The notes under the pieces were generated by a model. The model searched no databases. It was not told the DNA's origin and saw only the letters and a program-made list of their open reading frames with translations. A DNA stretch of 64,000 nt, from positions 13,470 through 77,469 of the forward strand of contig JBHLRQ010000004.1 of NCBI GenBank assembly GCA_048882385.1. The letters run 5' to 3'. This stretch comes from Candidatus Thorarchaeota archaeon. GTDB taxonomy: Archaea > Asgardarchaeota > Thorarchaeia > Thorarchaeales > Thorarchaeaceae. Made by a program: the position numbers and the translations under genes. Within the stretch, counting starts at the first letter, position 1. Each line of letters opens with the position of its first letter. Below are positions 1 through 64,000 of this stretch, in pieces.

Positions 1-155
1 ACATCTAAAGAAACGGGTTTTTCATCATCCATAGGATCGGGTGTTTCTGGATATGGAGAATCCTCTGAATGAAGTGGTTTTCCGCAAAGCTTGCAATATC
101 GTCCATCAGGGACCTCAAGATTACAGAAGGGACACAGGACAAAGGATTCAGACAT
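1..155 (-). CDS. zinc-ribbon protein, N-terminal part (ORF runs off the left edge)
   Basis: Minus-strand ATG at 155 followed by MSESFVLCPFCNLEVPDGRYCKLCGKPLHSEDSPYPETPDPMDDEKPVSLD, open to position 1. Two CxxC pairs form a zinc ribbon. Absent from the ORF track because it is truncated. Confidence 0.45.
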   Translation of the reverse strand, partial: MSESFVLCPFCNLEVPDGRYCKLCGKPLHSEDSPYPETPDPMDDEKPVSLD

Positions 156-215
156 GGCTCTTGACCATCCAAAGATTTACTCGGATCATTATCCGAGTTT
201 AGGATACAGTATTTC

Positions 216-533
216 TTATGCTAGCGAGCCTAATCGTGCACTCACTTCATCTAGCTGGGCTTTAGTGGTGACAATTGTACTCATTCCGTAAGTGGGTAAA
301 ACCTTTAGTTCCTCCACAAGAAGCGCAATTGCCTTCGCCGAATCTATCTCCTTCTGATCAAGCGAGCCATCAGGAAAAGTAAGTGATGCCTCGACCCACT
401 TTGTTTTAGTGTCATCAGAGGGGAACAGACAGTAGATGTAGTCTTCATTGCTGCAGATAAATGAAGGAGTATTCTCCCAGGCTTTGGCCAACAGCATACC
501 AAAAGCCTTCGCGTTCTCAGCCTTATCAGCCAT
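216..533 (-). CDS. hypothetical protein (105 aa)
   Basis: ATG-initiated ORF directly upstream of, and co-directional with, the truncated zinc-ribbon ORF. No motif recognised. Confidence 0.4.
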   Translation of the reverse strand: MADKAENAKAFGMLLAKAWENTPSFICSNEDYIYCLFPSDDTKTKWVEASLTFPDGSLDQKEIDSAKAIALLVEELKVLPTYGMSTIVTTKAQLDEVSARLGSLA

Positions 534-608
534 CAGGATTCATCCTCGGGGCTAGATGTTGTCAGGGACAATGAAACTGCGAACTTAAAACTTTCTCAGT
601 TGGTCAAA

Positions 609-1172
609 CTATGGTCTATACCAGATAAACGAATAGTATGCGACATCACCATTTTCTTTGACAGTAGCAATGATGAATTTCTTTCGTACACTTGCTGACA
701 ATCTTCCTGTACGTGCAATGTCAAGGGGATCAATTCCTTGTCCCCTAGGAATAACATGTATCAGAAATGGTGAATGGTCAATTCCTGGACCATATTCATA
801 GACTCCAAAATCAGTTCCAAACTTCAAACCGGGTCGTACAACATACCCAGAGTCACGAAGCTCAGAATACACAACAAACCGGTCTCTAAAACCATCTAAC
901 CATTCAGAGCCCAACTTGAGAAGGTCTTCCACGCTCAAAATGGATTCATCGTCATGTCTTCGAACTCTCAAACGCTTGTGTTTTGTGAGATATGCACATT
1001 CGATGAGAGATAACTCCAGAGGTTTATCAAATACAGAGGACTTGGGTTTTCTAATTCCAACTGGTTGTCCGAAGTAGTCCTTGTCATAAAGACGCATGCC
1101 TTGTTTAACATCCCATACAATACCTCTATCACCCACGAGACGTGCGTCTGCGACAGGGGAATTTTCACTCAA
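609..1172 (-). CDS. endA: tRNA-splicing (tRNA-intron) endonuclease EndA
   Basis: 187 aa. The C-terminal catalytic core GLKFGTDFGVYEYGP...HSPFLIHV...RLSASVRKKFIIA matches archaeal EndA. Confidence 0.85.
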   Translation of the reverse strand: MSENSPVADARLVGDRGIVWDVKQGMRLYDKDYFGQPVGIRKPKSSVFDKPLELSLIECAYLTKHKRLRVRRHDDESILSVEDLLKLGSEWLDGFRDRFVVYSELRDSGYVVRPGLKFGTDFGVYEYGPGIDHSPFLIHVIPRGQGIDPLDIARTGRLSASVRKKFIIATVKENGDVAYYSFIWYRP

Positions 1173-1190
1173 TTCATAACACCGACTGTA

Positions 1191-1853
1191 TCATGTATTT
1201 AGTGTGAGGGACAATGTTCGAATGACTAGTGCAGCATCTTCACTGAAATTAGCCATGTCCTCAAGCATGTTAATGAAGTCTCGAAATCTCAGCAGGACTG
1301 CTAAGGGAATCTCTAGAGAATAAAGAATTGATACAATATCTCTCATTACTACATCAATTTCCTTCTCGAGTCTGCAAATTTCATCTGCATGTTTCATTGA
1401 GGTTTCCATATTTATGGAAAGAAATCGTACCGCCTCTCTTTGTTGTGAGACTTGAGCGTCTATTAGTTCACCAAGCTTAGCAACTTTCTCTTTAAGGTCA
1501 CCTTCAGGAGTCCATTCTCCTACGACTGCAGCTAGATGGTAGCAGGCAATTTCTGATCCATCTATGCCTTTGTCATTATAATGAACAAGTTTCAGAAGGT
1601 CTTCGCGTTGCATTAGTGTACTTGCTTCTGCCAATTCATTAAGGATGGCTCTTTTCAGGGCATCGCCTTTTACCTCAATTTCTGTGATTTTTTGTAATTC
1701 TTCTTCGTCAATCGATTTCTTCCCTTCAAGCCAGTCAGTCATTGCATTAATCACAATCTTATATGCAGAAACAGCAGTCCTATAATGCTCATCAAGCATA
1801 TGAGTGATATTTCCTAGCTCGGAACTCATGAAACGTCCATTATCAAGAACCAT
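1191..1853 (-). CDS. DUF47 / PhoU-like helical protein (putative phosphate-regulator family)
   Basis: 220-aa helical protein whose length and sequence pattern resemble the TIGR00153/DUF47 family. By-eye call with no adjacent Pit transporter. Confidence 0.5.
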   Translation of the reverse strand: MVLDNGRFMSSELGNITHMLDEHYRTAVSAYKIVINAMTDWLEGKKSIDEEELQKITEIEVKGDALKRAILNELAEASTLMQREDLLKLVHYNDKGIDGSEIACYHLAAVVGEWTPEGDLKEKVAKLGELIDAQVSQQREAVRFLSINMETSMKHADEICRLEKEIDVVMRDIVSILYSLEIPLAVLLRFRDFINMLEDMANFSEDAALVIRTLSLTLNT

Positions 1854-1938
1854 TGTATTTCACCCTGCAAGCTGGAGTCGATTGGAGTAGCTTTTTAATT
1901 CTTCCTGACATTCCACCATAATAGGAGAACTAGGTGAA

Positions 1939-2736
1939 ATGGAGCTCTGGCAGCTTATTGTTGCACTGATACAAGGACTTGTAGAATGGCTTCCTATAAG
2001 TAGTGAAGGACAGGTAGTGTTGTTTCTTTACAACTTCACAGCTGTTCCCACAGAGGAAATTGTTTCACTTGTTGTTTGGCTACACCTTGGTACTGCATTA
2101 GCTGTAGTAGCGCGATACCCAAAAGTCATTCTTGAGATTCTAAGCCTTAAAGACAAAGGGCTGTTCAGACTACTCCTTGTGGCAACATTAAGCACAGCCA
2201 TCACTGCAGTTCCACTGTATTTCTTTCTGAAGAATAGTCTAACACCATTCCATGGTGAGGTTCTAAATGTACTAGTTGGTATATTGCTCTTAATCACAGC
2301 GCTAATCCTCTATCTTCCTTCACGAACCACGGGAGAAACTGAGGAGATAACTAAGAATGTTGAAGACAGAGATGCAGCTGTAACAGGACTTATTCAGGGA
2401 CTAGCGGTATTACCAGGTCTGAGTAGGTCCGGTGTCACCATTTCAGCACTGCTCATGCAAAAAATCGATAAGGAAACTGCAATGAAATTCAGTTTCTTGA
2501 TGAGTGTCCCTGCTGTATTGGCTATTCTTGTTTTAGAGATTGTAACAGGAAGCACCATTCCTGCGGGGGTAGGAACATTGGACCTCATTGTGATTGAGGC
2601 CATAGTATTTGTGGTTGGATTAGCATCAATGGAATTCTTGCTAAGATTAGCTCGACAAATAAGTTTCTGGAAATTATGTCTAGTACTAGCAGTCATAGCG
2701 ATTCTGTTTGGTATCCCTGCGTTGATACCATTATAG
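1939..2736 (+). CDS. uppP: undecaprenyl-diphosphatase (BacA/UppP family)
   Basis: Polytopic membrane protein carrying both family signatures: EWLPISSEGQ near the N-terminus and PGLSRSGVTIS mid-protein. Confidence 0.85.
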   Translation: MELWQLIVALIQGLVEWLPISSEGQVVLFLYNFTAVPTEEIVSLVVWLHLGTALAVVARYPKVILEILSLKDKGLFRLLLVATLSTAITAVPLYFFLKNSLTPFHGEVLNVLVGILLLITALILYLPSRTTGETEEITKNVEDRDAAVTGLIQGLAVLPGLSRSGVTISALLMQKIDKETAMKFSFLMSVPAVLAILVLEIVTGSTIPAGVGTLDLIVIEAIVFVVGLASMEFLLRLARQISFWKLCLVLAVIAILFGIPALIPL

Positions 2737-2739
2737 CTA

Positions 2740-3507
2740 TTAATCCTCCCTTTTCTGAAACATTATTGCGATGGGAGAGTTCGCCTGACGCCATTCCGCG
2801 AGTTTGCCTTCGTAATCTAGAGGAACTGGATGGCGACCATGATTGCCAATTACGATAAATAGAGTCCCAACTCTTGCTTGTCTAAGAAGCACTTTGATCC
2901 AGTTGTCAGTTCGACGCACAATTTTCTCTAGAAGTGTTTTTGGCGGAGTTCTGTGTCCATATTGTGCATAAAGGCTCTCAAAGTCCAAGAAGTGAAGATA
3001 CAAAAGTTCGCTTTTGAAGATGTGTTTTGTTGCCTCGATATAGGTGGCCATATCGTCTCTGGGTCGAACTGTAAATGCAGGGTCGAAATCACATTGAACC
3101 ATGTCTTCTTCACGGCAAATAACTTTGGTTACTTTTCCGGAGTTCCTGACATGTTTGATAAGGTGGAAGTCAGTTCTATGACCTTTCAGTAGTCTTTTGA
3201 TGAGAGGTAACGCATAAGGATCAGTAGTTTCAAGTAGAGCCAAAGCTTCCATGTTTTTAATAAGAGCCTCAGGTTTGTACACCACTGCTTCAAAGAGTCC
3301 GAAGTTGTCAATCATAATTATGACAACTGCCTTCGGATTGAATTTCTGTAGCAACTCTTCATTTGGAGGAAAGAGTCCTTCAGGAATCTCTATACCTAGT
3401 AATTTCAAGACTGTCGCAGGAAACTCTAATGCTGTGGTTCGTACCTGTGGAAACGACATTCCTCTTCCTCGGTGGTGTTCCTGTTTTTGTTCGTAAATCC
3501 GCCTCAA
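2740..3507 (-). CDS. hypothetical protein, possibly alkaline-phosphatase-superfamily (phosphodiesterase/PglZ-like)
   Basis: IIMIDNFG and IGNHGRH resemble the metal-ligand motifs of AlkP-superfamily enzymes, but the match is weak. The start may be M17 at 3459. Confidence 0.4.
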   Translation of the reverse strand: MRRIYEQKQEHHRGRGMSFPQVRTTALEFPATVLKLLGIEIPEGLFPPNEELLQKFNPKAVVIIMIDNFGLFEAVVYKPEALIKNMEALALLETTDPYALPLIKRLLKGHRTDFHLIKHVRNSGKVTKVICREEDMVQCDFDPAFTVRPRDDMATYIEATKHIFKSELLYLHFLDFESLYAQYGHRTPPKTLLEKIVRRTDNWIKVLLRQARVGTLFIVIGNHGRHPVPLDYEGKLAEWRQANSPIAIMFQKRED

Positions 3508-3513
3508 TAAGGT

Positions 3514-4593
3514 TTGGTAGATAGGCTCTGCAGTAATGTATCTGCTGCATATTCTTCAAGCTTCTTTAACCTATGGCCGATGGAAGAGTTAAAAAACTCA
3601 CCCGAGCCTCGAACCTCAAGGGGCAAACCAATGACTCTTCGGGACATCATATACAAAGACACTGTCAAGTTCATCCTATCTGGGGGAAAAGGAGGAGTAG
3701 GAAAAACTAGCACAGCAGGAGCTATGGCAGTGCTATCTGCAAGGCATGGTTTTCGTACATTAGTACTCTCTACTGATCCAGCACATAGTCTAAGTGATAG
3801 TTTTGACCAAGATCTCTCTGGAGGAGAAGTAATTCCGATACAGGGCTTTGACAATCTTTGGGGCATGGAGGTAAATACAGCAAAAGGAATGGAACAATTC
3901 CAACAAGCCATGGGAGAAGGCACAATAGGTCCTGAAGCACAAATGGCTGCAGGTCTGATGGGCGATATGACAGGAATGGCACCTCCTGGTTCTGATGAGG
4001 CAATGGCTTTTGGCAAAATTCTTGAATTTATTGAAGACTCCTCATACGATCGGGTTATTTTCGACACTGCACCCACTGGGCACACACTTAAACTACTTGA
4101 ACTACCGGACCTTTTGGATAGCTGGTTGGGCAAAATACTGACTATGAGACAACGACTCAGCTCCATGATGTCAGGACTGCGTAGTATGTTTGGAGGCGGG
4201 GATCAAGAAGACTCCTCTTGGCAAATGATTCAGCAGACGAAAGACAAGATATATGCAGCAAGAGTCGAATTATCAGACCCTGATACAACTCAGTTTGTTG
4301 TAGTGATGATTCCTGAAGCAATGGCAGTTTTTGAAACACAACGCCTGTTGGCAAGCCTCGACTCTTGGCACATTCCAGCCACCCATTTGATAGTCAATCA
4401 ACTAGTACCTCCAAATCCATCATGCAAGTTCTGTTCAAAACGGCACGAAATGCAAGAGGCTAATATGGTTGATATTCGAGAGTTGTACTCAGACCTAGAC
4501 CTGACAGAAGTCCCACAATTCGAAGGAGAGATAAGAGGGATTGAGGGTCTCACAAAACTGGGCAAGATACTCATCGGAGAAGCTGAGGAATAA
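3514..4593 (+). CDS. ArsA/Get3 (TRC40)-family ATPase
   Basis: P-loop GGKGGVGKTS, STDPAHSLSD and DTAPTGHTLKLLELP signatures. The true start is probably ATG 3580 or 3631, because the first 22-39 codons look non-conserved. Confidence 0.85.
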   Translation: MVDRLCSNVSAAYSSSFFNLWPMEELKNSPEPRTSRGKPMTLRDIIYKDTVKFILSGGKGGVGKTSTAGAMAVLSARHGFRTLVLSTDPAHSLSDSFDQDLSGGEVIPIQGFDNLWGMEVNTAKGMEQFQQAMGEGTIGPEAQMAAGLMGDMTGMAPPGSDEAMAFGKILEFIEDSSYDRVIFDTAPTGHTLKLLELPDLLDSWLGKILTMRQRLSSMMSGLRSMFGGGDQEDSSWQMIQQTKDKIYAARVELSDPDTTQFVVVMIPEAMAVFETQRLLASLDSWHIPATHLIVNQLVPPNPSCKFCSKRHEMQEANMVDIRELYSDLDLTEVPQFEGEIRGIEGLTKLGKILIGEAEE

Positions 4594-4595
4594 GA

Positions 4596-4694
4596 ATGAG
4601 ACACTCAACAAAGAGAAAACTGATGTCGCTCTGTATGGTTCTTCTTTTCCTAGGTTCATTTGCAATAGCAATATTCCTCATGTACAGGCCTTGA
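4596..4694 (+). CDS. 32-aa single-pass membrane micro-ORF (hypothetical)
   Basis: ATG lies 3 nt after the Get3 stop. MRHSTKRKLMSLCMVLLFLGSFAIAIFLMYRP has a basic N-terminus followed by one C-terminal hydrophobic helix. Too short for the ORF track. Confidence 0.3.
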   Translation: MRHSTKRKLMSLCMVLLFLGSFAIAIFLMYRP

Positions 4695-4710
4695 CCTGAA
4701 TAGACAAAAA

Positions 4711-4853
4711 CTAGACTCCTTTGACTCGTTTTACGACAGGCGGACGGATTTTGTAGAGAATCCGGCCGCCGCAGTAGGGCACTTGACGCCGGGAAGGGTC
4801 TTCAATCCTTCTGGCGTTACTTCCTTATGGCACTTGTGGCATACGTAAACCAT
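4711..4853 (-). CDS. rpoP: DNA-directed RNA polymerase subunit P (Rpo12/RpoP, Rpb12 homologue); frame interrupted by 1 nt as assembled
   Basis: MVYVCHKCHKEVTPEGLKTLPGVKC then, in the -1 frame, PYCGGRILYKIRPPVVKRVKGV. This equals the archaeal RpoP pattern CxxC...LPGVxCPYCG. Frame 0 instead ends at TAA 4731-4733. Adding one C to the C3 run (plus-strand ggg 4777-4779) restores a 47-aa protein. Confidence 0.7.
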
Positions 4854-4922
4854 TCTTGAAATTCACTCCTTCATATTGTTTGAACATCTCCTCTGGAATG
4901 ATATCGCAATAAGAAGTTTGTC

Positions 4923-4988
4923 TTAAGGACTCTCCTTCAGACCTTCAGGAGTAACTTCCTTGTGGCATTTATGACAAACGTAAACCAT
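4923..4988 (-). CDS. 21-codon ORF duplicating the RpoP N-terminus (MVYVCHKCHKEVTPEGLKESP)
   Basis: The first 18 aa are identical to rpoP, with 10 synonymous and 0 non-synonymous nucleotide differences. GGTGA lies 5 nt upstream of the ATG. Whether it is functional is unknown. Confidence 0.35.
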   Translation of the reverse strand: MVYVCHKCHKEVTPEGLKESP

Positions 4989-5035
4989 TCCAGTCACCAA
5001 TATGAGTGGAATTCTAAGGCAATATGAAGCTTTTC

Positions 5036-6640
5036 TTACGACACACGTGTATCAGACTCCTGAACTACCTCACCAGCCACCAATCCACTACTCAACACAT
5101 CCTTGATTCTAACTGAAAGAAGGGTACCTGATGAGAATCCGCCTTGAACTGTCATGAGTGGACCCTCTTCGAAGGGATACACCATAGTGAAACCGTGATG
5201 GGTCTTTGAAGGTTCAGCAGCAATTCCTCGAACTATTGTTCCAACGTATTGTTCCTTTTTCCTACGATTGATTTTCTCTGCTTCCTTTCTGAGTCTAAGC
5301 CCATGTTCATCCTTTTTCGAAGACTCAGGAAAATCAGCAAACGCAGAACCTGGTAATGCACGAAAACCATAGAGGATTATTCTCTCAGCTCCAGATTCAC
5401 TGACATCTCGCATCATCCGGATTGATTGCTCAGTTGTTTCTGCGTTCTCTCCAGGGAGACCGTATATGAGATACACAAATGGTTTCATTCCATATTTCTG
5501 TGCAATCTTCACAGCTTGGATTACATCTCCCGAGTTACCACATTTCCCAATCTGTTGCATATGATAATCAGAACCAGTTTCAAGACCTATGTTGGGAGAA
5601 CTGGAAATCATTGATTCTATGAGTGTCTTGGCTACATCTTCTGTAAACAAACAAGCTTTCATGTTTTCAATTGCAATGTGAATAGAGCCTTCCCGAACTT
5701 GGGGTAAGGAGTTTAACTTGCCGAGAAGATCTCTTATCGCAACCAAGTTTGCGGGAGGATGACAGGGGTCAGTCAACGGTTCTGTACCCCGTTTGTAATC
5801 TAGAAATCCTGGAGCCTCAAGAACAACCCTATGAACATCAAGATCAACCAGCTCTTGCACTTCTTTGACAATGGAATCTACTGACCGACTTCTTGGAGGT
5901 CCCCATGTACCTGGCACGCTGCAGAATCCACATCCAGGAGGTATAGATTCCGGACAATTCATCCTAACTTTTGCTACTTCAGAGTCGCAGTTTTCACAAT
6001 CCGTGCACTTACTTCCATCTGGTAGAGGAAGTTTAGTGCGTTTGAAATTCGAGCAACCACGAAGTATCTCAACATAGACTTTGCTTGCCTGATAGACAGG
6101 ATAGTCTATAATGCGAACAGTTGAAGGAAAATACTTCTCAGAGAATTCAGCCGCTGAGAGTAAGCTTCGAAACTTGGTCATGTGGATCTTTCCAGACTTG
6201 ATGAATGCGATACCAGGAATCTCTGATAATGAATTGCAATTGTTAAGAGCGTCTGTTCTTAGGATGTCATCGAGTGTCGCTTCACCTTCGCCAATGACCA
6301 CAATATCAGGTTTAATCTCAGTGAGTGTCCTTTCAGGTTCTGCTGAAATTGGACCTCCAATAATCACCCTGCCTTTTTGATTCGCCTGACGCCATAATCG
6401 GACTACTTTTTTTGTCGCGGACAGATCCATTGTCATTGCACTGACTGCCATGTGATCAAATCGACGGAGAAGGCTTCTCTTGGATAGTATATCTTCCACG
6501 CGATGTATTCTGCAGTCCAGCTGGTGTTTTTCAAAGAGTCCAGCCACAGTGCGAGGACCACAGCCTATTGAATCACGCGAACTACTTCTTTGACCTGACC
6601 CTGCACTGAGTGCATCAACAATCAGTATTCGATCCTTCAT
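5036..6640 (-). CDS. radical SAM protein with N-terminal B12-binding-like domain and C-terminal TRAM-like domain
   Basis: Starts MKDRILIVDALS (Rossmann-like domain). RGC...GCGFCSV cluster cysteines, then a C-terminal beta-rich segment VGTIVRGIAAEP...LLSVRIKDV. Start set at ATG 6640 because the 77 upstream codons of the track ORF overlap aIF1. Confidence 0.75.
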   Translation of the reverse strand: MKDRILIVDALSAGSGQRSSSRDSIGCGPRTVAGLFEKHQLDCRIHRVEDILSKRSLLRRFDHMAVSAMTMDLSATKKVVRLWRQANQKGRVIIGGPISAEPERTLTEIKPDIVVIGEGEATLDDILRTDALNNCNSLSEIPGIAFIKSGKIHMTKFRSLLSAAEFSEKYFPSTVRIIDYPVYQASKVYVEILRGCSNFKRTKLPLPDGSKCTDCENCDSEVAKVRMNCPESIPPGCGFCSVPGTWGPPRSRSVDSIVKEVQELVDLDVHRVVLEAPGFLDYKRGTEPLTDPCHPPANLVAIRDLLGKLNSLPQVREGSIHIAIENMKACLFTEDVAKTLIESMISSSPNIGLETGSDYHMQQIGKCGNSGDVIQAVKIAQKYGMKPFVYLIYGLPGENAETTEQSIRMMRDVSESGAERIILYGFRALPGSAFADFPESSKKDEHGLRLRKEAEKINRRKKEQYVGTIVRGIAAEPSKTHHGFTMVYPFEEGPLMTVQGGFSSGTLLSVRIKDVLSSGLVAGEVVQESDTRVS

Positions 6641-6783
6641 TATTTTCTTGTCTACAATCCATAGCTGGTTCTTTACTGTTCCTAGAAGGGATAATTGCCA
6701 CAACTCATAGCACTTATATGGCGCTAGGGACACATCTCTCTCCAGTACAAAGTACAACCTAAAACTAAGGAGTATAATACTGC

Positions 6784-7128
6784 GTGAGCGACGACGAAGG
6801 TGGAATATGCCCGAATTGTGGTTTGCCTCAGGACCTATGCGTCTGTGAAACGATTGCACAGGAAGAGGCAAGAATTTCTGTGACTATCGAACGACGAAAA
6901 TGGGGTCGACTGACAACTGTTGTTGAAGGTTTTGACAAAAATATCGACCTCGGTGATTTGGCTACGAAATTGAAAGGTAAGCTAGCATGTGGTGGTGCTG
7001 CAAAGCATGGTCACATAGAGCTTCAGGGAGATCATCGAGGAGTCATACAAGAAGTATTGGCGAAGCTAGGATTCCCAGAAGAGATGGTTCAGGTGGACTG
7101 GACCTTCCAAAGAACTGGTAGAAGGTAA
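6784..7128 (+). CDS. sui1: translation initiation factor aIF1 (SUI1)
   Basis: GTG start. N-terminal CPNCGLPQDLCVC zinc knuckle followed by the SUI1 fold RISVTIERRKWGRLTTVVEGF...KLACGG...IELQGDHR. Confidence 0.9.
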   Translation: MSDDEGGICPNCGLPQDLCVCETIAQEEARISVTIERRKWGRLTTVVEGFDKNIDLGDLATKLKGKLACGGAAKHGHIELQGDHRGVIQEVLAKLGFPEEMVQVDWTFQRTGRR

Positions 7129-7189
7129 AACATCTGGTGCCTTCTGGGGAATTTTCCTCTAGTTCTATTCTTTTGAAAATTAGTCAGAA

Positions 7190-8185
7190 TCATGTTCCAA
7201 GGGTCATCGAGTTGATTCCAAGTTTCTTCACAATCTCTTTGTATCTGTTGCGGACAGTGACCTCTGTTACTCTGGCTACTTCTGCAATCTCACGTTGAGT
7301 CCTCCGCTCATCTAACATGATTGAAGCAACATAGATAGCTGCAGCAGCCAAACCCAAGGGATCACGACCAATCGTGAGACCTATGTCTCTACTTCTCTGA
7401 AGAATTTCTACAGTTCTTAGTTGTACAGGACTGGATAATGATAGTTGAGAAGCAAACCGAGATATGTAATCAATAGGATTACTAAGTGGGATCTTAATTG
7501 CAAGACTTCTAAGAAGTAGACGATAACATTGTCCAAGCTTCTTTTTATCAACACGAGATGCATCAGCAACTTCGTCTAAAGGACGAGGTTTCAGTCGTAT
7601 CCTGCAGGCGGCATAGAGCGTTGCAGCTACCATGGCCTCGATGGACCTACCTCTCACAAGCTTTTGGATGATTGATTTTCTATAGAGAAGCGCAGCCAAC
7701 TCACGAATAGGACCAGGTATGCCAAGCTGTGATGACAATCGTTCAAGCTCTGACATTGCTTGAGCCAGATTACGATCCATACTTGAGTGAACGCGAGACC
7801 GTATCTGCCATTTACGTAGCCTGTAAATCTCGGATCTTCTCGTTGGGCTCAGTTTTTTACCTGACGTGTCCCTGTCACGCCAGTCAATTACTGTTGATAG
7901 TCCCTTATCGTGTACTGTATAACGTACCGGGGCTCCCACACGGCTCCGAGCGTCACTCTCCTCTGCACTGAAAGCTCTCCACTCGGCACCAGTATCAATT
8001 CGATGATCTGATAGAACAAGACCACATCCGCCGCAAACCCTCTCTCCACGAGTTAGGTCTTCAACAACAGAAGCTGAACCACATTCAGAACAAGATGGTG
8101 GTTCAATAGAAGTTTCTACAGTCCCCTTTCTATCATTAGCACTCCGCGTCCGGTCCAATGCCTCTCTCTCTCCACCAGAGTCCAT
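7190..8185 (-). CDS. tfb: transcription initiation factor IIB (TFB)
   Basis: N-terminal zinc ribbon CSECGSASVVEDLTRGERVCGGCGLVL, B-finger/linker and two cyclin-fold repeats (AATLYAACR, AAAIYVASI). Confidence 0.95.
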   Translation of the reverse strand: MDSGGEREALDRTRSANDRKGTVETSIEPPSCSECGSASVVEDLTRGERVCGGCGLVLSDHRIDTGAEWRAFSAEESDARSRVGAPVRYTVHDKGLSTVIDWRDRDTSGKKLSPTRRSEIYRLRKWQIRSRVHSSMDRNLAQAMSELERLSSQLGIPGPIRELAALLYRKSIIQKLVRGRSIEAMVAATLYAACRIRLKPRPLDEVADASRVDKKKLGQCYRLLLRSLAIKIPLSNPIDYISRFASQLSLSSPVQLRTVEILQRSRDIGLTIGRDPLGLAAAAIYVASIMLDERRTQREIAEVARVTEVTVRNRYKEIVKKLGINSMTLGT

Positions 8186-8357
8186 GGTTCCGAAAAAAAC
8201 CGCCAGATATCACTGACAAGTTATAGACCCAATGACAGTCTCCCGGTACCCACAACAAAACATCTGGGAAAATTTTCTTTTAATTGTTCTGGGTTAACTG
8301 ATGAAGCCTTCTACGAATCATAAACTAATGTTTGTTCATGCACAGAAGCATACAAAA

Positions 8358-9320
8358 CTAGGTTGTCTTCTCATGACCTCGTTCTGTTATGATGATTGTA
8401 TGCTCATTTTGCGAAACAAATTCTCCTTTTTCTTCAGCAAGGATGTTGTGTCCAAAGAGTGCACCGTTCTTCTCAAGTTCCTTGATAGCCATCTCGAGAG
8501 AGGCAGGTGACATCTGTTCAGCTATCCACCGTTTAGCAAATGGAAACTCTTTGTAGTTCTTCCTAGCTATGCCTAAGAACTGCTTTGTACCCTTAAACCG
8601 AACTGGTACCCTGACAGGGAGTAATTGATAGATAAGAGGTCGTGGTTGATCAGAGATGTTTCCAGAACCTGTACTCGCAAAGGTTTCTATTGCATAGACT
8701 TCGCCTTCCTCAACAAGTACCTCAGACTTGCCTGAAACACAAGGAACCTGTTTATCAGCGTGAAGCTCATACTCTTTCAATTGATGACCTGACAGTTGTT
8801 TTATTGGTTCAAATCCAGCTGATTGAATTGTATCTTCAATCAGTGCACCAATTGTGTTCAGTTTAGCACCAGGACGCATCATCTGGATGGCCACATTGGT
8901 AGCATCAACTGAAGCCTTGACCAAAGCCTCATGATCGGGATTGAGAGCAATCGTGAATGCTGTATCAGCAATACAGCCATCGACATGAGACCCACAATCT
9001 ACAGTTACAAGGTCACCCTCTTCAATGACAGTTTCATCATTCAAGGGCGATGTGTAGTGTGCTGCAACATTGTTCAAAGCCACATTACATGGAAAGGAAG
9101 TTCCCGATGAGTTTTCGCGAATGTAGTTCTCAACTGTGTCGATTATATCAATGACCTTTGTTCCTGGTTTCACCATAGGTCTTGCTAGGTCGAGAGCTTC
9201 ACGGGCGACGACTCCAGCGCGACGCCATTTGTCCCAAGGATCTTCTGATTCATCTTCTGGTTTATCAACGGGCTTATCCTCTGCCACGATATCACCAACT
9301 CTTTGGCTCGTGTAGGGCAA
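8358..9320 (-). CDS. map: type 2 methionine aminopeptidase
   Basis: Pita-bread fold motifs (FPCNVALNNVAAHYTP, DCGSHVDGCIADTAFT, SGHQL, EHTIIIT). TTG start at 9320 gives an acidic ~30-aa N-terminal extension. The start is uncertain. Confidence 0.85.
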   Translation of the reverse strand: MPYTSQRVGDIVAEDKPVDKPEDESEDPWDKWRRAGVVAREALDLARPMVKPGTKVIDIIDTVENYIRENSSGTSFPCNVALNNVAAHYTSPLNDETVIEEGDLVTVDCGSHVDGCIADTAFTIALNPDHEALVKASVDATNVAIQMMRPGAKLNTIGALIEDTIQSAGFEPIKQLSGHQLKEYELHADKQVPCVSGKSEVLVEEGEVYAIETFASTGSGNISDQPRPLIYQLLPVRVPVRFKGTKQFLGIARKNYKEFPFAKRWIAEQMSPASLEMAIKELEKNGALFGHNILAEEKGEFVSQNEHTIIITERGHEKTT

Positions 9321-9352
9321 GCCAGATAAAATTGACGGAAAGACCAGACCTA

Positions 9353-9748
9353 CTACGATAGAACCTTCTCAATCCTCTTAGCAATACGTGTCATCATGAA
9401 GAACATGTAGCCAATGTTAGCACGTTTGTTTGTGAGTACAGCTAGACTGGCATCAGCTCCTGCATCGCAGATGATGACATAACCAGTTTCACCCTCAATC
9501 AACATTCTAACGAGAGGACCACGTTTCAACTGCTTGAAGACTTTCCTTGTTGCTTCCTGGATTTGGGTGGATCTTCCTGCTATCACATCCTCATCAGGGA
9601 TTCTACTATCATCCATTCCTTCAGGATAGTGAGTACAAATAGTAAGACCCTGTGATTTCGAAATGATAGCGCTTGCTTCGACATTTCCCTGTGACGCCCG
9701 ACTCAAGTCGAGAAGAAGCTCATTCAACATTTCGGTTTTTGAGGACAA
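9353..9748 (-). CDS. Roadblock/LC7 (MglB-like) domain protein
   Basis: 131 aa with the typical Roadblock pattern: LLLDLSRASQGNVEASAIISKSQGLTI...GYVIICDAGADASLAVLTNKRANIG. Confidence 0.7.
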   Translation of the reverse strand: MSSKTEMLNELLLDLSRASQGNVEASAIISKSQGLTICTHYPEGMDDSRIPDEDVIAGRSTQIQEATRKVFKQLKRGPLVRMLIEGETGYVIICDAGADASLAVLTNKRANIGYMFFMMTRIAKRIEKVLS

Positions 9749-9796
9749 AGTAACGCATCTCCATGGCGCCTTTCAGTCAAAAAGGATGTCAAGTAT

Positions 9797-10573
9797 TTAA
9801 ACTCTCTTGGCGCCTGCTATCTTGAGACCTTTTACTATCTTTGCCAATCCTTCTCCTCTATCTTTCTGAATATGTTTTTCAAGATAGGTCCCCTGCACAA
9901 CTATAGAAGCTCCAGCTTCAACAGCCATGACAACTGATTTTTCATCGTTAAATCCGCCGCCAGTGATTAGTGGAATATCAATGAACTTAGAAACAGTGGC
10001 AATCATTTCAGGAGGTACTCCACCACCTTCTGCGCCACTACCAGCTTCAAGGTAAACCAGTTTCATCCCAAGTAACTCTGCTGCAATTGCGTACATCGTA
10101 GGCAGCTTAGGTTTGTCTCGTAGGAAGGGCTTGGCATCACCAACCCATGATGCAGTCTTTCCTGGAGCCACCATAAGATATGCCATTGGAATTGTTTCAA
10201 TTCCTGTGAGTTTTATTTTTGGTGCAGCTAGTGCTTGGGCACCAATTATGTAGTATGGGTTCGTACTGTTCAGGAGTGACATGAAGAAAATTGCATCTGC
10301 ATGTTCTGAAACGCCGGTGATATTACCGGGGAACAAGATGGTTGGAATCTCCACAGCTTCGCTAATCTTTTCTACGGCATCATCAATGACACCAAAAATC
10401 GTACTACCGCCAATCATGATTGCATCACTGCCTGCTTTCTCAGCGAGAGTAGCAATCTCTACAACATTTTCAATTGATGTAGACATTGGATCAGGGTCGA
10501 GGAGCGAGAAATGACAAGCACCCTCAGACTCTAGTTTTTCAGTGATGTACTTCCAAACCTTACCGGCCATCAT
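9797..10573 (-). CDS. geranylgeranylglyceryl phosphate synthase (PcrB/GGGPS family)
   Basis: TIM-barrel pattern: HFSLLDPDP, IMIGGS, ILFPGN, YLEAGSGA, PLITGGGF. Confidence 0.85.
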   Translation of the reverse strand: MMAGKVWKYITEKLESEGACHFSLLDPDPMSTSIENVVEIATLAEKAGSDAIMIGGSTIFGVIDDAVEKISEAVEIPTILFPGNITGVSEHADAIFFMSLLNSTNPYYIIGAQALAAPKIKLTGIETIPMAYLMVAPGKTASWVGDAKPFLRDKPKLPTMYAIAAELLGMKLVYLEAGSGAEGGGVPPEMIATVSKFIDIPLITGGGFNDEKSVVMAVEAGASIVVQGTYLEKHIQKDRGEGLAKIVKGLKIAGAKRV

Positions 10574-10816
10574 AAAGTCTCCAACTATTGAAATCCCGTC
10601 TTGACGTACTTTTTACGCTTTTGGTGAACCAATAGTAATTACTTCAAGACCAATATAAAATATAGTCCCAACTGTAATGTTCGATTACATCAATCGATGG
10701 ATTATTCCTATCAGAAAATGAAATATCGTGAAGGGATTATGCCCGTTATTCTCAACCTTTATTACCAGTTTTGAATGAAGCTCGCAAGTTGTGTTCTGCT
10801 GAACGAGGCCCCATAT

Positions 10817-13369
10817 ATGACCACAAGCGACCCTAAAGGAAGTAGTTCTGAATCTTCTGAAATAGAGGTTGTTTCAACAGGTTCAGAGCTCCGCATCGGA
10901 GTCTTTCCATGCAAGTGTGGGAAGAATATTGGTGCAGTAGTAGACATCGATGCTGTGGCAGAGTATGCAAAAACACTTCCAGGCGTAGCGTTTGTACAAG
11001 TCAATCGATATACCTGTGCAGATCCAGGACAGAGAGAGATTGAAGAAGCCATCACCGAGCATGGTCTCAATAGGGTGGTCGTAGCATCTTGCAGTCCAAC
11101 CATGCATGAGGATACATTCAGAAAAGCGGTGAAGGCCGCAGGACTCAATCCGTATCTCTGCATAATGGCCAATATTCGGGAGCACGTTTCATGGGTCCAC
11201 CGTGATGATCCAATAGCAGCCACACAGAAGGCTATGGACCTTGTCGCCATGTCTGTGGCAAAAGCTGCCACACTCGAACCACAGAAGGAATTGGATGTTC
11301 CAGTAACACAGGCTGCTCTTGTGGTGGGAGCGGGAGTTGCTGGCATGCAGGCAGCTCTTGATCTTGCTGATGCTGGTTTTAAGGTCCATCTTGTTGAGAA
11401 AGAACCGACAATAGGCGGAATCATGGCAATCCTAGACAAGGTTTTTCCACAAAATGATTGTAGTATCTGCATCCTCGGACCCAAGATGGTGGATGTAGCA
11501 AAGCATCCGAACATCAATCTCATCACTATGGCGGAAGTACAAACAATATCAGGGTATGTTGGAAACTTCCATGTTCGAGTTAAACAACGAGCACGATTTG
11601 TGGACATTGACAAATGTACATCATGTGGTGACTGCGTCGAAGTTTGTCCAGTTGATGTACCAAGTAGAACAGATCAGAGTCTGACTTGGCAGAAAGCTAT
11701 ACAGATACCATTCCCACAGGCAGTCCCTTCATCATATTTTATTGACCCCAACTCCTGCCTTGGTATGGACTTGATACGGTGTGGGAAGTGTATAGATCGA
11801 TGTGAACAAGAAGCAATTGTTTCCTCGGACCAAGATCGATATATAGACTTTGAAGCTGGAGTCATAATCCTAGCAACTGGTTTTAAACCTGCAAATCCAG
11901 AGAAGATACCTCGTCTTGGGTGGGGTAGATATCCAAACGTAATAACTACACTTGAGTTCGAGAGACTGATTAATGCAGCAGGGCCTACTGAGGGCAATCT
12001 TGTTCGACCCTCAGACCTAGTCAAACCAACTTCAGTAGCAATAGCTCAGTGTGTAGGATCACGAAGCATTGATACGAGACCAGCTTGTTCGAATTTCTGT
12101 TGTGCTGAATCAGTGAAATGCGCCTTGTTGATTAAAGAACACTATCCTGACACTGAAGTCACCATTTACTATCAGGATCTTAGAATGCATGGCAAGTACT
12201 TTGAAGATCAATATCTTAAGGCGAGAGAAGAAGGTGTAAAGTTTGTTCGTGGGAGGGTTGGTGAGATTCAGCAGTTCCCAAAGACAAAGAACCTCCGAGT
12301 GAGTGTTGAAGATACAACGCACAACAAATTAGTAATGGTAGATTATGATATGGTCATTTTGTCTATGGGAGCAGAAGGTCAGTCAGGGAATTTTCCAATA
12401 CCAATATCTTGTACAGCAGACTCATTTTACATAGAATCACATCCAAAATTGAGACCTGTAGATACTAGCTCGGCAGGCGTATTCATCTGCGGAGGAGCTG
12501 AGAGTCCTAAAGATATTAGAGATTCTGTCATCCAAGCGAGTGCTGCAGCTGGTCGAGCGGCGATAATCCTTCAGAAAGGCCGTTACCCGATAGAAGCACT
12601 CAGTGCTCGAATTATGCAAGACAAATGCAATAGATGCGGCACATGTGTAAAACGTTGCCCTTATGGTGCAATCTCACAGGATGGCACGGGCAAGTTCACT
12701 GTAATGGGAGCCCTCTGTCAGGCATGTGGAACATGTGCAGGTGATTGTCCAAAAGATGCCATTTACATGCCCAATTTCACAAATGAGCAGATTGAGGCTC
12801 AGATAGAAATTGCGCTGGCTGAGGAACCTGAGGACAAGATTGTAGCGTTCGCTTGTGCATTCTGTTCCTATCGAGGCTCAGATCTCGCAGGTGTTTCAAG
12901 AATGCAGTATCCACCTAACGCCAGAGTGATCAGGTCTATGTGTTCCGGACGATACTCAGTTAAATTCGCACAAAAAGCGTTTGAACTTGGTGCAGGAGCT
13001 GTACTCTATTCAGGATGCCATCTTCCAGCAGATTGTCACTTTCAAACTGGAAATCATTGGATGGCCAAACGAGAGCCGAGAATCAGAGGATGGATGAAGA
13101 GGAATAACATAGATGATGACCGCTTCCGAGTGGAATGGGTTTCTGCTGGAGAAGGAAAGAAGTGGCAAAATATCATGAGCGAGATGGCGGAAGTCACTGA
13201 GAAGTATAAGAAGATTAAACCCAAGGCTAAGAAACCAACTGCTAAGCCAAAAACGGACCCAAAATCAAAACCAAAGTCTAAATCAAAAGCAAAGCCCAAA
13301 AAGAAGACAAAGCCAAAGACTAGTAGCACAAAAAAGAGTGCTCCCAAGAAGAAGACAGGGGGGAAGTGA
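10817..13369 (+). CDS. hdrA: heterodisulfide reductase subunit A fused to an MvhD domain, with Lys/Pro-rich C-terminal tail
   Basis: N-terminal CKCGKNIG cluster, FAD site VVGAGVAGMQAALDLA and several CxxCxxCxxxCP motifs identify HdrA. DKIVAFACAFCSY...CSGR...SGCHLPADCHF is an MvhD domain fused in frame. The last ~55 aa are KPK-rich. ATG 10817 has GAGG ~10 nt upstream; ATG 10775 is also possible. Confidence 0.85.
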   Translation: MTTSDPKGSSSESSEIEVVSTGSELRIGVFPCKCGKNIGAVVDIDAVAEYAKTLPGVAFVQVNRYTCADPGQREIEEAITEHGLNRVVVASCSPTMHEDTFRKAVKAAGLNPYLCIMANIREHVSWVHRDDPIAATQKAMDLVAMSVAKAATLEPQKELDVPVTQAALVVGAGVAGMQAALDLADAGFKVHLVEKEPTIGGIMAILDKVFPQNDCSICILGPKMVDVAKHPNINLITMAEVQTISGYVGNFHVRVKQRARFVDIDKCTSCGDCVEVCPVDVPSRTDQSLTWQKAIQIPFPQAVPSSYFIDPNSCLGMDLIRCGKCIDRCEQEAIVSSDQDRYIDFEAGVIILATGFKPANPEKIPRLGWGRYPNVITTLEFERLINAAGPTEGNLVRPSDLVKPTSVAIAQCVGSRSIDTRPACSNFCCAESVKCALLIKEHYPDTEVTIYYQDLRMHGKYFEDQYLKAREEGVKFVRGRVGEIQQFPKTKNLRVSVEDTTHNKLVMVDYDMVILSMGAEGQSGNFPIPISCTADSFYIESHPKLRPVDTSSAGVFICGGAESPKDIRDSVIQASAAAGRAAIILQKGRYPIEALSARIMQDKCNRCGTCVKRCPYGAISQDGTGKFTVMGALCQACGTCAGDCPKDAIYMPNFTNEQIEAQIEIALAEEPEDKIVAFACAFCSYRGSDLAGVSRMQYPPNARVIRSMCSGRYSVKFAQKAFELGAGAVLYSGCHLPADCHFQTGNHWMAKREPRIRGWMKRNNIDDDRFRVEWVSAGEGKKWQNIMSEMAEVTEKYKKIKPKAKKPTAKPKTDPKSKPKSKSKAKPKKKTKPKTSSTKKSAPKKKTGGK

Positions 13370-13872
13370 TTCAGATGGTAGATGCCAGTCAAAACCAAAA
13401 GCTTGAGGAGCTGCGAAAAACAGCTAGACCCTGTTTTCAATGTGGAATATGTGCTTCTTCTTGTCCAGTTTTCCGAGTGGCACCAGAGTTGAATCCCCGA
13501 TTATCAGTGGACTCCATCATAACAGAAGGAGTGGTTCCTACTGAAGGAAATGAATGGCTTTGTGCGTATTGTTTGATGTGCGAGGAAAGATGCCCAATGG
13601 GAGTATCGCTTGCTGAGATCTTGATGGGTATCAAGAACATTTCAGCCAATGAGGGAAAAGCTCCTCCAGATGTTGTTGAGTCAGCTGAAGCACTCTATAC
13701 AAGAGGTTGTCTGTCACCTGTATCTAATAGAGCGGAGAAAAAAAGAGATGATTTGGGTCTTCCACATTTGCCCGAACCGGACCCCGAACAGGTCAAACTG
13801 ATTTTTGATGCAACAGGTGCATTAGAGGTGCTTGAGGTAAATAGAGCTGCAGTAAAGGAGGAGCCTGAATGA
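13366..13872 (+). CDS. hdrC: heterodisulfide reductase subunit C-like (two 4Fe-4S motifs)
   Basis: CFQCGICASSCPV and CAYCLMCEERCPMGV. There is a 4-nt overlap with hdrA and with hdrB. Confidence 0.8.
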   Translation: MIQMVDASQNQKLEELRKTARPCFQCGICASSCPVFRVAPELNPRLSVDSIITEGVVPTEGNEWLCAYCLMCEERCPMGVSLAEILMGIKNISANEGKAPPDVVESAEALYTRGCLSPVSNRAEKKRDDLGLPHLPEPDPEQVKLIFDATGALEVLEVNRAAVKEEPE

Positions 13873-14768
13873 AGTACGCGTTCTTCCCAGGATGTACAAT
13901 GGCGAACCGCCTTCAGTTTGCTGAAAAATCAGTGCGCATGGTAGTTCCTGAATTTGGTTTTGAACTAGTTGACTTACCTTTCACCTGCTGTCCAGAACCA
14001 AACGCCATAAGAGCACTCTCTGACGACACATGGATTACATTTGCAGCAAGGAATATAGCACTTGCAGAGGCTGAAACTCTAGATATCTTAACTGCATGTG
14101 CTGGTTGCCATGAGTCGCTCACTCTCGCAAAGCATGAACTCGATACAAAACCGGAAAGAAAGGAGAAAGCAAACGAAATTCTCAATAAAATGGGACTTGA
14201 GTATAAGGGAACATCATCAATTATTCATGTTCATCAATTACTCTTTGATGAGGTTGGTGTCGAAACCATCTCAACTAAAGTTGTTAGACCAATTCCTTTC
14301 AAAGTTGTCACACACAGCGGATGTCATCTCTTAAGACCACAGAAGATTCTGAAAGTCGATAGCGCTGAAATACCTGTGAAACTAGATATGTTGTGTGAAG
14401 CACTGGGAATGGAGTCTCTCGATTATATGGACAAGGTCATGTGTTGTGGTGCGGGTGTTAGAAAAACAAATTCAGTCACATCATATGCAGTCTTGAAAGA
14501 AAAGATGACAAGCATGGCAATGGTCGAACCTGATGCTATTGTAGTCTTTTGTCCGACTTGCTTCATAACTTTTGAATCAGGGCAACGGGTAGCAAATAGA
14601 ATATTCAACACTGAATTTGATTTGCCAGTATTCTATTATACTGAGCTTCTTGCAATCGCAATGGGATTGCCTGATACGGATCTACTCCTGGCAGATCATA
14701 GAGTAAAAATCAACTTTCCAGAGGAAATTGAAGCAAAGAGCAATGACACCGAATCCATTCCTATCTGA
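13869..14768 (+). CDS. hdrB: heterodisulfide reductase subunit B-like (two CCG domains)
   Basis: Begins MKYAFFPGC. CCPEP...CAGC and CCGAG...CPTC are the duplicated CCG-domain cysteine patterns. Confidence 0.85.
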   Translation: MKYAFFPGCTMANRLQFAEKSVRMVVPEFGFELVDLPFTCCPEPNAIRALSDDTWITFAARNIALAEAETLDILTACAGCHESLTLAKHELDTKPERKEKANEILNKMGLEYKGTSSIIHVHQLLFDEVGVETISTKVVRPIPFKVVTHSGCHLLRPQKILKVDSAEIPVKLDMLCEALGMESLDYMDKVMCCGAGVRKTNSVTSYAVLKEKMTSMAMVEPDAIVVFCPTCFITFESGQRVANRIFNTEFDLPVFYYTELLAIAMGLPDTDLLLADHRVKINFPEEIEAKSNDTESIPI

Positions 14769-14901
14769 TAGTCGTATCTGTCCCGAAACACTTTATTACC
14801 ATCAATCGACCGCGCGACTTGTGCGGTGAAGGTATATAGCATACTGGCACGAGGTCCAATAAATGCTTAGTAGAAGAATCCAATAGTGGAGATAATTAGC
14901 C

Positions 14902-15522
14902 ATGGAAACCGTAACAGTAGCAATTCTCGCAGGTGGAAATTCAAAGAGATTCGGGTCGGAGAAGGCAATTGCTGAGTATCGAGGACGACCACTTGTTGCT
15001 CACATGGTTGATATCGCGCGAAGATTGTCTCGTAAGGTCATGATTGTAGTGTCTGATGAAACCCAAGTGGAGATTCTCAGGAATATTGTCCCAGATATTC
15101 AGATTGTTGTTGATCCACCTGGTGAAATCAAATGTGCATTATCAGGAGCGCTAACTGCGTTTGAATATACAATGACATCACAGGTTCTTCTTCTTCCAAT
15201 AGATTCTCCTTTGGCCAGTAGTGAGCTTCTGAGAATGTTAATCAGAATGAGTCCAGGACATGGTGCTGTAGTACCTTCATGGCCATCAGGATATATTGAG
15301 CCACTTCATTCTGTCTATTTTGCAGAACATGCATATTTTCATGGGCTCAAAGTGATGGAAGAAGGCTTCCATAAGATGAGAGATCTTCTTGATAGATTGC
15401 AACGAGTCCTATATGTTTCAACTGAAACTCTGAAACAGTTCGATCCAGACTTGAGTACGTTCACAAACTTCAACACACCAAAAGAACTCAGAGCAGCAGA
15501 GAGAAGAGATTTGAAAGAATGA
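14902..15522 (+). CDS. mobA: MobA-like NTP transferase (molybdenum cofactor guanylyltransferase family)
   Basis: N-terminal VAILAGGNSKRFGSEKAIAEYRGRPLV nucleotide-binding signature. About 200 aa. Confidence 0.7.
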   Translation: METVTVAILAGGNSKRFGSEKAIAEYRGRPLVAHMVDIARRLSRKVMIVVSDETQVEILRNIVPDIQIVVDPPGEIKCALSGALTAFEYTMTSQVLLLPIDSPLASSELLRMLIRMSPGHGAVVPSWPSGYIEPLHSVYFAEHAYFHGLKVMEEGFHKMRDLLDRLQRVLYVSTETLKQFDPDLSTFTNFNTPKELRAAERRDLKE

Positions 15523-15525
15523 TCC

Positions 15526-16602
15526 TTATTCTTGATTCTCAAACCTGATTCTACAAGTTCCTTCGTGACCCACCATGCATGGACCATATGGTTCGTCAAT
15601 TGTACATCTTTTTCCGAAGAGGGCACAGTCTACTGGATCAATCATACCCAATATCACTTCATGGCATCGGCAACCAGGAAGAATATCTACAGACTTAAAA
15701 TCAGGGAAATCAAAGCGTAATCGAGCATCGTATTCGGATAGCTCTTCCCGGATGAAGAGCCCAGATTTTTTGATTATACCTAGTCCTCTCCAAGGCGCGT
15801 CATCAACCCGGAAGGTTTGCTCAAGGACTTTTTGTGCGGCAAGATTTCCCTCTGGTTTTACAACACGCGTGTATTCATTCTCTGAATCTGCTCGTCCCTC
15901 TCTAATCTGAGCAAGAATCATTCGGACTGATTCGAGGACATCGAGGGGCTCGAAACCTGCAACCACACATGGAACTCCCGTCTTTTCAGCAAATGGTTGA
16001 AAAGCATTGCTCCCGATTATTGTGGACACGTGGCCAGGTGTTATGAACCCATCAACACCATATCCCTCCAGATTGACAAGGATATCCATTGCAGGAGGAA
16101 TTAACTTTAGAGATGTCAGAATAGAGAAGTTCTGAGGTGGTTCTCGTATTAGTTCGAGGGAAATCGTAGGAGCAGTTGTTTCGAATCCGACTCCGATAAA
16201 CACAACTTCCTTGTTGGGATTTTCTTGAGCTATCTTTACAGCTTCACCGACACCATAGACCACACGTACATCAGCTCCTGATGTTCGCTCTTTCGCAAGT
16301 GATGAATTGGTGGAAGGAACTCGAATCATATCACCAAATGTTGTGATAATATGTCCCTGTCTGGCAAGCTCGATAGCCTTGTCCACATCCTCAGCGGCAC
16401 ATACGCAAACAGGACAACCAGGACCAGCAACAAGCTTGATTGATTGTGGTAGTAAGGAACGGATTCCATGTTGAACAATTGTGTCCTCATGAGTTCCGCA
16501 GACATGAACTATGCGGGTTTCAATTCCTTCATTCAAAGATGCAATCTCTTTGACAACAGCTTGCGCATATCTGGCATCACTAAAGCCTGTCTGCTTACTC
16601 AT
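15526..16602 (-). CDS. hypD: [NiFe]-hydrogenase maturation protein HypD
   Basis: Contains GPGCPVCV, GFETT and PGHVS motifs and a C-terminal Cys cluster (CRCHEV...CAL...C...PYGPC). 358 aa. Confidence 0.9.
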   Translation of the reverse strand: MSKQTGFSDARYAQAVVKEIASLNEGIETRIVHVCGTHEDTIVQHGIRSLLPQSIKLVAGPGCPVCVCAAEDVDKAIELARQGHIITTFGDMIRVPSTNSSLAKERTSGADVRVVYGVGEAVKIAQENPNKEVVFIGVGFETTAPTISLELIREPPQNFSILTSLKLIPPAMDILVNLEGYGVDGFITPGHVSTIIGSNAFQPFAEKTGVPCVVAGFEPLDVLESVRMILAQIREGRADSENEYTRVVKPEGNLAAQKVLEQTFRVDDAPWRGLGIIKKSGLFIREELSEYDARLRFDFPDFKSVDILPGCRCHEVILGMIDPVDCALFGKRCTIDEPYGPCMVGHEGTCRIRFENQE

Positions 16603-16669
16603 TGAATCTCAACCAAGCCTGTTTTAGCTTGGCATCGCATAAAAATTCAGATGTGTGTATTTTGTACAA

Positions 16670-16978
16670 TTACTCTGGGTTAAGTCCTTCAAGGATAGCT
16701 AGTGCTTCTCCTACAGTGATTGAAAGTTTGTTTGCAAGTTCCTTAGCAGTAATGTTTGGGTTCTTGGGCAAGATGTACTCTTCTGCATATCCTACATTCC
16801 CTGCATAAAGAGGATTGTTCCTAGCTGTTTCAATGAGTAATGGCCAAAGAGGGTGGCTCTTGAAGTCAGCAATATTGATGTCTATAGTTCTACCAGATTC
16901 ACCATTCTTCACCTTCTTAATAGGCTTTGAATCAGGTGTTTCTCTACTACGTTTGTCAAGTCGCTCCTGCTTAATCAA
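16670..16978 (-). CDS. hypothetical protein (102 aa) with C-terminal HTH-like segment
   Basis: Only a TTG start is available. ITAKELANKLSITVGEALAILEGL looks like a helix-turn-helix. It may be the C-terminal part of a longer gene (see finding at 16975-17136). Confidence 0.45.
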   Translation of the reverse strand: MIKQERLDKRSRETPDSKPIKKVKNGESGRTIDINIADFKSHPLWPLLIETARNNPLYAGNVGYAEEYILPKNPNITAKELANKLSITVGEALAILEGLNPE

Positions 16979-17136
16979 GGCTGCATCCCAACCTCAGTTC
17001 CCGGCGAATCCAACGAAAAGTTGGCTCTCTTTTGAAATTTCTTTGTTACGATATAAGCCTTGGGGAGCTTTTTGAGGGTCTCATTGTATCGATAGCAGTA
17101 TGTCTTGAAGGCGAAAGAAGAAGGCGCCATTCCCAT
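16975..17136 (-). CDS. 53-aa basic ORF (hypothetical), 4-nt overlap with next ORF
   Basis: Hand-translated as MGMAPSSFAFKTYCYRYNETLKKLPKAYIVTKKFQKRANFSLDSPGTEVGMQP. Its TGA overlaps the TTG of the 102-aa ORF (TTGA). Confidence 0.3.
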   Translation of the reverse strand: MGMAPSSFAFKTYCYRYNETLKKLPKAYIVTKKFQKRANFSLDSPGTEVGMQP

Positions 17137-17200
17137 GTCGTAAGGTTTAACAAGGCAATCCTTGACACATCACAGGAAGAATACGACCAAAGGGTCAACT

Positions 17201-17512
17201 ATGGGGAATGAATTATTGCCTCAAGGCATTAGAAGAATAGTTCTTGATGTATTGAAACCTCACAGTCCTCGTTTGACTGATCTCGCACTCATGCTTGCAA
17301 GAGATGAGCGGGTTAATGGACTGAACATCTCATTAAAAGAGGTAGACCAGAACACGGAGAGCATTACCATTACTCTTGAGGGTGATGATCTCAGCTACGA
17401 CTCAATTAAAGAAATACTTGAGCAGGCTGGAGCTGTGATTCACTCAATTGATCAGGTTGTTGCAGGAAAGAGATTCGTTGAGGAGGTAACTCTTCAACCC
17501 GAGAATTCATAG
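17201..17512 (+). CDS. DUF211 family protein
   Basis: IRRIVLDVLKPHSPRLTDLALMLARDERVNGLNISLKEVDQNTESITITLEGDDLSYDSIKEILEQAGAVIHSIDQV matches the conserved archaeal DUF211 pattern. ATG 17201 is preferred over TTG 17162. Confidence 0.7.
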   Translation: MGNELLPQGIRRIVLDVLKPHSPRLTDLALMLARDERVNGLNISLKEVDQNTESITITLEGDDLSYDSIKEILEQAGAVIHSIDQVVAGKRFVEEVTLQPENS

Positions 17513-17516
17513 TGGG

Positions 17517-18134
17517 TTATTTTCGCCCAGAGAGCTGTTCGCTAAGTTTCTTGCTCTCTTCCTCAATCTTACGTCTTACAAGATTGTGAATTTCCTGTTC
17601 AAATACATTAGGTACAATTTTTACTATGTTGCAGAGCCTGTCCACGATGGTGTCAGCAAGCTTGTTGTAGGAAGGGGTATTCCCTGTCACAATACCACGG
17701 ACAACAACTTCTCCAACGCTTGCTCCAACTACCGAATCAACGACACTTGCAATTGTACCTCTTGGATCCATAAAGAAAGGAAGATGAGTAGTATCGTGCA
17801 ATGTAGTGAATCCGAGCTTCTCGACTATGCTCTCAGTATACCACTCAAGACTGGATTCTTTCATTCGAAGTCGCGATGCAAACTCTGTCTTTGTCAAAGG
17901 ATTAGGATGACTCCACGGATGTCTAGTCACCATATAGAGAGCTGCACCAAAGAAGGGATCGACTTCACGAGGGACTCCTTCTTGTGAAACAAATCTCCGT
18001 ACAAGATCCAAAGCTAGGTTCTCATAACGTTCGTCAACTTTATTCTCTTTGTAGAATTCATGGGCATCACGGACAATCTTGACAATTTCCTGTGGATTTA
18101 CAGCCAAGTGTTCATCATCAAAGCGTGATGCCAT
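17517..18134 (-). CDS. hypothetical protein (205 aa)
   Basis: Long ORF with the start set at ATG 18134 (MASRFDD). No family recognised. Confidence 0.5.
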   Translation of the reverse strand: MASRFDDEHLAVNPQEIVKIVRDAHEFYKENKVDERYENLALDLVRRFVSQEGVPREVDPFFGAALYMVTRHPWSHPNPLTKTEFASRLRMKESSLEWYTESIVEKLGFTTLHDTTHLPFFMDPRGTIASVVDSVVGASVGEVVVRGIVTGNTPSYNKLADTIVDRLCNIVKIVPNVFEQEIHNLVRRKIEEESKKLSEQLSGRK

Positions 18135-18261
18135 TGTCTCCGCTCCAAAATAGCCGCGCACTTAAACAGCTGACTTTAGTGCAGAGGTTGGGTCGAGCTA
18201 TTTTACTCTTTTGCAATAGAAAATGAGGTCAGTTCTGTCCGCGCCAAAAGATAGGTATGCT

Positions 18262-18876
18262 CTATCGGGCTCTGTATATCTTCTCCAAGGTCCATCTTAG
18301 AGTTCTTTGTATCTCTTCTAATCGAGCCTCGTCGCCATAATTCTTCACAACAACTTCATCAAGGATTTTGTCATCTGATTTAACTTCAAAATCAAATGCA
18401 TCATCCCAACTAATCTCCCCCTTCTCAACCCTAAGACGGTCTTCCTGTTGATACTTACCAAGAATTTCTTGAATGAAGAATTTTGCAAATGCGCCACGAG
18501 TGATATTGTAGACAGCATGATCAGCTGGTACGATCCTCAAATTCTGTTCAATCACTTCAATTGTAGCCATCTCCAAATCTCCAGACTTGTTAACAATCAG
18601 GATATTCCTTGGTTCACCTGAAACCTCCAGTGTTTCTCTAGGTGTCATTACCTGTGCTCGAGCAGCTGATTCCATTGAAACATCAGCTGTTGTGAAACTA
18701 CCTTTTCCAATTGTTGCATCGAGTGCTTGAATGAACTCCTCAAGCTGCTCAATTCTCTCTCTTAGTCTGTCTAGTTCTTCACCGAGCTGGGTTCTTAATT
18801 CAAGTAACACACGAATTTCCGGATTTGACACTGCATACACCAACGTACCATGCGGACACTCTGAAGAACTGTCCAT
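18262..18876 (-). CDS. hypothetical protein with N-terminal coiled coil (204 aa)
   Basis: Heptad-like segment LRTQLGEELDRLRERIEQLEEFIQALD. The rest is unrecognised. Confidence 0.5.
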   Translation of the reverse strand: MDSSSECPHGTLVYAVSNPEIRVLLELRTQLGEELDRLRERIEQLEEFIQALDATIGKGSFTTADVSMESAARAQVMTPRETLEVSGEPRNILIVNKSGDLEMATIEVIEQNLRIVPADHAVYNITRGAFAKFFIQEILGKYQQEDRLRVEKGEISWDDAFDFEVKSDDKILDEVVVKNYGDEARLEEIQRTLRWTLEKIYRAR

Positions 18877-18948
18877 TACTTATATGGTTGATTGTATTAT
18901 TAGAACTTGTAGAAGACAGATTCTCTCGGTTATAATGAGTGATTACAA

Positions 18949-19173
18949 TTATTCTTCAACAGCAACAACGGCAATGGCAAAATCAGGACACTCCAATTCG
19001 CACAACTTGCATACTTTGCAGGCTTCAAGATTAGTCACAATGGGAAGAAAGAAGCCACGATTATCAACAATATCAGATTTCTTTAGAACACCGTGAGGAC
19101 AGACGGAGATACAAATGTGGCAGCCTTTGCACATCTTTGGATCAATAACGATTGCTTTAGCTTTCTTTGCCAT
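18949..19173 (-). CDS. 2x[4Fe-4S] ferredoxin (74 aa)
   Basis: MAKKAKAIVIDPKMCKGCHICISVCPHG...CKVCKLCELECPDFAI gives two CxxCxxCxxxCP motifs. The upstream 55 codons of the track ORF were rejected because they overlap the next gene. Confidence 0.8.
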   Translation of the reverse strand: MAKKAKAIVIDPKMCKGCHICISVCPHGVLKKSDIVDNRGFFLPIVTNLEACKVCKLCELECPDFAIAVVAVEE

Positions 19174-19291
19174 CGCAGGATACTCCGAATCATGCCGCAA
19201 ACTAATCGTGATATAACGGTTCTCATTTGACCCACAAGAGTGACCATTAAATACTGTCAATCTTGATGTGATTATAGTAGGTGTCGAGTTG

Positions 19292-20005
19292 TTGAAACCA
19301 TTTTTAGTGTTCAAGTGTCCCAAATGCAGTAACTTCACAAATGCTCCAGCGGGTCAAAAGAGGAGAAGGTGTAGCTACTGTGGAACAATCATTGATATCA
19401 GAAAAGCAGCATGTGCAATTTTTGATACTCCTGAGATGGCTTCAACTGCAGTGAAGGAGTTCAATGCTGCACGAGGCGGAGATGAGTTTCAGAAATCGGT
19501 TGAACGATCAAGGGAGAGAGCACTTGCACTTATGCCAAAGGACCCTGTTAAAGCGTCTGACATCTCAGATAGAGAACCGACTATCAGTTCTCCTGGAAAG
19601 AGGAAACGTCTCATGGCGCTTCTGGAGAAGGAAGCAAAGAATGCTCCGTGTTCTCTTGATAGGATAGAAGAAATATGTATGGAATATGAACTTGATTGGA
19701 AATGGGTCGAAAGTCAATTAGAAAACCTATCAAATAATGGAACACTCATATTTCCCAGACCGTGGTCAGTACAACTTGTTGCTACAAAAGAGAAGGATAG
19801 TGAGAGAGAATCTGAAACAAGTGATGTATCAACAGATATTCTAGCACTCCTTTCAGAGTCAAATCAAGCTATCAAGGTTGTTGATATCGTCAAGAGATTT
19901 GAGAAGAGAGGAATATCGGAAACTTCAGTTATTTCATCCTTAGAGAAGCTAATGCAACGCGGAGAGATCTTTGAACCAAGGAGCGGCAAGGTCCAATTGG
20001 TGTAA
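19292..20005 (+). CDS. DUF1922-type zinc-ribbon protein with C-terminal winged-helix-like domains
   Basis: FKCPKCSNFTNAPAGQKRRRCSYCG ribbon at the N-terminus. C-terminal IKVVDIVKRFEKRGISETSVISSLEKLMQRGEIFE resembles a wHTH. TTG 19292 is preceded by AGGTG; GTG 19268 is also possible. Confidence 0.6.
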   Translation: MKPFLVFKCPKCSNFTNAPAGQKRRRCSYCGTIIDIRKAACAIFDTPEMASTAVKEFNAARGGDEFQKSVERSRERALALMPKDPVKASDISDREPTISSPGKRKRLMALLEKEAKNAPCSLDRIEEICMEYELDWKWVESQLENLSNNGTLIFPRPWSVQLVATKEKDSERESETSDVSTDILALLSESNQAIKVVDIVKRFEKRGISETSVISSLEKLMQRGEIFEPRSGKVQLV

Positions 20006-20054
20006 GCGTTTCGATTAGTTGAATAAGGCTCGGGAGTACAATTAGGTGGTACTA

Positions 20055-20444
20055 ATGCCAATTGTGGAACTTGTGGCAAAAAAGACGTTGGAGCTTAATC
20101 CAGACATAGGTCTGGATGTAGTTGACCTGATAGTTCTACTTTGGATGTACTCTAATCCATATGACAATAATAGAAGACAACTAAGTTCAATGCGCAATGT
20201 CCTCAAGATGTCTGAAACATTACAGGTTCCCGGGGGAGGATTAGATATCTCTGAGGAAGAACTCACGCAGATAGTATTAGGTAGTCTTCAGAAATTGAGG
20301 GGAATGGGTTTGGTGTATATACAGTCTGCAGGAATTCATTATGTGAAAGGAACCCTCACTGATGAAGGAGTAGATTTGATCAAGAAGTCTGTAACGACGC
20401 CAGTTTTGAAAAGAGTAACTGCTGAATTTGGAAATAATCCGTGA
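20055..20444 (+). CDS. hypothetical protein, MarR/winged-helix-like (129 aa)
   Basis: ATG 20055 is preceded by AGGTGGT. LGSLQKLRGMGLVYIQSAGIHYVKGTLTDEG resembles a wHTH wing. Confidence 0.5.
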   Translation: MPIVELVAKKTLELNPDIGLDVVDLIVLLWMYSNPYDNNRRQLSSMRNVLKMSETLQVPGGGLDISEEELTQIVLGSLQKLRGMGLVYIQSAGIHYVKGTLTDEGVDLIKKSVTTPVLKRVTAEFGNNP

Positions 20445-20457
20445 TTTGGTTTTTTTG
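20445..20457 (+). terminator. oligo-T tract (archaeal-type terminator) after the 20055-20444 gene
   Basis: A run of seven T at 20450-20456 immediately after the stop codon. Confidence 0.4.
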
Positions 20458-20477
20458 AATTAGGGCAAGTGACAATG

Positions 20478-20695
20478 TTTAAATGCAAAACTCTTCCGAA
20501 ACCGGACTGCTGCTCAACTGAGATAGCTGTTTCAGAACCGATGGAAGCAGTGCAGACAAACTAGTTCTGCTCGCGAGAACAGTCTGCAGACGTGTGCCGG
20601 ATAGGTTCTGGAGTGGTTGCGAGAGCACAACGATGACTTTACAGCTTTCATAGAATGCAAGCTGGAACAAGTCCCCACAGCGGAAGTGAGGCATT
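20478..20695 (+). ncRNA. candidate structured RNA or structured 5' leader of the uL22 operon (class unknown)
   Basis: TATA-like TTTAAAT at 20478-20484. Nested helices: CAGAACC 20533-39 / GGUUCUG 20604-10, UGCAGAC 20551-57 / GUCUGCA 20582-88, GUUCU 20564-68 / AGAAC 20576-80. There is a GAGA-loop hairpin at 20616-31 and a CAGCUU/AAGCUG hairpin at 20642-64. No credible ORF. Confidence 0.3.
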
Positions 20696-21160
20696 ATGCC
20701 AACATATGGATATTCAATCATGGGCATTGACCCGGATAGAACAGCAATTGCTAGTGGAAGAAACATGCGGGTTTCCCCGAAACAATGCAGAGAAGTCTGT
20801 AATGAAATCAAGGGGATGATGCTGGATAAGGCAATTGATCTTCTGGAACTCGTAATAGAGGAGAAAGCTTGGATTCCCTACAGGCGTCACAGGAAGAAAC
20901 GTGGCCATCATGCAGGAATGAAGAAATGGCCATCTGGTGGACATCCGGTTAAAGCATCAGAGCATATCTTAGCTGTTTTGCGGAATGCAGAAGCCAATGC
21001 AGATACAAAAGGTCTGGACATTGATAGACTCAGAATAGCGCATGCAGCAACGCAACGGGGTAGAACCTACAAGAAATACATTGAGCGAGCATTTGGTAGA
21101 AGCACTCCGTATTTTGAGAACACTTCCCATGTGGAGATAGTATTAGAAGAGGTGAGTTAA
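20696..21160 (+). CDS. rpl22: 50S ribosomal protein uL22
   Basis: The N-terminus YSIMGIDPDRTAIASGRNMRVSPK and the GRYP-like loop align with archaeal L22. First gene of the operon. Confidence 0.93.
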   Translation: MPTYGYSIMGIDPDRTAIASGRNMRVSPKQCREVCNEIKGMMLDKAIDLLELVIEEKAWIPYRRHRKKRGHHAGMKKWPSGGHPVKASEHILAVLRNAEANADTKGLDIDRLRIAHAATQRGRTYKKYIERAFGRSTPYFENTSHVEIVLEEVS

Positions 21161-22074
21161 TGTCAGCTGTCAAGTACTTTATCGAACAGAACTCTCGTAG
21201 ACTTGCGATTGATGAGTTTTTGGCAACTGAACTCAACGCTGCGGGATATGGTGGCGTCGAGATCAGAAAGATGCCAATGAAGACAGAGGTCGTTATTCAT
21301 GCCTCTCGACCAGGAGTAGTAATCGGTCGTCGTGGTGCAAAGATTAGAGAGCTTACCTACATTCTCGAGAATGAGTTTGGAATTGAGAATGTTCAGATTG
21401 AGGTTAGTGAGATTGAGAATCCTTGGCTTGATGCAGCTGTAATGGCATCAAGGTTGGCCAGACAACTCGAGAGAGGCGTTCGTTTCAGAAGAATGGCTTA
21501 CTGGATCCTCAGACGTGTAATGCGAGCTGGAGCAATTGGCTGTGAGATAATTGTGAAAGGCAAACTGTCTAGCAGAAGAGCTAGGTATCAGAAATTCAAA
21601 CAGGGTACAATCGCAAAAACTGGAGAACCTGCTGACATGTTTGTAGACCATGCAAATGATTTGGCAGTGCTAAAACCAGGCGTGATAGGAATTCAAGTCC
21701 GAATTATGAGACCTGATGCAAAACTTCCTGGAGTTATTCAGATCAAAACACCGAAACCTAGGAAGAAAGAGGAAATTGAGCTTGTAAAGAGGCCAGATGA
21801 AGAACCCAGTGATGAAGTTGAAGCAGTTGATGAAACACTTGAGGGAATCACTGACATAGATGAACTCAGAGAACTGGAAGAACTAGATGGTCTAGAGCTC
21901 ATTGACGACGAACTGGAGCCGCAAGAGAAGGAAGAACCCGAACCAGAAATCGTGGAGGAACCTCCAATGGATGAAGAAGTCATTGAAGATGCTGAAATCA
22001 GTGAACCAGCAGAGGAAACGATCATCGAAGACCTCAAAGAACTAGATGAATTGGACGAGGGAGGTACTGAGTAA
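21160..22074 (+). CDS. rps3: 30S ribosomal protein uS3 with ~100-aa acidic C-terminal extension
   Basis: KH domain and GRRGAKIRELT motif. Operon position after uL22. The tail from ~21780 is D/E-rich. Confidence 0.93.
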   Translation: MSAVKYFIEQNSRRLAIDEFLATELNAAGYGGVEIRKMPMKTEVVIHASRPGVVIGRRGAKIRELTYILENEFGIENVQIEVSEIENPWLDAAVMASRLARQLERGVRFRRMAYWILRRVMRAGAIGCEIIVKGKLSSRRARYQKFKQGTIAKTGEPADMFVDHANDLAVLKPGVIGIQVRIMRPDAKLPGVIQIKTPKPRKKEEIELVKRPDEEPSDEVEAVDETLEGITDIDELRELEELDGLELIDDELEPQEKEEPEPEIVEEPPMDEEVIEDAEISEPAEETIIEDLKELDELDEGGTE

Positions 22075-22286
22075 TGCCTGGACTGAATGCAAAAGAAATC
22101 CGTAAACTTACACATGCAGAGCGTCAGAAGAAGCTGGAAGAGCTTTACAATGAGATGTCCAGTATCAGAATCGAATCAGCAACAGGTGGAGGTACAGAGA
22201 ATCCATACAAGATTCGAAATGTGAGACGAGCAATTGCTCGTATTCTTACTATAAATCGAGAAGAAGAGCTGGAGGGTTCTGAATGA
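22074..22286 (+). CDS. rpl29: 50S ribosomal protein uL29
   Basis: 70-aa helical hairpin (KEIRKLTHAERQKKLEELYNE). ATG overlaps the uS3 stop. Confidence 0.9.
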   Translation: MPGLNAKEIRKLTHAERQKKLEELYNEMSSIRIESATGGGTENPYKIRNVRRAIARILTINREEELEGSE

Positions 22287-22567
22287 AAATTACTCCCCAG
22301 AATATTTTGAAACATGAACTTGTGGGGTTGCCAACTCATATTGTAGACTCGAGAGACCCCAATCATGTTTGTAAACAGGGTACAATCCTTGGAGAATCAA
22401 AGGAAATGATCCAGATTGACACTCAGAGAGGAACAATAGCAGTTCCCAAGAATGTCTGTGTCTTTGATATTACACTCCCTGATGGAACAGTGGTTCGCGT
22501 TGATGGTGGACTACTGAGAGGAAGACCAGAAGACAGAATGAAAAAGCGTTTCAACAGGAGCTGGTGA
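22283..22567 (+). CDS. rnp1: RNase P protein component 1 (Rpp29/Pop4)
   Basis: ILKHELVGLPTHIVDSRDPNHVCKQGTILGESKEMIQID shows the Sm-like Rpp29 pattern. Canonical position between uL29 and uS17. Confidence 0.88.
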   Translation: MKITPQNILKHELVGLPTHIVDSRDPNHVCKQGTILGESKEMIQIDTQRGTIAVPKNVCVFDITLPDGTVVRVDGGLLRGRPEDRMKKRFNRSW

Positions 22568-22938
22568 TGATGGCTGAAACCAAGAATAAAGTTCGCAATA
22601 TTGGCATCCCAAATGTGGAACCTCCCGAGAATCCATGTGATGATAGATACTGTCCATTCCATGGAAATCTATCAGTAAGAAGCAAAGTCCGAGAGGGAAT
22701 CGTCACAAGCACACGGATGTACAAGACGATTGCATTTCAAACAGACTATCTTAGTCTAATCAAGAAATACTCTCGATACGAACGTCGAAGAACAAAGAAA
22801 CTTGCACATTTGCCTCCATGCATTGAGGTCAAGGTTGGAGACACAGTGAAGGTAGTCGAATGCAGACCTTTGAGTAAGAATGTGTCAGCCGTTGTTGTAG
22901 CAGCAATCCCAGCTGAAATAAGAACAGAGGAGGAATAA
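22564..22938 (+). CDS. rps17: 30S ribosomal protein uS17
   Basis: CPFHGNLSVR...YSRYERRRTKKLAHLPPC...ECRPLSKN signature. Confidence 0.93.
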   Translation: MMMAETKNKVRNIGIPNVEPPENPCDDRYCPFHGNLSVRSKVREGIVTSTRMYKTIAFQTDYLSLIKKYSRYERRRTKKLAHLPPCIEVKVGDTVKVVECRPLSKNVSAVVVAAIPAEIRTEEE

Positions 22939-22941
22939 TCT

Positions 22942-23364
22942 GTGTCAAGGAAAGTTGGAAGAGGAATCAGAAAATTCATCCCCCGAATAGCCCGAGGATT
23001 ACCAATTGGTGCCAAAATTTTGTGTGCTGACAATTCAGGAGCAAAGGAACTGAGACTAATCACAGTATTCGGATACAAGGGTAAACTGAGGAAGCTGGGT
23101 AAAGCTGGTATTGGTGACATGGTCAATGTATCTGTCACCAAAGGAAAACAAGAACTACGCAAACAAGTACTTCAAGCCGTCATAGTGCGACAAAGAAAAC
23201 CATTCAGGAGACCTGATGGAACTTGGATGCAGTTCGAAGATAATGCAGCAGTATTGGTCAAGCCTGGAGGCGAACCTCAAGGTTCTGAACTGAGAGGTCC
23301 TATGGCAAGAGAAGTCACTCTGAAGTGGCCAAGAGTTTCTGCTATTGCATCAAAGATAGTGTGA
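22942..23364 (+). CDS. rpl14: 50S ribosomal protein uL14
   Basis: GTG start. LCADNSGAKEL motif and operon position. Confidence 0.93.
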   Translation: MSRKVGRGIRKFIPRIARGLPIGAKILCADNSGAKELRLITVFGYKGKLRKLGKAGIGDMVNVSVTKGKQELRKQVLQAVIVRQRKPFRRPDGTWMQFEDNAAVLVKPGGEPQGSELRGPMAREVTLKWPRVSAIASKIV

Positions 23365-23373
23365 GGGAGGAGA

Positions 23374-23763
23374 ATGGCAAAGAAACCAAGTTCAAAGTCA
23401 CCTAGGAAACAGCGAAAGCGAATAATGAATGCTCCCCTTCATGATCGCAAGAACCTGCTCAAATGCAGACTTGACGAGTTCCTTCAAGAGCAATACGGAC
23501 TCCGCTCACTTGTAATCAAGAAAGGTGATCTGGTGAGGGTTATGAGAGGTCAATTTCGTGATACTGAGGGGAAGGTAACTGCTGTAAGCTACAAAACAGC
23601 TCGTGTGTTTCTGGATAATGCTACAATTACCAAAGCAGATGGGAAAGAAGCTCCAGTTCCAGTGCATCCATCAAATCTCATGTTAGTGAAATTGGAGCTA
23701 AACGATGAAAGAAAGAAACTCATTGAAGGCAAAGTAATGAAATTCGCGGAGAGTGACGAATAA
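23374..23763 (+). CDS. rpl24: 50S ribosomal protein uL24
   Basis: KOW motif KKGDLVRVMRGQFRDTEGKV. Operon position. Confidence 0.92.
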   Translation: MAKKPSSKSPRKQRKRIMNAPLHDRKNLLKCRLDEFLQEQYGLRSLVIKKGDLVRVMRGQFRDTEGKVTAVSYKTARVFLDNATITKADGKEAPVPVHPSNLMLVKLELNDERKKLIEGKVMKFAESDE

Positions 23764-24518
23764 TGGCAAGAAGAGGTCAAAAAAGACATCTCAAACGTCT
23801 ACCAGCACCACGACACTGGCCAATCAAGAGAAAGGAGGCAAAGTTCACAACCAGAGTGGTTCCTGGACCTCATCCGAAAGAACATAGCCTTACACTTGCT
23901 TTGGTTCTAAGAGAGGTTCTTGGTTATGCTGAGAACATGCGTGAAGTGAAGGCAATTCTATCAGGCGGTCAGATAAAAGTAGATGGCAAAATCAGAAAGA
24001 ATCCTAGATTTCCTGTGGGACTCATGGATGTCATTGAAATCGGACCTTCTGGAGAACGGTTTAGGCTTCTACCTAAATTGAGGGGAGGCCTACGATTTGT
24101 TAGTATTGACGAAACAGAAGCTAGTTACAAACTCTGCAGAATTGAAAACAAGACTATGGTCAATGGAGGAAAAGTGCAGCTTAGTCTACACGATGGTCGG
24201 ACCCTCTTGCTTTCAGATAGTGAGAAAGCAGAGGACTATAGTACCCTTGATACTTTGAAAGTTGGAATTCCAAAACAGAAACTTATGAAATCCTTCAAGC
24301 TTGACAAAGGAGTCTATGCAATTGTCACACGAGGGAAGAACATTGGTTTCGAAGGAAAAGTCGTTGAAGTTGAAAAAAGAATTGGTACGCATGCAAGTAC
24401 CGTGACAATCCAAGATCCTGATGGAAATAGGTTCCAGACTGCTCTAGACTATGTCTTTGTTGTTGGGAAGACCAAATCAGAGGTGACTCTGGAAGCAGCA
24501 GGAGGTAGTTCCGAATGA
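23763..24518 (+). CDS. rps4e: 30S ribosomal protein eS4
   Basis: Begins MARRGQKRHLKRLPAPRHWPI. S4 and KOW domains. Confidence 0.93.
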   Translation: MARRGQKRHLKRLPAPRHWPIKRKEAKFTTRVVPGPHPKEHSLTLALVLREVLGYAENMREVKAILSGGQIKVDGKIRKNPRFPVGLMDVIEIGPSGERFRLLPKLRGGLRFVSIDETEASYKLCRIENKTMVNGGKVQLSLHDGRTLLLSDSEKAEDYSTLDTLKVGIPKQKLMKSFKLDKGVYAIVTRGKNIGFEGKVVEVEKRIGTHASTVTIQDPDGNRFQTALDYVFVVGKTKSEVTLEAAGGSSE

Positions 24519-25102
24519 GCATCGAGAATGAACAAATCAATGAACAGGTCTTCCTCGAAAACTGGAAAGCCTATCCTATGAGGGAGCCTTACATCGCCAA
24601 AGTTGTAATCGACATGTGTACTGGAGGCGGAGAGGCTCTTACAAGAGCTGCTACAATTCTTGAAGAACTCAGTGGACAGACTCCAACACAATCAAAGGCT
24701 CGTCAGACAGTACGAGATTTCGGAATTCGCAGGAAAGAGCCCATTGCAGTACGAGTAACTCTCCGGCACAAGAAAGCGGAGAAGTTTCTTGTCAAGGCTC
24801 TGAAGGCAAAAGAAAACGTCCTACTGATTAAGAATTGGGATCTTGATGGCAACTTTGCTTTTGGGATTTCAGAACACATTGACATACCCGATGTGAAATA
24901 CGATCCCCAACTTGGGATTCAAGGCATGAATATTACAGTGTGTATAGAACGTCCAGGCTTCAGAGTGAAGCGACGACGACGAAAGAAGACGAAAGTTCCA
25001 TACAGGCATCGCCTGACTCCAGAGGAGAGTATGGTCTTCGTCAAGAACAAGTTCGGTATTGAGATACTCGAAAAGGAGCGAGAACGGACATACCTATTCT
25101 GA
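24515..25102 (+). CDS. rpl5: 50S ribosomal protein uL5
   Basis: YPMREPYIAKVVIDMCTGG...FGISEHIDIP pattern. Operon position. Confidence 0.93.
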   Translation: MSIENEQINEQVFLENWKAYPMREPYIAKVVIDMCTGGGEALTRAATILEELSGQTPTQSKARQTVRDFGIRRKEPIAVRVTLRHKKAEKFLVKALKAKENVLLIKNWDLDGNFAFGISEHIDIPDVKYDPQLGIQGMNITVCIERPGFRVKRRRRKKTKVPYRHRLTPEESMVFVKNKFGIEILEKERERTYLF

Positions 25103-25110
25103 GGTGAACT

Positions 25111-25281
25111 ATGATGAGTGCAAAGAAAGATCGTCCTAAACGTAAGAGAATGGGTAAAGGCAGTAGAACATGCGTCCGTTGTGGTACACATCAAGCAATC
25201 ATACGATCATATAGCTTGAACATGTGTAGACGCTGTTTCAGAGAAACAGCGGAAAAGCTCGGGTTCAGAAAATATCAGTAA
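25111..25281 (+). CDS. rps14: 30S ribosomal protein uS14 (zinc-binding type, 56 aa)
   Basis: Hand-translated as [56 protein letters not shown], with CxxC...CxxC. Lies between uL5 and uS8. Below the ORF-track length cutoff. Confidence 0.9.
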
Positions 25282-25297
25282 GGAGGCTAAGGAGAAA

Positions 25298-25690
25298 GTG
25301 ACACTACTAGACCCATTGGCTGACGCAATGTCAAACATCTACAATAGTGAGATAGTGGGCAAACCTGAGGTGGTTATAGCTCCAGCATCACGCTTGATTG
25401 AGAAAGTACTGCAAGTAATGCAGTCGAAAGGGTACATCGGAGAGTTCGAACGTATTGATGACGGAAAAGCAGGTCGATTTCGCATTCAACTCATGGGACG
25501 GACGAACAAATGCGGTGTAATAAAACCCAGATTCCCTGTCCGTCGTGATGGTTTCGAGAAATTTGAGAAACGCTTCTTGCCGGCATATAACTATGGAATA
25601 TTAATAGTTACAACGCCGGAGGGTGTGATGACTCATCAAGATGCAAAGACACGTGGGATTGGGGGAAGACTACTAGCATATGTTTACTAA
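25298..25690 (+). CDS. rps8: 30S ribosomal protein uS8
   Basis: GTG start. [15 protein letters not shown]-terminus. Confidence 0.93.
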
Positions 25691-25703
25691 GGAGATCTGA
25701 CTG

Positions 25704-26267
25704 ATGACTGAAGAAGCAATCTATGAACAACGGATCGAGATTCCTAGTGAATGTCAGGTTTCCCTAGAAGAGAAAACTATCACAGTCAATGGCCCAAAGG
25801 GTTCATTGGTACGTTCTTTCCCAGAACCTCAGACTCATATCAAGATTGATGGGAATGAGCTAATAGCATCTACTCACATTAATCGAAAAAGAGCTAAAGC
25901 TCTTGTTGGAACAGTTGTTGCTCATGTTCGCAACATGCTAGTCGGTGTGCAACACGGTTTTGAATATGAGATGAAGGTTGTATATAGTCACTTTCCGATT
26001 ACCGTGGAGGTAATGGACAAGAAAGTGATTATCAAGAACTTCATTGGAGAGAGGGGTATAAGAACAGCTCGTCTGATTGGTGATGTCGAAGTCAGAACAA
26101 CAGAGGATGAAGTCTTCATCAGCGGAATCAACATTGAACACGTATCACAGAGTGCAGCCAATATTCAGCAAGCATGCAAGATACGTGATAAAGACCGACG
26201 AATCTTCCTTGACGGAATCTATGTGATTAGGAAGAGGAAAGGCGAGGAAATGAAGTCAATAGTATAG
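25704..26267 (+). CDS. rpl6: 50S ribosomal protein uL6
   Basis: Two-domain L6 pattern (VTVNGPKGSL, YSHFPI). Operon position. Confidence 0.92.
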   Translation: MTEEAIYEQRIEIPSECQVSLEEKTITVNGPKGSLVRSFPEPQTHIKIDGNELIASTHINRKRAKALVGTVVAHVRNMLVGVQHGFEYEMKVVYSHFPITVEVMDKKVIIKNFIGERGIRTARLIGDVEVRTTEDEVFISGINIEHVSQSAANIQQACKIRDKDRRIFLDGIYVIRKRKGEEMKSIV

Positions 26268-26280
26268 GAGAGGGAATGAT

Positions 26281-27108
26281 ATGTCCAAGAAACCAAAACT
26301 GAGCGATGTTCCAGGAGTTGGACCAGCAATGGAAGAAAAACTTCGGGATGCTGGTATCAAGACAGTCGTTAGTCTATCGAAGATGGATCCTAAGAAACTC
26401 TCTGAAAAGGTAGAAGGTGTCGGTGAAGCCAGTGCCAAGAGTTTCATTTCTGAAGCAAAGAAATTGATTCCAAAGGATGCCGCGAAGCCCAAAGAAAAGG
26501 CTCCCGGGAAACCTAAGAAGAAGGCTGAAACCAAAGCTAAAGCAGAGAAAGCCAAACTGAAAAAGAAGGTTTCAGAAGAGAAACCAAAGCTTAAGAAGAA
26601 AAAAGCTGCTGCACCCAAAAAGAAGAAGGTCACACCAAAGAAGAAACCCAAAGTGGAAGTCCCTCTCAGAGTCAAAAATACTGACCAGCGTCTATTGAGG
26701 ATTGCTAGACAGAAAAAGAAACGCATGCCTCAATTCCGTCATGAGCAAGCGCACAGATGGATTCGTGTAAGCGACAATTGGCGAAAGGTAAGAGGAATAG
26801 ACAGTGCAACTCGTGAAAAAAGTAAGGGACGAATTGCAATGGTGTCCTCAGGATATCGAACCCCAAAGGCTGTTAGAGACCTACATCCATCACTCTATGT
26901 TGAGGTGAGAGTTCACAGACCTTCTGAGATTGAGAATCTCGACCCTGAAGTGCATGCTGTTAGAATTGCAGCAACAGTAGGTTCTAGGAAGAAACAAGAG
27001 ATACTTGCGGCAGCAGATGCCAAACTTCTACGTGTTCTCAATCCTGGTAGGAGCGAAGAAATCGGTGAGGAAGACCTCTTCACAGATCTTGATTTGGAGG
27101 TGGATTAG
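26281..27108 (+). CDS. rpl32e: 50S ribosomal protein eL32 with N-terminal helix-hairpin-helix domain and Lys-rich linker
   Basis: The C-terminal ~130 aa (PQFRHEQAHRWIRVSDNWRKVRGIDS...) form the eL32 core. N-terminal LSDVPGVGPAMEEKLRDAGIKTV and VEGVGEASAKSFI are HhH motifs. A KPK-rich linker spans ~26460-26650. Confidence 0.88.
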   Translation: MSKKPKLSDVPGVGPAMEEKLRDAGIKTVVSLSKMDPKKLSEKVEGVGEASAKSFISEAKKLIPKDAAKPKEKAPGKPKKKAETKAKAEKAKLKKKVSEEKPKLKKKKAAAPKKKKVTPKKKPKVEVPLRVKNTDQRLLRIARQKKKRMPQFRHEQAHRWIRVSDNWRKVRGIDSATREKSKGRIAMVSSGYRTPKAVRDLHPSLYVEVRVHRPSEIENLDPEVHAVRIAATVGSRKKQEILAAADAKLLRVLNPGRSEEIGEEDLFTDLDLEVD

Positions 27109-27110
27109 TA

Positions 27111-27557
27111 TTGAAACTCAGCACTCAGAAGAGATTAGCTGCGGATGTATTGAAAGTGGGCAAATCCAGAGTTTGGATTGACCCCAGTTTCGAAGACGAG
27201 GTTAGCCTAGCAATAACTAGAGATGATATTCGCCGTCTTGTAGATGAAGGTGCAATTCAAAAGAAACCTATACGGGGCGTTAGTAGAGGACGCGCTCGGT
27301 ATAATCTCCGGCAGAAAAGGAAAGGCCAAAGATCAGGACCTGGAAGAAAGAAAGGCAAAGCTACATCCAAGCTAAGCAGCAAAGATCGATGGATGATGAA
27401 GATTAGACCCTTACGTAAAGAGCTGAAGAAGCTCAGAGATGAAGGGAAGATAACAAGCAGAGTGTACAGAGAGTTGTATCTGAAAGCAAAAGGTAATGCT
27501 TTCCGTAACACTGCTCACCTTAGAACGTATATCGCAGAACGGAGGCTGTCCAAATAA
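27111..27557 (+). CDS. rpl19e: 50S ribosomal protein eL19
   Basis: TTG start. LSTQKRLAADVLKVGKSRVWIDP N-terminus. Confidence 0.92.
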   Translation: MKLSTQKRLAADVLKVGKSRVWIDPSFEDEVSLAITRDDIRRLVDEGAIQKKPIRGVSRGRARYNLRQKRKGQRSGPGRKKGKATSKLSSKDRWMMKIRPLRKELKKLRDEGKITSRVYRELYLKAKGNAFRNTAHLRTYIAERRLSK

Positions 27558-28312
27558 TGGCACAAGGACCAACATATAGGGTGAAGTTTCGGCGCAGGAG
27601 AGAAGGCAAAACAAACTACTATCGCCGAAGACGTCTGCTTCAATCAAGACGTCCAAGACTTGTCGTCAGAAAAACAAACACTTCAACTATCGTACAAATC
27701 ATAAACGCAAGTGTAGTTGGAGATTCAACTGTAGCTTCTGCGACATCAACAGAACTCACGAAGCATGGATGGATTGCAGGGACTGGAAATCTCCCTGCAG
27801 CATACCTGACTGGATTGCTTGCCGGTTTGCGAGCAAAAAGCAGAGGTGTGAATGGTGCAGTTCTAGATGTTGGACTAAATCCGCCGGTAAAGGGTTCGAG
27901 AATTTATGCAGCATTGAGAGGAGCTGTTGATGCAGGGCTTGAGGTACCTCATGATCCAAACATCCTCCCAGATGAATCCAGAATTTCAGGCGAGCACATT
28001 GTGGCATCCTTTGATCATTTTGGAACCGATTCACACATGTTCAGTGATTTGGGTAAGAAGAAGACCAATATCTCAACGATACCGAAGAAATTCAATACTG
28101 TGAAAAAAGCTATAGAAGACATACCTGCTGCTGAGTTGAAGAAGAAAAAGACACGCAAGGCTCCTGCCAAGGCAGCAGCAAAGCCCAAAGCAAAGAAACC
28201 AAAGAAAGAGAAACCCTCTGTATCGCCTCCAAGGGCTGTACCTCGGAAACCAAAACCGAAGAAGCTTATCGCACGAGGCAAGGGTAGGAAAGGTAAGAGG
28301 CGAGCGAAATAG
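27557..28312 (+). CDS. rpl18: 50S ribosomal protein uL18 with Lys/Pro/Ala-rich C-terminal extension
   Basis: FRRRREGKTNYYRRRRLL...RLVVRKTN N-terminus. The last ~60 aa are KAPAKAAAKPKAKKPKKEKP... Confidence 0.92.
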   Translation: MAQGPTYRVKFRRRREGKTNYYRRRRLLQSRRPRLVVRKTNTSTIVQIINASVVGDSTVASATSTELTKHGWIAGTGNLPAAYLTGLLAGLRAKSRGVNGAVLDVGLNPPVKGSRIYAALRGAVDAGLEVPHDPNILPDESRISGEHIVASFDHFGTDSHMFSDLGKKKTNISTIPKKFNTVKKAIEDIPAAELKKKKTRKAPAKAAAKPKAKKPKKEKPSVSPPRAVPRKPKPKKLIARGKGRKGKRRAK

Positions 28313-28324
28313 GGGTGATATGTG

Positions 28325-29011
28325 ATGAGTAAACAACAAAGAGGACGACGAAGGAGACAACCTCGAGCAGAAATCAATCCACTTGATGAATGGATTCCGA
28401 AAACAAAACTCGGCAGGCTTGTGAAAGAGGGACACATCAACTCGATTGAAGAAATCATGCAGAGCAACTATAGAATCAGGGAGCCAGAAATTGTTGATGC
28501 TCTGTTTCCCGATCTTCGACAAGAAGTTGTAGATGTCACTCTCGTACAACGACAGTCTGACAGCGGACAGCAGAAAAGCTTCAGAATTACTGTTGTTGTT
28601 GGAAACGGAGAAGGAGTTCTTGGAATCGGTGTTGGAAAAGCCCCTGAATTTGTGCCATCAGTACGTGCAGCAGAATCCAGAGCAAAACTCAACATAATGA
28701 TGTTCCGCAGAGGTTGTGGCTCATGGGAATGTCGTTGTGATGATCCTCACAGTATTCCATTCCAAGTGATGGGCTCATCTGGTTCAGTAAATGTCACATT
28801 GAGACCTGCACCAAAGGGAACAGGACTTGTAACAGCAGATGTAGGAAAGATTGTGTTGAGGATAGCTGGTCTACACGATGTTTGGTCAATCACAAAGGGA
28901 CGGTCACGAACTTCGTCTAACTTTGCAAAAGCGTTCGTCAACGCACTTTCACAGACATACAAGATGCTTCCACCCCAAGAGTGGGGTACAACAGGAGTGA
29001 CTGAGATATGA
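28325..29011 (+). CDS. rps5: 30S ribosomal protein uS5
   Basis: dsRBD plus S5 C-terminal domain (GNGEGVLGIGVGKA, GTGLVTADVGK). ATG 28325 is 3 nt after the in-frame GTG 28322. Confidence 0.93.
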   Translation: MSKQQRGRRRRQPRAEINPLDEWIPKTKLGRLVKEGHINSIEEIMQSNYRIREPEIVDALFPDLRQEVVDVTLVQRQSDSGQQKSFRITVVVGNGEGVLGIGVGKAPEFVPSVRAAESRAKLNIMMFRRGCGSWECRCDDPHSIPFQVMGSSGSVNVTLRPAPKGTGLVTADVGKIVLRIAGLHDVWSITKGRSRTSSNFAKAFVNALSQTYKMLPPQEWGTTGVTEI

Positions 29012-29490
29012 GTGAAACAGAGAAGGTTGTGCTAGCGATTAGAGTCAGAGGACAAGTCAAAGTCAGACCTCAGATTGAAGACACTCTAGACAAGCTTCTA
29101 TTGGGTCGACTTCATCAGGCCAGGTTGATCAAAGTAACACCAAGTCTACAGGGTATGATCACAAAGGCAAAAGATTACATCACTTGGGGAGAACCAAGTG
29201 AGGAAGTAATCGAGAGACTTCTCACTAAGAGAGGCCGGCTGCCTGGAAACAAAAGACTGACAGATGCATATGTGAAGAAGAACTCGAAACTCAGCAGCAT
29301 CAAGGCACTGGCTAAGGCTATTGCAAGTGGCAAAGCAACAATGTCTGATGTTGAAGGATTGAAACCAATCTTTAGATTGACTCCTCCCAGTAAGGGCTAC
29401 AAGGGAAAGAAGAACCTGCCAATAGAGATGGGGGGAATCACAGGATATCGCGGGGAAGAAATCAACGATCTAACCCTGCGAATGCTTTGA
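29008..29490 (+). CDS. rpl30: 50S ribosomal protein uL30
   Basis: LAIRVRGQVKVRPQIEDTLDKLLLGR pattern. Overlaps the uS5 stop. Confidence 0.92.
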   Translation: MSETEKVVLAIRVRGQVKVRPQIEDTLDKLLLGRLHQARLIKVTPSLQGMITKAKDYITWGEPSEEVIERLLTKRGRLPGNKRLTDAYVKKNSKLSSIKALAKAIASGKATMSDVEGLKPIFRLTPPSKGYKGKKNLPIEMGGITGYRGEEINDLTLRML

Positions 29491-29501
29491 GGTGAACGCA
29501 A

Positions 29502-30032
29502 ATGTCTTGGGACGATGATGATGAAACTCGGAGAAAACTCCGACGTTGGTTTGGGGACTACATACCAGAAGAAATGTTTCGGATGATCGAAGAAATGATG
29601 GAGAAAATGATGAGCGAGATGAATGAAGGCTCCTTGTTTGATAGTAAAGCCTTTGAGGAAATGCTCAGAAACCCTGAGGGAACAAGTCCTTTCGTCTTCG
29701 GATTTTCAATGAATGTTGGTCCCGATGGAAAACCCATCATCAAGAGATTTGGCAACCCATCTGGAGATGTAGGTGTAGAACCATCACCAAGCCTTGAACC
29801 CCTTGTGGATGTTGTCGAGGAGAACGACGAGATTATTGTGGTTGCAGAAGTTCCAGGCGTAGAGAGAGATGAAATAAAGGTTCGAATCAAGGGAACAACT
29901 CTTACAATTCATTCTGAGAACCTTGAACGACCATATCACAAGGTCATTGAACTTCCAAGCAAAGTGACGAAAGACGAAGCGAAATCAGCCATTCGTAATG
30001 GCGTACTGGAGGTACGTCTCAAGAAAGCATAG
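29502..30032 (+). CDS. small heat-shock protein (Hsp20/alpha-crystallin family)
   Basis: Alpha-crystallin domain EPLVDVVEENDEIIVVAEVPGVERDEIKVRIKGTTLTIHSE...AKSAIRNGVLEVRLKK. Lies 11 nt after uL30 and 15 nt before uL15. Confidence 0.88.
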   Translation: MSWDDDDETRRKLRRWFGDYIPEEMFRMIEEMMEKMMSEMNEGSLFDSKAFEEMLRNPEGTSPFVFGFSMNVGPDGKPIIKRFGNPSGDVGVEPSPSLEPLVDVVEENDEIIVVAEVPGVERDEIKVRIKGTTLTIHSENLERPYHKVIELPSKVTKDEAKSAIRNGVLEVRLKKA

Positions 30033-30047
30033 GTTGGAGAGATATCG

Positions 30048-30497
30048 ATGCAAAAACGAAGATCAAAGAAAATCAACAAGATGCGAGGACGTCGTGCATC
30101 AGGTTATGGACACACAAAGGGTCATCGAGCTTCAGGGCAGAGAGGTGGCAAAGGCATGGCAGGTTCCAAAAAACATCACTACATCAAAGTCATGCAGGAA
30201 GACCCAAGATATTTTGGAAAATGGGGATTCAAGAGACCTCAGAAACTCATTGATAACCTAGTAGTTCTAAACATCGGAGATATCGATGAGGCGGCTGACA
30301 GACTTGTGGCAAGAGAGTTAGCCACAATGAAAGGCAAGCAGTATAATATTGATGTTTCAAAGCTTGGAATTGACCGAATACTAGGATCTGGAAAAGTAAC
30401 CCGGAAGCTGAATCTTACGGGTGTGAAAGCAATCACTCCAAGAGCCAGGGAAAAAGTCACTGGTATTGGAGGAACAGTCGATCTTCCAGAAGAATAG
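30048..30497 (+). CDS. rpl15: 50S ribosomal protein uL15
   Basis: RGRRASGYGHTKGHRASGQRGGKGMAGSKKHH N-terminus. Confidence 0.93.
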   Translation: MQKRRSKKINKMRGRRASGYGHTKGHRASGQRGGKGMAGSKKHHYIKVMQEDPRYFGKWGFKRPQKLIDNLVVLNIGDIDEAADRLVARELATMKGKQYNIDVSKLGIDRILGSGKVTRKLNLTGVKAITPRAREKVTGIGGTVDLPEE

Positions 30498-30576
30498 TAC
30501 AGGTTTGAAACTGACCACTAGCTTTAAAGGTAAAGGTCAGCTGGACCCCGAAAAGTACCTGCAGGAGGCAAAATGA

Positions 30577-32100
30577 ATGCCTAGCACATTCCTAAAAGCA
30601 TTATCACCATTTGTTAGGATAATGCCTGAAGTAAAGGCACCAGATAGAGAGGTTTCTTTTCGTGAGAAATTCGTCTGGACTGCCCTTATTCTCATAATAT
30701 TCCTCATCATGTCGCATCTACCTCTCTATGGTGTCGACAAGACCGTAGGAACTGACTACCTTTGGGCCATGCGAGTTATTCTTGCTAGCACTCGTGGAAC
30801 TCTGATGGAGCTTGGAATAGGACCAATTGTTACTGCAGGTCTGGTCATGCAGCTTCTATCAGGTTCAAAAATCATCAATGTAGATTTCGGAGACCCCGAG
30901 GACAGAGCCCTCTTTACCGGAGGTCAGAAAGTCCTGGCAATGTTCATGACTGCCTTTCAAGCCATTGCATACATTATGGGCGCTGCATACGGCAACCTAA
31001 CTCCTACAGCAGCGGTCCTTGTATTCATCCAACTATTCCTTTCTGGCATCATCGTCATTCTCATGGATGAGTTGGTTCAGAAGGGGTGGGGTCTTGGTTC
31101 GGGTGTATCTTTGTTCATCATGACCAACGTCGCGGGTCAGGTATTGTTCAACTCACTGAACTTCATTGACACAGAGGTTTCTTCACCCGTTGGGTACATG
31201 AATGGAACTGAAGCCAATCCAGTACCTACAAATCTACCAAAGGGAATCGTAGCGGCCTTACTCAGCAACCTATTGAGATTCTTTAATATTGGCACTACCC
31301 AGGGCGATGCTGTTGACGCAGCGTGGTTCTTTGTACGAAATGGCTTTGACCCTAGTCTGCTCTCGTTGATAGTGACGTTTGTCATATTCTTCGCTGTCAT
31401 CTGGATGGAATCTGTTCGAGTGGAGATTCCTCTGCAATATGCAAAATACAGAGGAATGAAGGCACGGTATCCAATAAAGCTCCTCTATACATCAAACATC
31501 CCAGTCATTCTTGCTCAGGCGCTTTATGCCAACATTCTGTTCTTTGGGCAGATGATCTGGGGAGCGTTCAACTCTGACGGTTCAAATCCATTCCTGAGCT
31601 GGATAGGCATCTTTGAACGAGATCCTGATAGTGGGCGTATGCTTGCAACAGAAGGATTAGCAAAGTACATCACGCCACCTCAGGGTGTCTTTCGGCTCAT
31701 AGAAGAAGGCACGGAAGGATGGCTTCACATCTTTATCTACTCTGCGCTCATGATACTGCTATGTTGGGGCTTCTCGAAAATCTGGGTAGACATTTCAGGA
31801 ATAGCACCAAGAGACGTTTCAAGACAGCTTCTCAATTCAGGATATATCATTCCTGGATTCAGAACCAGCGAGAAGGTCCTCGAAAGACTGTTGGAGAGAT
31901 ACATTCCAATTGTAGCTGGATTGGGTGGATTATTGATAGGGATACTTGCTGCGGCTGCAGATGTCATGGGAGCGTTAGCGAGTGGTACTGGAATATTGCT
32001 AATGGTATCAATCATCAAACAGTACTATGAGCAGATAGCCAAGGAACAGCTTGCTGGTATGAGCGGCGAAGGTGCAGCTGGACTACTTGGAATATTATAA
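30577..32100 (+). CDS. secY: preprotein translocase subunit SecY
   Basis: 507-aa protein with 10 TM segments and the typical N-terminus (PEVKAPDREVSFREKFVWT). Canonical position after uL15. Confidence 0.95.
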   Translation: MPSTFLKALSPFVRIMPEVKAPDREVSFREKFVWTALILIIFLIMSHLPLYGVDKTVGTDYLWAMRVILASTRGTLMELGIGPIVTAGLVMQLLSGSKIINVDFGDPEDRALFTGGQKVLAMFMTAFQAIAYIMGAAYGNLTPTAAVLVFIQLFLSGIIVILMDELVQKGWGLGSGVSLFIMTNVAGQVLFNSLNFIDTEVSSPVGYMNGTEANPVPTNLPKGIVAALLSNLLRFFNIGTTQGDAVDAAWFFVRNGFDPSLLSLIVTFVIFFAVIWMESVRVEIPLQYAKYRGMKARYPIKLLYTSNIPVILAQALYANILFFGQMIWGAFNSDGSNPFLSWIGIFERDPDSGRMLATEGLAKYITPPQGVFRLIEEGTEGWLHIFIYSALMILLCWGFSKIWVDISGIAPRDVSRQLLNSGYIIPGFRTSEKVLERLLERYIPIVAGLGGLLIGILAAAADVMGALASGTGILLMVSIIKQYYEQIAKEQLAGMSGEGAAGLLGIL

Positions 32101-32240
32101 GTCAGGGGAAGGCATTGGTCTTCCCTTGATGGATTTATCCAAAGCGAATTCCGACAGCATTGCAAGTTAGTTTTATGAATTTTATAGATAGAAGACTTTT
32201 TGAAAAAGCACCTATTTACTTATACCAGGTGTGAAAATAC

Positions 32241-33215
32241 GTGGATGATTGGAGAAGTTATCTGAAATTTGATCCAATCCCTCTACTTGCTTCTGCGTCA
32301 AATGATGCGCTCAGATTTCAAGTGTCGCGCGATTTACTTGGAGAAACCCATGATTCCATTGAGATTCTATGGAAAATGAGGGAAGTTAGAGGATTACTCC
32401 GTAAACAGCAAGATGATGGGTCATGGCGATATCCCAATCCTAAAGAAGAAATCAGATCACTCAGAGGATATAATCAGATAGAAACCTTCAGAATACTTGC
32501 CATCCTGATTGAAAAATATCTACTGAATAGAGAACATCCTGCTATCGAAGCAGCGGCTGAATTCCTTTTCAGTTGTCAAACAGAAGACGGAGATTTTCGA
32601 GGTGTATATTGGAATCAGTATACCCCAAACTATTCAGCTGCATTCATGGAACTACTCATAAAAGCGGGCTACCAAGATGACAATCGTATAAGGTTGGGAC
32701 TTGATTGGTTGCTTTCATTTCGTCAAGATGACGGAGGTTGGGTAATCCCATTTAGGACTGCGAATCTAGGACTCAAAGAATCAATGACTCTGCAAGAACC
32801 GGTCAAACCTGATAGAAGTAAGCGGTTCTCACATATGGCAACAGGTGTTGTTCTAAGAGCATTTGCTGCACATCAAGAATATCTAAAACTTCCAGAGGTG
32901 AAAACAGCAGGAGAATTGCTGGCATCGCGTATCTTTAAGGCAGATGCATATACCGACCGAAAGGCGCCTGAGTTCTGGACTAGATTTTCATTTCCATTCT
33001 GGTTCACAGACCTTCTTTCTAGTCTTGATTCTCTCTCTAAGTTGAGTCTATCAATTGATGTACCTGGAATTCGAGAGGGTGTAGACTGGTTCATTGATCA
33101 ACAAAAGAAGCATGGCCTCTGGAAACTAAAATTGGTGAGAGGAGTAGGTGATAAAAGCCAGAATCTATGGGTCAACTTTATCATCTGTAGAACTTTGAAA
33201 CGGTTGCTTGACTAG
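32241..33215 (+). CDS. prenyltransferase/squalene-cyclase-repeat (alpha-alpha toroid) protein, function unknown
   Basis: GTG start. Repeated Q-x2-DG-(S/D/G)-(W/F) motifs: QQDDGSWRY, QTEDGDFRG, RQDDGGWVI and a final QQKKHGLWKL. Confidence 0.6.
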   Translation: MDDWRSYLKFDPIPLLASASNDALRFQVSRDLLGETHDSIEILWKMREVRGLLRKQQDDGSWRYPNPKEEIRSLRGYNQIETFRILAILIEKYLLNREHPAIEAAAEFLFSCQTEDGDFRGVYWNQYTPNYSAAFMELLIKAGYQDDNRIRLGLDWLLSFRQDDGGWVIPFRTANLGLKESMTLQEPVKPDRSKRFSHMATGVVLRAFAAHQEYLKLPEVKTAGELLASRIFKADAYTDRKAPEFWTRFSFPFWFTDLLSSLDSLSKLSLSIDVPGIREGVDWFIDQQKKHGLWKLKLVRGVGDKSQNLWVNFIICRTLKRLLD

Positions 33216-33280
33216 GAGCAGACTTTATAACAGGTTCATTTAACCAGCGCCTTATCTTCGAAGGATAGTGTAACTTCTCA

Positions 33281-33871
33281 ATGACCGAATCTCGAAATGT
33301 TGTGATTGTGACGGGCATTCCAGGTGTTGGAAAAACTACTGTGATTAACACGGCTGTGGAGCAAATCAAAGAGAAGCGTAACGAGGAGGTTCTCATTCTA
33401 ACAATAGGTACAGAGATGTTTGAGATAGCTGAAAAAGAAGGCCATGTTAAGGATCGAGATGAGTTGCGGAAGCTACCAACATCTCTGCAGAGAGAGATTC
33501 AAAGAAAAGCAGGAGTGTCTATAGCTGAAAAGTCCAAGGCTGCTCGGACTATTGTTGACACTCATACACTCATTCAGACCAGAAACGGGTATTTGATAGG
33601 TTTGCCAGAGTGGGTAGTTAATGCAATTAAACCTAAGACAATAGTCTTGGTGGAGGCAGACTCAGAAAAAATTGCCAGTCGAAGGTCGGGGGATGAAACT
33701 CGAACACGAGATGCTCAAGCTGTGACAGATATTCAAGTGCATCAAGAGATGTGCAGAGCTGCTGCTGTATCAGTGGGCACTATTACTGGAGCAACCGTCA
33801 GAATAATCAAGAACCGTGAAGGTTTAGTAGAGGAAGCAGCTTCTGAACTTGCGTACACAATAATGGAGTAA
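33281..33871 (+). CDS. adkA: adenylate kinase, archaeal type
   Basis: P-loop VVIVTGIPGVGKTTV. About 195 aa. Lies in the secY-adk region of the operon. Confidence 0.9.
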   Translation: MTESRNVVIVTGIPGVGKTTVINTAVEQIKEKRNEEVLILTIGTEMFEIAEKEGHVKDRDELRKLPTSLQREIQRKAGVSIAEKSKAARTIVDTHTLIQTRNGYLIGLPEWVVNAIKPKTIVLVEADSEKIASRRSGDETRTRDAQAVTDIQVHQEMCRAAAVSVGTITGATVRIIKNREGLVEEAASELAYTIME

Positions 33872-33877
33872 ACTGAC

Positions 33878-34432
33878 ATGCAGGACATACTTGGCGATTT
33901 TCTATTGTGGTTCACTGTTATGTTCAAAGACCCGCCAATGGCAGGTCTCTTCATTCTCTTCGTTTCGATGAGCATTTCGACAATGAGCAATCTCGCCATG
34001 AGACGTTTCACGGATATGCGGCGACTGAACAAGCAACAAGCGGAAATCAAGAAGTACAGAGAGATGGAGCAGGAAGCAAAGAAGACACAGAACGAGAAGC
34101 TCCTCAAGAAGCTCAGGAAAAGAAAAGCCTACATCGATCGTATTCAAAGAGAACAGATGGGAGCGCGATGTAAACCATCACTGATATTCTTCATTCCGTT
34201 TATCTTCATATTCTCATTTCTAAGGACTTTTTACAATACTGGAGGTGTTGACGACATAGTCGTCGTTCTTCCATTTAATATCCAAAAAGTTCTGCCGTTC
34301 CTAGTAGGAATGATTGGTGCCCCTTCAGCTGCTGGTTTCGGTCTCAGCTTTTATGGGTTCTATTTCATTGTAGGACTCGGTCTTTCAAGCATCCTTCAAA
34401 GAATCATGGGAACTCAGGTTCTCACAAACTAG
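33878..34432 (+). CDS. DUF106 (EMC3/TMCO1/Oxa1-like) membrane protein
   Basis: TM1, then a basic coiled coil (RRLNKQQAEIKKYREMEQEAKK...KLRKRKAY), then two TM segments. Conserved position after adk. Confidence 0.75.
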   Translation: MQDILGDFLLWFTVMFKDPPMAGLFILFVSMSISTMSNLAMRRFTDMRRLNKQQAEIKKYREMEQEAKKTQNEKLLKKLRKRKAYIDRIQREQMGARCKPSLIFFIPFIFIFSFLRTFYNTGGVDDIVVVLPFNIQKVLPFLVGMIGAPSAAGFGLSFYGFYFIVGLGLSSILQRIMGTQVLTN

Positions 34433-34593
34433 ATTCCAATACGTGAATTGCGTGACGAGTTTGACAGAGATTTGACGGATTTTGTTCGTCTTGTCGGTGG
34501 ATATTGCAAGATGTGAGAGGAAATCCTCGCGACACCGCTTTGCTTAAAAGGAAAGTCTAGACGGTCCCCAGAGAGAAAGACAGGTGTCATAAA

Positions 34594-34857
34594 ATGCGAC
34601 CAGGTATGCTGACAAGATCCCGTGCAAACCGTACTGTGAAGACTCCAGGTGGGAAGAGAGTCATTCACAGACAGAAGTTCTACACAGTAGAAGGAACATG
34701 TGCTATTTCGGGATCAAAGCTACACCTTTCAAGACGGGCAAAACATGGACGAAGAAGCGGAGCAAGTCGTTCAGCCAAACGACCAAATCGTCCTTATGGT
34801 GGTGTTGTGTCCGCACGAGCACTACGTCGTGGAATAATCAAAGCAGCAAGAGACTAG
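34594..34857 (+). CDS. rpl34e: 50S ribosomal protein eL34
   Basis: RSRANRTVKTPGGKRVIHRQK...C.ISG..L and RPYGG pattern. Confidence 0.9.
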   Translation: MRPGMLTRSRANRTVKTPGGKRVIHRQKFYTVEGTCAISGSKLHLSRRAKHGRRSGASRSAKRPNRPYGGVVSARALRRGIIKAARD

Positions 34858-34861
34858 AAAA

Positions 34862-35398
34862 ATGAAACGCGTCATCACCGTGGGAGGGCTTCACGGTACT
34901 GGCAAAAGTTCAGTAGCTGACGCAATTGCCAAGAAGTTTAATTTAAGGCGTATGTCCGCCGGAGTAATTTTCCGTCAAATGGCAAAGGAGAGAAATCTCA
35001 CACTGGAGGAGTTCAGTAGAGTTGCTGCAGGTAATGAGGATATTGACAGACTCATTGATGACAAGCTACGGGAAGAAGCAGAGAAGGGAAACGCTGTCAT
35101 CGATGGACAATTAGCTGCGTGGATGGCAGGCGAAAACGCAGACCTGAATATTCTACTAACAGCATCAGTTGAAACCCGTATTCGAAGAATCTCAGAAAGA
35201 GATGGAACTGAGTTTGCATATGCTAGACGAGAGACCATAACTCGTGAAGGCAGCGAGAAAGCAAGATATCTAGAATACTACGGAGTAGATGTATCAGATC
35301 ACTCAATCTATGACCTCATCATAAACACGGACAAATATGAATTGGAAGAGGTCATCTCAATCGTTTTCACAGCCATAGAGGAATTCTTTGGTAAATGA
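34862..35398 (+). CDS. cmk: cytidylate kinase, archaeal type
   Basis: ITVGGLHGTGKSSVA P-loop. About 178 aa. Conserved neighbour of eL34 and eL14. Confidence 0.88.
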   Translation: MKRVITVGGLHGTGKSSVADAIAKKFNLRRMSAGVIFRQMAKERNLTLEEFSRVAAGNEDIDRLIDDKLREEAEKGNAVIDGQLAAWMAGENADLNILLTASVETRIRRISERDGTEFAYARRETITREGSEKARYLEYYGVDVSDHSIYDLIINTDKYELEEVISIVFTAIEEFFGK

Positions 35399-35528
35399 TT
35401 GATTGTTAGTATCAAGCGTAAGGCTCATATTGCCTACTGAACCCGCCACCAATATTCTCCCAGTCTGAAGGGATGATGCTTCGAGGTGACTCGGATGCAG
35501 ACCAAGGACAAGGCGAGGTGTATTGAAA

Positions 35529-35810
35529 ATGGGTCTCTACGAAACAGGAAGAGTATGTGTAAAGACAATGGGACGCGAAGCTGGAAGTCTTTGTGTAGTT
35601 GTTGAAAAGAAAAATGAGAGCTATGTAGTGGTGACAGGACCTAAGCACCTGAGCGGAGTCAGACGCCGACCCTGCAATATCAGACACCTGGAACCACTTG
35701 AAACAATCCTCACAATCGCAGCAGATGCTGATGATGAAGCAATTGAGAAAACGATTGAAGAAGCTGGTCTGACTGACAAGTTCAGGAAAAAGATTAGGCT
35801 TGATTTGTAG
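35529..35810 (+). CDS. rpl14e: 50S ribosomal protein eL14
   Basis: KOW-type GRVCVKTMGREAGSLCVVVEKK. ATG 35529 is preceded by GAGGTG. Confidence 0.88.
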   Translation: MGLYETGRVCVKTMGREAGSLCVVVEKKNESYVVVTGPKHLSGVRRRPCNIRHLEPLETILTIAADADDEAIEKTIEEAGLTDKFRKKIRLDL

Positions 35811-35812
35811 AT

Positions 35813-36856
35813 TTGATCATCTTCAGGAGTGTTAGTCTGTTGACGGGCATATTGCCTGCAGATAAACCCCGTGAACTGATTCTCAAATCATCTGATACTA
35901 CTAATCAAGAGTACGGATTTCAGTCTCTTGACAATCTGCCAATTGAATACCTTCTTGAGAACGGTGTTATTGTTCTTGACAAACCAGCTGGACCTACAAG
36001 TCATGAAGTCGCTACTTGGGTCAGAAAGATTCTCCAAGTGGACCGCGTAGGACATGGGGGTACCCTTGATCCCGGGGTGACAGGGATATTACCAACTGGA
36101 GTGGGCAATGCTACAAAGGCTATGCAAGCACTGTTGCCAGCTGGGAAGGAGTATGTCTGTGTCCTCGAATTACATCACAATGCTCCAGAGGCTGAGATAC
36201 GCGGGGTGATTGACGAGTTTGTGGGAAAACTCTATCAAAAACCTCCTTTAAGGTCCTCTGTAAAAAGAGTGCTAAGGGTTCGTGAGATATACTATAATAA
36301 TATACTCGAAATCAAGGGACGTCTAGTTCTTTTCCGAGTAGGTTGTCAAGCTGGGACATATATTCGAAAGCTATGTTTTGACATCGGAGAAGCAATTGGA
36401 GTAGGAGGACATATGAGAGAGCTCCGACGAACTCGTGTTGGAACATTCCGAGAAGACGAGCACATGTGTACACTCTATGATCTCAAAGACGCATTCATGT
36501 TTTGGAAAGAGGATGGCGATGATAGTGATCTCAGAAGATATCTACTTCCATTAGAATTTGGTCTTGGACATCTTCCTGTCATTAACTTACGAGATTCAGC
36601 TGTTGATGCTATTTGTCATGGAGCTGATCTAGCGGCAAGTGGTGTGGTCAGTCTAAACAGTGATATAAGGAAAGGGGACATGCTAGTCCTGAAGACTCTA
36701 AAAGGCGAAGCTGTCGCTGTAGCAAAAAGTACTGACACTAGTGATCGAATTGCTAAAGCTAAGAGTGGCATCGTGGCAAAGAGTGAGAGAGTCTTGATGG
36801 AACGGGGTCGTTATCCCTCTCTCTGGAAGAAGAAAACTATGGATGTTCCATCCTAA
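35813..36856 (+). CDS. cbf5: H/ACA RNP pseudouridine synthase Cbf5 (TruB family) with PUA domain
   Basis: VLDKPAGPTSHEV and GHGGTLDPGVTGILP catalytic motifs. C-terminal PUA domain (LRDSAVDAICHGADL...). Non-ATG start, exact position uncertain. Confidence 0.92.
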   Translation: MIIFRSVSLLTGILPADKPRELILKSSDTTNQEYGFQSLDNLPIEYLLENGVIVLDKPAGPTSHEVATWVRKILQVDRVGHGGTLDPGVTGILPTGVGNATKAMQALLPAGKEYVCVLELHHNAPEAEIRGVIDEFVGKLYQKPPLRSSVKRVLRVREIYYNNILEIKGRLVLFRVGCQAGTYIRKLCFDIGEAIGVGGHMRELRRTRVGTFREDEHMCTLYDLKDAFMFWKEDGDDSDLRRYLLPLEFGLGHLPVINLRDSAVDAICHGADLAASGVVSLNSDIRKGDMLVLKTLKGEAVAVAKSTDTSDRIAKAKSGIVAKSERVLMERGRYPSLWKKKTMDVPS

Positions 36857-36873
36857 CGTGGCTATTAACCATC

Positions 36874-36887
36874 TTTTTATCTATAAT
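36874..36887 (+). promoter_or_regulatory. TATA-box region for the RNase P RNA gene
   Basis: TTTTTATCTATAAT lies ~20-30 nt upstream of the first base of the P1 helix (36903). Confidence 0.5.
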
Positions 36888-36902
36888 TGCAGAGGTAAGA
36901 CT

Positions 36903-37254
36903 GGCTCTGGAGCAAAAGCGCGACTGACGGTACTCACTCTTCGGAGTGAGCGCTGAGGAAACTCCCAACTGCATGTCGACACCAGTCCTGCTGATGCAGG
37001 AAGGCGAGAGCCTTGCTCTGGGAACAGAAACGACACCTCCAAACTGGATACGACGATGATGCAGAGATCCAATCTGTTGAGGATCAGTTTGGATAGGTTG
37101 AAACGGCCCATCACTGGTTCAGCAATCTCAAGATTAGGCTTGCGATGAGTCGACCTGAAGCCTAGGGTAGAGAGCATAGTTTGATGTCGCGAAGCTCCTT
37201 TCTGGTAACGGATTGGAGCAGAACAGAATTGGGGTTACTCTTTGGACCAGAGCC
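36903..37254 (+). ncRNA. rnpB: RNase P RNA (archaeal type)
   Basis: P1 GGCUCUGG 36903-10 pairs with CCAGAGCC 37247-54. P2 GCGCGAC pairs with GUCGCG. P3 is CUCACUC-UUCG-GAGUGAG (36933-50). CR-I-like GAGGAAACUCC is at 36955-65, GGUUGAAACGGCC at ~37096, and CR-V-like ACAGAAUUGGGGUUAC at ~37222-38. Confidence 0.85.
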
Positions 37255-37271
37255 TCTATCCAATACCTTCT

Positions 37272-37820
37272 TCATTCTCTAGTGTGCTCGTTCATAATTT
37301 CAGACTGAACTTGGACAACCTCTGCGCTTGTTTTGCATTCCGCATAGGCATCTAGCCATTCACGATTTAAGATAATGAATGAAGGTCCCCATTTGAAGAC
37401 GGAGAGTATATTCTCTGCTTCGTCAAACATTCCAAGTATATAGAGTGCTGCAGCTAGTGCTTCAGCAGTGGAAAGTTTCACAGGTTTGTATGTATTAATT
37501 GGGTTTGCAGCTAATAGGTATGGTAAAGACCGTTGCGTACCAGCTCTAGAGGCTTCAAAAATTCTTTCTGCTTGTTTCCACGAACAATCGAGAGCGACGA
37601 GGCCAGACTTTAAGACATTCTCTTTGTCTGCTGATGAGAAAGCAACTTCTGAAATCGGGTTGAGAACGACAGATCCTCGTGGAATGTGGCGCATATTTCG
37701 GATGATCTTGGCTTTGTTCATTCTACCTAATCTATTCCCAGTGCACTTCTTTGGATCACACTGGTCTGCATGATAGATGATAATTTCGCGAACATGGACC
37801 AAGGAGAGTTTCACCAACAC
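37272..37820 (-). CDS. tsr3: 16S rRNA aminocarboxypropyltransferase Tsr3
   Basis: YHADQCDPKKCTGNRL, LDCSW, PYLLAANPINTYKPVKLSTAEALAAALYI and KWGPSFIILN match Tsr3/DUF367. GTG start. Confidence 0.85.
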   Translation of the reverse strand: MLVKLSLVHVREIIIYHADQCDPKKCTGNRLGRMNKAKIIRNMRHIPRGSVVLNPISEVAFSSADKENVLKSGLVALDCSWKQAERIFEASRAGTQRSLPYLLAANPINTYKPVKLSTAEALAAALYILGMFDEAENILSVFKWGPSFIILNREWLDAYAECKTSAEVVQVQSEIMNEHTRE

Positions 37821-37883
37821 TGTTCAGTCAAAGAGCAAAGGATTTCTGTGTTACCATATGCCATCTGGTTGAGGAAACTCATC

Positions 37884-38156
37884 ATGCTCTATAAGCCGGC
37901 TAATGCTTGCGAGATTTGTAGTGAAGAGAAAGATGATCTACAAACATGTAGAATGTGTGGTGCCAACATCTGCAAAGCATGTCAGGTTGTAGAGGAAATG
38001 CTTTGCATCAATTGTCGCGACACGAAATGTCAAATCTGTGGTGAGTATTTGTCTTCAAGGGCTTGTAATATATGTGGAAAACTAGTTTGCGAAGACCACG
38101 GAATCAAGCTGAATGAGTCAACATTATGTAATAACTGCCGGACGAGTGACGAATGA
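37884..38156 (+). CDS. 90-aa multi-CxxC zinc-finger protein (hypothetical)
   Basis: MLYKPANACEICSEEKDDLQTCRMCGANICKACQVVEEMLCINCRDTKCQICGEYLSSRACNICGKLVCEDHGIKLNESTLCNNCRTSDE. GAGG upstream of the ATG. The stop overlaps the tiaS ATG (ATGA). Confidence 0.6.
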   Translation: MLYKPANACEICSEEKDDLQTCRMCGANICKACQVVEEMLCINCRDTKCQICGEYLSSRACNICGKLVCEDHGIKLNESTLCNNCRTSDE

Positions 38157-39487
38157 GTAAGAAATTGGTTCAAATCGGGATGGATGATATTGATTCCCCA
38201 GATGGGGGATGTACAACACACTTTGCTAGTCTTATTGTGGAGAACCTAAGTAAATTGAATGTTGAATGGGCCGATTATCCAAATCTTATTCGTCTAAATC
38301 CAGGCATTCCATATAGAACCCGGGGTAATGGCGCAGTCGCCCTTCGCTTTAGAACAGAACAAAAGAACATAGATTCAATCATAGTAATGATCGAAGAACT
38401 CGTTCAAGACTATGTGGACAGAGAATACCCCAATACAAACCCCGGAGTGATTTTTCTCGAAGGTAATGTACCAAAATCTGTTCGGAATCTTTCAATGCTT
38501 GCACTTTGGCGTGTTGTTCCCATTGAATTGGCTAAGAGAGTCATCAAAGAAAGCAGTATTCGGAAATATTCCAGTGGAAATCAAAGGGGTCTCGTTGGAG
38601 CTCTCTCAGCAATTGCCAACACGCTTGTTGAGGATCATACATACGAGTATATAGCATATCGATCGTTGGATGACTGTAATGATGTACGGGGAGTCGATGC
38701 TGAATCAGTAAGGACAATGGACAAGAAAATGGGGAATCAGGTTTTCTCTAATATTGACAAAGTAACCAACAGGATATTGATCGAACCACATGGTCCAGAC
38801 CCTGTTCTGTTTGGTGTCCGCGGGGAATCTGCAGATTCAGTTATTGAAGCTGGTAAAATGGTCTTGAGTAAGCAGAAAGTTGACAGATGGATGGTTTTCA
38901 GATCCAATCAGGGAACTGGAGAGCATCTGAAACAGTCTGTTGAAATAAAGAATCTAAGACCATACATGGCGGCAGTGGTCAAGGGTAGAGTAGACACTAA
39001 ACCAAGAATGGTTGAGGGAGGTCATTCTATTTTTCGTATTGCAGATGGTAGTGGAAAGATAGATTGTGCAGCATACGAACCATCTGGCGAGTTTCGAGAC
39101 ATTGTGATGAAATTAGTCGAGGGTGACGCGATTAATGTCTATGCAGGTGTTCGTCCAGCATCCAGGACCCACGGACTCACCTTGAATCTGGAAGGATTTC
39201 AATTAGTGGAGCCTGCTAAAGTCATTAAATTATCAAATCCAGTTTGCCCTCAGTGTGGCAAGAGAATGAAGAGCGCGGGAATTAAGAAGGGGTACAAATG
39301 TGCAAAATGTGGTCACAAGGACCTGACGATTAGTAAGACGGAAACACATCTGGAAAGAGATCTTCACATGGGAATATATTTACCTCCGGCAAGAGCACAG
39401 AGGCATCTAACCAGACCACTTGTACGAATTTGTAGAAACAACAAAGGGGTACCACAAAGCCTCACAGAGAAGTGGCATCACTACTGA
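38153..39487 (+). CDS. tiaS: tRNA(Ile2) 2-agmatinylcytidine synthetase TiaS
   Basis: N-terminal GMDDIDSPDGGCTTHFA...LIRLNPGIPYRTRGNGAVAL. OB-fold region and zinc ribbon CPQCGKRMKSAGIKKGYKCAKCG. Confidence 0.88.
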   Translation: MSKKLVQIGMDDIDSPDGGCTTHFASLIVENLSKLNVEWADYPNLIRLNPGIPYRTRGNGAVALRFRTEQKNIDSIIVMIEELVQDYVDREYPNTNPGVIFLEGNVPKSVRNLSMLALWRVVPIELAKRVIKESSIRKYSSGNQRGLVGALSAIANTLVEDHTYEYIAYRSLDDCNDVRGVDAESVRTMDKKMGNQVFSNIDKVTNRILIEPHGPDPVLFGVRGESADSVIEAGKMVLSKQKVDRWMVFRSNQGTGEHLKQSVEIKNLRPYMAAVVKGRVDTKPRMVEGGHSIFRIADGSGKIDCAAYEPSGEFRDIVMKLVEGDAINVYAGVRPASRTHGLTLNLEGFQLVEPAKVIKLSNPVCPQCGKRMKSAGIKKGYKCAKCGHKDLTISKTETHLERDLHMGIYLPPARAQRHLTRPLVRICRNNKGVPQSLTEKWHHY

Positions 39488-39516
39488 AAGAGAGAATGCG
39501 CGTGAGTTTGGATTGT

Positions 39517-39915
39517 TTAGACACGTCTTCCCCGACGACCACCAGGCTTCCGTGTACCATCATGAGGCATTGGAGTTACTTCGTCAATTATACCAATTCT
39601 GAGACCAGCACGGCTGAGTGCTCTGATAGCTGCTTGCGCGCCAGGGCCAGGAGTCTTTGGACCATGGCCACCTGGAGCACGAACTCGAATGTGTATACCA
39701 TATATGCCCTTGTCCTTTGCTTCACGAGCAGCCTGAAAAGCTGCCTGCATTGCAGCATGAGGTGATGATTCATTTCGATCAGCCTTGACCATCATTCCAC
39801 CAGAATATCGGGCAAGTGTTTCAGCCCCAGTGATATCGGTAATCATGATTATTGTGTCGTTATATGATGCGAATATATGAGCAACTCCCCACTTGTCACG
39901 ATCGTCTTTACTCAT
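39517..39915 (-). CDS. rps11: 30S ribosomal protein uS11
   Basis: [18 protein letters not shown]...[10 protein letters not shown]...[15 protein letters not shown] 39915 overlaps the uS4 stop. Confidence 0.93.
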
Positions 39916-40558
39916 CCATATCATCTCCCACATTTTCTAAGTCTTCATTAGTTACTGGCTCAGCATCCTCAGGTTTTCCACCACGATCTGCTTCATCCAT
40001 AGCTTCGAAAGCTGCAGCAGAAGCTCTTGTTGCCGCGTCAGATGCTGCAATCCTCGCAGGATGGGACATATCATTCAGAGGAGATTTTGAAGTATATTGA
40101 AGACGTTCTTCTTCTGCAACAGTAATCAGTCGTTGGGGTGTATTAACACGTGCACCATCAAGAGCGATATGTCCATGAGTCACGAGCTGTCGAGCATGGT
40201 GCATTGAGCTAGCCATTCCTTTTCTAAAAACAATAGTTTGTAAACGACGCTCAAGTAAGTTCTCCAATGTGAGGTCAAGAACGTGGTCAAGAATTGGTTC
40301 AGTTGTAAGAATGCCAGTACGGGTCAATTTAGTAACCAATTCACGTTCATTCTGCGCTCGATCTGCTGGAGGAAGTGCTAACATCTGACGAGCGTTTCTA
40401 CGATAGTTTGAAAGATTGGTTCGATGTTTCCATAGCTCTTTCTTGTTTCTTAGACCGTAAGCGCCAACAAGCTGGAGCTCCTGTTCGAATCTGTCACTGT
40501 CGAAGGGCTTCTTCGGAGCCACGTACTTCTTCTTTTGTTTGCGCGGATCACCCATCAT
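39908..40558 (-). CDS. rps4: 30S ribosomal protein uS4 with acidic C-terminal extension
   Basis: [19 protein letters not shown]...S4 RNA-binding domain ([28 protein letters not shown]). The last ~45 aa are acidic. Confidence 0.93.
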
Positions 40559-40570
40559 TTATTCCCTCGA

Positions 40571-41020
40571 CTATAATTTCTTTCTTGATACACCAACAGC
40601 CATTCCACCGCGCCCAGTTGTCCTTGTGTGTTGACCTCTGACTCGTAGGCCGAGTGAGTGTCTAACACCTCTCCAAGACTTGATTCTACGAAGTCTATCA
40701 ATGTCATTCCTATGGGCAAAATCTAGATCGGATCCGGTCAGATGCAGCATCCTTCCACTCATTCTATCTCGTGGGCGATTTACATACCAGTCAGGAAAAT
40801 CAGATGCCACAGGATCCTTGATGATCTTCTCTATCTTCTTAATATCCGCATCTTTCAAATATCCAAGTCTATTGGAGGGCTCAAATTCTAATTTGGTGAT
40901 TATTGCTCGTGACAGTCTTAATCCCACTCCCTTAATGCGTGTAAGGCCTTGGAGTAGATTTTCCTGACCGTCTATGTCGCTTCCACCGATACGGACAATA
41001 TGTTTGTAATCTTCGGACAT
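40571..41020 (-). CDS. rps13: 30S ribosomal protein uS13
   Basis: IVRIGGSDIDGQENLLQGLTRIKGVG...WRGVRHSLGLRVRGQHTRTTGR. Confidence 0.93.
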   Translation of the reverse strand: MSEDYKHIVRIGGSDIDGQENLLQGLTRIKGVGLRLSRAIITKLEFEPSNRLGYLKDADIKKIEKIIKDPVASDFPDWYVNRPRDRMSGRMLHLTGSDLDFAHRNDIDRLRRIKSWRGVRHSLGLRVRGQHTRTTGRGGMAVGVSRKKL

Positions 41021-41191
41021 GGTCTATAACCTCATCTGACTGGTCTGAGGCTTGTTCGCGTCTTGGAGATACCTTATAACAGTTACCATCAAGCCGCGTT
41101 ATTCTAATGCATCTCGGACTATCGAGGGGAGTTCTTATGTTGAATACAGTCAAATCATAGACGAGAATGTTAGTTCCTCAGGGCTGATAGT

Positions 41192-41593
41192 ATGAGAGAT
41201 AAGATTTTTGCTGAACCTGAAGCAACGCCTTCAATACTAGCAAGCATATCAGACTCACTACATTCTGCGCTAAAGGAATCCTGCCAGAAAACCATAGAAA
41301 GGCAGCAGTCCCTATTGATATCAAGTAATAGTATAGCTAATCGGTTTATTTTTGAGCGATGGGGTATTCGGCCATCGCAACGGAAGCGTTTCAAAAAGCT
41401 CTACTCTACTGTGAGAAAACGGTGTAGGGCTATCTTTAGAAATTATATTGCCAGGGGAAGAATCGATTGGACATCTGGACCTGATTATTTCATCTTTGGA
41501 GTCTTCAAATTTGATGAGATACGAGGAAACATCATTCTTGGTTTTGTACGAATGACACCTGAATCAGAATGGTCATTACCAAAAGAAGAATAG
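41192..41593 (+). CDS. hypothetical protein (133 aa)
   Basis: ATG-initiated ORF. No motif recognised. Confidence 0.35.
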   Translation: MRDKIFAEPEATPSILASISDSLHSALKESCQKTIERQQSLLISSNSIANRFIFERWGIRPSQRKRFKKLYSTVRKRCRAIFRNYIARGRIDWTSGPDYFIFGVFKFDEIRGNIILGFVRMTPESEWSLPKEE

Positions 41594-41726
41594 CTATGTT
41601 GAGTAATCGTTCAACAGGGATGTCTGGGACATCTAATTCGAAATATTCAGAGAGTTCTTCCACATCTCAAGAATAAATATAAAATCTGGACAATAGGAAA
41701 CCCGAGCATATAGAAAATCGGTAATA

Positions 41727-41906
41727 CTATTGATTCTTACCTCTTCGATAAAGACCAAGAAGATTCAGAATTATTGATACTCCAATAAGAAGTCCAACCA
41801 GAAAATCAACCAGATTACCCGGACCCACAAAACGATCAATCAAAAGTGCTGTTGCAAGACATATTCCACCAATTGGTATTAGTAAGTCATCTCTCAGTAT
41901 TGCCAA
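41727..41906 (-). CDS. 59-aa two-TM membrane ORF (hypothetical)
   Basis: TTG start. LAILRDDLLIPIGGICLATALLIDRFVGPGNLVDFLVGLLIGVSIILNLLGLYRRGKNQ. Just under the ORF-track cutoff. Confidence 0.3.
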   Translation of the reverse strand: MAILRDDLLIPIGGICLATALLIDRFVGPGNLVDFLVGLLIGVSIILNLLGLYRRGKNQ

Positions 41907-42011
41907 ATCAATTCACCAAATTAAAACGCTTCTTTATTTGTAAATAGAGTACTGTTCGGAGCAAGTATGAGGGAAAAGATGAAAAGGAGTGTGAGATTCT
42001 CTGTTTTTCAA

Positions 42012-42127
42012 GCCGAGGTAGCCAAGCCCGGTTCACGGCGACAGCCTGGAACCAACAGCCATTCTGGCGATTTGCTCAGAAAGCTGTTCTCCAATAGGAG
42101 GCATGAGTTCGAATCTCATCCTCGGCG
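42012..42127 (+). tRNA. tRNA-Ser(GGA) with ~30-nt intron after position 37
   Basis: Acceptor GCCGAGG / CCUCGGC. T-arm AUGAG-UUCGAAU-CUCAU. Anticodon stem ACAGC / GCUGU flanks CUGGAA + intron (42052-42081) + A. Long variable arm CUCC-AAUA-GGAG. CCA is encoded at 42128-30 and oligo-T follows at 42135-39. Confidence 0.88.
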
Positions 42128-42131
42128 CCAT

Positions 42132-43186
42132 CTATTTTTCAGGTTCTATGTATGACATCTCACCAACGTAGCTAATACTCATCATTTCTCTTACTCTATC
42201 AGATTCTTTAGTGTGTCCCAGAACCCATGAAAGCTTCACAAGTGCGGCTTCTGGAGTCATATCGTAGGCACTCATGGCACCAACCTCCATCGCTGCCCTA
42301 CCAACCTCATATATGGACAGATCAGCCTGCCCAAAGGCACACTGTGAACTGATTACAACGAAACAGTTCTGGTCTATTGCTTGTAGAATTCCTCCTGTGA
42401 GAGCGTTCTCATCAGTGGGGATGTTACCAGACCCGTAGCCTTCAACGATTATTCCATGAAAACCCATATCGACGATTCGAGCCAAGGTCTGGGGAGGCAT
42501 TCCCGGGAAGACCTTGAGGAGGAACACACGGTCATCGAAACGAGTGTCAAACCGAGGAATAAGGCTATGATCGCGTTTCTTTCTTCCTACATATAGGACT
42601 ATATCACGCGACAAAATTCCAATAGGTGAGGGATCCATTGAGTCAAAAGCATCATACGAGTTTACTCTCACTTTCTTTGCTCTTGTTGCTCGATGAATCT
42701 CACCATTAAACACAATGCATGTTTCACCGAGGTCTCCAAACGCAGCAACTCGAATTGCGTCAAGGAGATTTCTAGGACCATCACTCCATGGAATAGATGC
42801 AGGAATCTGAGCTCCTGTGAATACAATTGGTTTACCAAAATCTTGAACCATGAAACTTACAGCTGCCGCGGAATAAGTCATGGTATCGGTCCCATGAGTG
42901 ACAACAATGCCAGTCAAGTCAGCTATCTCTTCACTAATCTCCTTGATTGTACTTGCGAGAGTTTGCCAATGATGAGGTTGTGCGTTTGCAGAATCTAACT
43001 GGTATAGCTCTCTTTGAATGACCTCAACATTGCCCATCCCCTTAGGAAGACGATCCAACAACTCTTCCACAGTCAGACCCGGACGAAGAGCTTGAGTACC
43101 AGAGTCATAAACACTCGAAATAGTACCTCCTGTTGTGATTAAACAGATTTTAGCAATTTCTTCGGAGCTCAGGATGATACACCCAT
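42132..43186 (-). CDS. L-asparaginase family protein (type I); N-terminus out of frame with the only ATG as assembled
   Basis: HGTDTMTYSAAAV and the catalytic LITTGGTISS motif. The TGGT motif lies upstream of the first in-frame start (GTG 43070). ATG 43186 is in the +1-offset frame and stops after 5 codons. Confidence 0.75.
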
Positions 43187-43244
43187 ATCAAGAATCATAG
43201 AACAGGATTTATCCGTGTTTTGATGATTGGGAATATAGTGGTGA

Positions 43245-44447
43245 ATGCAGTTGTACGACCTGACTGTAATAGGAGGTGGTCCAGCAGGAGCGACTTGTGC
43301 ACGTATTGCCGCAAACGCAGGACTTGATGTTGTACTCCTCGAAAAAGCAATTCATCCACGATCGAAACCTTGTGGCGGAGCAATTGGACCGTACGCTCTA
43401 CGAATTTTAGATTTAGATATCTCATCAGTAATTGACAGGACATTCCATGCGGCCATTGTGCACACACCAGCTGGCAAAAATGTTGTATTAACAAGCCAAG
43501 AACTGACTGGACATTTAGTAAAACGAGATAGATTTGATGCGTATCTCTTACAGAAAGCAAAGGATGCAGGTGTGGAGGTCATTGAAGGAAAAGAGGTCGT
43601 TGGTATCGAACAACTGCGTAAGGGAATTCGAGCTTTGGCTGTTGGTGACTCATACAAATCTCATTTTCTTGTAGGAGCAGATGGAGTAAACGGGATATCG
43701 GCAAAAGAGCTGGGTGTAAGAACAAAGTGGCGTCCTGAGGATGTTGCGTTATGCTATCAAGCGGATGTACCCATGAATCAAGATGATGTTACGCGAACAA
43801 TGACGACTCATAACTCTGAGCCTGTGATAGAGTTGTACTTTGGATTAGTTCCATGGGGCTATGCTTGGTGTTTTCCAAAACGTGAGAGTTATAGTATTGG
43901 TGTTGGATGTCGGATGGACATGAGTGAACAACTCAAACTAGCTTGGATAAAACATATTGAGAGAATAGAGCGGGATAAAGGTGTAGAGCTTGATGTGTCA
44001 AGAACATCCTTCAGAGTGCCGCTTGGAGGCAGGGTGGACAGATGCATTGGACGAAGGAGCATGCTAGTTGGAGATGCTGCTGGACTCGTTTCACCTCTGA
44101 CTGGAGAAGGAGTTTCTTTTGCAATACAATCAGGTGCAATAGCAGCAAAAGTGGCAATTGATGCTGTTGAAGCAAAATCAGCTCTCAAAGTCGTTGAATA
44201 TGAAAAACAAGTAAAAACTGGTATATCAAAAGAACTCGCTGATTTCAGAATGCTTACAGGAATTCTCAATAGATCCCCTAGACATGTTGAATTACTATGT
44301 CAAATTGCTGATGAAGACCCTATCATGAAAGAATATCTAACAAATATCTTGGCACGCATCAGACCGTTCTCTGAACTTAAATTGGCTCTTGGAAAAAGAC
44401 TAGTCACCAAGCATCCTCTAAAGGCGGTAAGACTCGGACTGAAGTGA
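43245..44447 (+). CDS. geranylgeranyl reductase family FAD-dependent oxidoreductase
   Basis: YDLTVIGGGPAGATCA dinucleotide-binding motif, GADG and GDAAG motifs. About 400 aa. Confidence 0.75.
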   Translation: MQLYDLTVIGGGPAGATCARIAANAGLDVVLLEKAIHPRSKPCGGAIGPYALRILDLDISSVIDRTFHAAIVHTPAGKNVVLTSQELTGHLVKRDRFDAYLLQKAKDAGVEVIEGKEVVGIEQLRKGIRALAVGDSYKSHFLVGADGVNGISAKELGVRTKWRPEDVALCYQADVPMNQDDVTRTMTTHNSEPVIELYFGLVPWGYAWCFPKRESYSIGVGCRMDMSEQLKLAWIKHIERIERDKGVELDVSRTSFRVPLGGRVDRCIGRRSMLVGDAAGLVSPLTGEGVSFAIQSGAIAAKVAIDAVEAKSALKVVEYEKQVKTGISKELADFRMLTGILNRSPRHVELLCQIADEDPIMKEYLTNILARIRPFSELKLALGKRLVTKHPLKAVRLGLK

Positions 44448-44453
44448 CTACTA

Positions 44454-45398
44454 CTATCCATCAGGAGGTTCAAGAACAACACTTGTTCCATCTTTGGAGA
44501 GTTGAATTCTCATATGGTCTCGTCCGAGGACAGAATTGGGGAAGATTGCCCTTGCTTCTTCGATGATTTCGTCACCATTGTGATAGCGAGGGCTATAGTG
44601 TGTTAGAACAAGTAATTTTACACCTGATTCGTTTGCAAGTTTTGCAGCACCTAAAGCTGTTGAGTGTCCCCGCTCCTGAGCAAGATCTTCATGCTCTGTT
44701 GTATACATCGCTTCGCTGATCAGGATGTCAGCATCAATTGAGGCCGCTTCGAGTTCTTTGCATGGACGTGTGTCTCCTGAATAGACAATCTTCAGGGGTT
44801 TCAAACTTGGTCCAGTCACTTGTTCAGGAGTCACTGTGGTTCCATTTTCTAATGTGATTGACTCTCCAGAAGCAAGTTTCTTCCAGGAAGGTCCCTGAGG
44901 TATTCCAATCTCCTCAGCTTTTGAAGGAAGAAATTTCCCAGTTGGTCGAGTCCAAGTTATCTCATAACCAAGAGCATAACCGCGATGATCAACCTCGAAT
45001 GCGCGAACTGTCAGATTTTGCTCATTGAATATTATTCCCGGTTCAATAGCGTGAACTACAGCTTCGAAGGTAGTCCCAAGATTGATTGTAGATTGACTAA
45101 CCTTGACATATTCTATGAGGTCCTTGGGTCCATAGATGGAAAGCGGCTTAATTCTGCCAAGAAGGGAGAACCGTAATAGAAGTCCGGGTAAGCCTAAGAC
45201 ATGGTCTGCATGAACGTGAGACACAAAAATAGCCATCTTCTTGTTGAGTCCGAGATTTGCTTTTTCAAACTGCCTCTGTACATCCTCACCTGCATCAAAC
45301 AGCAATACCCACCCCTCATAACGAATAGCTATGGCTGGATGGTTACGCTCTGCAGTTGGAATCGATCCACCCGATCCCAATATTACTATTTCAATCAT
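44454..45398 (-). CDS. rnz: ribonuclease Z (tRNA 3' endonuclease)
   Basis: MIEIVILGSGGSIPT..., the metallo-beta-lactamase motif SHVHADHVLGLPGLL, and C-terminal LTHYSPRY. Start set at ATG 45398. Confidence 0.85.
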   Translation of the reverse strand: MIEIVILGSGGSIPTAERNHPAIAIRYEGWVLLFDAGEDVQRQFEKANLGLNKKMAIFVSHVHADHVLGLPGLLLRFSLLGRIKPLSIYGPKDLIEYVKVSQSTINLGTTFEAVVHAIEPGIIFNEQNLTVRAFEVDHRGYALGYEITWTRPTGKFLPSKAEEIGIPQGPSWKKLASGESITLENGTTVTPEQVTGPSLKPLKIVYSGDTRPCKELEAASIDADILISEAMYTTEHEDLAQERGHSTALGAAKLANESGVKLLVLTHYSPRYHNGDEIIEEARAIFPNSVLGRDHMRIQLSKDGTSVVLEPPDG

Positions 45399-45456
45399 GA
45401 AACACTCAATAAAACGTCTGACATCATGCAAGATTAGGGTTGCGTCAACAAAAGCT

Positions 45457-46869
45457 CTATGCAAGATCAAGAGGGATGTTTTTTGGTGAAGCCTCTCTTC
45501 GAATCACACTATATGTATAGGCATCAAAAAATTTGGATACATCCCATTTCCACTGATCATTTCTTCGGTCATACATTGATGAAACCTTAGATGAACCACC
45601 AACTCCAGCAGCCACTACATGAGCTGTATAATCATGGACCTTTGATGTTTCATCATCCAATACATCAATCAAATCGCGACCAGAACCAGCTGGTAAAGCT
45701 GAAACAAGCAATACCTTCTTCTCCGAAGGATCCTCTAAATTCTGAATTCTTGATTGATATGTAAGGGGAAGATAATCCCAAGCAGGGATTATATCTCCAG
45801 AACATTCTGGACTTAACAGACAAATTACACGGTCGCTCAATGTAGGAATGTTAACTCGAGCTCGAGGTAGTACTATTCCTTTCTTAAGAAGCTGTGAACG
45901 TTTCCTGAATGTTGTCGAAGATGACAACTTAGTTAAGTGGACAATTTCAGCAGCTGTACTCCCAAAGTTGTCTACAAGCGCATCAATGATTTTGACATCT
46001 GCAAAAGTGAATCCATGTGGTTCGTGAGGAGCTGGTGATGGAACATCTGCGAGAAGAAGGGGATTGCCTCCTTTTCTCAGCATTAGTCTGAAATGCAGCA
46101 AGTCAAGACGCCACCCTTCATTTGGATGAAAGTAACGTCCATTTAATTTGGGTATGCCAGCGGAGAGACCCCATACTGATACACTACTAGTGCTGTTTCT
46201 GAAACTCCTGACTGTATCAAGAAATTCACTGCGCTTCTTATGAGGTATTGTGGCTACAACAAGCACTAAAGGTGAATACCCGTCGATCATCAGAGTCTTT
46301 TGAACATAGGGTCCGGATAAGACCAAGGAGGGCGATTCAAAAATGATCAGTACTCTCTCTAAACCAAGTTTATGTGTGTTAAGCATACCTCCGGTTTTCA
46401 AAACTCCAGAGTCACTCAACCTTTTCTGTGCACGCCGTGTCTGTGCATAGGACAGTCCAGCTTGAGCCGCAATTAGGTTCAACGGTTTTCCTGGATTCTT
46501 AATTGCAGATTCTAGAAATGGGAGTTCAGTTCTTGATAAACGGGAGATATTTTCTTCCCAGAGATTCAAGATTAGGCTCATAATGTCCCTTTGACTAATA
46601 ATTTCCACATCTCCTAGTCGAACTACCTCTTCCAAGCGGCGAGTGAGGAGAAGATATAGGCTACCTCGATAAGACAGGACTATCTTTTGTAACATCTTGA
46701 AATCTGCATCTTCGGTAAAGACTTCTAGTTGTCCTCCTTCTTCGAAGGTCTTTACAAATCGGAGGACTGCTAGAGCACTAGGTGATAGCTTCTCCCAGAA
46801 GTTTGGAGTGTCATCAGCACGCATAATTGCATCGTCCCGACCATCCTTTTCTAATTCTGGCTCGGTCAT
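45457..46869 (-). CDS. hypothetical multi-winged-helix protein (470 aa), putative regulator
   Basis: At least two Lrp/AsnC-type HTH segments: LNLIAAQAGLSYAQTRRAQKRLSDSGVLK and AAEIVHLTKLSSSTTFRKRSQLLKKGIV. Confidence 0.5.
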   Translation of the reverse strand: MTEPELEKDGRDDAIMRADDTPNFWEKLSPSALAVLRFVKTFEEGGQLEVFTEDADFKMLQKIVLSYRGSLYLLLTRRLEEVVRLGDVEIISQRDIMSLILNLWEENISRLSRTELPFLESAIKNPGKPLNLIAAQAGLSYAQTRRAQKRLSDSGVLKTGGMLNTHKLGLERVLIIFESPSLVLSGPYVQKTLMIDGYSPLVLVVATIPHKKRSEFLDTVRSFRNSTSSVSVWGLSAGIPKLNGRYFHPNEGWRLDLLHFRLMLRKGGNPLLLADVPSPAPHEPHGFTFADVKIIDALVDNFGSTAAEIVHLTKLSSSTTFRKRSQLLKKGIVLPRARVNIPTLSDRVICLLSPECSGDIIPAWDYLPLTYQSRIQNLEDPSEKKVLLVSALPAGSGRDLIDVLDDETSKVHDYTAHVVAAGVGGSSKVSSMYDRRNDQWKWDVSKFFDAYTYSVIRREASPKNIPLDLA

Positions 46870-46950
46870 CGTAAACCCTCTCAGAATCCGTTCTAAACTC
46901 GAGTAATATTATACTAGAGTGTCTTTAGAGCATAATATAAGACCGTAAAG

Positions 46951-47712
46951 TCAGTCAAGAGGTTTGGAGTCTTTCCAGAGGGAATCAAAATATGCACGAG
47001 CCATAGAGGCAAAGAGACCTGCGCTTGAATAGATGCCAACAAACTCAGTGTCGGTATCACCCTCTGCGAGCATAATTAGGGTTTCACGGGCATCTACGAC
47101 TAATCCAACTCCAAAGACTCTTTCACGGGTTCGGACCTCGAAGTTGCTAGGGATTAGTGGTCTGATTGTTTCAGGAACTTTGGAGGTGAGGATTCGAGTG
47201 TGTGCCTTGACATTGAGCACATTCTCAGCTACTGTTGTGATGTCCTCCATGTCAAGGTCAAGCCCGGGAATTGAGAGAACAACCTCCTCCTTCACTGACT
47301 CCAACATCTCGACTGCTTTGGAGAGAATGGCTGCACGTCCATGCATCACATAGACGTCTCTTGTCGTCACTTTTGTTTCCTGTTCAAACAAAGGTTGGAG
47401 TTCATCTACAACCTGTTTACTGGAGTCTTCAAGTTTCTGTTCCCAATCAAGACGAATCACTCGTACAACCTCAGTAGGTGATTTGGCAACATATATCGTA
47501 GGACGACCTCTCTTGATCTGAATGAATTGTTTTTCCTCAAGCCTCCCAAGTACATCATAGATTCTGGAATATGGAACCTTTGATTTTGCTGAGATATCAG
47601 ATGCACCCATCTGTCCTCCACTAACTAATGCAAGATATGCATGGGTTTCGTATTCTGTGAGTCCCAGCTGTCTGAGCGCTTTGAGGGTTGCTTCACTCAC
47701 TGACATTGTCAT
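46951..47712 (-). CDS. trmB: TrmB family transcriptional regulator
   Basis: LKALRQLGLTEYETHAYLALVSGGQMGASDISAKSKVPYSRIYDVLGRLEEKQFI wHTH plus a TrmB C-terminal domain. Confidence 0.8.
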   Translation of the reverse strand: MTMSVSEATLKALRQLGLTEYETHAYLALVSGGQMGASDISAKSKVPYSRIYDVLGRLEEKQFIQIKRGRPTIYVAKSPTEVVRVIRLDWEQKLEDSSKQVVDELQPLFEQETKVTTRDVYVMHGRAAILSKAVEMLESVKEEVVLSIPGLDLDMEDITTVAENVLNVKAHTRILTSKVPETIRPLIPSNFEVRTRERVFGVGLVVDARETLIMLAEGDTDTEFVGIYSSAGLFASMARAYFDSLWKDSKPLD

Positions 47713-47847
47713 TCCCTGTCAGAGGAGTCTTCATCTGTCTTAAGGCTTGTCAGACACTGAGATTAATGGGAGCTTTTTTATTCCATTAGTTTGCAATCAA
47801 TTCTAGGAGGATGTCACAACCATCTGTTGGTTTCATTAATTGTGGGG

Positions 47848-48114
47848 ATGGACAACATGGTACGGGAGAAAAGAGGTAGTAAGAATATCAAAGAAACACC
47901 AGCATCAAAGTTACTGGATGATTTTGTTGTTACAGATACCGTCCATCGAGAAGAAACTAACACAGAGATGAGTGACGAAGAATACATTGAGATGATGATA
48001 AAGAAAGAAGCCGAACGTAAATTGTTGAGAATCAGACGCGATGTTTCAATATCAGACAAAGTTGAGATTTTTATCGATGACAAAGAGGATGTTCCTGAAA
48101 GAAAAGGTTCCTGA
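47848..48114 (+). CDS. hypothetical charged protein (88 aa)
   Basis: ATG 47848. Highly charged sequence with no motif. Confidence 0.3.
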   Translation: MDNMVREKRGSKNIKETPASKLLDDFVVTDTVHREETNTEMSDEEYIEMMIKKEAERKLLRIRRDVSISDKVEIFIDDKEDVPERKGS

Positions 48115-48116
48115 AA

Positions 48117-48680
48117 TCACTTTGAATACCATTTGAGAAATTCCTCAAACGCTTTTGTTCTGTGAGAGATACGAACTTTCTCATCAAAAGTGAGTTCCGC
48201 ATAGGTCTTTGTATACCCTTCAGGAATAAAGATAGGATCATATCCAAATCCGCCTACTCCTGCTGGTTCGAGTGCAATAGAACCGGACATTGCTCCTGTG
48301 AAAGATTTCATGTTCTGACCATCATAGTAACCTACTGCTGTCTTGAACGTTGATGCACGTTCCTTTTCACCTGCCATCAGTTTTAGAATTCCTTCATATC
48401 CGATAAATTCGAGGACAATTCCAGCATATGAACCTGGAAATCCATTAAGAGAGTCAACAAAAAAACCAGTGTCGTCTACGACAACTGGCCTATCAATAGT
48501 TTCGAATGCATCCTTGGCGGCTATACGAGCAATCTCTTCAATATCATTAGAACGGATTTCATGTTTCTTGTGGGGGGTTGTATCAAATTTGACTTTGTAC
48601 TTGATGAAGAGAGGACTGAGTTCTTTGAGTTTGTGCTTATTCTGTGTCACAAGAACAAGGCTATCCCTTGACATATTCAA
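48117..48680 (-). CDS. rdgB: non-canonical purine NTP pyrophosphatase (RdgB/HAM1 family)
   Basis: LVLVTQNKHKLKEL, DDTGFFVDSLNGFPG, GFGYDPIF and SHRTKAF motifs. Confidence 0.88.
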   Translation of the reverse strand: MNMSRDSLVLVTQNKHKLKELSPLFIKYKVKFDTTPHKKHEIRSNDIEEIARIAAKDAFETIDRPVVVDDTGFFVDSLNGFPGSYAGIVLEFIGYEGILKLMAGEKERASTFKTAVGYYDGQNMKSFTGAMSGSIALEPAGVGGFGYDPIFIPEGYTKTYAELTFDEKVRISHRTKAFEEFLKWYSK

Positions 48681-49785
48681 GGATCTCCTTGATTACATTG
48701 TATGATTGTTTAGTCTTCTCAAGATCAAACATGCCTGTAGCGTTCCAGAGAATGACATGGTCAAGTCCTTGTTTCACTAAGTCTTCAAGGATTCCGATGA
48801 GGGTTTCTTTGCCACCGGTCATATAGAACTCATGTAAAACTTCCAGTGGCACCTTTTCAATCGCATCTAGTGTGGTCTTTCGATCATATCTCATCGGAAT
48901 GTAGTTGGTTAAACCATGAAAATCATCACCAAAAGGATGTGAATATCCCATACGTGTCCATTCACTTGCTGAATGCATTAGAGCAAATGCTCTGGCAAGA
49001 GGGGTTTTCATCAGTCTCTCACATTCCATTGGATCATCATCAATAATGCACCATTTCCACAGGGCGGCAGTGAAAGGTTCAGTGCGATTTAATTTCTTTC
49101 TGTAATCATGAATGATTTTTAGACCCTCTCCGTATTGCTTTGCGCTTGCGACAGATGGGATCCATCCATCGCCAAATTCAGCGGCAAGCTTCAGCATTTT
49201 GGGGCCCATGGCGGCTATCCAGATTGGCGGTGGCTTTCCATCCACGGCAGGCCTCAGAGACATGACTGCGTCTTTGAGTTTCCAAAACCGACCATTGTAA
49301 TCAAAGGGTTTATGCGTATTCCAGACCATTTTGATGATCTCAAGAGCCTCACGAAGTTTTCCTACCTGGCCAGAGTAGTTCAACCCATATGGTTCGATAT
49401 TCTCCATCTCTCCAGCTCCAATACCAAGAACAGCTCTTCCTCGGCTGATATGGTCAAGAGTGAGGAAGGTCTGGGCGATAAGGATTGGATGTCGTCTGAT
49501 TGGTTCAGTGACTGAAGAAATCAGCTGGACATTCTCAGTAACCGCTGCGCAGGCACTCATGATGCTAGATAGCTCATAGTATGTGTGAGGCGATTGTTGG
49601 AAGACAGCCAATGATGTAATATCAGGAGTCCAGATGCTCTGGGGTACAAATCCGGCAAAATGGTCCGGAAAAGCCATACTGTCATATCCTAATGAATCGA
49701 TAGTCTTTGCGTTCTTCAGAGCATTATCCCAGGGGGGAAGGAAAGGACCGGGGGCGCCTATTTTGAGATCATGTATATCAGCCAT
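48661..49785 (-). CDS. luciferase-like (LLM class) flavin/F420-dependent oxidoreductase
   Basis: TIM-barrel LLM pattern (LDHISRGRAVLGIGAGE...). 374 aa. Confidence 0.65.
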   Translation of the reverse strand: MADIHDLKIGAPGPFLPPWDNALKNAKTIDSLGYDSMAFPDHFAGFVPQSIWTPDITSLAVFQQSPHTYYELSSIMSACAAVTENVQLISSVTEPIRRHPILIAQTFLTLDHISRGRAVLGIGAGEMENIEPYGLNYSGQVGKLREALEIIKMVWNTHKPFDYNGRFWKLKDAVMSLRPAVDGKPPPIWIAAMGPKMLKLAAEFGDGWIPSVASAKQYGEGLKIIHDYRKKLNRTEPFTAALWKWCIIDDDPMECERLMKTPLARAFALMHSASEWTRMGYSHPFGDDFHGLTNYIPMRYDRKTTLDAIEKVPLEVLHEFYMTGGKETLIGILEDLVKQGLDHVILWNATGMFDLEKTKQSYNVIKEILEYVKG

Positions 49786-51015
49786 CTATTCGCACACCTC
49801 AGCAAAATGAATGAGAACTTTCTTGACCTTCTCGAAATCCTCGAGATGCATAAATTCGTCTATTCCATGGTAGTTATTATCATCTCTAAGTGTTCCGTAG
49901 CATACTGTTGGTATTCCATGTGATGTGAAGTAATGACCATCATTCCCTCCTAAATCAGCAGCGATGACAATATCAGGACTCACAGTTTCCTTGACCACTT
50001 CGTGAAAGACTTTAACATATTTATTCTCTGGATCTGACCCCCACCCAGCATGCTTGGTTTTGAATTCGAGTGAAGCTTCAACAAAGGTTTCCTCCTTTGC
50101 TTTCTCAAAGAACTCCTCGATGTCTTTGACAACATCGTTCACATCTTCTTCCGGGATGGTTCGACAATCAAAGGATATTTCAGCTTTGCCCGGGATTGTA
50201 TTGGTTTTGCTCCCTGCATTATAAACAGTCATTGAGAAACGCCCCCAGAGTGTCTGATGAGGACTACTAGGAGGTGCAGGTAGTTTGGACTCTACCTTTC
50301 TTCTAATATCTACAAAGTCCAGCATGACCTGCATGAGAGGAATCGACAAATGGATTGCATTTGCGAACTTGAATGGATACCCTGCATGTCCCTGATTGCC
50401 TCTCACAGTCATAGTACCTGAGATAACACCACTGGCTCCATTACTAACATACTCAGGTCCAGAATCGACCACAATTCCAAAATCACCACGAATCTTTGGG
50501 GGTCCGTTCATCAGGTAATCAATTCCCCAGACTCCACCTATCTCCTCGTTTGGGCTGATCAGTATCTTCCAATTTACCTTGGAGCTGCCTTTCTTGATTA
50601 GCTCCTTTGCAGAGCTTACAGCAGCGACGATGTTACCCTTATTGTCACTGACTCCACGACCAAACGCCTTGTCTTTTTCCATTGTGAGTTTGAAAGGAGG
50701 ATTCTTCCATGCTTCGACATCGCCAGCAGGAACCACATCATAGTGTGTACAAAGCAGAACTGTCGTCTTTGCGCCCACATCCATCGATGCTACGATATTT
50801 GGTTGAGGAATGCCATCATGCATAGAATCGAAGACATCCACCTTAAGTCCAGCTTCTTCACAATATCTCTTGATGATTTCAGCACAAACTGCATAGTTCT
50901 TCTTCTCATCGCTATTAGTGTCGAGCTCTACAATCTCTTTCAAGAAGCTCTCTTCCCACATATCCATGTCAACACATCTCCAATAGGGAGCTGGGTATAG
51001 AGTAAAGCCACTCAT
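49786..51015 (-). CDS. M20 family metallopeptidase (ArgE/DapE-like)
   Basis: LLCTHYDVVPAG, GRGVSDNKG and NEEIGG metal-ligand motifs. Confidence 0.75.
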   Translation of the reverse strand: MSGFTLYPAPYWRCVDMDMWEESFLKEIVELDTNSDEKKNYAVCAEIIKRYCEEAGLKVDVFDSMHDGIPQPNIVASMDVGAKTTVLLCTHYDVVPAGDVEAWKNPPFKLTMEKDKAFGRGVSDNKGNIVAAVSSAKELIKKGSSKVNWKILISPNEEIGGVWGIDYLMNGPPKIRGDFGIVVDSGPEYVSNGASGVISGTMTVRGNQGHAGYPFKFANAIHLSIPLMQVMLDFVDIRRKVESKLPAPPSSPHQTLWGRFSMTVYNAGSKTNTIPGKAEISFDCRTIPEEDVNDVVKDIEEFFEKAKEETFVEASLEFKTKHAGWGSDPENKYVKVFHEVVKETVSPDIVIAADLGGNDGHYFTSHGIPTVCYGTLRDDNNYHGIDEFMHLEDFEKVKKVLIHFAEVCE

Positions 51016-51016
51016 A

Positions 51017-51820
51017 TTACTTCTGGCAGGTCTGGCAGTAATTAGTCTTGAACCGATTTGCTGTTACTTCAGACACCCGTCCTCCACATAATGGACAGAT
51101 GGCTCCCCCACGATTGTGAACCATCAGGAAATCCCTATTTTCAATCGCAATGTCGTCTAGAGACCGTTCTGACATGATTTCGCGAATTCGAGTGAGTACC
51201 TTTCGCATTGCATGAAAGAGTTTCTCAATTTCTTGGTCTTTTAGAGTTGGACGTCTACGGAAAGGAAGAATTCCTGCATAGAGTAGAATTTCGTCAGCAT
51301 ATGCATTCCCAATTCCCTTCACAAAACGTTGATTTCGAAGAATGTTTTTGATCTGCCCATTGTGGCGTTTTAATCTCTCACGAAAGACTTCGAGTGTTAG
51401 GTCATCATCCAATGCAGAGGGACCACGGTTCTCAAATCCTGCAACTTGAGAATATTCACCTTTGGCAACCAAATAGATACGCCCCATCTTCTTTGCATCT
51501 GAATACCACAATGTTCCTTCACCGGTATGGATTGAAACCATATCATAACTCGTTGGTTTCTTGAAACGCAAAATGACCCTGAATCTTCCAGTGAGCATTG
51601 GATTAACAACAAATTCATGATGGTTCAATGATAGAATGAGAAATTTGCCATCAGCTCTGACAGAATCAATTTGTTCTCCCACACTATTGGACTGAAACTC
51701 ATTTACAGGGAGTCCATGTACAACAATATGATTATGGACAACAGTCTTCTTGATAGTCTTTCCACTGAGTTGTTTGGTCAAGAGATCTGCAATAATTTCA
51801 AGTTCAGGAAGTTCGGGCAA
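51017..51820 (-). CDS. fpg: formamidopyrimidine-DNA glycosylase / endonuclease VIII family (Fpg/Nei)
   Basis: N-terminal MPELPELE catalytic Pro/Glu, H2TH region (RNQRFVKGIGNAYADEIL), and C-terminal zinc finger CPLCGG...CQTCQ. Confidence 0.85.
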   Translation of the reverse strand: MPELPELEIIADLLTKQLSGKTIKKTVVHNHIVVHGLPVNEFQSNSVGEQIDSVRADGKFLILSLNHHEFVVNPMLTGRFRVILRFKKPTSYDMVSIHTGEGTLWYSDAKKMGRIYLVAKGEYSQVAGFENRGPSALDDDLTLEVFRERLKRHNGQIKNILRNQRFVKGIGNAYADEILLYAGILPFRRRPTLKDQEIEKLFHAMRKVLTRIREIMSERSLDDIAIENRDFLMVHNRGGAICPLCGGRVSEVTANRFKTNYCQTCQK

Positions 51821-51942
51821 TTTCTCACCAAAGACAGTCTGATGATGTGCAACTACAGATAAGATAGTTTTCTTATTCTGAAATCGGAATGACCAAAAGG
51901 CATTAACTCATGCTCCATCGTGAATGAGAGAGGTGTAGTGAT

Positions 51943-52593
51943 ATGGACCATCGTCTGAAACTCCTATTTGTAGTAGTTCTGACTGTAATCATTACTCTAG
52001 CTGGCACATTTGTGACTGAATATGTTCGACAATCCATGACTTTCTCATGGGGCGTTGATGTGGGTGATGAGTTTCTGTACGAGGTTTCAGTCACTGGAAA
52101 CACCACTACTACAACGCAGATCCTTCCACCCATTTTCGCACCTATGAACAATACGCGAATAGTTGTGGAGATAGTTTCACTACCAAACCTTACACTCTAT
52201 TACTCAGACATTCCTTTTATCCAAGATGTAATTAATCACGTAAAGACCATAGTGAGATTTGAGAATGGTTCTGATATTCCTACAGAATTTTACTATGCAA
52301 TAAACAATCATGCTTCCAATAGCATACTCCCAATTGGCGCATGGGGTTATCTAGGTTCATTGTTTCCCAACCAAATCAATCAAGCAATTTCCAACCAAGA
52401 AATGTATATTTCTGTGACTAAGCCGGATTCGTTCTACTTCGGATACTGGCTAAATGAAACAACAAGCACATCAGAATGGCATGGAATACTTAATTTGAAT
52501 ACAGGAGTGCCAATAGATTTCTCATTCTCTATTTTGAGAATAGGGCAGCCATGGGTATATTCGTACAATGTGACAATGACACTCGTTGACTGA
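51943..52593 (+). CDS. hypothetical membrane-anchored/secreted protein rich in N-x-S/T sequons
   Basis: N-terminal TM/signal anchor LKLLFVVVLTVIITLAGTFV. Many NxT/NxS sites. Confidence 0.45.
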   Translation: MDHRLKLLFVVVLTVIITLAGTFVTEYVRQSMTFSWGVDVGDEFLYEVSVTGNTTTTTQILPPIFAPMNNTRIVVEIVSLPNLTLYYSDIPFIQDVINHVKTIVRFENGSDIPTEFYYAINNHASNSILPIGAWGYLGSLFPNQINQAISNQEMYISVTKPDSFYFGYWLNETTSTSEWHGILNLNTGVPIDFSFSILRIGQPWVYSYNVTMTLVD

Positions 52594-52647
52594 ACTTGAA
52601 TGACATTCGAGTATGACTTAAACAGGTAAAAGTATGATTACATTGTC

Positions 52648-53241
52648 ATGGAGCCACTTGTATTTCATATTCAGAAAGGACGCCTCGTTAAAATGAAAGA
52701 CCCAGGAGCTTTCGGACGAGGTGATTGCTATCTCGTTGATGCTGGAATGAAGATCTACCTCTGGATTGGTCCAAAATCGACTGTAGATGAGAAATTCCTC
52801 ACAGCTGCAACTGCTGTCATGAGAGACTCAGCTCGTGAAGGCAAAGCCGACATAGATCGGATAGAGGGAGGAAATGAACCTGCAGACTTTAAAGCACTCT
52901 TCGATGACTTCAGACTTACAGACGAGGATACCGAAGGTATCCTAAAGAAAGTTCAATTGGAAACTCATGAACACAAACTCTGGCGAGTTCATCGTGAGGG
53001 GGATGAAACCTTCTTTGCAGAGGTTGATCTCAAAAAGGATTCTTTGAAGAGCGATGATGTATTCCTATTAGATGCATGGGATGACATCTGGGTATGGCGT
53101 GGAAAAGATGCAACGTCACGTGAGAAGTTTGATGGGACTATCCTCGCTAGAAGGTATGATGCAGAGCGCGTTGGCGTACAAGAGATAGAATTGATTGAAG
53201 AAGGACAGGAACCAGAAGAGTTCTTCAGATCTTTCTCATGA
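52648..53241 (+). CDS. two-domain gelsolin/villin-type protein
   Basis: Two gelsolin repeats: FGRGDCYLVDAGMKIYLWIGPKSTVDEKFLTAATAV and LKSDDVFLLDAWDDIWVWRGKDATSREKFDGTILA. Confidence 0.8.
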   Translation: MEPLVFHIQKGRLVKMKDPGAFGRGDCYLVDAGMKIYLWIGPKSTVDEKFLTAATAVMRDSAREGKADIDRIEGGNEPADFKALFDDFRLTDEDTEGILKKVQLETHEHKLWRVHREGDETFFAEVDLKKDSLKSDDVFLLDAWDDIWVWRGKDATSREKFDGTILARRYDAERVGVQEIELIEEGQEPEEFFRSFS

Positions 53242-53246
53242 TTATG

Positions 53247-54686
53247 TCATACTAGTCTGTAGTGACCTGGACGTGGTTCATAGAGGACTCCACTGTCCTT
53301 CATACGAGTCAGGGTCTCTGCAGCTACATGACGTTCTACGCTAGCTTCCTGTGCTATCTCATCGAGAGTTGGTCCAAGGGACCCGCGTTTTCCGCCATCC
53401 AATTTTCTGATTGCTTTCAAGACCTTGGTGTTGAATCTGTCAAATCGGCTTCCCTTTCCCCAGTCTCCCTCAAAACCCTCTTTCAATTCAGTAAGCTCAA
53501 TGAACTCCTTTAGGGCAGGTTCAAGAATCCGGTTCCAAGCAGTCTTCAGATCCTTTGCTGTTATCTTATCTTTCCAATATGCCCGAGCTGTAGACCTGGC
53601 CAATCTTAGAGTACTCAAAGGTCTTCCAAGAGAGTCAGCATCTAATAGATTTCCACGTGCTAAAGACCCCTCACCCAGACCAAAACTCTCCTGTAATGAT
53701 TCTAGACGTGAGAGCACATGTTCGGTTGCAGCATCGATACTCTTCTTTGAAACCTCTGGAGTGAGGAGTTGAAATGTAATGGCAGATTTTAGGATTGGTA
53801 GTCTCAGCTCGGAGGGATTACCAGTTTCTACCCAGAAGTCTTCAGTAGCAAGTGCGATTGGGACATCAGGAAGTGATGCCGTTTGTCCTTCTGTGAGCGT
53901 TCCTAATGAAACCTCCCTGAATCCAGCGGGGTCTCTACGTTTGATACAGAGTTGCTCGATTCTCTTTTTCGAGTAGGACCCTATATCGAATCGGAGAAGT
54001 TTAGGAGATTTGACTTGAATGCCCCTAATGTTTCTGTATGCAGAAGGTCTTCCTCTCATAGCTGGAGGTAATACATTCCTGATGAACGAAAGTAGCCGTT
54101 TTACATTGGTTTTTGATGCTATTGCCTGAATTCCGGTTGTCAGACCACCAACACTTTCCTCGTAAGGTGGACTAGAAACAAAAAGACGTGCGAAGACTCT
54201 CTTACTTGCTTCTGCCATTCCTACATGCTCAAAAAGAAGATCAGAGATGTCTTTGAGTGTTGTAGGAGGCCGTATGTGAGAAAGAAAATCAACGGGTAGC
54301 GCTTCATAAGACTCAGCTGTGAAGGCACGTGTAGTAATCTGAGAGCGTAGCGGTTGTGGCGCAGCAATTCTACTCCCTGTTACTTCTATATATGCACCGT
54401 CAGGGGGAATCTGTTGGTCTTCCTCAAAGAAAATGAACTCTCCTTCTAGCAACCACTGACTTGGGGTAAGAAGAACCATCGATTTGTCACGAGTGTGATG
54501 CACAAATCCTCGATATCGATAGAGGCGCCTTGATACACGCTCACTAAAGTCCATTAGTAGTTTCGATTCCCATTCAGCAAGTTCAGTTCCGTATTGTCGA
54601 CTGTATAAATCACTAACACTGACCGCATCAGCAAGCCGATCTTGGTCAGATTTAAGACGTTCATACATTTCTTCGAATATACCCAT
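53247..54686 (-). CDS. unknown 479-aa protein with C-terminal winged-helix, directly abutting the upstream methyltransferase (TAG-ATG, no spacer)
   Basis: ATG 54686 directly follows the methylase TAG (54687-89). C-terminal GPTLDEIAQEASVERHVAAETLTRMKDSGVLYEPRPGHYRLV looks like a wHTH. No P-loop and no recognised catalytic motif. Confidence 0.6.
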   Translation of the reverse strand: MGIFEEMYERLKSDQDRLADAVSVSDLYSRQYGTELAEWESKLLMDFSERVSRRLYRYRGFVHHTRDKSMVLLTPSQWLLEGEFIFFEEDQQIPPDGAYIEVTGSRIAAPQPLRSQITTRAFTAESYEALPVDFLSHIRPPTTLKDISDLLFEHVGMAEASKRVFARLFVSSPPYEESVGGLTTGIQAIASKTNVKRLLSFIRNVLPPAMRGRPSAYRNIRGIQVKSPKLLRFDIGSYSKKRIEQLCIKRRDPAGFREVSLGTLTEGQTASLPDVPIALATEDFWVETGNPSELRLPILKSAITFQLLTPEVSKKSIDAATEHVLSRLESLQESFGLGEGSLARGNLLDADSLGRPLSTLRLARSTARAYWKDKITAKDLKTAWNRILEPALKEFIELTELKEGFEGDWGKGSRFDRFNTKVLKAIRKLDGGKRGSLGPTLDEIAQEASVERHVAAETLTRMKDSGVLYEPRPGHYRLV

Positions 54687-55661
54687 CTATCCTTTCTCCT
54701 CCCTACGAATGTACTCACGGTAGGCATGCGGATATAGCTTTGAAAGCTCTTCAATAGATGGAAGACGATTACTATAGGGTTGGTATGTTTGGCCAGGTTG
54801 CACAGATTGAATCTCTTTATCTAGTAGCCTTTTCAACTGTTTATTGATTTCAAAACCAATGAAATGTCTGAAGTTAGATTTTGCAGCAATGGCCGTGGTT
54901 CCATTGCCCATGAAGGGATCCAATACAATATCACCGGGTTTTGAGGAGAAATCCACACATTTAGAAACTACTTCAAGAGGAAGTTTGGTTGCATTTTTTG
55001 CCAAACCTGTGCGATATTGTCGTTTTACAACCCAAACATCTTCAGGATAGTTCTCTATCTTATTGAAGAAGTATTTCTTTGGATTCTTGACAAAAAGGAT
55101 GACATGATAGTGACTTGAAACAAAACGTTTCTTTGTGTAGACTCCAAACGGGTAATGCCATATCAAGTGATTCAGAGTGACTAGTCCGGCTTCTCGTGCT
55201 CCAGTCAAGATTGATTCGAGATTGTTCCAACCGCTAAATACGTATGCTGAAGATGTCTGTTTCATCATTCTAGGCAGTTCAGCCAACCAACTTCTAGTGA
55301 ACTGACGATATTCGGTAGCCTCCTCATAGCCCTCTACAACCAGACTCTCATCACGATTATACACACTACTCTTTCCGTTAAAGGAAATCCCAAAGGGGGG
55401 ATCTGCAATTATTAGATCAATGGAAGCATTTGGAATTACCTTCATTCCTTTTACACAGTCTTCGAATATTATAGTGTCCAAGTCAAACTCAGATGATGGC
55501 GATGTTGTTTTGAAATAGAGGTGTTCGGCCTTTTTTCTAGACCAGTCATATGTCGGTTTGAAGTAGAACTCAGCAAGATTAGGAACGTATCTTTTCGCTC
55601 GTCCTTTTCGAGATTTCTCCTTCGATTTTAATTCACTATCAGTGGTCATTTGTAATTTCAC
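54687..55661 (-). CDS. beta-class N6-adenine/N4-cytosine DNA methyltransferase
   Basis: Motif IV DLIIADPPFG precedes motif I LDPFMGNGTTAIAA (beta permutation, PF01555-like). GTG 55661 or ATG 55649 start. Confidence 0.85.
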   Translation of the reverse strand: MKLQMTTDSELKSKEKSRKGRAKRYVPNLAEFYFKPTYDWSRKKAEHLYFKTTSPSSEFDLDTIIFEDCVKGMKVIPNASIDLIIADPPFGISFNGKSSVYNRDESLVVEGYEEATEYRQFTRSWLAELPRMMKQTSSAYVFSGWNNLESILTGAREAGLVTLNHLIWHYPFGVYTKKRFVSSHYHVILFVKNPKKYFFNKIENYPEDVWVVKRQYRTGLAKNATKLPLEVVSKCVDFSSKPGDIVLDPFMGNGTTAIAAKSNFRHFIGFEINKQLKRLLDKEIQSVQPGQTYQPYSNRLPSIEELSKLYPHAYREYIRREEKG

Positions 55662-55721
55662 AATGATGTTCTAGTCGGTTCTTCTTAAGACTAGTCATTC
55701 TTTGGTGTTTCCGAATTCAAC

Positions 55722-56810
55722 TTACATTATATCTGAGGGGTCAACGCCTCTAGACATCGCCCGTTTTGTCATCCAATCTAGTTGATTGGCTGGCTGATCG
55801 GGTTTGCCAGGAGTTTCATCACGAACCAACTCAAGTGCACCTTCTGGACAAACAATGGCACAGACTCCGCATCCAATGCATCGATTTACGTCAACAACAC
55901 ACACATCTTCAGGAACACTAAGTGCGTCAAACTGGCATCGATCAACGCATGACTCACATCCAGTGCACAGCTCAGCATCCACAGTCATTATGAAGTCGGT
56001 CTTGATGTATTCGCGAGGGGTTTCTAGTTTCTCAACACCTCTAAGGACTCCACAGCAGCAGGTGCAGCAGTTGCAAATGAAAGTCCGTCCAGATTGGACA
56101 TTGTACGTACAATGAACAAGACCAGCTTCTTCCGCTTCTCGAAGTAGTCGGAGTGATTCCTCTTTTGTAATCGACTTTGTAAGTTCTTCATCATCGAATG
56201 CATTCTCTTTATTCGGAGCAAATGCGAGACAGACAGACCTGGGATAATCACAGCCCTCACCTATCAAATCCTTCTGTTTCCTACAAATGCACTCGCGAAC
56301 TCCCCATGAGGCAGAAGACTCAATCAATTCTTCTGCTTTCTCGAGACTATGAATCTCAAGCTCTGTGCTCACGCTCTGATTGACTGGAATGACCTGAAAA
56401 ATAACCGGTCTAGTAGCTACAATCTTTCTGAATCCATTATCATTTTCAAAATACTGCTCGAGAATTTGAGCAAACTCCTCATCCATCCGATTCAGTTGCT
56501 CCTCATAGATGCCTACAGCGAATGGCAACAGACCGTATTTTCTAGCACCTGCACTCTTTGACATCCAAGAGTTAATCTGACCCTTTTCGTGCATCAAGTC
56601 AAGACGTTCTTCAAGTTCTTCCTTTGGACTATTTAGCCGTGTACTTATCTCATCCACAGTTTCACCACTAAGTTTTAGCTGACTGGCGAGCTCAGCTTCT
56701 TCTGGTGTGAAGATCCACTCGAGTACTCTTAGATGTGAACCATCATCAGTTGGCGGAAATCCATTCGGAATCGTGTCAAGGACAGCAGCTAGTTTTTCAT
56801 AAGGATTCAT
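55722..56810 (-). CDS. Fe-S protein with C-terminal 2x[4Fe-4S] ferredoxin domain
   Basis: CTGCESCVDRCQF and CIGCGVCAIVCPEG motifs plus an upstream Cys cluster ICNCCTCCCG. Start set at ATG 56810. Confidence 0.65.
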   Translation of the reverse strand: MNPYEKLAAVLDTIPNGFPPTDDGSHLRVLEWIFTPEEAELASQLKLSGETVDEISTRLNSPKEELEERLDLMHEKGQINSWMSKSAGARKYGLLPFAVGIYEEQLNRMDEEFAQILEQYFENDNGFRKIVATRPVIFQVIPVNQSVSTELEIHSLEKAEELIESSASWGVRECICRKQKDLIGEGCDYPRSVCLAFAPNKENAFDDEELTKSITKEESLRLLREAEEAGLVHCTYNVQSGRTFICNCCTCCCGVLRGVEKLETPREYIKTDFIMTVDAELCTGCESCVDRCQFDALSVPEDVCVVDVNRCIGCGVCAIVCPEGALELVRDETPGKPDQPANQLDWMTKRAMSRGVDPSDIM

Positions 56811-56859
56811 GGCAATCACAACTCCGTTCTCATTTACACAGCTGCAGATAATCCTTCTG

Positions 56860-58194
56860 TTATTCTGGACATTGAAGTTTGATTCCAAGTGGACTAAGTT
56901 CTTCATTGACTTTTTCAACAATATCGGAACATTCGAGTCCCTTTCCAATTAAAATGTGAGCAAGGGATTGTTGAAATGGTGGAAGAAATGGAATTGAACT
57001 AGCTTCGAGAATGGATTTGTAAACCTCTTTTACTTTCGGAACTTTCAGACAATTCTCAAGCTCCGTAAGACTGGTTTTAGTTTCAAGAAGCATCTGACTG
57101 ATCTTCTTGAGAAATGCAGTCTTTGGTACATTTACTGATGCACCAAAGAGTTTCTCTACGTTCTCTTGGAACCAATCATGCATTTTATCAACATCATATA
57201 CTGGAAGAACGATTGGCGATTCACCATCAACATCTGGAGCAATAATTCTAATCATTCCACGTTTCTCAGCAGAGAGTACAAAGTCAGAGAATCTTCGGTA
57301 TCCTAACTTTTCAGTTTCCAGACCCAATTCTCGGATTTTCAAACCAATGTCTCTAAGTGAATAAGGTGTTCCTTCATTGAGAGCATCTTCTGCCACTTTA
57401 GCCAAAAATGCGAAAGCTTCGTTGACCTCATTTGAAACCTTGACTGATTGGGGCGGCAGCTTGTCAGGAAGTGTCAAAATGGTGGCTGGAAGCTCACCCT
57501 CTAACTGAATGTATCTTTGCGCTTCTGACCATTCTAAGAAATCATTCCAATGAGTAAAACCCATCTCTTTCTCATCAAATTCAGGATTCAGTGACTTCAT
57601 AACATGTTTTGCATGACCAACACCAGGTTTGCTACCAGTTTTTGCTATAATCCTAATTACTTCTTGAAGCTGAACCGCAGCAAGATGTCTTAGTTGTACA
57701 ATACTCTGTACAGACTCTTCACAGTCTTCTGGACGCACGCAGTCTAAAGCTGGTCTGAATGAGAAAATATCACTATAAATGGTGGCCAGATCAGGTAGTT
57801 CTGATGCAGTTATAATTGGGTTGCTGATGAGCCATAACTCAACACCATGTTCCTTTAGAGCTCCAGCAATCAATTTGAAATCGCCGTCACCGGTAATCAA
57901 TACGTAGCGAGTAGTTTCGGGATAGTGGACTAAATGATCTAGAATATATGCAGCCATCTTGTAATCACAAGCATTATCTTTCACATCAGGTACGTGAATA
58001 AGATCGTAGCCCAGTGAGTAAAGTTCCTCAGCCATCCGTCTTCGCGAATCCCAATCCGCAAAGGCATACGCCTTGATGAGTGTCCCAGATTGTCGAATCC
58101 GTTGGGTCATCACTCTATGGGTTGCAGATTCATCGGCAACATTCTCGACATCCCAGAAGATGGTCATGTGTGGTGAGGTTTCTGCGGAAGCCAT
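56860..58194 (-). CDS. NYN (LabA-like) nuclease-domain protein with two OST-HTH/LOTUS domains
   Basis: The N-terminus IFWDVENV...YVLITGDGDFKLIAGALKEHG is an NYN domain. Two repeats end in ...GFTHWNDFLEW... and ...LGYRRFSDFVLSAEKRGMIRI, the OST-HTH pattern. Confidence 0.7.
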   Translation of the reverse strand: MASAETSPHMTIFWDVENVADESATHRVMTQRIRQSGTLIKAYAFADWDSRRRMAEELYSLGYDLIHVPDVKDNACDYKMAAYILDHLVHYPETTRYVLITGDGDFKLIAGALKEHGVELWLISNPIITASELPDLATIYSDIFSFRPALDCVRPEDCEESVQSIVQLRHLAAVQLQEVIRIIAKTGSKPGVGHAKHVMKSLNPEFDEKEMGFTHWNDFLEWSEAQRYIQLEGELPATILTLPDKLPPQSVKVSNEVNEAFAFLAKVAEDALNEGTPYSLRDIGLKIRELGLETEKLGYRRFSDFVLSAEKRGMIRIIAPDVDGESPIVLPVYDVDKMHDWFQENVEKLFGASVNVPKTAFLKKISQMLLETKTSLTELENCLKVPKVKEVYKSILEASSIPFLPPFQQSLAHILIGKGLECSDIVEKVNEELSPLGIKLQCPE

Positions 58195-58368
58195 TGTGAT
58201 TAACTCTCCAATTCATACCACATTTGAAATTGGTACTATATGAGCTTGCTGACATTGAAATAAGCAAGAGACCGCCACAAGTTATCAAATACATAGGAAA
58301 GTCTATTTACTGTGTTCAAGGTGAGCGAGAAGAAACTCTATGAGAAATATGACTAGGTGAAGGCCAAA

Positions 58369-59781
58369 ATGGCACCTCAGAGAATTGATTCAAGTCGCCC
58401 CGATATTCCTAGAATGACCAAAAAACACTATCGAGAACTCCTTGCATCATTACCGGAAGGCGTGGGAATCACCGACCTAGATGAGAATCTAATCTTTGTC
58501 AATGATGCTTTTGCTAAGATGCTTGATTATGACCTTGATGAGCTAAGAGGACAGAATGTGAATGATCTAATACCTGAATCTGAGAAGGAGAAACTTCAGC
58601 AGGCTACAGCTAGTAGGTTAGAGGGTACATCTTCGGCATACGAACTCAAAATGATTCGTAAAGATGGGAAACAGATTGTTGTGAGAGTATCTGCTGTTCC
58701 AAGAAAAGATGAAAATGATGATGTGATTGGAACAATAGCAATGGTCATTGATATAACCAAGGATAGCTTGGTTGAGCAAGAATTACGCAAACTCTCTAGA
58801 GCTGTGGAGCAGAGTCCAACTTCAGTTGTAATTACTGATGCTGAAGCACGTATCGAATATGTCAATCCTAGATTTTCTGTTCTAACAGGATACTCGATTT
58901 CTGAGGTAATAGGAGAGAATCCAAGAGTGTTGAAATCAGGACTAACTCCAGATGACACTTACACTGAGCTATGGAGTAATCTTTTGGAAGGTAAAGCATG
59001 GAGAGGGTTATTCGTAAACAAAAAGAAAACAGGAGAACTTTATTGGGAAGATGCTTGGATTTCTCCGATTTTCAACTCAGAAGGTCACATAACTCACTAT
59101 GTTGCTGTCAAGGAAGATATCACACAAAGAATAGAGGCAGAGCAGAGAGCTACACAATCACGGAGGGATTTGGAACTCTACGCATCATTTTTGCAGCATG
59201 ATATCAGAAACGATCTCCAAATCATCATGAATCATATAGAAGCCGCCTTGCTTCTTGTAACGGATAACAATGCTGTCAAAGAGTATCTGACCACTGCAGA
59301 GGCCACCTCAGAAAGAATCGTTCATCTGCTTGACGTATTTGGTAGACCTGGAGCTGCCGATGAAAGAGACCTCTTGAAGTTGTTGAAGAAAGTTAAATCT
59401 CAAGCAGAGAAAGCTCATCCAAATTTGGCTGTTGAAATAAATACAGATACTCAAGATACCGAGCTAAGGAGTGCTCGATTGATACCTATTGTCTTTGACA
59501 ACTTGTTACGTAATTCAGTTGAATACTCTGAGGGCAATGTAAAAGTGACAATTCAGATATCACGAAACGGGGATAGAATTCAGATTGATCATAGTGATGA
59601 TGGACCTGGAATAGATGCAGATATTCGTGAAGGACTCTTCCAGAAGGGGACATCAACAACAGGAGGAGGATTTGGATTATACCTGAGTAAAAAAGTAATT
59701 GAGGGCTATGGAGGGTCAATAGAATTTATTGACACTAAAGAGACCGGCACAACTTTCCGAATCATATTACCTGCTGCATAG
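58369..59781 (+). CDS. PAS-domain sensor histidine kinase
   Basis: Two PAS domains (ITDLDENLIFVNDAF..., ITDAEARIEYVNPRF...), H-box region LQHDIRNDL, and HATPase motifs DDGPGID and GGFGLYL. ATG 58369 is preceded by AGGTGA. Confidence 0.8.
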   Translation: MAPQRIDSSRPDIPRMTKKHYRELLASLPEGVGITDLDENLIFVNDAFAKMLDYDLDELRGQNVNDLIPESEKEKLQQATASRLEGTSSAYELKMIRKDGKQIVVRVSAVPRKDENDDVIGTIAMVIDITKDSLVEQELRKLSRAVEQSPTSVVITDAEARIEYVNPRFSVLTGYSISEVIGENPRVLKSGLTPDDTYTELWSNLLEGKAWRGLFVNKKKTGELYWEDAWISPIFNSEGHITHYVAVKEDITQRIEAEQRATQSRRDLELYASFLQHDIRNDLQIIMNHIEAALLLVTDNNAVKEYLTTAEATSERIVHLLDVFGRPGAADERDLLKLLKKVKSQAEKAHPNLAVEINTDTQDTELRSARLIPIVFDNLLRNSVEYSEGNVKVTIQISRNGDRIQIDHSDDGPGIDADIREGLFQKGTSTTGGGFGLYLSKKVIEGYGGSIEFIDTKETGTTFRIILPAA

Positions 59782-59813
59782 ATTTCTGATTTACTTGGAC
59801 TATTATTATACAC

Positions 59814-61322
59814 ATGCGTTACAACCTACATTTAAGAGATGTAGAAAATACCGAACTATTCACGTGGAGGCAAGATACTTTGAAAGAAGAAGTCTGGAAT
59901 TGGATCACCGAGAATGAAAAGATGATTATCGAAGCGAGCGATAAAATATGGAATTTTGCAGAGCTCGGACTCGTGGAGGTGAAATCAGCAAGATTACTTT
60001 CTGAGATTCTAGAGAATTATGGGTTTGATGTTGAGAAGGGAGTGGCGGATATGCCGACTGCATTTGTAGCAACCTATGGTGAAGGGGCTCCAACTATCGG
60101 ATTTATGGGAGAATATGATGCTCTACCAAGTCTGTCACAAAAACCAGTCCCTCATAAGGAACCGCTTGTAGAAGGAGCACCCGGACATGGGTGTGGTCAT
60201 AATATTCATGGTGTCACGGGTGTGATGGGTGCAATTGCCACAAAAACAGTGATGGAAAAACATGGACTGGGGGGTACTATCAAATTCTTTGGAACCCCTG
60301 CAGAAGAAACGTATAGTGGAAAAGTGTTCATGGTAAGAGCAGGATGTTTTGATGGTGTAGACGCTGTATTGAGCCATCACCCTAGCCACTTCAATGTTGC
60401 AGGATTAGGTAGCACTCTTGCCATGAATTCAGCGAAATTTCATTTCTATGGCACTACAGCTCATGCTGCAGCTACACCGTATGTAGCGAGAAGTGCACTT
60501 GATGCAGTAGAGTTGATGAATGTTGGTGTGAACTTTATGCGAGAACACATAGTTCAAGAAGCGCGAGTTCATTATGTAATTGAGGACGGAGGAAAGCAGC
60601 CTAATGTAGTGCCAGACTATGCTAGAAGTTGGTACTATATTAGAGCTCCAGAACGGGAGCAGGTGGATCAAATCTATGACTGGGTTCTGAAGATAGCAGA
60701 AGGTGCAGCTCTGATGACTCAGACAGAACTAAAAGTTGAGTTCATTGAAGGACTCTCTAATGAACTTCCGAGCAAGGGTCTCAGTGATCTTGTTACAGCA
60801 AATATGAGAGAGATTGGAGCTCCTGAGTATACAAAAGAAGAAATGCTGTTTGCTAAAGAGATGGCAAAATCTGTAACGAAGAAAACGAAGACTGAACAAC
60901 TTAGAGCGTCAAAAAGACCTGGGTGGGAACAACTTGTTGAGGAAGATGTTCATATCGATCGAGAAATCCATGACCCTTGGGATGAGGGAATAGTGTGGCC
61001 TGGATCGACTGATACAGGAGATGTGAGTTGGATTGCTCCAACAATGGAGTTTAGTACTGCAACAGCTACACTTGAAGCAGCGGGTCATGATTGGCAATGG
61101 ACAGCTTGTTGCGGACACAGTATAGGACACAAGTCGCTCATTTTTGCAGCTAAGGTGATAGCTGGTACTGCAGTTGAACTAGTATCAAATCCAGATTTGC
61201 TAAAGAAAATCAAGGACGAACATGCAAAGAAAATGACTGGTAAGAAATACAGATGCCCAATTCCAGCTGATGTTAATCCACCAATTGAGATTGCCAAAAA
61301 AGCTGCAGGTATTGAGGATTGA
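59814..61322 (+). CDS. M20D-family amidohydrolase (AbgB/aminoacylase-like)
   Basis: EYDALP, PGHGCGHN and FGTPAEE motifs. About 480-500 aa. Confidence 0.75.
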   Translation: MRYNLHLRDVENTELFTWRQDTLKEEVWNWITENEKMIIEASDKIWNFAELGLVEVKSARLLSEILENYGFDVEKGVADMPTAFVATYGEGAPTIGFMGEYDALPSLSQKPVPHKEPLVEGAPGHGCGHNIHGVTGVMGAIATKTVMEKHGLGGTIKFFGTPAEETYSGKVFMVRAGCFDGVDAVLSHHPSHFNVAGLGSTLAMNSAKFHFYGTTAHAAATPYVARSALDAVELMNVGVNFMREHIVQEARVHYVIEDGGKQPNVVPDYARSWYYIRAPEREQVDQIYDWVLKIAEGAALMTQTELKVEFIEGLSNELPSKGLSDLVTANMREIGAPEYTKEEMLFAKEMAKSVTKKTKTEQLRASKRPGWEQLVEEDVHIDREIHDPWDEGIVWPGSTDTGDVSWIAPTMEFSTATATLEAAGHDWQWTACCGHSIGHKSLIFAAKVIAGTAVELVSNPDLLKKIKDEHAKKMTGKKYRCPIPADVNPPIEIAKKAAGIED

Positions 61323-61509
61323 TTGGATTATACAAATCCGCATCTCATTGCAAATCAAGTATCTTCGAAGGATATTTGATGTACTGCTTTAGGATCTATC
61401 CTGATTTACGCCTGTCAAAATGACTCTATATACGCAGGTATTGCCCTACAACAAATCTATATCATTCAATTCATACTGTTAGATAGACGCTTGGTGAGGT
61501 TGACAAACT

Positions 61510-62664
61510 TTGAGAGAATGTGCCAAGTGCGGGCGACAAAATCAGCCAACACGAAAATACTGTACTCGCTGTGGAGCCTCGCTTCTAAGGGTTGAAGATG
61601 AGCAACCACAGGCATCTGAAAAACAGGTAGTAACTAAAGCTCCAGCAGCTCCAGCAAAACCACAGCCAGAGGTAATTTCAGCTGCGGAAGAGCCTCTTGT
61701 TAGACCAAGTAAGGTTGCGACGGATAGGGTAAGACCACCAGAACGTCATGTTGAGAAGACCGAACTAGAAAAGGCTAGAGAAGCTTTTGCTCGAGCAGAG
61801 GATGTCGGCATCGAGGAGGCAACTGGTGAAGGGATTGTCGAAACAAGGATGCTCAGAGCTAGTGAAGTTCGAGAACTTATGGACAGTGCGGCTGGGTGGG
61901 CTGAAACTGCACCACCTCAACCTACTGCAACACCTGATGGTCCTGAAACACCAGCAGCACCTTCAATGCCTACACCAAAGGACATTGAGCGAGGTATTCT
62001 TGGATCAAAGTCAGAATATGTAGAAAAGCCAGACCCAATTCCTGAACCCACACCACCACAACCAAGCGTAGGACCAGTTTCGTCACCTCCAGGAGCTCCA
62101 AGCGCACCAACAACAATACCTAAACCACAGACAACAATTCCACCTCAACCAAGTATCAAACCCGCACCAAAAACTCCTTCTCCGCCTGCGGCCCCAAAAA
62201 CTTCACCAGCAGCTGTTGCTACTCAAGATGTGACTGCTGAGATGTGGGAGTATGAAGCAAAGGTTCCAGACAAAGTCTATCTTGAGGATGTCACTATCAA
62301 GGGAACCCTTTCAGACTTGAAGCATCTACTCATCGAAATGAAACAAGTCCAGACTGACTTGAGCTCTTGTAAAGCACGTCAGGATGAAGCAGTACTACAG
62401 TATAGAAATACTGCTGAGGTGAAGAGAATCAATTTTGAAAGCCTTCAAGAACAGTCAAAGCATGCAAAACAGGAATGGAATGACGCAGAGAAGGAGTATC
62501 AACGAGCTGAAGATAGAAGAAAGAAAGAGATCTCCAGTATAGAAAAGCGATTGAGTAAGATTGAGAAACAGATCAATAAAGCGGAGTCGACCATGACAAA
62601 GCGTGTCAAAGATTTAGACAAGGAGAAAGAGAAACGCGCTCAAGAGCAGGCAAAAAGCACATAG
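61510..62664 (+). CDS. hypothetical zinc-ribbon / Pro-rich / coiled-coil protein
   Basis: TTG start after GGTGAGG. CAKCGRQNQPTRKYCTRCG ribbon, a long P/A/T-rich linker, and a C-terminal charged coiled coil. Confidence 0.5.
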   Translation: MRECAKCGRQNQPTRKYCTRCGASLLRVEDEQPQASEKQVVTKAPAAPAKPQPEVISAAEEPLVRPSKVATDRVRPPERHVEKTELEKAREAFARAEDVGIEEATGEGIVETRMLRASEVRELMDSAAGWAETAPPQPTATPDGPETPAAPSMPTPKDIERGILGSKSEYVEKPDPIPEPTPPQPSVGPVSSPPGAPSAPTTIPKPQTTIPPQPSIKPAPKTPSPPAAPKTSPAAVATQDVTAEMWEYEAKVPDKVYLEDVTIKGTLSDLKHLLIEMKQVQTDLSSCKARQDEAVLQYRNTAEVKRINFESLQEQSKHAKQEWNDAEKEYQRAEDRRKKEISSIEKRLSKIEKQINKAESTMTKRVKDLDKEKEKRAQEQAKST

Positions 62665-62687
62665 CCTCCTACAATTGGTCATAACAT

Positions 62688-63452
62688 ATGCAGCCCGAAA
62701 CTCTCAAGGAATTCCTATCTTTCACTGTAGATGTCGTATCAGAAGCAGGTAAGATCACAGCTGAATACTTTTTGGCAGATATCGGATATGAAACCAAGAA
62801 TGATGACACTCCTGTGACAGTTGCAGACCGACTAACAGAGGAGTACATCAGGAATCGGATTGCGGACGCATATCCTTCACATTCCATACTTGGAGAAGAG
62901 GCAGGAGAGAGGAAGAGGGACCCGAACTATAGATGGATAATCGATCCGATTGATGGTACACAGTCGTTCATTAGGGGTGTTCCTCTTTACACAGTACTAA
63001 TTGCTCTTGAACACAAGAGAGTACCTATTTTGGGAGTAATTCATAATCCACCACTCAAAGAAACAGTTTCAGCCGCAATAGGAATTGGAGCATTCTATAA
63101 TGGAAACGCATGTCAAGTGAGTTCCACTTCAAAACTAGAAAATGCTTGGGTTCAGGTGACAGATTATGCAGAATTGACACGGCGGCGTCCAGAATTCACT
63201 GAAAGACTATTATCTAGAGCTTATTCTTGCAGGACATGGGGAGATGCATTCGGGTATCTCCTAGTGGCAGCAGGAAAGGTTGATGTGATGATTGATCCGA
63301 TAATGAATATATGGGACATTGCACCGTTATATCCCATTATTACTGAAGCAGGAGGAATATTCACGGATTTGGATGGTAATCAAAATGCAACTGGCAACTC
63401 CTCGTTAGCATGCAATTCGAATCTGCATAAAGAAATCATAGGTATCATGTAA
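62688..63452 (+). CDS. inositol monophosphatase / FBPase family protein
   Basis: ILGEE, WIIDPIDGTQSF and WDIAP motifs. Confidence 0.88.
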   Translation: MQPETLKEFLSFTVDVVSEAGKITAEYFLADIGYETKNDDTPVTVADRLTEEYIRNRIADAYPSHSILGEEAGERKRDPNYRWIIDPIDGTQSFIRGVPLYTVLIALEHKRVPILGVIHNPPLKETVSAAIGIGAFYNGNACQVSSTSKLENAWVQVTDYAELTRRRPEFTERLLSRAYSCRTWGDAFGYLLVAAGKVDVMIDPIMNIWDIAPLYPIITEAGGIFTDLDGNQNATGNSSLACNSNLHKEIIGIM

Positions 63453-63508
63453 CAAGTGAATTATTGTTTATCCTACTTCTTAATAACGAGTTTTGAAATA
63501 CAATTCTT

Positions 63509-64000
63509 GTGATTCAATTGCATCAGAACAAATTTGGAGTCCTGCTCTTACTTATTCTCATAAGTCCTATTCCAGTGTCATTCATCGGAAATACGACACA
63601 CGAAATCGCGAAAGAACCGGTTACCATCCCAGCTAGTGGAACAAGTCCATTTGATAGAGGACCCATGGTTGGATTGGTAACCAATGAGTCAGCAGTGATA
63701 TTCTGGCGTACAGATGGTATCACAAATGCGACACTTAGATACGGTCTCAATGATTCTGTTTTGTCAAGTATAGTAAACACAACGCTTGATGCTGACCATT
63801 ACTTCAATCTGATTGGATTAGATATTGACACGAAATATTACTATCAAGCAATATCAAATGGAACTGAGAGTCCAATCTATCATTTTCTCACGGCACCACC
63901 TGACGGTGAAGAGTTCAAGATGATTATTGTGGGTGACAATCGACCGCGTACTACTGTTACTCAACCTGAAGAATGGGAAACAATTGCACAAATGATTGCA
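63509..64000 (+). CDS. purple-acid-phosphatase-like metallophosphoesterase, N-terminal part (runs off the right edge)
   Basis: GTG 63509 or TTG 63518. Signal/TM segment FGVLLLLILISPIPV, a PAP N-terminal beta domain (VIFWRTDGITNATLRYG...YYYQAISNG...YHFLTAP), then FKMIIVGDNRP. Not in the ORF track because it has no stop codon. Confidence 0.6.
   Translation, partial: MIQLHQNKFGVLLLLILISPIPVSFIGNTTHEIAKEPVTIPASGTSPFDRGPMVGLVTNESAVIFWRTDGITNATLRYGLNDSVLSSIVNTTLDADHYFNLIGLDIDTKYYYQAISNGTESPIYHFLTAPPDGEEFKMIIVGDNRPRTTVTQPEEWETIAQMIA

Follow-up and report, generated by a model that had tools for sequence, protein, structure and literature searches.

The window analysed here is a stretch of 64,000 nucleotides from a Thorarchaeota (Asgard) archaeon (GCA_048882385.1). 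At the orthologous position, it carries the gene order TFIIB, SUI1, radical SAM, rpoP, arsA, which is conserved in relatives. RpoP (Rpo12) is an archaeal RNA polymerase subunit of approximately 47 amino acids, with two CxxC zinc knuckles and a basic C-terminal tail. The features of the locus are as follows.

5036..6733, minus strand: gene for a B12-binding radical SAM protein (Pfam PF04055 and PF02310), the conserved upstream neighbour of rpoP
5036-5038, minus strand: TAA stop codon of the radical SAM gene, inside promoter-like motif 1
5019..5038, minus strand: promoter-like motif 1, TAAGAAAAGCTTCATATTGC, one of two matches in the window, followed by a short leader, the clade-typical ATTGGTGACTGGA, and ATG
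4923..4988, minus strand: stub ORF, MVYVCHKCHKEVTPEGLKESP and stop, made up of rpoP codons 1-18 (probably of the resident allele) plus ESP; a putative orphan 5' remnant
4934..4935, no strand: putative illegitimate junction, where GAGAG, 5 nt upstream of motif 2, follows directly on codon 18 (AAG)
4729..4934, minus strand: diverged, L017-like patch of 206 nt, with promoter motif, long leader, and codons 1 to ~41
4906..4925, minus strand: promoter-like motif 2, TAAGACAAACTTCTTATTGC, which matches the motif type of L017, L076, L077, and L089
4854..4905, minus strand: long L017-type leader, GTTCAAAC...GGAG (GGAG at 4866-4869), recognized by alignment to L017 and preceding the second ATG
4711..4853, minus strand: full-length frameshifted rpoP copy of 143 nt, with a frame-0 stop at 4731-4733 and the canonical stop TAG at 4711-4713
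4736..4772, minus strand: GC-rich hairpin, GCGGCGG.CCGGAU...AUCCG.UCCGC, made by atypical codons of the patch
4711..4728, minus strand: rpoP tail common to both haplotypes; the right-hand crossover would lie in this tail or in identical DNA beyond it
3631..4593, plus strand: gene for an ArsA/Get3-type ATPase (Pfam PF02374), the conserved convergent downstream neighbour

The radical SAM gene was called at 565 amino acids on identical DNA in two other contigs (L022 and L025); by exact look-up this call is on record, and a 534-amino-acid call is not.

The ATGs at 4988 and 4853 each open the peptide MVYVCHKCHKEVTPEGLK, and a repeat finder delimits a direct repeat of 56 nt (4800-4855 versus 4935-4990, spacing 135 nt, 82% identity). 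Within the 54 coding nucleotides the copies differ at 10 positions, nine of them third positions and the remaining one a CTG/TTG pair. Sequence and translation confirm what a preliminary description of this DNA had reported, namely that both ATGs begin the same peptide and that all 10 differences are synonymous. The 54 nt contain ~10.3 synonymous sites, and the probability that 10 of 10 random substitutions would be synonymous is ~7e-8. The copies use different codons at 10 of 18 places, against the 10.3 expected from random choice among synonymous codons, and their nucleotide identity is therefore no more than the protein forces. Synonymous sites of the downstream copy are saturated with respect to the stub, and nowhere are the two copies identical over more than 13 nt.

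The upstream copy ends after 21 codons at TAA 4923-4925, as was also described. This TAA, which closes the stub ORF, is part of motif 2 and is the counterpart of the radical SAM stop codon. The promoter-like motif TAAGAMAARCTTCWTATTGC has exactly two matches in the 64 kb (5019-5038 and 4906-4925; 0 expected by chance), one preceding each copy, so that the repeated unit comprises the motif, a leader (5' UTR), and 18 codons. The motif, which may be a BRE/TATA element, is conserved 5' of rpoP in many Thorarchaeota species, and at most loci the radical SAM gene upstream has its stop codon in the TAA of the motif. The 81-nt spacer between the copies consists of promoter and leader only, and a search of Rfam with 4400-5300 returned nothing meaningful. 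The description of a synonymous-only repeat was thus partly confirmed, being real in its core and wrong in two details: the flanks of the upstream copy are not unrelated, since the motif stands before each copy, and the downstream copy does not continue as RpoP, because one base is missing at 4776-4781.

The Frameshifted Downstream Copy

In frame 0 the 143-nt downstream copy (4853..4711) reads MVYV...KCPTAAAGFSTKSVRLS up to the stop at 4731-4733, and the canonical C-terminus, YCGGRILYKIRPPVVKRVKGV and stop, is encoded in another frame. Alignment to relatives places the absent base at AAGTG-CCCTAC, shifting the frame after codon 26. The resulting 40-amino-acid product loses Cys28 and the basic tail, and the stub carries CHKC only. 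In sequence, synteny, and repaired translation the locus is that of RpoP/Rpo12 (Rpb12, RPABC4; PF03604, Zn_ribbon_RPAB4): after repair of the one base, the 47-amino-acid translation equals the intact Thorarchaeota RpoP of other species (P0024) and matches PF03604 with 27.9 bits, against a cut-off of 24. Unlike the zinc-ribbon subunit, however, neither copy encodes a complete four-cysteine ribbon in one frame, and the actual 40-amino-acid product reaches the gathering score of no Pfam family, that of RpoP/Rpo12 included; an exact look-up of this product found nothing on record. The locus has no intact rpoP ORF, and there is no other rpoP within the 64-kb window.

All Thorarchaeota rpoP genes examined are in frame. 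The codons that follow the frameshift still encode the canonical residues, and the loss of the base is therefore recent. The frameshifted haplotype is nevertheless dominant in at least three assemblies, on three flank-SNP backgrounds, a situation difficult to square with a gene that is essential and single-copy. The allele may be only mildly deleterious, the cell may be polyploid and heterozygous, unbinned DNA may carry a second copy, or recoding may occur at a low level. In this natural population, the sole copy that can be detected of a gene for an RNA polymerase subunit is frameshifted. Automatic annotation made no rpoP call in MAG contigs spanning the locus (L022), and such missing calls would wrongly lower estimates of completeness from marker genes.

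Recoding would take the form of a -1 P-site slip of tRNA-Pro on C-CCU, aided by the lineage-specific downstream hairpin, to yield full-length RpoP. If it occurred, it would keep an essential RNA polymerase subunit alive in an Asgard archaeon; we regard it as improbable. The 90-nt stretch 4711-4800 has a minimum free energy of -29.4 kcal/mol (z -2.7), and its hairpin is less strong in L017; the clade-typical alleles of L001 and L018 lack it. The site reads G TGC CCT ACT, which is no slippery heptamer of the form X XXY YYZ; only the P-site slip CCU to CCC is possible there, and the A-site ACU cannot re-pair. The hairpin (4736-4772) starts ~3 nt after the frameshift site, and stimulatory structures are expected 5-9 nt downstream. 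A canonical programmed -1 frameshift was rejected, the site having no heptamer, a hairpin that is probably too close, and no conservation. The synonymous codons of the downstream copy that form the hairpin are GGC GGC CGG ... CGT CCG CC.

Haplotypes and Relatives

The arrangement recurs in other material of the same species. The 51-kb contig L022 (GCA_048882805.1) matches window positions 2784-11128 with 0 gaps and 7 SNPs, none of them between 4174 and 9124, and the Logan contig L011 (SRR24270831) matches 3152-4982, also with 0 gaps, including the frameshift, the spacer, and most of the stub. Both have the joint at 4934/4935, and the aligned flanks of same-species contigs are at least 99.5% identical. 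An assembly chimera of co-occurring strains or species might be considered, as several short-read contigs of the species break in or near rpoP and as the gene is unusually conserved between co-occurring species, which confuses assembly graphs (the contig ends of TEKIR_12S are an example). The joint, however, has no shared k-mer, and with a longest exact match of 13 nt between the copies no k-mer path could create it; the same gap-free structure is present, moreover, in two NCBI assemblies with different SNPs and in the unitig-based Logan contig from a separate run. The structure is not an assembly artefact, and a chimeric origin can be given hardly any weight.

A different haplotype is represented by L010 (SRR30758835), which has the same arsA flank and is identical to the window from 4728 downwards, with two SNPs (3187 and 4173) as the only exceptions. 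Starting at 4729, its rpoP 3' part is a clade-typical allele (AGA ATT CTG TAT AAG ATA CGT CCA CCA GTC GTC AAG), closest to that of L018, the nearest species on the arsA side. It departs from the window at 8 positions in 4729-4756, all synonymous in the canonical frame. The species thus has at least two haplotypes that differ in the patch 4729-4934, the alternative one being seen over 37 diagnostic bases only, on one Logan contig. No same-species contig with an intact gene was found when contigs encoding intact RpoP (P0024) were re-queried.

Other same-species contigs end at 4728, 4942, 4953, and 4970. Six independent short-read contigs (L009, L010, L011, L024, L025, and L120) end in or beside rpoP, at window positions 4728-4982. 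Such ends fit coexisting haplotypes, k-mers in common with co-occurring species, or both. There is also a sister strain or species, represented by L029 (ERZ27271387), which is 96.8% identical over window positions 6579-7656. Two apparent leads were set aside. The "two rpoP loci" of TEKIR_12S (L099 2501-2652 and L102 1-150) are overlapping contig ends, identical at 141 of 141 nt and produced by an assembly break. The terminase-like proteins (161-324 amino acids, "terminase large subunit-like") in the 90% cluster of P0024 contain no RpoP segment and look like a clustering artefact.

More than 100 loci from other Thorarchaeota each have a single in-frame 47-amino-acid rpoP, and none has a second 5' copy. 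In relatives, rpoP starts ~47-80 nt after the radical SAM stop; the stub, starting 47 nt after it, is therefore at the ancestral position. All 18 of its codons are the commonest ones in the subclade (the species encoding an identical protein), and it is identical to several species at 49-52 of 54 nt. Codons that the clade uses rarely or not at all occur in the downstream copy (e.g., CAT9, ACG13, GTA41, and CGA43). Its best nucleotide match to any relative is 117/143, and its mean identity to relatives, 79% in the 5' part and 77% in the 3' part, is at saturation. Among subclade rpoP genes the pairwise identity is 69-98%, with means of 88% (5' part) and 82% (3' part), and flanking genes are 70-82% identical to those of the window. 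The downstream copy, at 77-79%, is an outlier among subclade rpoP.

For the 81-nt spacer with the leader of the downstream copy, the only homologous sequence is the long rpoP leader of L017 (GCA_054182195.1), which has the form GTTCAAAC...AGGAG...ATTTC. The downstream copy also has in common with L017 the rare codons CGG31, CTC33, and TGC25 and the hairpin. In leader 1, upstream of the stub, a short middle part resembling L017 (CTTAGAATTCC) is joined to the widespread ATTGGTGACTGGA, as would be expected of resident sequence in a lineage near L017.

L017 is the only relative of a donor that we found. Among GTDB species representatives, 80 of 96 tblastn-confirmed hits were examined, and neither these nor JGI metagenomes nor phage and plasmid collections yielded a donor with the allele of the downstream copy: in the JGI metagenomes, a scan for an exact 29-mer of this copy and a search for a degenerate pattern of L017-type leader plus peptide both found nothing, and there was no match in phage (tblastn) or plasmid (blastn) collections.

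Several features of the region in relatives may be recorded. The promoter and leader (GTCCTAAGAAAAGCTTCATATTGC ... GGTGACTGGAATG) together with the first 54 nt of the gene have a mean pairwise identity of 88%, and of 93-98% among the closest alleles; promoter and leader were compared between window positions 4989-5038 and the regions upstream of rpoP in L001, L013, L015, L018, L021, L032, L044, L045, and L049. Such high identity at the tiny rpoP, against 70-82% in the flanks, suggests constraint on synonymous sites or gene flow. The gap between the radical SAM gene and rpoP is 199-403 nt in L015, L017, and L018, compared with ~50-80 nt elsewhere. That of L015 (2701-3000) may contain a small hydrophobic ORF, that of L018 (2507-2910) has a run of N and a truncated radical SAM call, and that of L017 lies in the region 2801-3000.

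These comparisons bear on a rival origin of the direct repeat, duplication in place of a 125-135-nt unit, followed by long purifying selection and with the 21-codon ORF serving as a micro-protein or a regulatory uORF. All 10 differences are synonymous, as this reading would have it, and the stub keeps the promoter-like motif, a Shine-Dalgarno-like GGTGA, and an ATG, for which reason it is predicted to be transcribed and translated. A duplication old enough for synonymous saturation should, however, be present in relatives, and it occurs in 0 of >100 loci; it is polymorphic among strains that are at least 99.5% identical in their aligned flanks. The stub, moreover, is the clade consensus, while the supposed working copy is aberrant and frameshifted, and a single CxxC knuckle in 21 amino acids makes no zinc ribbon. 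Tandem duplication is largely refuted and retains a very low probability.

The coding roles that the preliminary description had envisaged for the upstream copy did not hold up either. Functionality of the 21-codon ORF is not supported, given the absence of a second 5' copy from the >100 Thorarchaeota loci, the repeat being present in the same-species contigs L022 and L011. A longer product of the -1 frame fares no better, its peptide being missing from the sole homologous leader, that of L017; no conserved upstream ORF, leader peptide, or micro-protein was found. The likeness of DIIPEEMFK, in a non-coding frame of the spacer (4881-4905, minus strand), to DYIPEEMFR, at the N-terminus of the Hsp20 (window 29556, plus strand), had been pointed out as a curiosity. 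It is judged to be due to chance (17/27 nt) and does not extend to the leader of L017.

A Recombination Scar as the Probable Origin

We consider that the locus is probably a recombination scar, with one illegitimate junction, between two diverged Thorarchaeota rpoP loci, and not a working duplicate. Import by recombination from a diverged rpoP was one of the options of the preliminary description, and of its overall reading this is the part that stands, the functional short ORF and the longer -1 product having fallen away. The stub is clade-typical and the downstream copy with its spacer is L017-like; polymorphism within the species and a mirror-image scar at the same gene in other species (see below) also back an import.

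The following course of events would account for the structure. The resident locus would have consisted of the radical SAM gene, the promoter motif, a short leader, a 47-codon rpoP, and the convergent arsA. A short piece of DNA bearing promoter motif, long leader, and rpoP would have come from an unsampled lineage related to L017, in which the gene would have been intact. On the 3' side, a homologous crossover would have taken place in the rpoP tail, at or below 4728. On the 5' side, the incoming DNA would have been joined illegitimately, directly after resident codon 18, possibly via a short TGAAGG repeat. Resident codons 19 to ~41 would thereby have been replaced, and the resident promoter and codons 1-18 stranded as the stub, which would read three codons into incoming DNA and stop at the TAA of the incoming promoter motif. 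The incoming copy would have lost one base, during the event or since.

Some elements of this scheme can be seen directly in the sequence. The junction reads CC-TGAAGG-TC-TGAAGG-AGAG, in which the repeated TGAAGG is a putative microhomology. Both the sequence and its alignment to relatives place the joining of codon 18, 5 nt upstream of a promoter motif, at a clearly non-homologous position. The recipient-type allele is seen in part, in L010; on the donor side there is the L017 relative only.

A dead fragment with exclusively synonymous changes is an apparent paradox, which is resolved if the copies are orthologues from different lineages joined by recombination. In its own lineage each would have been an intact gene evolving under selection, hence the identical protein and the saturated synonymous sites, and synonymous-only divergence then needs no selection on the stub, contrary to what had been argued from it; the stub peptide itself is probably functionless. 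To our knowledge, the recombination biology of Asgard archaea is almost a blank, and the locus would provide evidence, at the level of sequence, for short-patch exchange of DNA between lineages with an illegitimate junction in these organisms.

On the sequence evidence, unit 1 (the stub) is likely to be resident and unit 2 (the patch) incoming. L017 features occur in both leaders (CTTAGAATTCC in leader 1 and GTTCAAAC...AGGAG in leader 2), and with both of them L017-like in part this polarity is not proven. In the reverse case, the L017-like downstream copy with its long leader would be resident, and the end of a clade-typical leader with codons 1-18 would have been imported upstream of it; L010 would then be an import of a longer clade-typical piece. 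In keeping with this, the divergence of the downstream copy from relatives (77-79%) is about that of the flanking genes (70-82%), rare codons (CGA and GGA) like those of the downstream copy are present in the shared tail 4711-4728, and three flank-SNP backgrounds carry the duplicated haplotype, against one for the other haplotype. Leader 1, on the other hand, is a mix of the lineage-specific middle also found in L017 and the widespread ancestral Shine-Dalgarno region, and is therefore resident-like and unlike an import from any sampled clade-typical species. The reverse order also needs two imports instead of one, and in the L012/L020 case described below the truncated clade-typical fragment is demonstrably resident. 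We judge reverse polarity unlikely.

The patch could also have come from within the cell, by ectopic gene conversion from a second intact rpoP on the chromosome or on a mobile element, or as the remnant of an integrated element. Its length of ~206 nt, with very short homology at both ends, fits an intracellular donor, and a second intact copy supplying RpoP would make the frameshift harmless and explain its survival; the L012/L020 insertion shows, in addition, that rpoP ends can flank inserted cargo. Against such a donor, there is one rpoP locus per MAG among the 80 of 96 GTDB-representative hits examined, the overlapping contig ends of TEKIR_12S being the only exception, and an allele of the type of the downstream copy occurs in none of these 80 loci. 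The 64-kb window has no other rpoP, the phage and plasmid collections gave no matches, and the copies are separated by just the 81-nt spacer, free of integrase and cargo. An intracellular source seems to us somewhat less probable still than reversed polarity.

Possible Homology-Facilitated Recombination and a Parallel Scar

Two groups of loci in other species (L012/L035 and L020/L038) have a comparable structure at the other end of the gene. Here the 5' part of rpoP is clade-typical and the 3' part atypical, and the gene is followed by a 1.94-kb insertion containing a 57-amino-acid ORF and an M28/DUF4910 peptidase. After the insertion, and adjoining arsA, lies an orphan, clade-typical rpoP 3' fragment (codons ~25-47), which differs from the 3' end of the full gene by synonymous changes only, with E instead of K in one further codon at the edge. 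The insertion region (3001-5151 in L012, 2183-4333 in L020) thus lies between direct repeats of the rpoP 3' end that have diverged; no integrase is visible in the L012/L020 insertion. L021 (1986-2129), with 92.5% identity, represents the empty site, and the truncated clade-typical piece is demonstrably the resident allele.

Integrative elements are known to target the end of a gene, classically a tRNA gene, and to carry a substitute copy of it, which duplicates the att site. The insertion of L012 and L020 likely follows this pattern. The scar in the window resembles att-duplicating elements in its diverged direct repeats of a gene end and in an incoming copy that restores a full-length gene. 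It differs from them in that the window is without element, integrase, or cargo between the repeats, where the 81 nt are promoter and leader only, and neither phages nor plasmids gave a match.

A closer parallel is homology-facilitated illegitimate recombination, known from bacteria with natural transformation and from conjugation in E. coli (PMC3240628); the mechanism at rpoP would resemble it. As in that process (PMC3240628), there would be one homologous crossover and one illegitimate joint, possibly at a microhomology, so that part of the recipient gene is stranded by a small mosaic insertion and replacement. Divergence is confined to a segment, with identity below position 4729, 8 differences in 4729-4756, and flanks at least 99.5% identical. 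In contrast to the described cases, there is a natural scar only, in an uncultured Asgard archaeon, and the homologous 3' anchor may be as short as ~18 nt, which is short for the classical process. So read, the scar is a natural example of an already known kind of event.

There is some likeness, too, to the sequential displacement of effector genes outlined for Vibrio cholerae T6SS effector/immunity arrays (PMC5361080). As far as that outline goes, an incoming diverged allele likewise displaces the resident one and leaves a remnant beside a conserved flank. In the window, unlike the arrays as outlined, the remnant consists of 18 codons from an essential housekeeping gene and has no orphan function that could be selected, and a single event is involved, not an array.

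With the L012/L020 insertion, two independent scars would have formed at one gene of 144 nt. Together they suggest that rpoP, tiny and highly conserved, may with its ultra-conserved promoter repeatedly serve as an anchor through which foreign DNA is imported between Thorarchaeota lineages.

Follow-up and report, generated by a model that had tools for sequence, protein, structure and literature searches.

Archaeal MCM, the replicative helicase of archaea, as represented by SsoMCM (PDB 4fdg) and an Asgard MCM (8x7t), is built from an OB-fold N-domain, an alpha/beta AAA+-type core, a lid helix, a linker and a truncated winged helix. In Methanopyrus kandleri, a naturally inactive and monomeric MCM homologue, MCM2, is reportedly present; like the protein described below, it is an archaeal MCM paralogue of around 500 residues that stands beside a functional MCM and has apparently given up helicase activity. 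Eukaryotic MCMBP, the MCM-binding protein, is MCM-related, has no Walker motifs and serves as chaperone or unloader of MCM2-7. Among DNA methyltransferases, CcrM (6pbd) has the beta-class motif order with a DPPF motif, and CcrM-type enzymes are found as orphans.

In the window, a 64,000-nucleotide stretch of DNA from Candidatus Thorarchaeota, a gene for a beta-class DNA methyltransferase is directly followed by a gene for a 479-aa protein, here named pMCM. Both open reading frames had been described in a sequence-only reading of the window, and their limits were reproduced:

53247..54686 including the stop codon, minus strand: pMCM, 479 aa, probable ATPase-dead MCM-fold paralogue (ORF list, AF2 model, Foldseek, hhalign)
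54297..54524, minus strand: predicted OB-like beta-barrel of pMCM, residues ~55-130, counterpart of MCM N-terminal subdomain C but without the zinc finger (model)
53652..54281, minus strand: predicted degenerate AAA+-like alpha/beta core of pMCM, residues ~136-345, with a signature SSPP...GG motif (model and Foldseek)
53250..53651, minus strand: MCM lid helix (GRPLSTLRLARSTAR), long linker helix and archaeal-MCM-type winged helix of pMCM, residues 346-479 (profile, hhalign, Pfam)
54687-55661, minus strand: solitary beta-class DNA methyltransferase, 324 aa, accessory member of the gene array (PF01555, E 5e-37)
55665..55698, minus strand: putative promoter-like block ATGACTAGTCTTAAGAAGAACCGACTAGAACATC upstream of the methyltransferase gene (conservation)

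Fold and motifs of pMCM

The 479-aa protein contains no P-loop, in agreement with the sequence-only reading, and matched no family in Pfam, NCBIfam or PADLOC; we found no description of the family in the literature. PF00493, the model of the MCM ATPase core, matched neither pMCM nor any of the 49 members of its family; when the genome was searched with this model, the canonical MCM was found and the pMCM locus was not. An AF2 model calculated from an alignment of 49 sequences, including relatives at ~20% identity, reached a pLDDT of 87 and a pTM of 0.79, and replaced an earlier, unusable model (pLDDT 52) made from a 27-sequence alignment restricted to Thorarchaeota. When the model was compared with the PDB by Foldseek, the best 50 matches were all MCM subunits (probability 1.00, E 1.3e-12 to 6e-10, 410-600 aligned columns), with low TM-scores of 0.32-0.43 in these whole-chain alignments. 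Chains of 491-596 residues are among these 50, so the match hardly rests on the C-terminal ~130 residues alone. Alignment of the full-length pMCM family to Asgard MCMs by hhalign gave an E-value of 1.3e-12, and a search of BFVD with the model returned several long full-length matches, mostly unnamed. What the gene quite probably codes for is a shortened, ATPase-dead paralogue of MCM, the replicative helicase of archaea, and such kinship with a housekeeping family goes against the restriction-like module first proposed.

At the sequence level, statistical similarity to MCM is confined to the C-terminal third of pMCM, where the MCM lid and C-terminal winged helix are present and significantly homologous over ~130 residues, bearing out the lid and winged helix suspected earlier. 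A profile built from Thorarchaeota sequences only matched this region of MCM with an E-value of 7.7e-5, while the wider family profile matched SsoMCM 4fdg (E 5.6e-8) and Asgard MCM 8x7t (E 4.1e-7) in the PDB, as well as MCM8, Mcm7, Mcm4 and Mcm6. Residues 346-479 alone aligned to Asgard MCMs with a probability of 97% and E 7e-11 (hhalign), and Pfam models matched part of the 49 members (MCM_WH_arc 15/49, MCM_C 10/49, MCM_lid 6/49). Throughout the phylum, the pMCM profile also retrieves the C-terminal end of the ~690-aa MCM that each genome encodes. No domain of pMCM is conserved better than the winged helix, which ends in an almost invariant YEPRPGHYRLV and resembles transcription-factor winged helices of the TrmB, MarR and IclR types as well.

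For the remainder of the protein, the MCM assignment is a prediction drawn from the modeled structure and the whole-chain Foldseek alignments with their low TM-scores. The OB-like part, which agrees with the OB-like N-terminus proposed earlier, has strands at residues 56-65, 70-74, 83-86, 99-110 and 118-129 of the model and falls within the region that Foldseek and hhalign align to MCM at full length. Aligned alone, the N-terminal part gave a non-significant E-value of 0.17 and paired with the wrong region of MCM, and the core was collinear with the MCM core, also without significance (E 0.13); the AAA+-like fold of the core is therefore assigned from model and Foldseek, and no sequence-level homology is claimed for these two parts.

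The motifs of MCM were mapped onto the alignment of the 49 family members. Walker A (GDPGTGKS) pairs with AIASKT-VK in pMCM, the column of its lysine being V, S, A or L throughout; the Walker B motif DEFDK falls mostly on gaps, and sensor 1 (AAANP) lies entirely in a gap. At the arginine finger (SRFD), 48 of the 49 members have Asp in place of Arg, the motif reading [S/P]-D-[F/Y/V/I]-P, and the zinc-finger cysteines fall on gaps or non-Cys columns. The whole family thus lacks the zinc finger as well as the catalytic motifs Walker A, Walker B, sensor 1 and arginine finger, and pMCM would be unable to bind or hydrolyze ATP in the manner of MCM or to unwind DNA. In the lid, 40 of the 49 members have K or R at the sensor-2 column (G-[RK]-P), and the arginine that follows it (R368) is invariant. 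Compared with archaeal MCM, pMCM is predicted to keep the same elements in the same order, but it is ~220 residues shorter, lacks subdomain A in addition to the motifs above, and leaves no room for a pre-sensor-1 hairpin.

While M. kandleri MCM2 is not known to have a C-terminal winged helix, pMCM keeps one, and the similarity of M. kandleri MCM2 to the pMCM-family profile is a marginal match in the lid (E 0.17). Its structure (PDB 3F8T, cited in PMC4619765) is not among the best 50 Foldseek matches to pMCM, and the two proteins probably represent independent inactivations in different lineages. MCMBP, compared with pMCM by sequence only, may serve as a conceptual analogue, attractive in view of the Asgard host. 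Membership of pMCM in the MCMBP family was rejected, as PF09739 (MCM_bind) matched nothing in the genome at E ≤ 10 and, at E ≤ 1, not one of the 49 members.

Distribution and distant relatives of pMCM

A single copy of pMCM was found in each of the 77 genomes of the taxonomic family to which the window belongs. The orthologues share 50-91% identity, deviate by at most a few residues from a length of 479, and the gene lies in a syntenic housekeeping block rather than in an island. In Thorarchaeota, pMCM is a core gene, single-copy and inherited vertically, and it coexists with the canonical MCM. RNA runs that contain the gene were not found. In the genome of the window, the canonical 708-aa MCM and two Orc1/Cdc6 genes are located on another contig, and no link between the pMCM locus and an origin was seen there.

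Odinarchaeota, other Asgard archaea and Methanomethylicia have distant relatives of pMCM, at ~20% identity. In an unrooted tree, the Thorarchaeota sequences form a monophyletic clade with short branches, whereas the lineages outside Thorarchaeota are patchy and long-branched. Several of these relatives are surrounded by an integrase and DUF927, an IS110 transposase, toxin-antitoxin genes and ORFans. Such mobile-element-like contexts suggest that the ancestral role of pMCM may not have been chromosomal replication, and archaeal MCM genes are known to travel on mobile elements. pMCM could on these grounds be a domesticated origin- or helicase-recruiting protein of archaeal plasmids or viruses that became fixed in the ancestor of Thorarchaeota, and the compact Thorarchaeota clade set against the scattered lineages elsewhere would fit such a history. 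We consider this origin improbable: the tree has no root, one of the six contexts examined is clearly chromosomal and metabolic, a search of IMG/VR viral contigs with one distant relative as query gave no matches, and in PHROG nothing matched pMCM apart from the C-terminus of viral MCM. One distant relative adjoins a Cdc6/Orc1-like gene.

The methyltransferase gene and its linkage to pMCM

The neighboring gene encodes a beta-class enzyme, as had been read from its motifs: motif IV (ADPPFG) comes ahead of motif I (FMGNGTT), and residues 81-279 are matched by PF01555 (N6_N4_Mtase). The nearest solved structures are CcrM, DpnA, MboIIA and RsrI. The methyltransferase probably modifies N6-adenine, as it has the DPPF motif and resembles CcrM, DpnA and RsrI more than it does N4C enzymes. 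Among solved structures, CcrM is one of its best relatives (6pbd, E 9e-26), and the NCBIfam CcrM model matches it at E 7e-32, but the score is far below the equivalog cut-off (111 vs. 830 bits) and the C-terminal domain of CcrM is missing. As with orphan CcrM-type enzymes, no restriction partner lies beside the gene.

On the minus strand, the junction reads ...GGA TAG ATG GGT..., so that the methyltransferase stop codon (54689-54687) abuts the pMCM start codon at 54686 without a spacer, as first described; a purine-rich AGGGAGGAGAAAGG lies directly upstream of this ATG. The zero-nucleotide junction is peculiar to the genome of the window, and orthologous pairs have spacers of about 3-110 nt. 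The gaps reported further upstream likewise agree, the Fe-S and methyltransferase genes being 60 nt apart and the NYN and Fe-S genes 49 nt, the latter if the Fe-S gene starts at ATG 56810, a start suggested by its orthologues of 360-366 aa.

The palindrome GACTAGTC (55689-55696) and the second GACTAG (55671-55676) noticed in the spacer are both present, and both belong to the longer block ATGACTAGTCTTAAGAAGAACCGACTAGAACATC. Across about 13 congeneric species, this block is nearly unchanged amid a variable flanking spacer; beyond the genus, its TATA-like core CTTAAGAAG alone is retained. A promoter function is suggested by this pattern of conservation. The palindrome decays to GACCAATC, GACTATTC or GATTACTC in other genera, and a role as operator or methylation site was rejected, since the palindromic character is lost outside the genus.

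The conserved linkage with methylases that would be expected of a two-gene module was not borne out. The methyltransferase gene abuts pMCM in about 57 of the 77 genomes; about 11 have an otherwise identical array without it, and in four, unrelated genes lie between it and pMCM. The array NYN-FeS-pMCM-gelsolin-Fpg-M20-LLM without the methyltransferase is seen in L072, L073 and L082, and presence of the gene differs even within one genus (G236 vs. G005). In L077 and L083, 1.3-kb inserts lie between the two genes; lost endonucleases were considered and dismissed, as the inserts look, by eye, like an ABC-type ATPase and a terpene-synthase-like gene (DDxxD) on the opposite strand. Methyltransferases of ~50% identity lie at other loci of the genomes where the array copy is absent or separated, and in other Asgard families. 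Outside Thorarchaeota, none of six neighborhoods of pMCM relatives contained an adjoining methyltransferase. These counts within the 77 genomes identify the methyltransferase as an orphan, accessory beta-class enzyme, in contrast to pMCM not universal even within the family, and it is a dispensable neighbor of pMCM.

The pair had been proposed to form a type II restriction-modification system with a novel nuclease, or a new defense module. In a pair of this type, the 479-aa protein would be a novel nuclease or effector, and the methyltransferase translated together with it would curb its toxicity. Abutting stop and start codons, the frequent adjacency and matches of the methyltransferase to the MTase_II and orphan-MTase models of PADLOC would all suit such a module. 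The partner, however, has an MCM-like predicted fold and neither nuclease motif nor nuclease family, matches no family of PADLOC-DB 2.0 at E ≤ 0.1, and is a core gene of all 77 genomes within a housekeeping block; it stays intact where the array methyltransferase is absent or set apart by other genes, and its relatives elsewhere do without a methyltransferase neighbor. The pair is not a restriction-modification or defense module, and we regard the chance that the 479-aa protein is a methyltransferase-restrained toxin as minute.

A chromatin- or replication-linked methylation system was the third proposal. One element of it stands, in that the partner probably derives from a replication protein; a functional dependence on methylation is not indicated. 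In a subclade-specific form, pMCM and the methyltransferase would be co-expressed as a unit, pMCM for instance anchoring the enzyme on DNA at origins or under replication, much as in CcrM or Dam cell-cycle methylation. The operon-like spacing of 0-110 nt across many genera, the single conserved promoter-like block upstream of the methyltransferase, the similar divergence of the two genes (58-75% vs. 57-91% identity), and CcrM as the nearest characterized relative of the enzyme are consistent with this. The whole region is syntenic, though, so that adjacency alone says little, and the variable presence of the methyltransferase within one genus and the toleration of unrelated genes in between argue against a unit of this kind, which we find improbable. 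The two genes are probably co-transcribed where they abut, in one subclade, and the tight adjacency in about three quarters of the genomes together with the similar rate of divergence could reflect a functional link in that subclade.

Possible roles and significance of pMCM

In the replisomes of archaea and eukaryotes, paralogues of replication enzymes that have lost their activity serve repeatedly as structural subunits, such as Cdc45/RecJ and inactive polymerase domains (PMC3307487; PMC4104785). pMCM has lost subdomain A and the motifs listed above, while the OB-like barrel, the AAA+-like core, the lid and the winged helix of archaeal MCM are predicted to remain. By analogy, it would act as a non-catalytic structural or regulatory replication or chromosome factor. 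It would bind DNA by means of the OB fold and winged helix, or the replicative MCM, or both; in one subclade an orphan methyltransferase gene with its own promoter-like element stands directly ahead of it. A non-catalytic replication factor that binds DNA or MCM is the likely role suggested by this analogy.

pMCM could also have been exapted as a chromatin or transcription factor that uses the OB fold and winged helix, the dead AAA+ core being a mere scaffold. The high conservation of the winged helix up to its YEPRPGHYRLV end, its resemblance to the TrmB, MarR and IclR types, and the location of pMCM away from MCM, Orc1 or GINS genes in Thorarchaeota speak for such a DNA-binding protein. On the other hand, the whole MCM-like architecture and the length have been kept over deep divergence, which argues for more than a DNA-binding tail; the K/R retained at the sensor-2 position in most members, the invariant lid arginine and the one distant relative beside a Cdc6/Orc1-like gene also speak against it. 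We judge exaptation of this kind rather unlikely. The role as a replication factor can be drawn more specifically, and then becomes speculative and rather unlikely: in Thorarchaeota, pMCM may be devoted to the replicative MCM as a partner without catalysis, whether chaperone, loader, ring cap or unloader. The lid and trans-acting basic residues that it retains would form its contact with MCM, and the OB fold and winged helix its contact with DNA. It would then be a prokaryotic functional counterpart of eukaryotic MCMBP/Cdt1-type factors, and the co-expressed orphan adenine methyltransferase would tie methylation to replication in the subclade where the genes abut.

For the annotation of related genomes, the recurrent pair of a methyltransferase and a ~480-aa protein should not be counted as a new restriction-modification or defense system. 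A survey of the Asgard replisome from 2025 describes MCM as essentially single-copy and does not mention an ATPase-dead MCM paralogue (PMC12680538). Absent from that survey and without a model in Pfam or NCBIfam, pMCM is a candidate part, so far unlisted, of the replication or chromosome machinery in the archaea most closely related to eukaryotes. It is also a concrete protein with which to ask how MCM itself could give rise to helicase regulators of the MCMBP kind.

The gene pair and its upstream region

The gene pair that a sequence-only reading had put forward as a restriction-modification-like, defence or epigenetic module consists of a methyltransferase gene and the gene for a 479-aa partner, here called pMCM:

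53247-54686 (-): pMCM ORF, 479 aa
54687-55661 (-): methyltransferase ORF, 324 aa

The sequence observations as a whole were confirmed. On the coding strand, stop and start follow each other without spacer or overlap (GGA TAG ATG GGT), just behind a purine-rich stretch, and this exact junction is found in this genome only, the spacers in other genomes being ~3-110 nt. The methyltransferase is of the beta class as proposed, with ADPPFG ahead of FMGNGTT and a match to PF01555 (E 5e-37), and is also matched by the PADLOC models for type II and orphan methyltransferases. The gaps of 60 and 49 nt to the Fe-S and NYN-LOTUS genes are correct given an Fe-S start at ATG 56810, which is probably the real one since the orthologues comprise 360-366 aa. 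Called mechanically from a TTG start, the Fe-S ORF (55722-56948 (-)) has 408 aa and shares 89 nt with the NYN gene. A family is recognized only for the C-terminal 2x[4Fe-4S] part of this protein, and the ~300-residue N-terminal part matches none.

The palindrome GACTAGTC (55689-55696) and GACTAG (55671-55676) are both present. A conserved block, ATGACTAGTCTTAAGAAGAACCGACTAGAACATC, precedes the methyltransferase start by ~20-50 nt. It is nearly invariant in ~13 species of the genus, in contrast to the variable spacer beside it. In other genera only CTTAAGAAG is kept and GACTAGTC changes to GACCAATC, GACTATTC, GATTACTC and similar sequences; a role as a conserved operator or recognition site was rejected because the palindrome is not kept there. 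The ATGACTAGTCTTAAGAAGAACCGACTAGAACATC block is read as a putative TATA-like promoter element with its flank.

Relationship of pMCM to the MCM helicase

Searches of Pfam, NCBIfam and PADLOC assigned pMCM to no family above noise, and its weak matches all fell within the C-terminal ~120 residues of MCM (NCBIfam MCM model; PDB 8x7t and 2m45). With 27 Thorarchaeota orthologues as profile, the PDB match improved to E 7.7e-5. When 1.8 billion representative proteins were searched exhaustively with a profile, 66 relatives emerged, ~40 of them full-length (440-490 residues) at only ~20% identity. A family profile of 49 sequences, such distant relatives included, matched the MCM of Saccharolobus solfataricus (E 5.6e-8) and an Asgard MCM (4.1e-7), as well as MCM8, Mcm7, Mcm4 and Mcm6, every match covering the lid helix and winged helix. 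Its second match in the genomes of the phylum (301 searched) was the C-terminus of their own ~690-aa MCM. Individual members also matched the Pfam families MCM_WH_arc (15/49), MCM_C (10/49) and MCM_lid (6/49).

Profile-profile alignment of the family with 17 intein-free Asgard MCMs drawn from the genomes ran collinearly over 447 columns, between the OB region and the C-terminus (global E 1.3e-12). Of three parts aligned alone, only residues 346-479 were significant (E 7e-11); the core was not (E 0.13), though placed at the correct MCM position, nor was the N-terminal part (E 0.17), placed at a wrong one. Judged from these alignments, the C-terminal module of pMCM is homologous to MCM; for the N-terminal and core domains, assignment to MCM thus rests on predicted structure. 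Asgard MCM open frames often measure 1000-2400 aa, with a split PF00493 match in those genomes, and presumably contain inteins.

An initial AlphaFold model from a shallow alignment (pLDDT 52) was replaced by one from the 49-sequence alignment (pLDDT 87, pTM 0.79), which predicts:

residues 56-129: beta-barrel
residues ~140-340: alpha/beta domain
thereafter: lid helices, a long helix (377-409) and a winged helix

The predicted architecture is MCM-like: the best 50 Foldseek matches in PDB were exclusively MCM subunits, from archaeal MCMs and from eukaryotic Mcm4 to Mcm7. Their alignments span 410-600 columns at probability 1.00 (E 1.3e-12 to 6e-10), and chains of 491-596 residues are among them. 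The TM-scores of these matches, 0.32-0.43, are low, as one would expect of chains with several domains. Several long full-length matches, mostly unnamed, were found in BFVD.

MCM motifs projected through the alignment onto all 49 pMCM-family members

Walker A (GDPGTGKS): AIASKT-VK; Lys column V/S/A/L
Walker B (DEFDK): mostly gaps
Sensor 1: gap
Arginine finger (SRFD): Arg to Asp in 48/49
Zinc-finger cysteines: absent
Sensor 2 position: K or R in 40/49
Lid arginine after sensor 2 position (R368): invariant

The projection shows that all ATPase motifs have been lost, which makes pMCM an ATPase-dead, shortened MCM paralogue; it derives from an MCM helicase and is not classifiable as one. The top family signature is SSPP...GG (S171, P173, G180, G181), ahead of the former P-loop, and it is to this signature that FVSSPPYEES belongs, rather than to a methylase motif IV.

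Distribution of pMCM and linkage to the methyltransferase

pMCM is a core gene in Thorarchaeota, full-length and single-copy in 77/77 sampled Thorarchaeaceae genomes, with open frames of ~480 residues and orthologue identities of 50-91%. Close homologues of pMCM are entered in public records under Candidatus Thorarchaeota, the Asgard group to which the window's genome belongs. In a maximum-likelihood tree, the Thorarchaeota sequences group in a single compact clade (support 95/100), whose sister is a group of ~32% identity; the other relatives form deep lineages with long branches. The few relatives with named hosts are from Odinarchaeota, "Asgardarchaeia" and Methanomethylicaceae. Thorarchaeota-grade matches (E 1e-107 to 1e-121) in three genomes of other Asgard families (G031, G048, G199) are absent from fellow family genomes and are probably mis-binned Thorarchaeota contigs. 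At G152:C15:114802-116198, pMCM is broken into a frame for profile positions 6-258 and an overlapping one for 253-471, owing to a frameshift or to an error in the assembly. The window's genome encodes its canonical MCM (708 aa) and its two Orc1/Cdc6 proteins on a contig other than that of pMCM. This MCM lies ~5 kb from one of the Orc1/Cdc6 genes (contig C1, 58.3-64.8 kb, outside the window), likely the origin region of the genome and unlinked to the pMCM locus.

Adjacency of the pair persists at 61-67% pMCM identity, but so does the whole region (NYN, Fe-S or GNAT, methyltransferase, pMCM, gelsolin, Fpg, M20 peptidase, luciferase-like oxidoreductase, Ham1, TrmB). Joining the coordinates of both genome-wide searches by hand placed the methyltransferase immediately upstream of pMCM in ~57/77 genomes and ~1.3 kb away in 4/77. 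In ~11/77 the array has no methyltransferase, only ~50%-identical homologues on other contigs, and ~5/77 were not assignable since the contig ends at the locus. Among the fetched loci, pMCM directly follows the Fe-S gene in three (L072, L073, L082) and the NYN gene in one (L076), and wholly different genes lie upstream in three more (L074, L075, L081). Two genomes of one genus (G236, G005) differ in methyltransferase presence. Gelsolin, M20 and LLM are kept downstream in all fetched loci, and Fpg in most. The two-domain gelsolin gene (52648-53241 (+)) is convergent with pMCM and its most constant neighbour in all Thorarchaeota genera examined, including those with other upstream genes.

Independent insertions occur at the methyltransferase/pMCM junction in different lineages (L077 7702-8823; L083 3064-4074). 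By eye, the inserted gene of one lineage resembles an ABC-type ATPase gene, and that of the other, on the opposite strand, a DDxxD terpene synthase gene; an endonuclease between the pair was rejected.

Outside Thorarchaeota, a methyltransferase adjoined a pMCM relative in none of six neighbourhoods, and homologues of the methyltransferase at ~50% identity are common, sometimes multi-copy, in other Asgard families that have no pMCM. Given its variable presence, its separability and this pattern in other Asgard, the methyltransferase is a solitary accessory gene ahead of a core gene in one subclade, and pMCM is independent of it. A restriction-modification or defence role of the pair is not supported; the replication-related flavour also suggested finds partial support.

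Distant relatives and proposed role

Six contexts of distant relatives were examined. One relative lies amid metabolic genes on a 1.4-Mb contig. Another, of ~20% identity, lies between the genes for the chromatin protein Cren7 and a 349-aa Cdc6/Orc1-like protein (L040 4810-8788; Methanomethylicaceae, Methanomethylicia), with an intergenic gap of ~550 nt; this locus may represent either an origin of the chromosome or an integrated element's replication module. The remaining relatives are found amid ParA, PIN and toxin-antitoxin genes, ORFans, an IS110 transposase, or an integrase and a DUF927 gene. In the last case (L086 831-9336, an Asgard contig), the relative is flanked by a tyrosine integrase with small ORFans and, across from these, by a 718-aa DUF927 protein, and the region, which adjoins housekeeping genes, looks like an integrated mobile element. 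From these six contexts, an origin of the family in mobile elements followed by domestication is possible, as suggested by the mobile-type neighbours of several distant relatives (integrase, IS110 transposase, toxin-antitoxin, ORFans).

No description of the pMCM family was found in the literature searched, and a 2025 survey of the Asgard replisome handles MCM as essentially single-copy (PMC12680538). Canonical archaeal MCM and the MCM2 homologue of Methanopyrus kandleri (PDB 3F8T) come closest among known proteins, yet the profile match to the latter is marginal. Eukaryotic MCMBP is akin by analogy only, and was rejected as an identity because PF09739 matched neither the 49 members nor the window's genome. 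pMCM represents an unannotated family of ATPase-dead MCM paralogues. Sensor 2 of MCM acts in trans on the adjacent subunit (PMC4619765), and we speculate that the basic residue kept at this position is compatible with docking of pMCM on an MCM ATP site. In line with a documented pattern, in which inactivated replication-enzyme paralogues turn into structural subunits (PMC3307487, PMC4104785), we infer a non-catalytic role, in which pMCM would bind DNA via its OB fold and winged helix, or the replicative MCM, or both.
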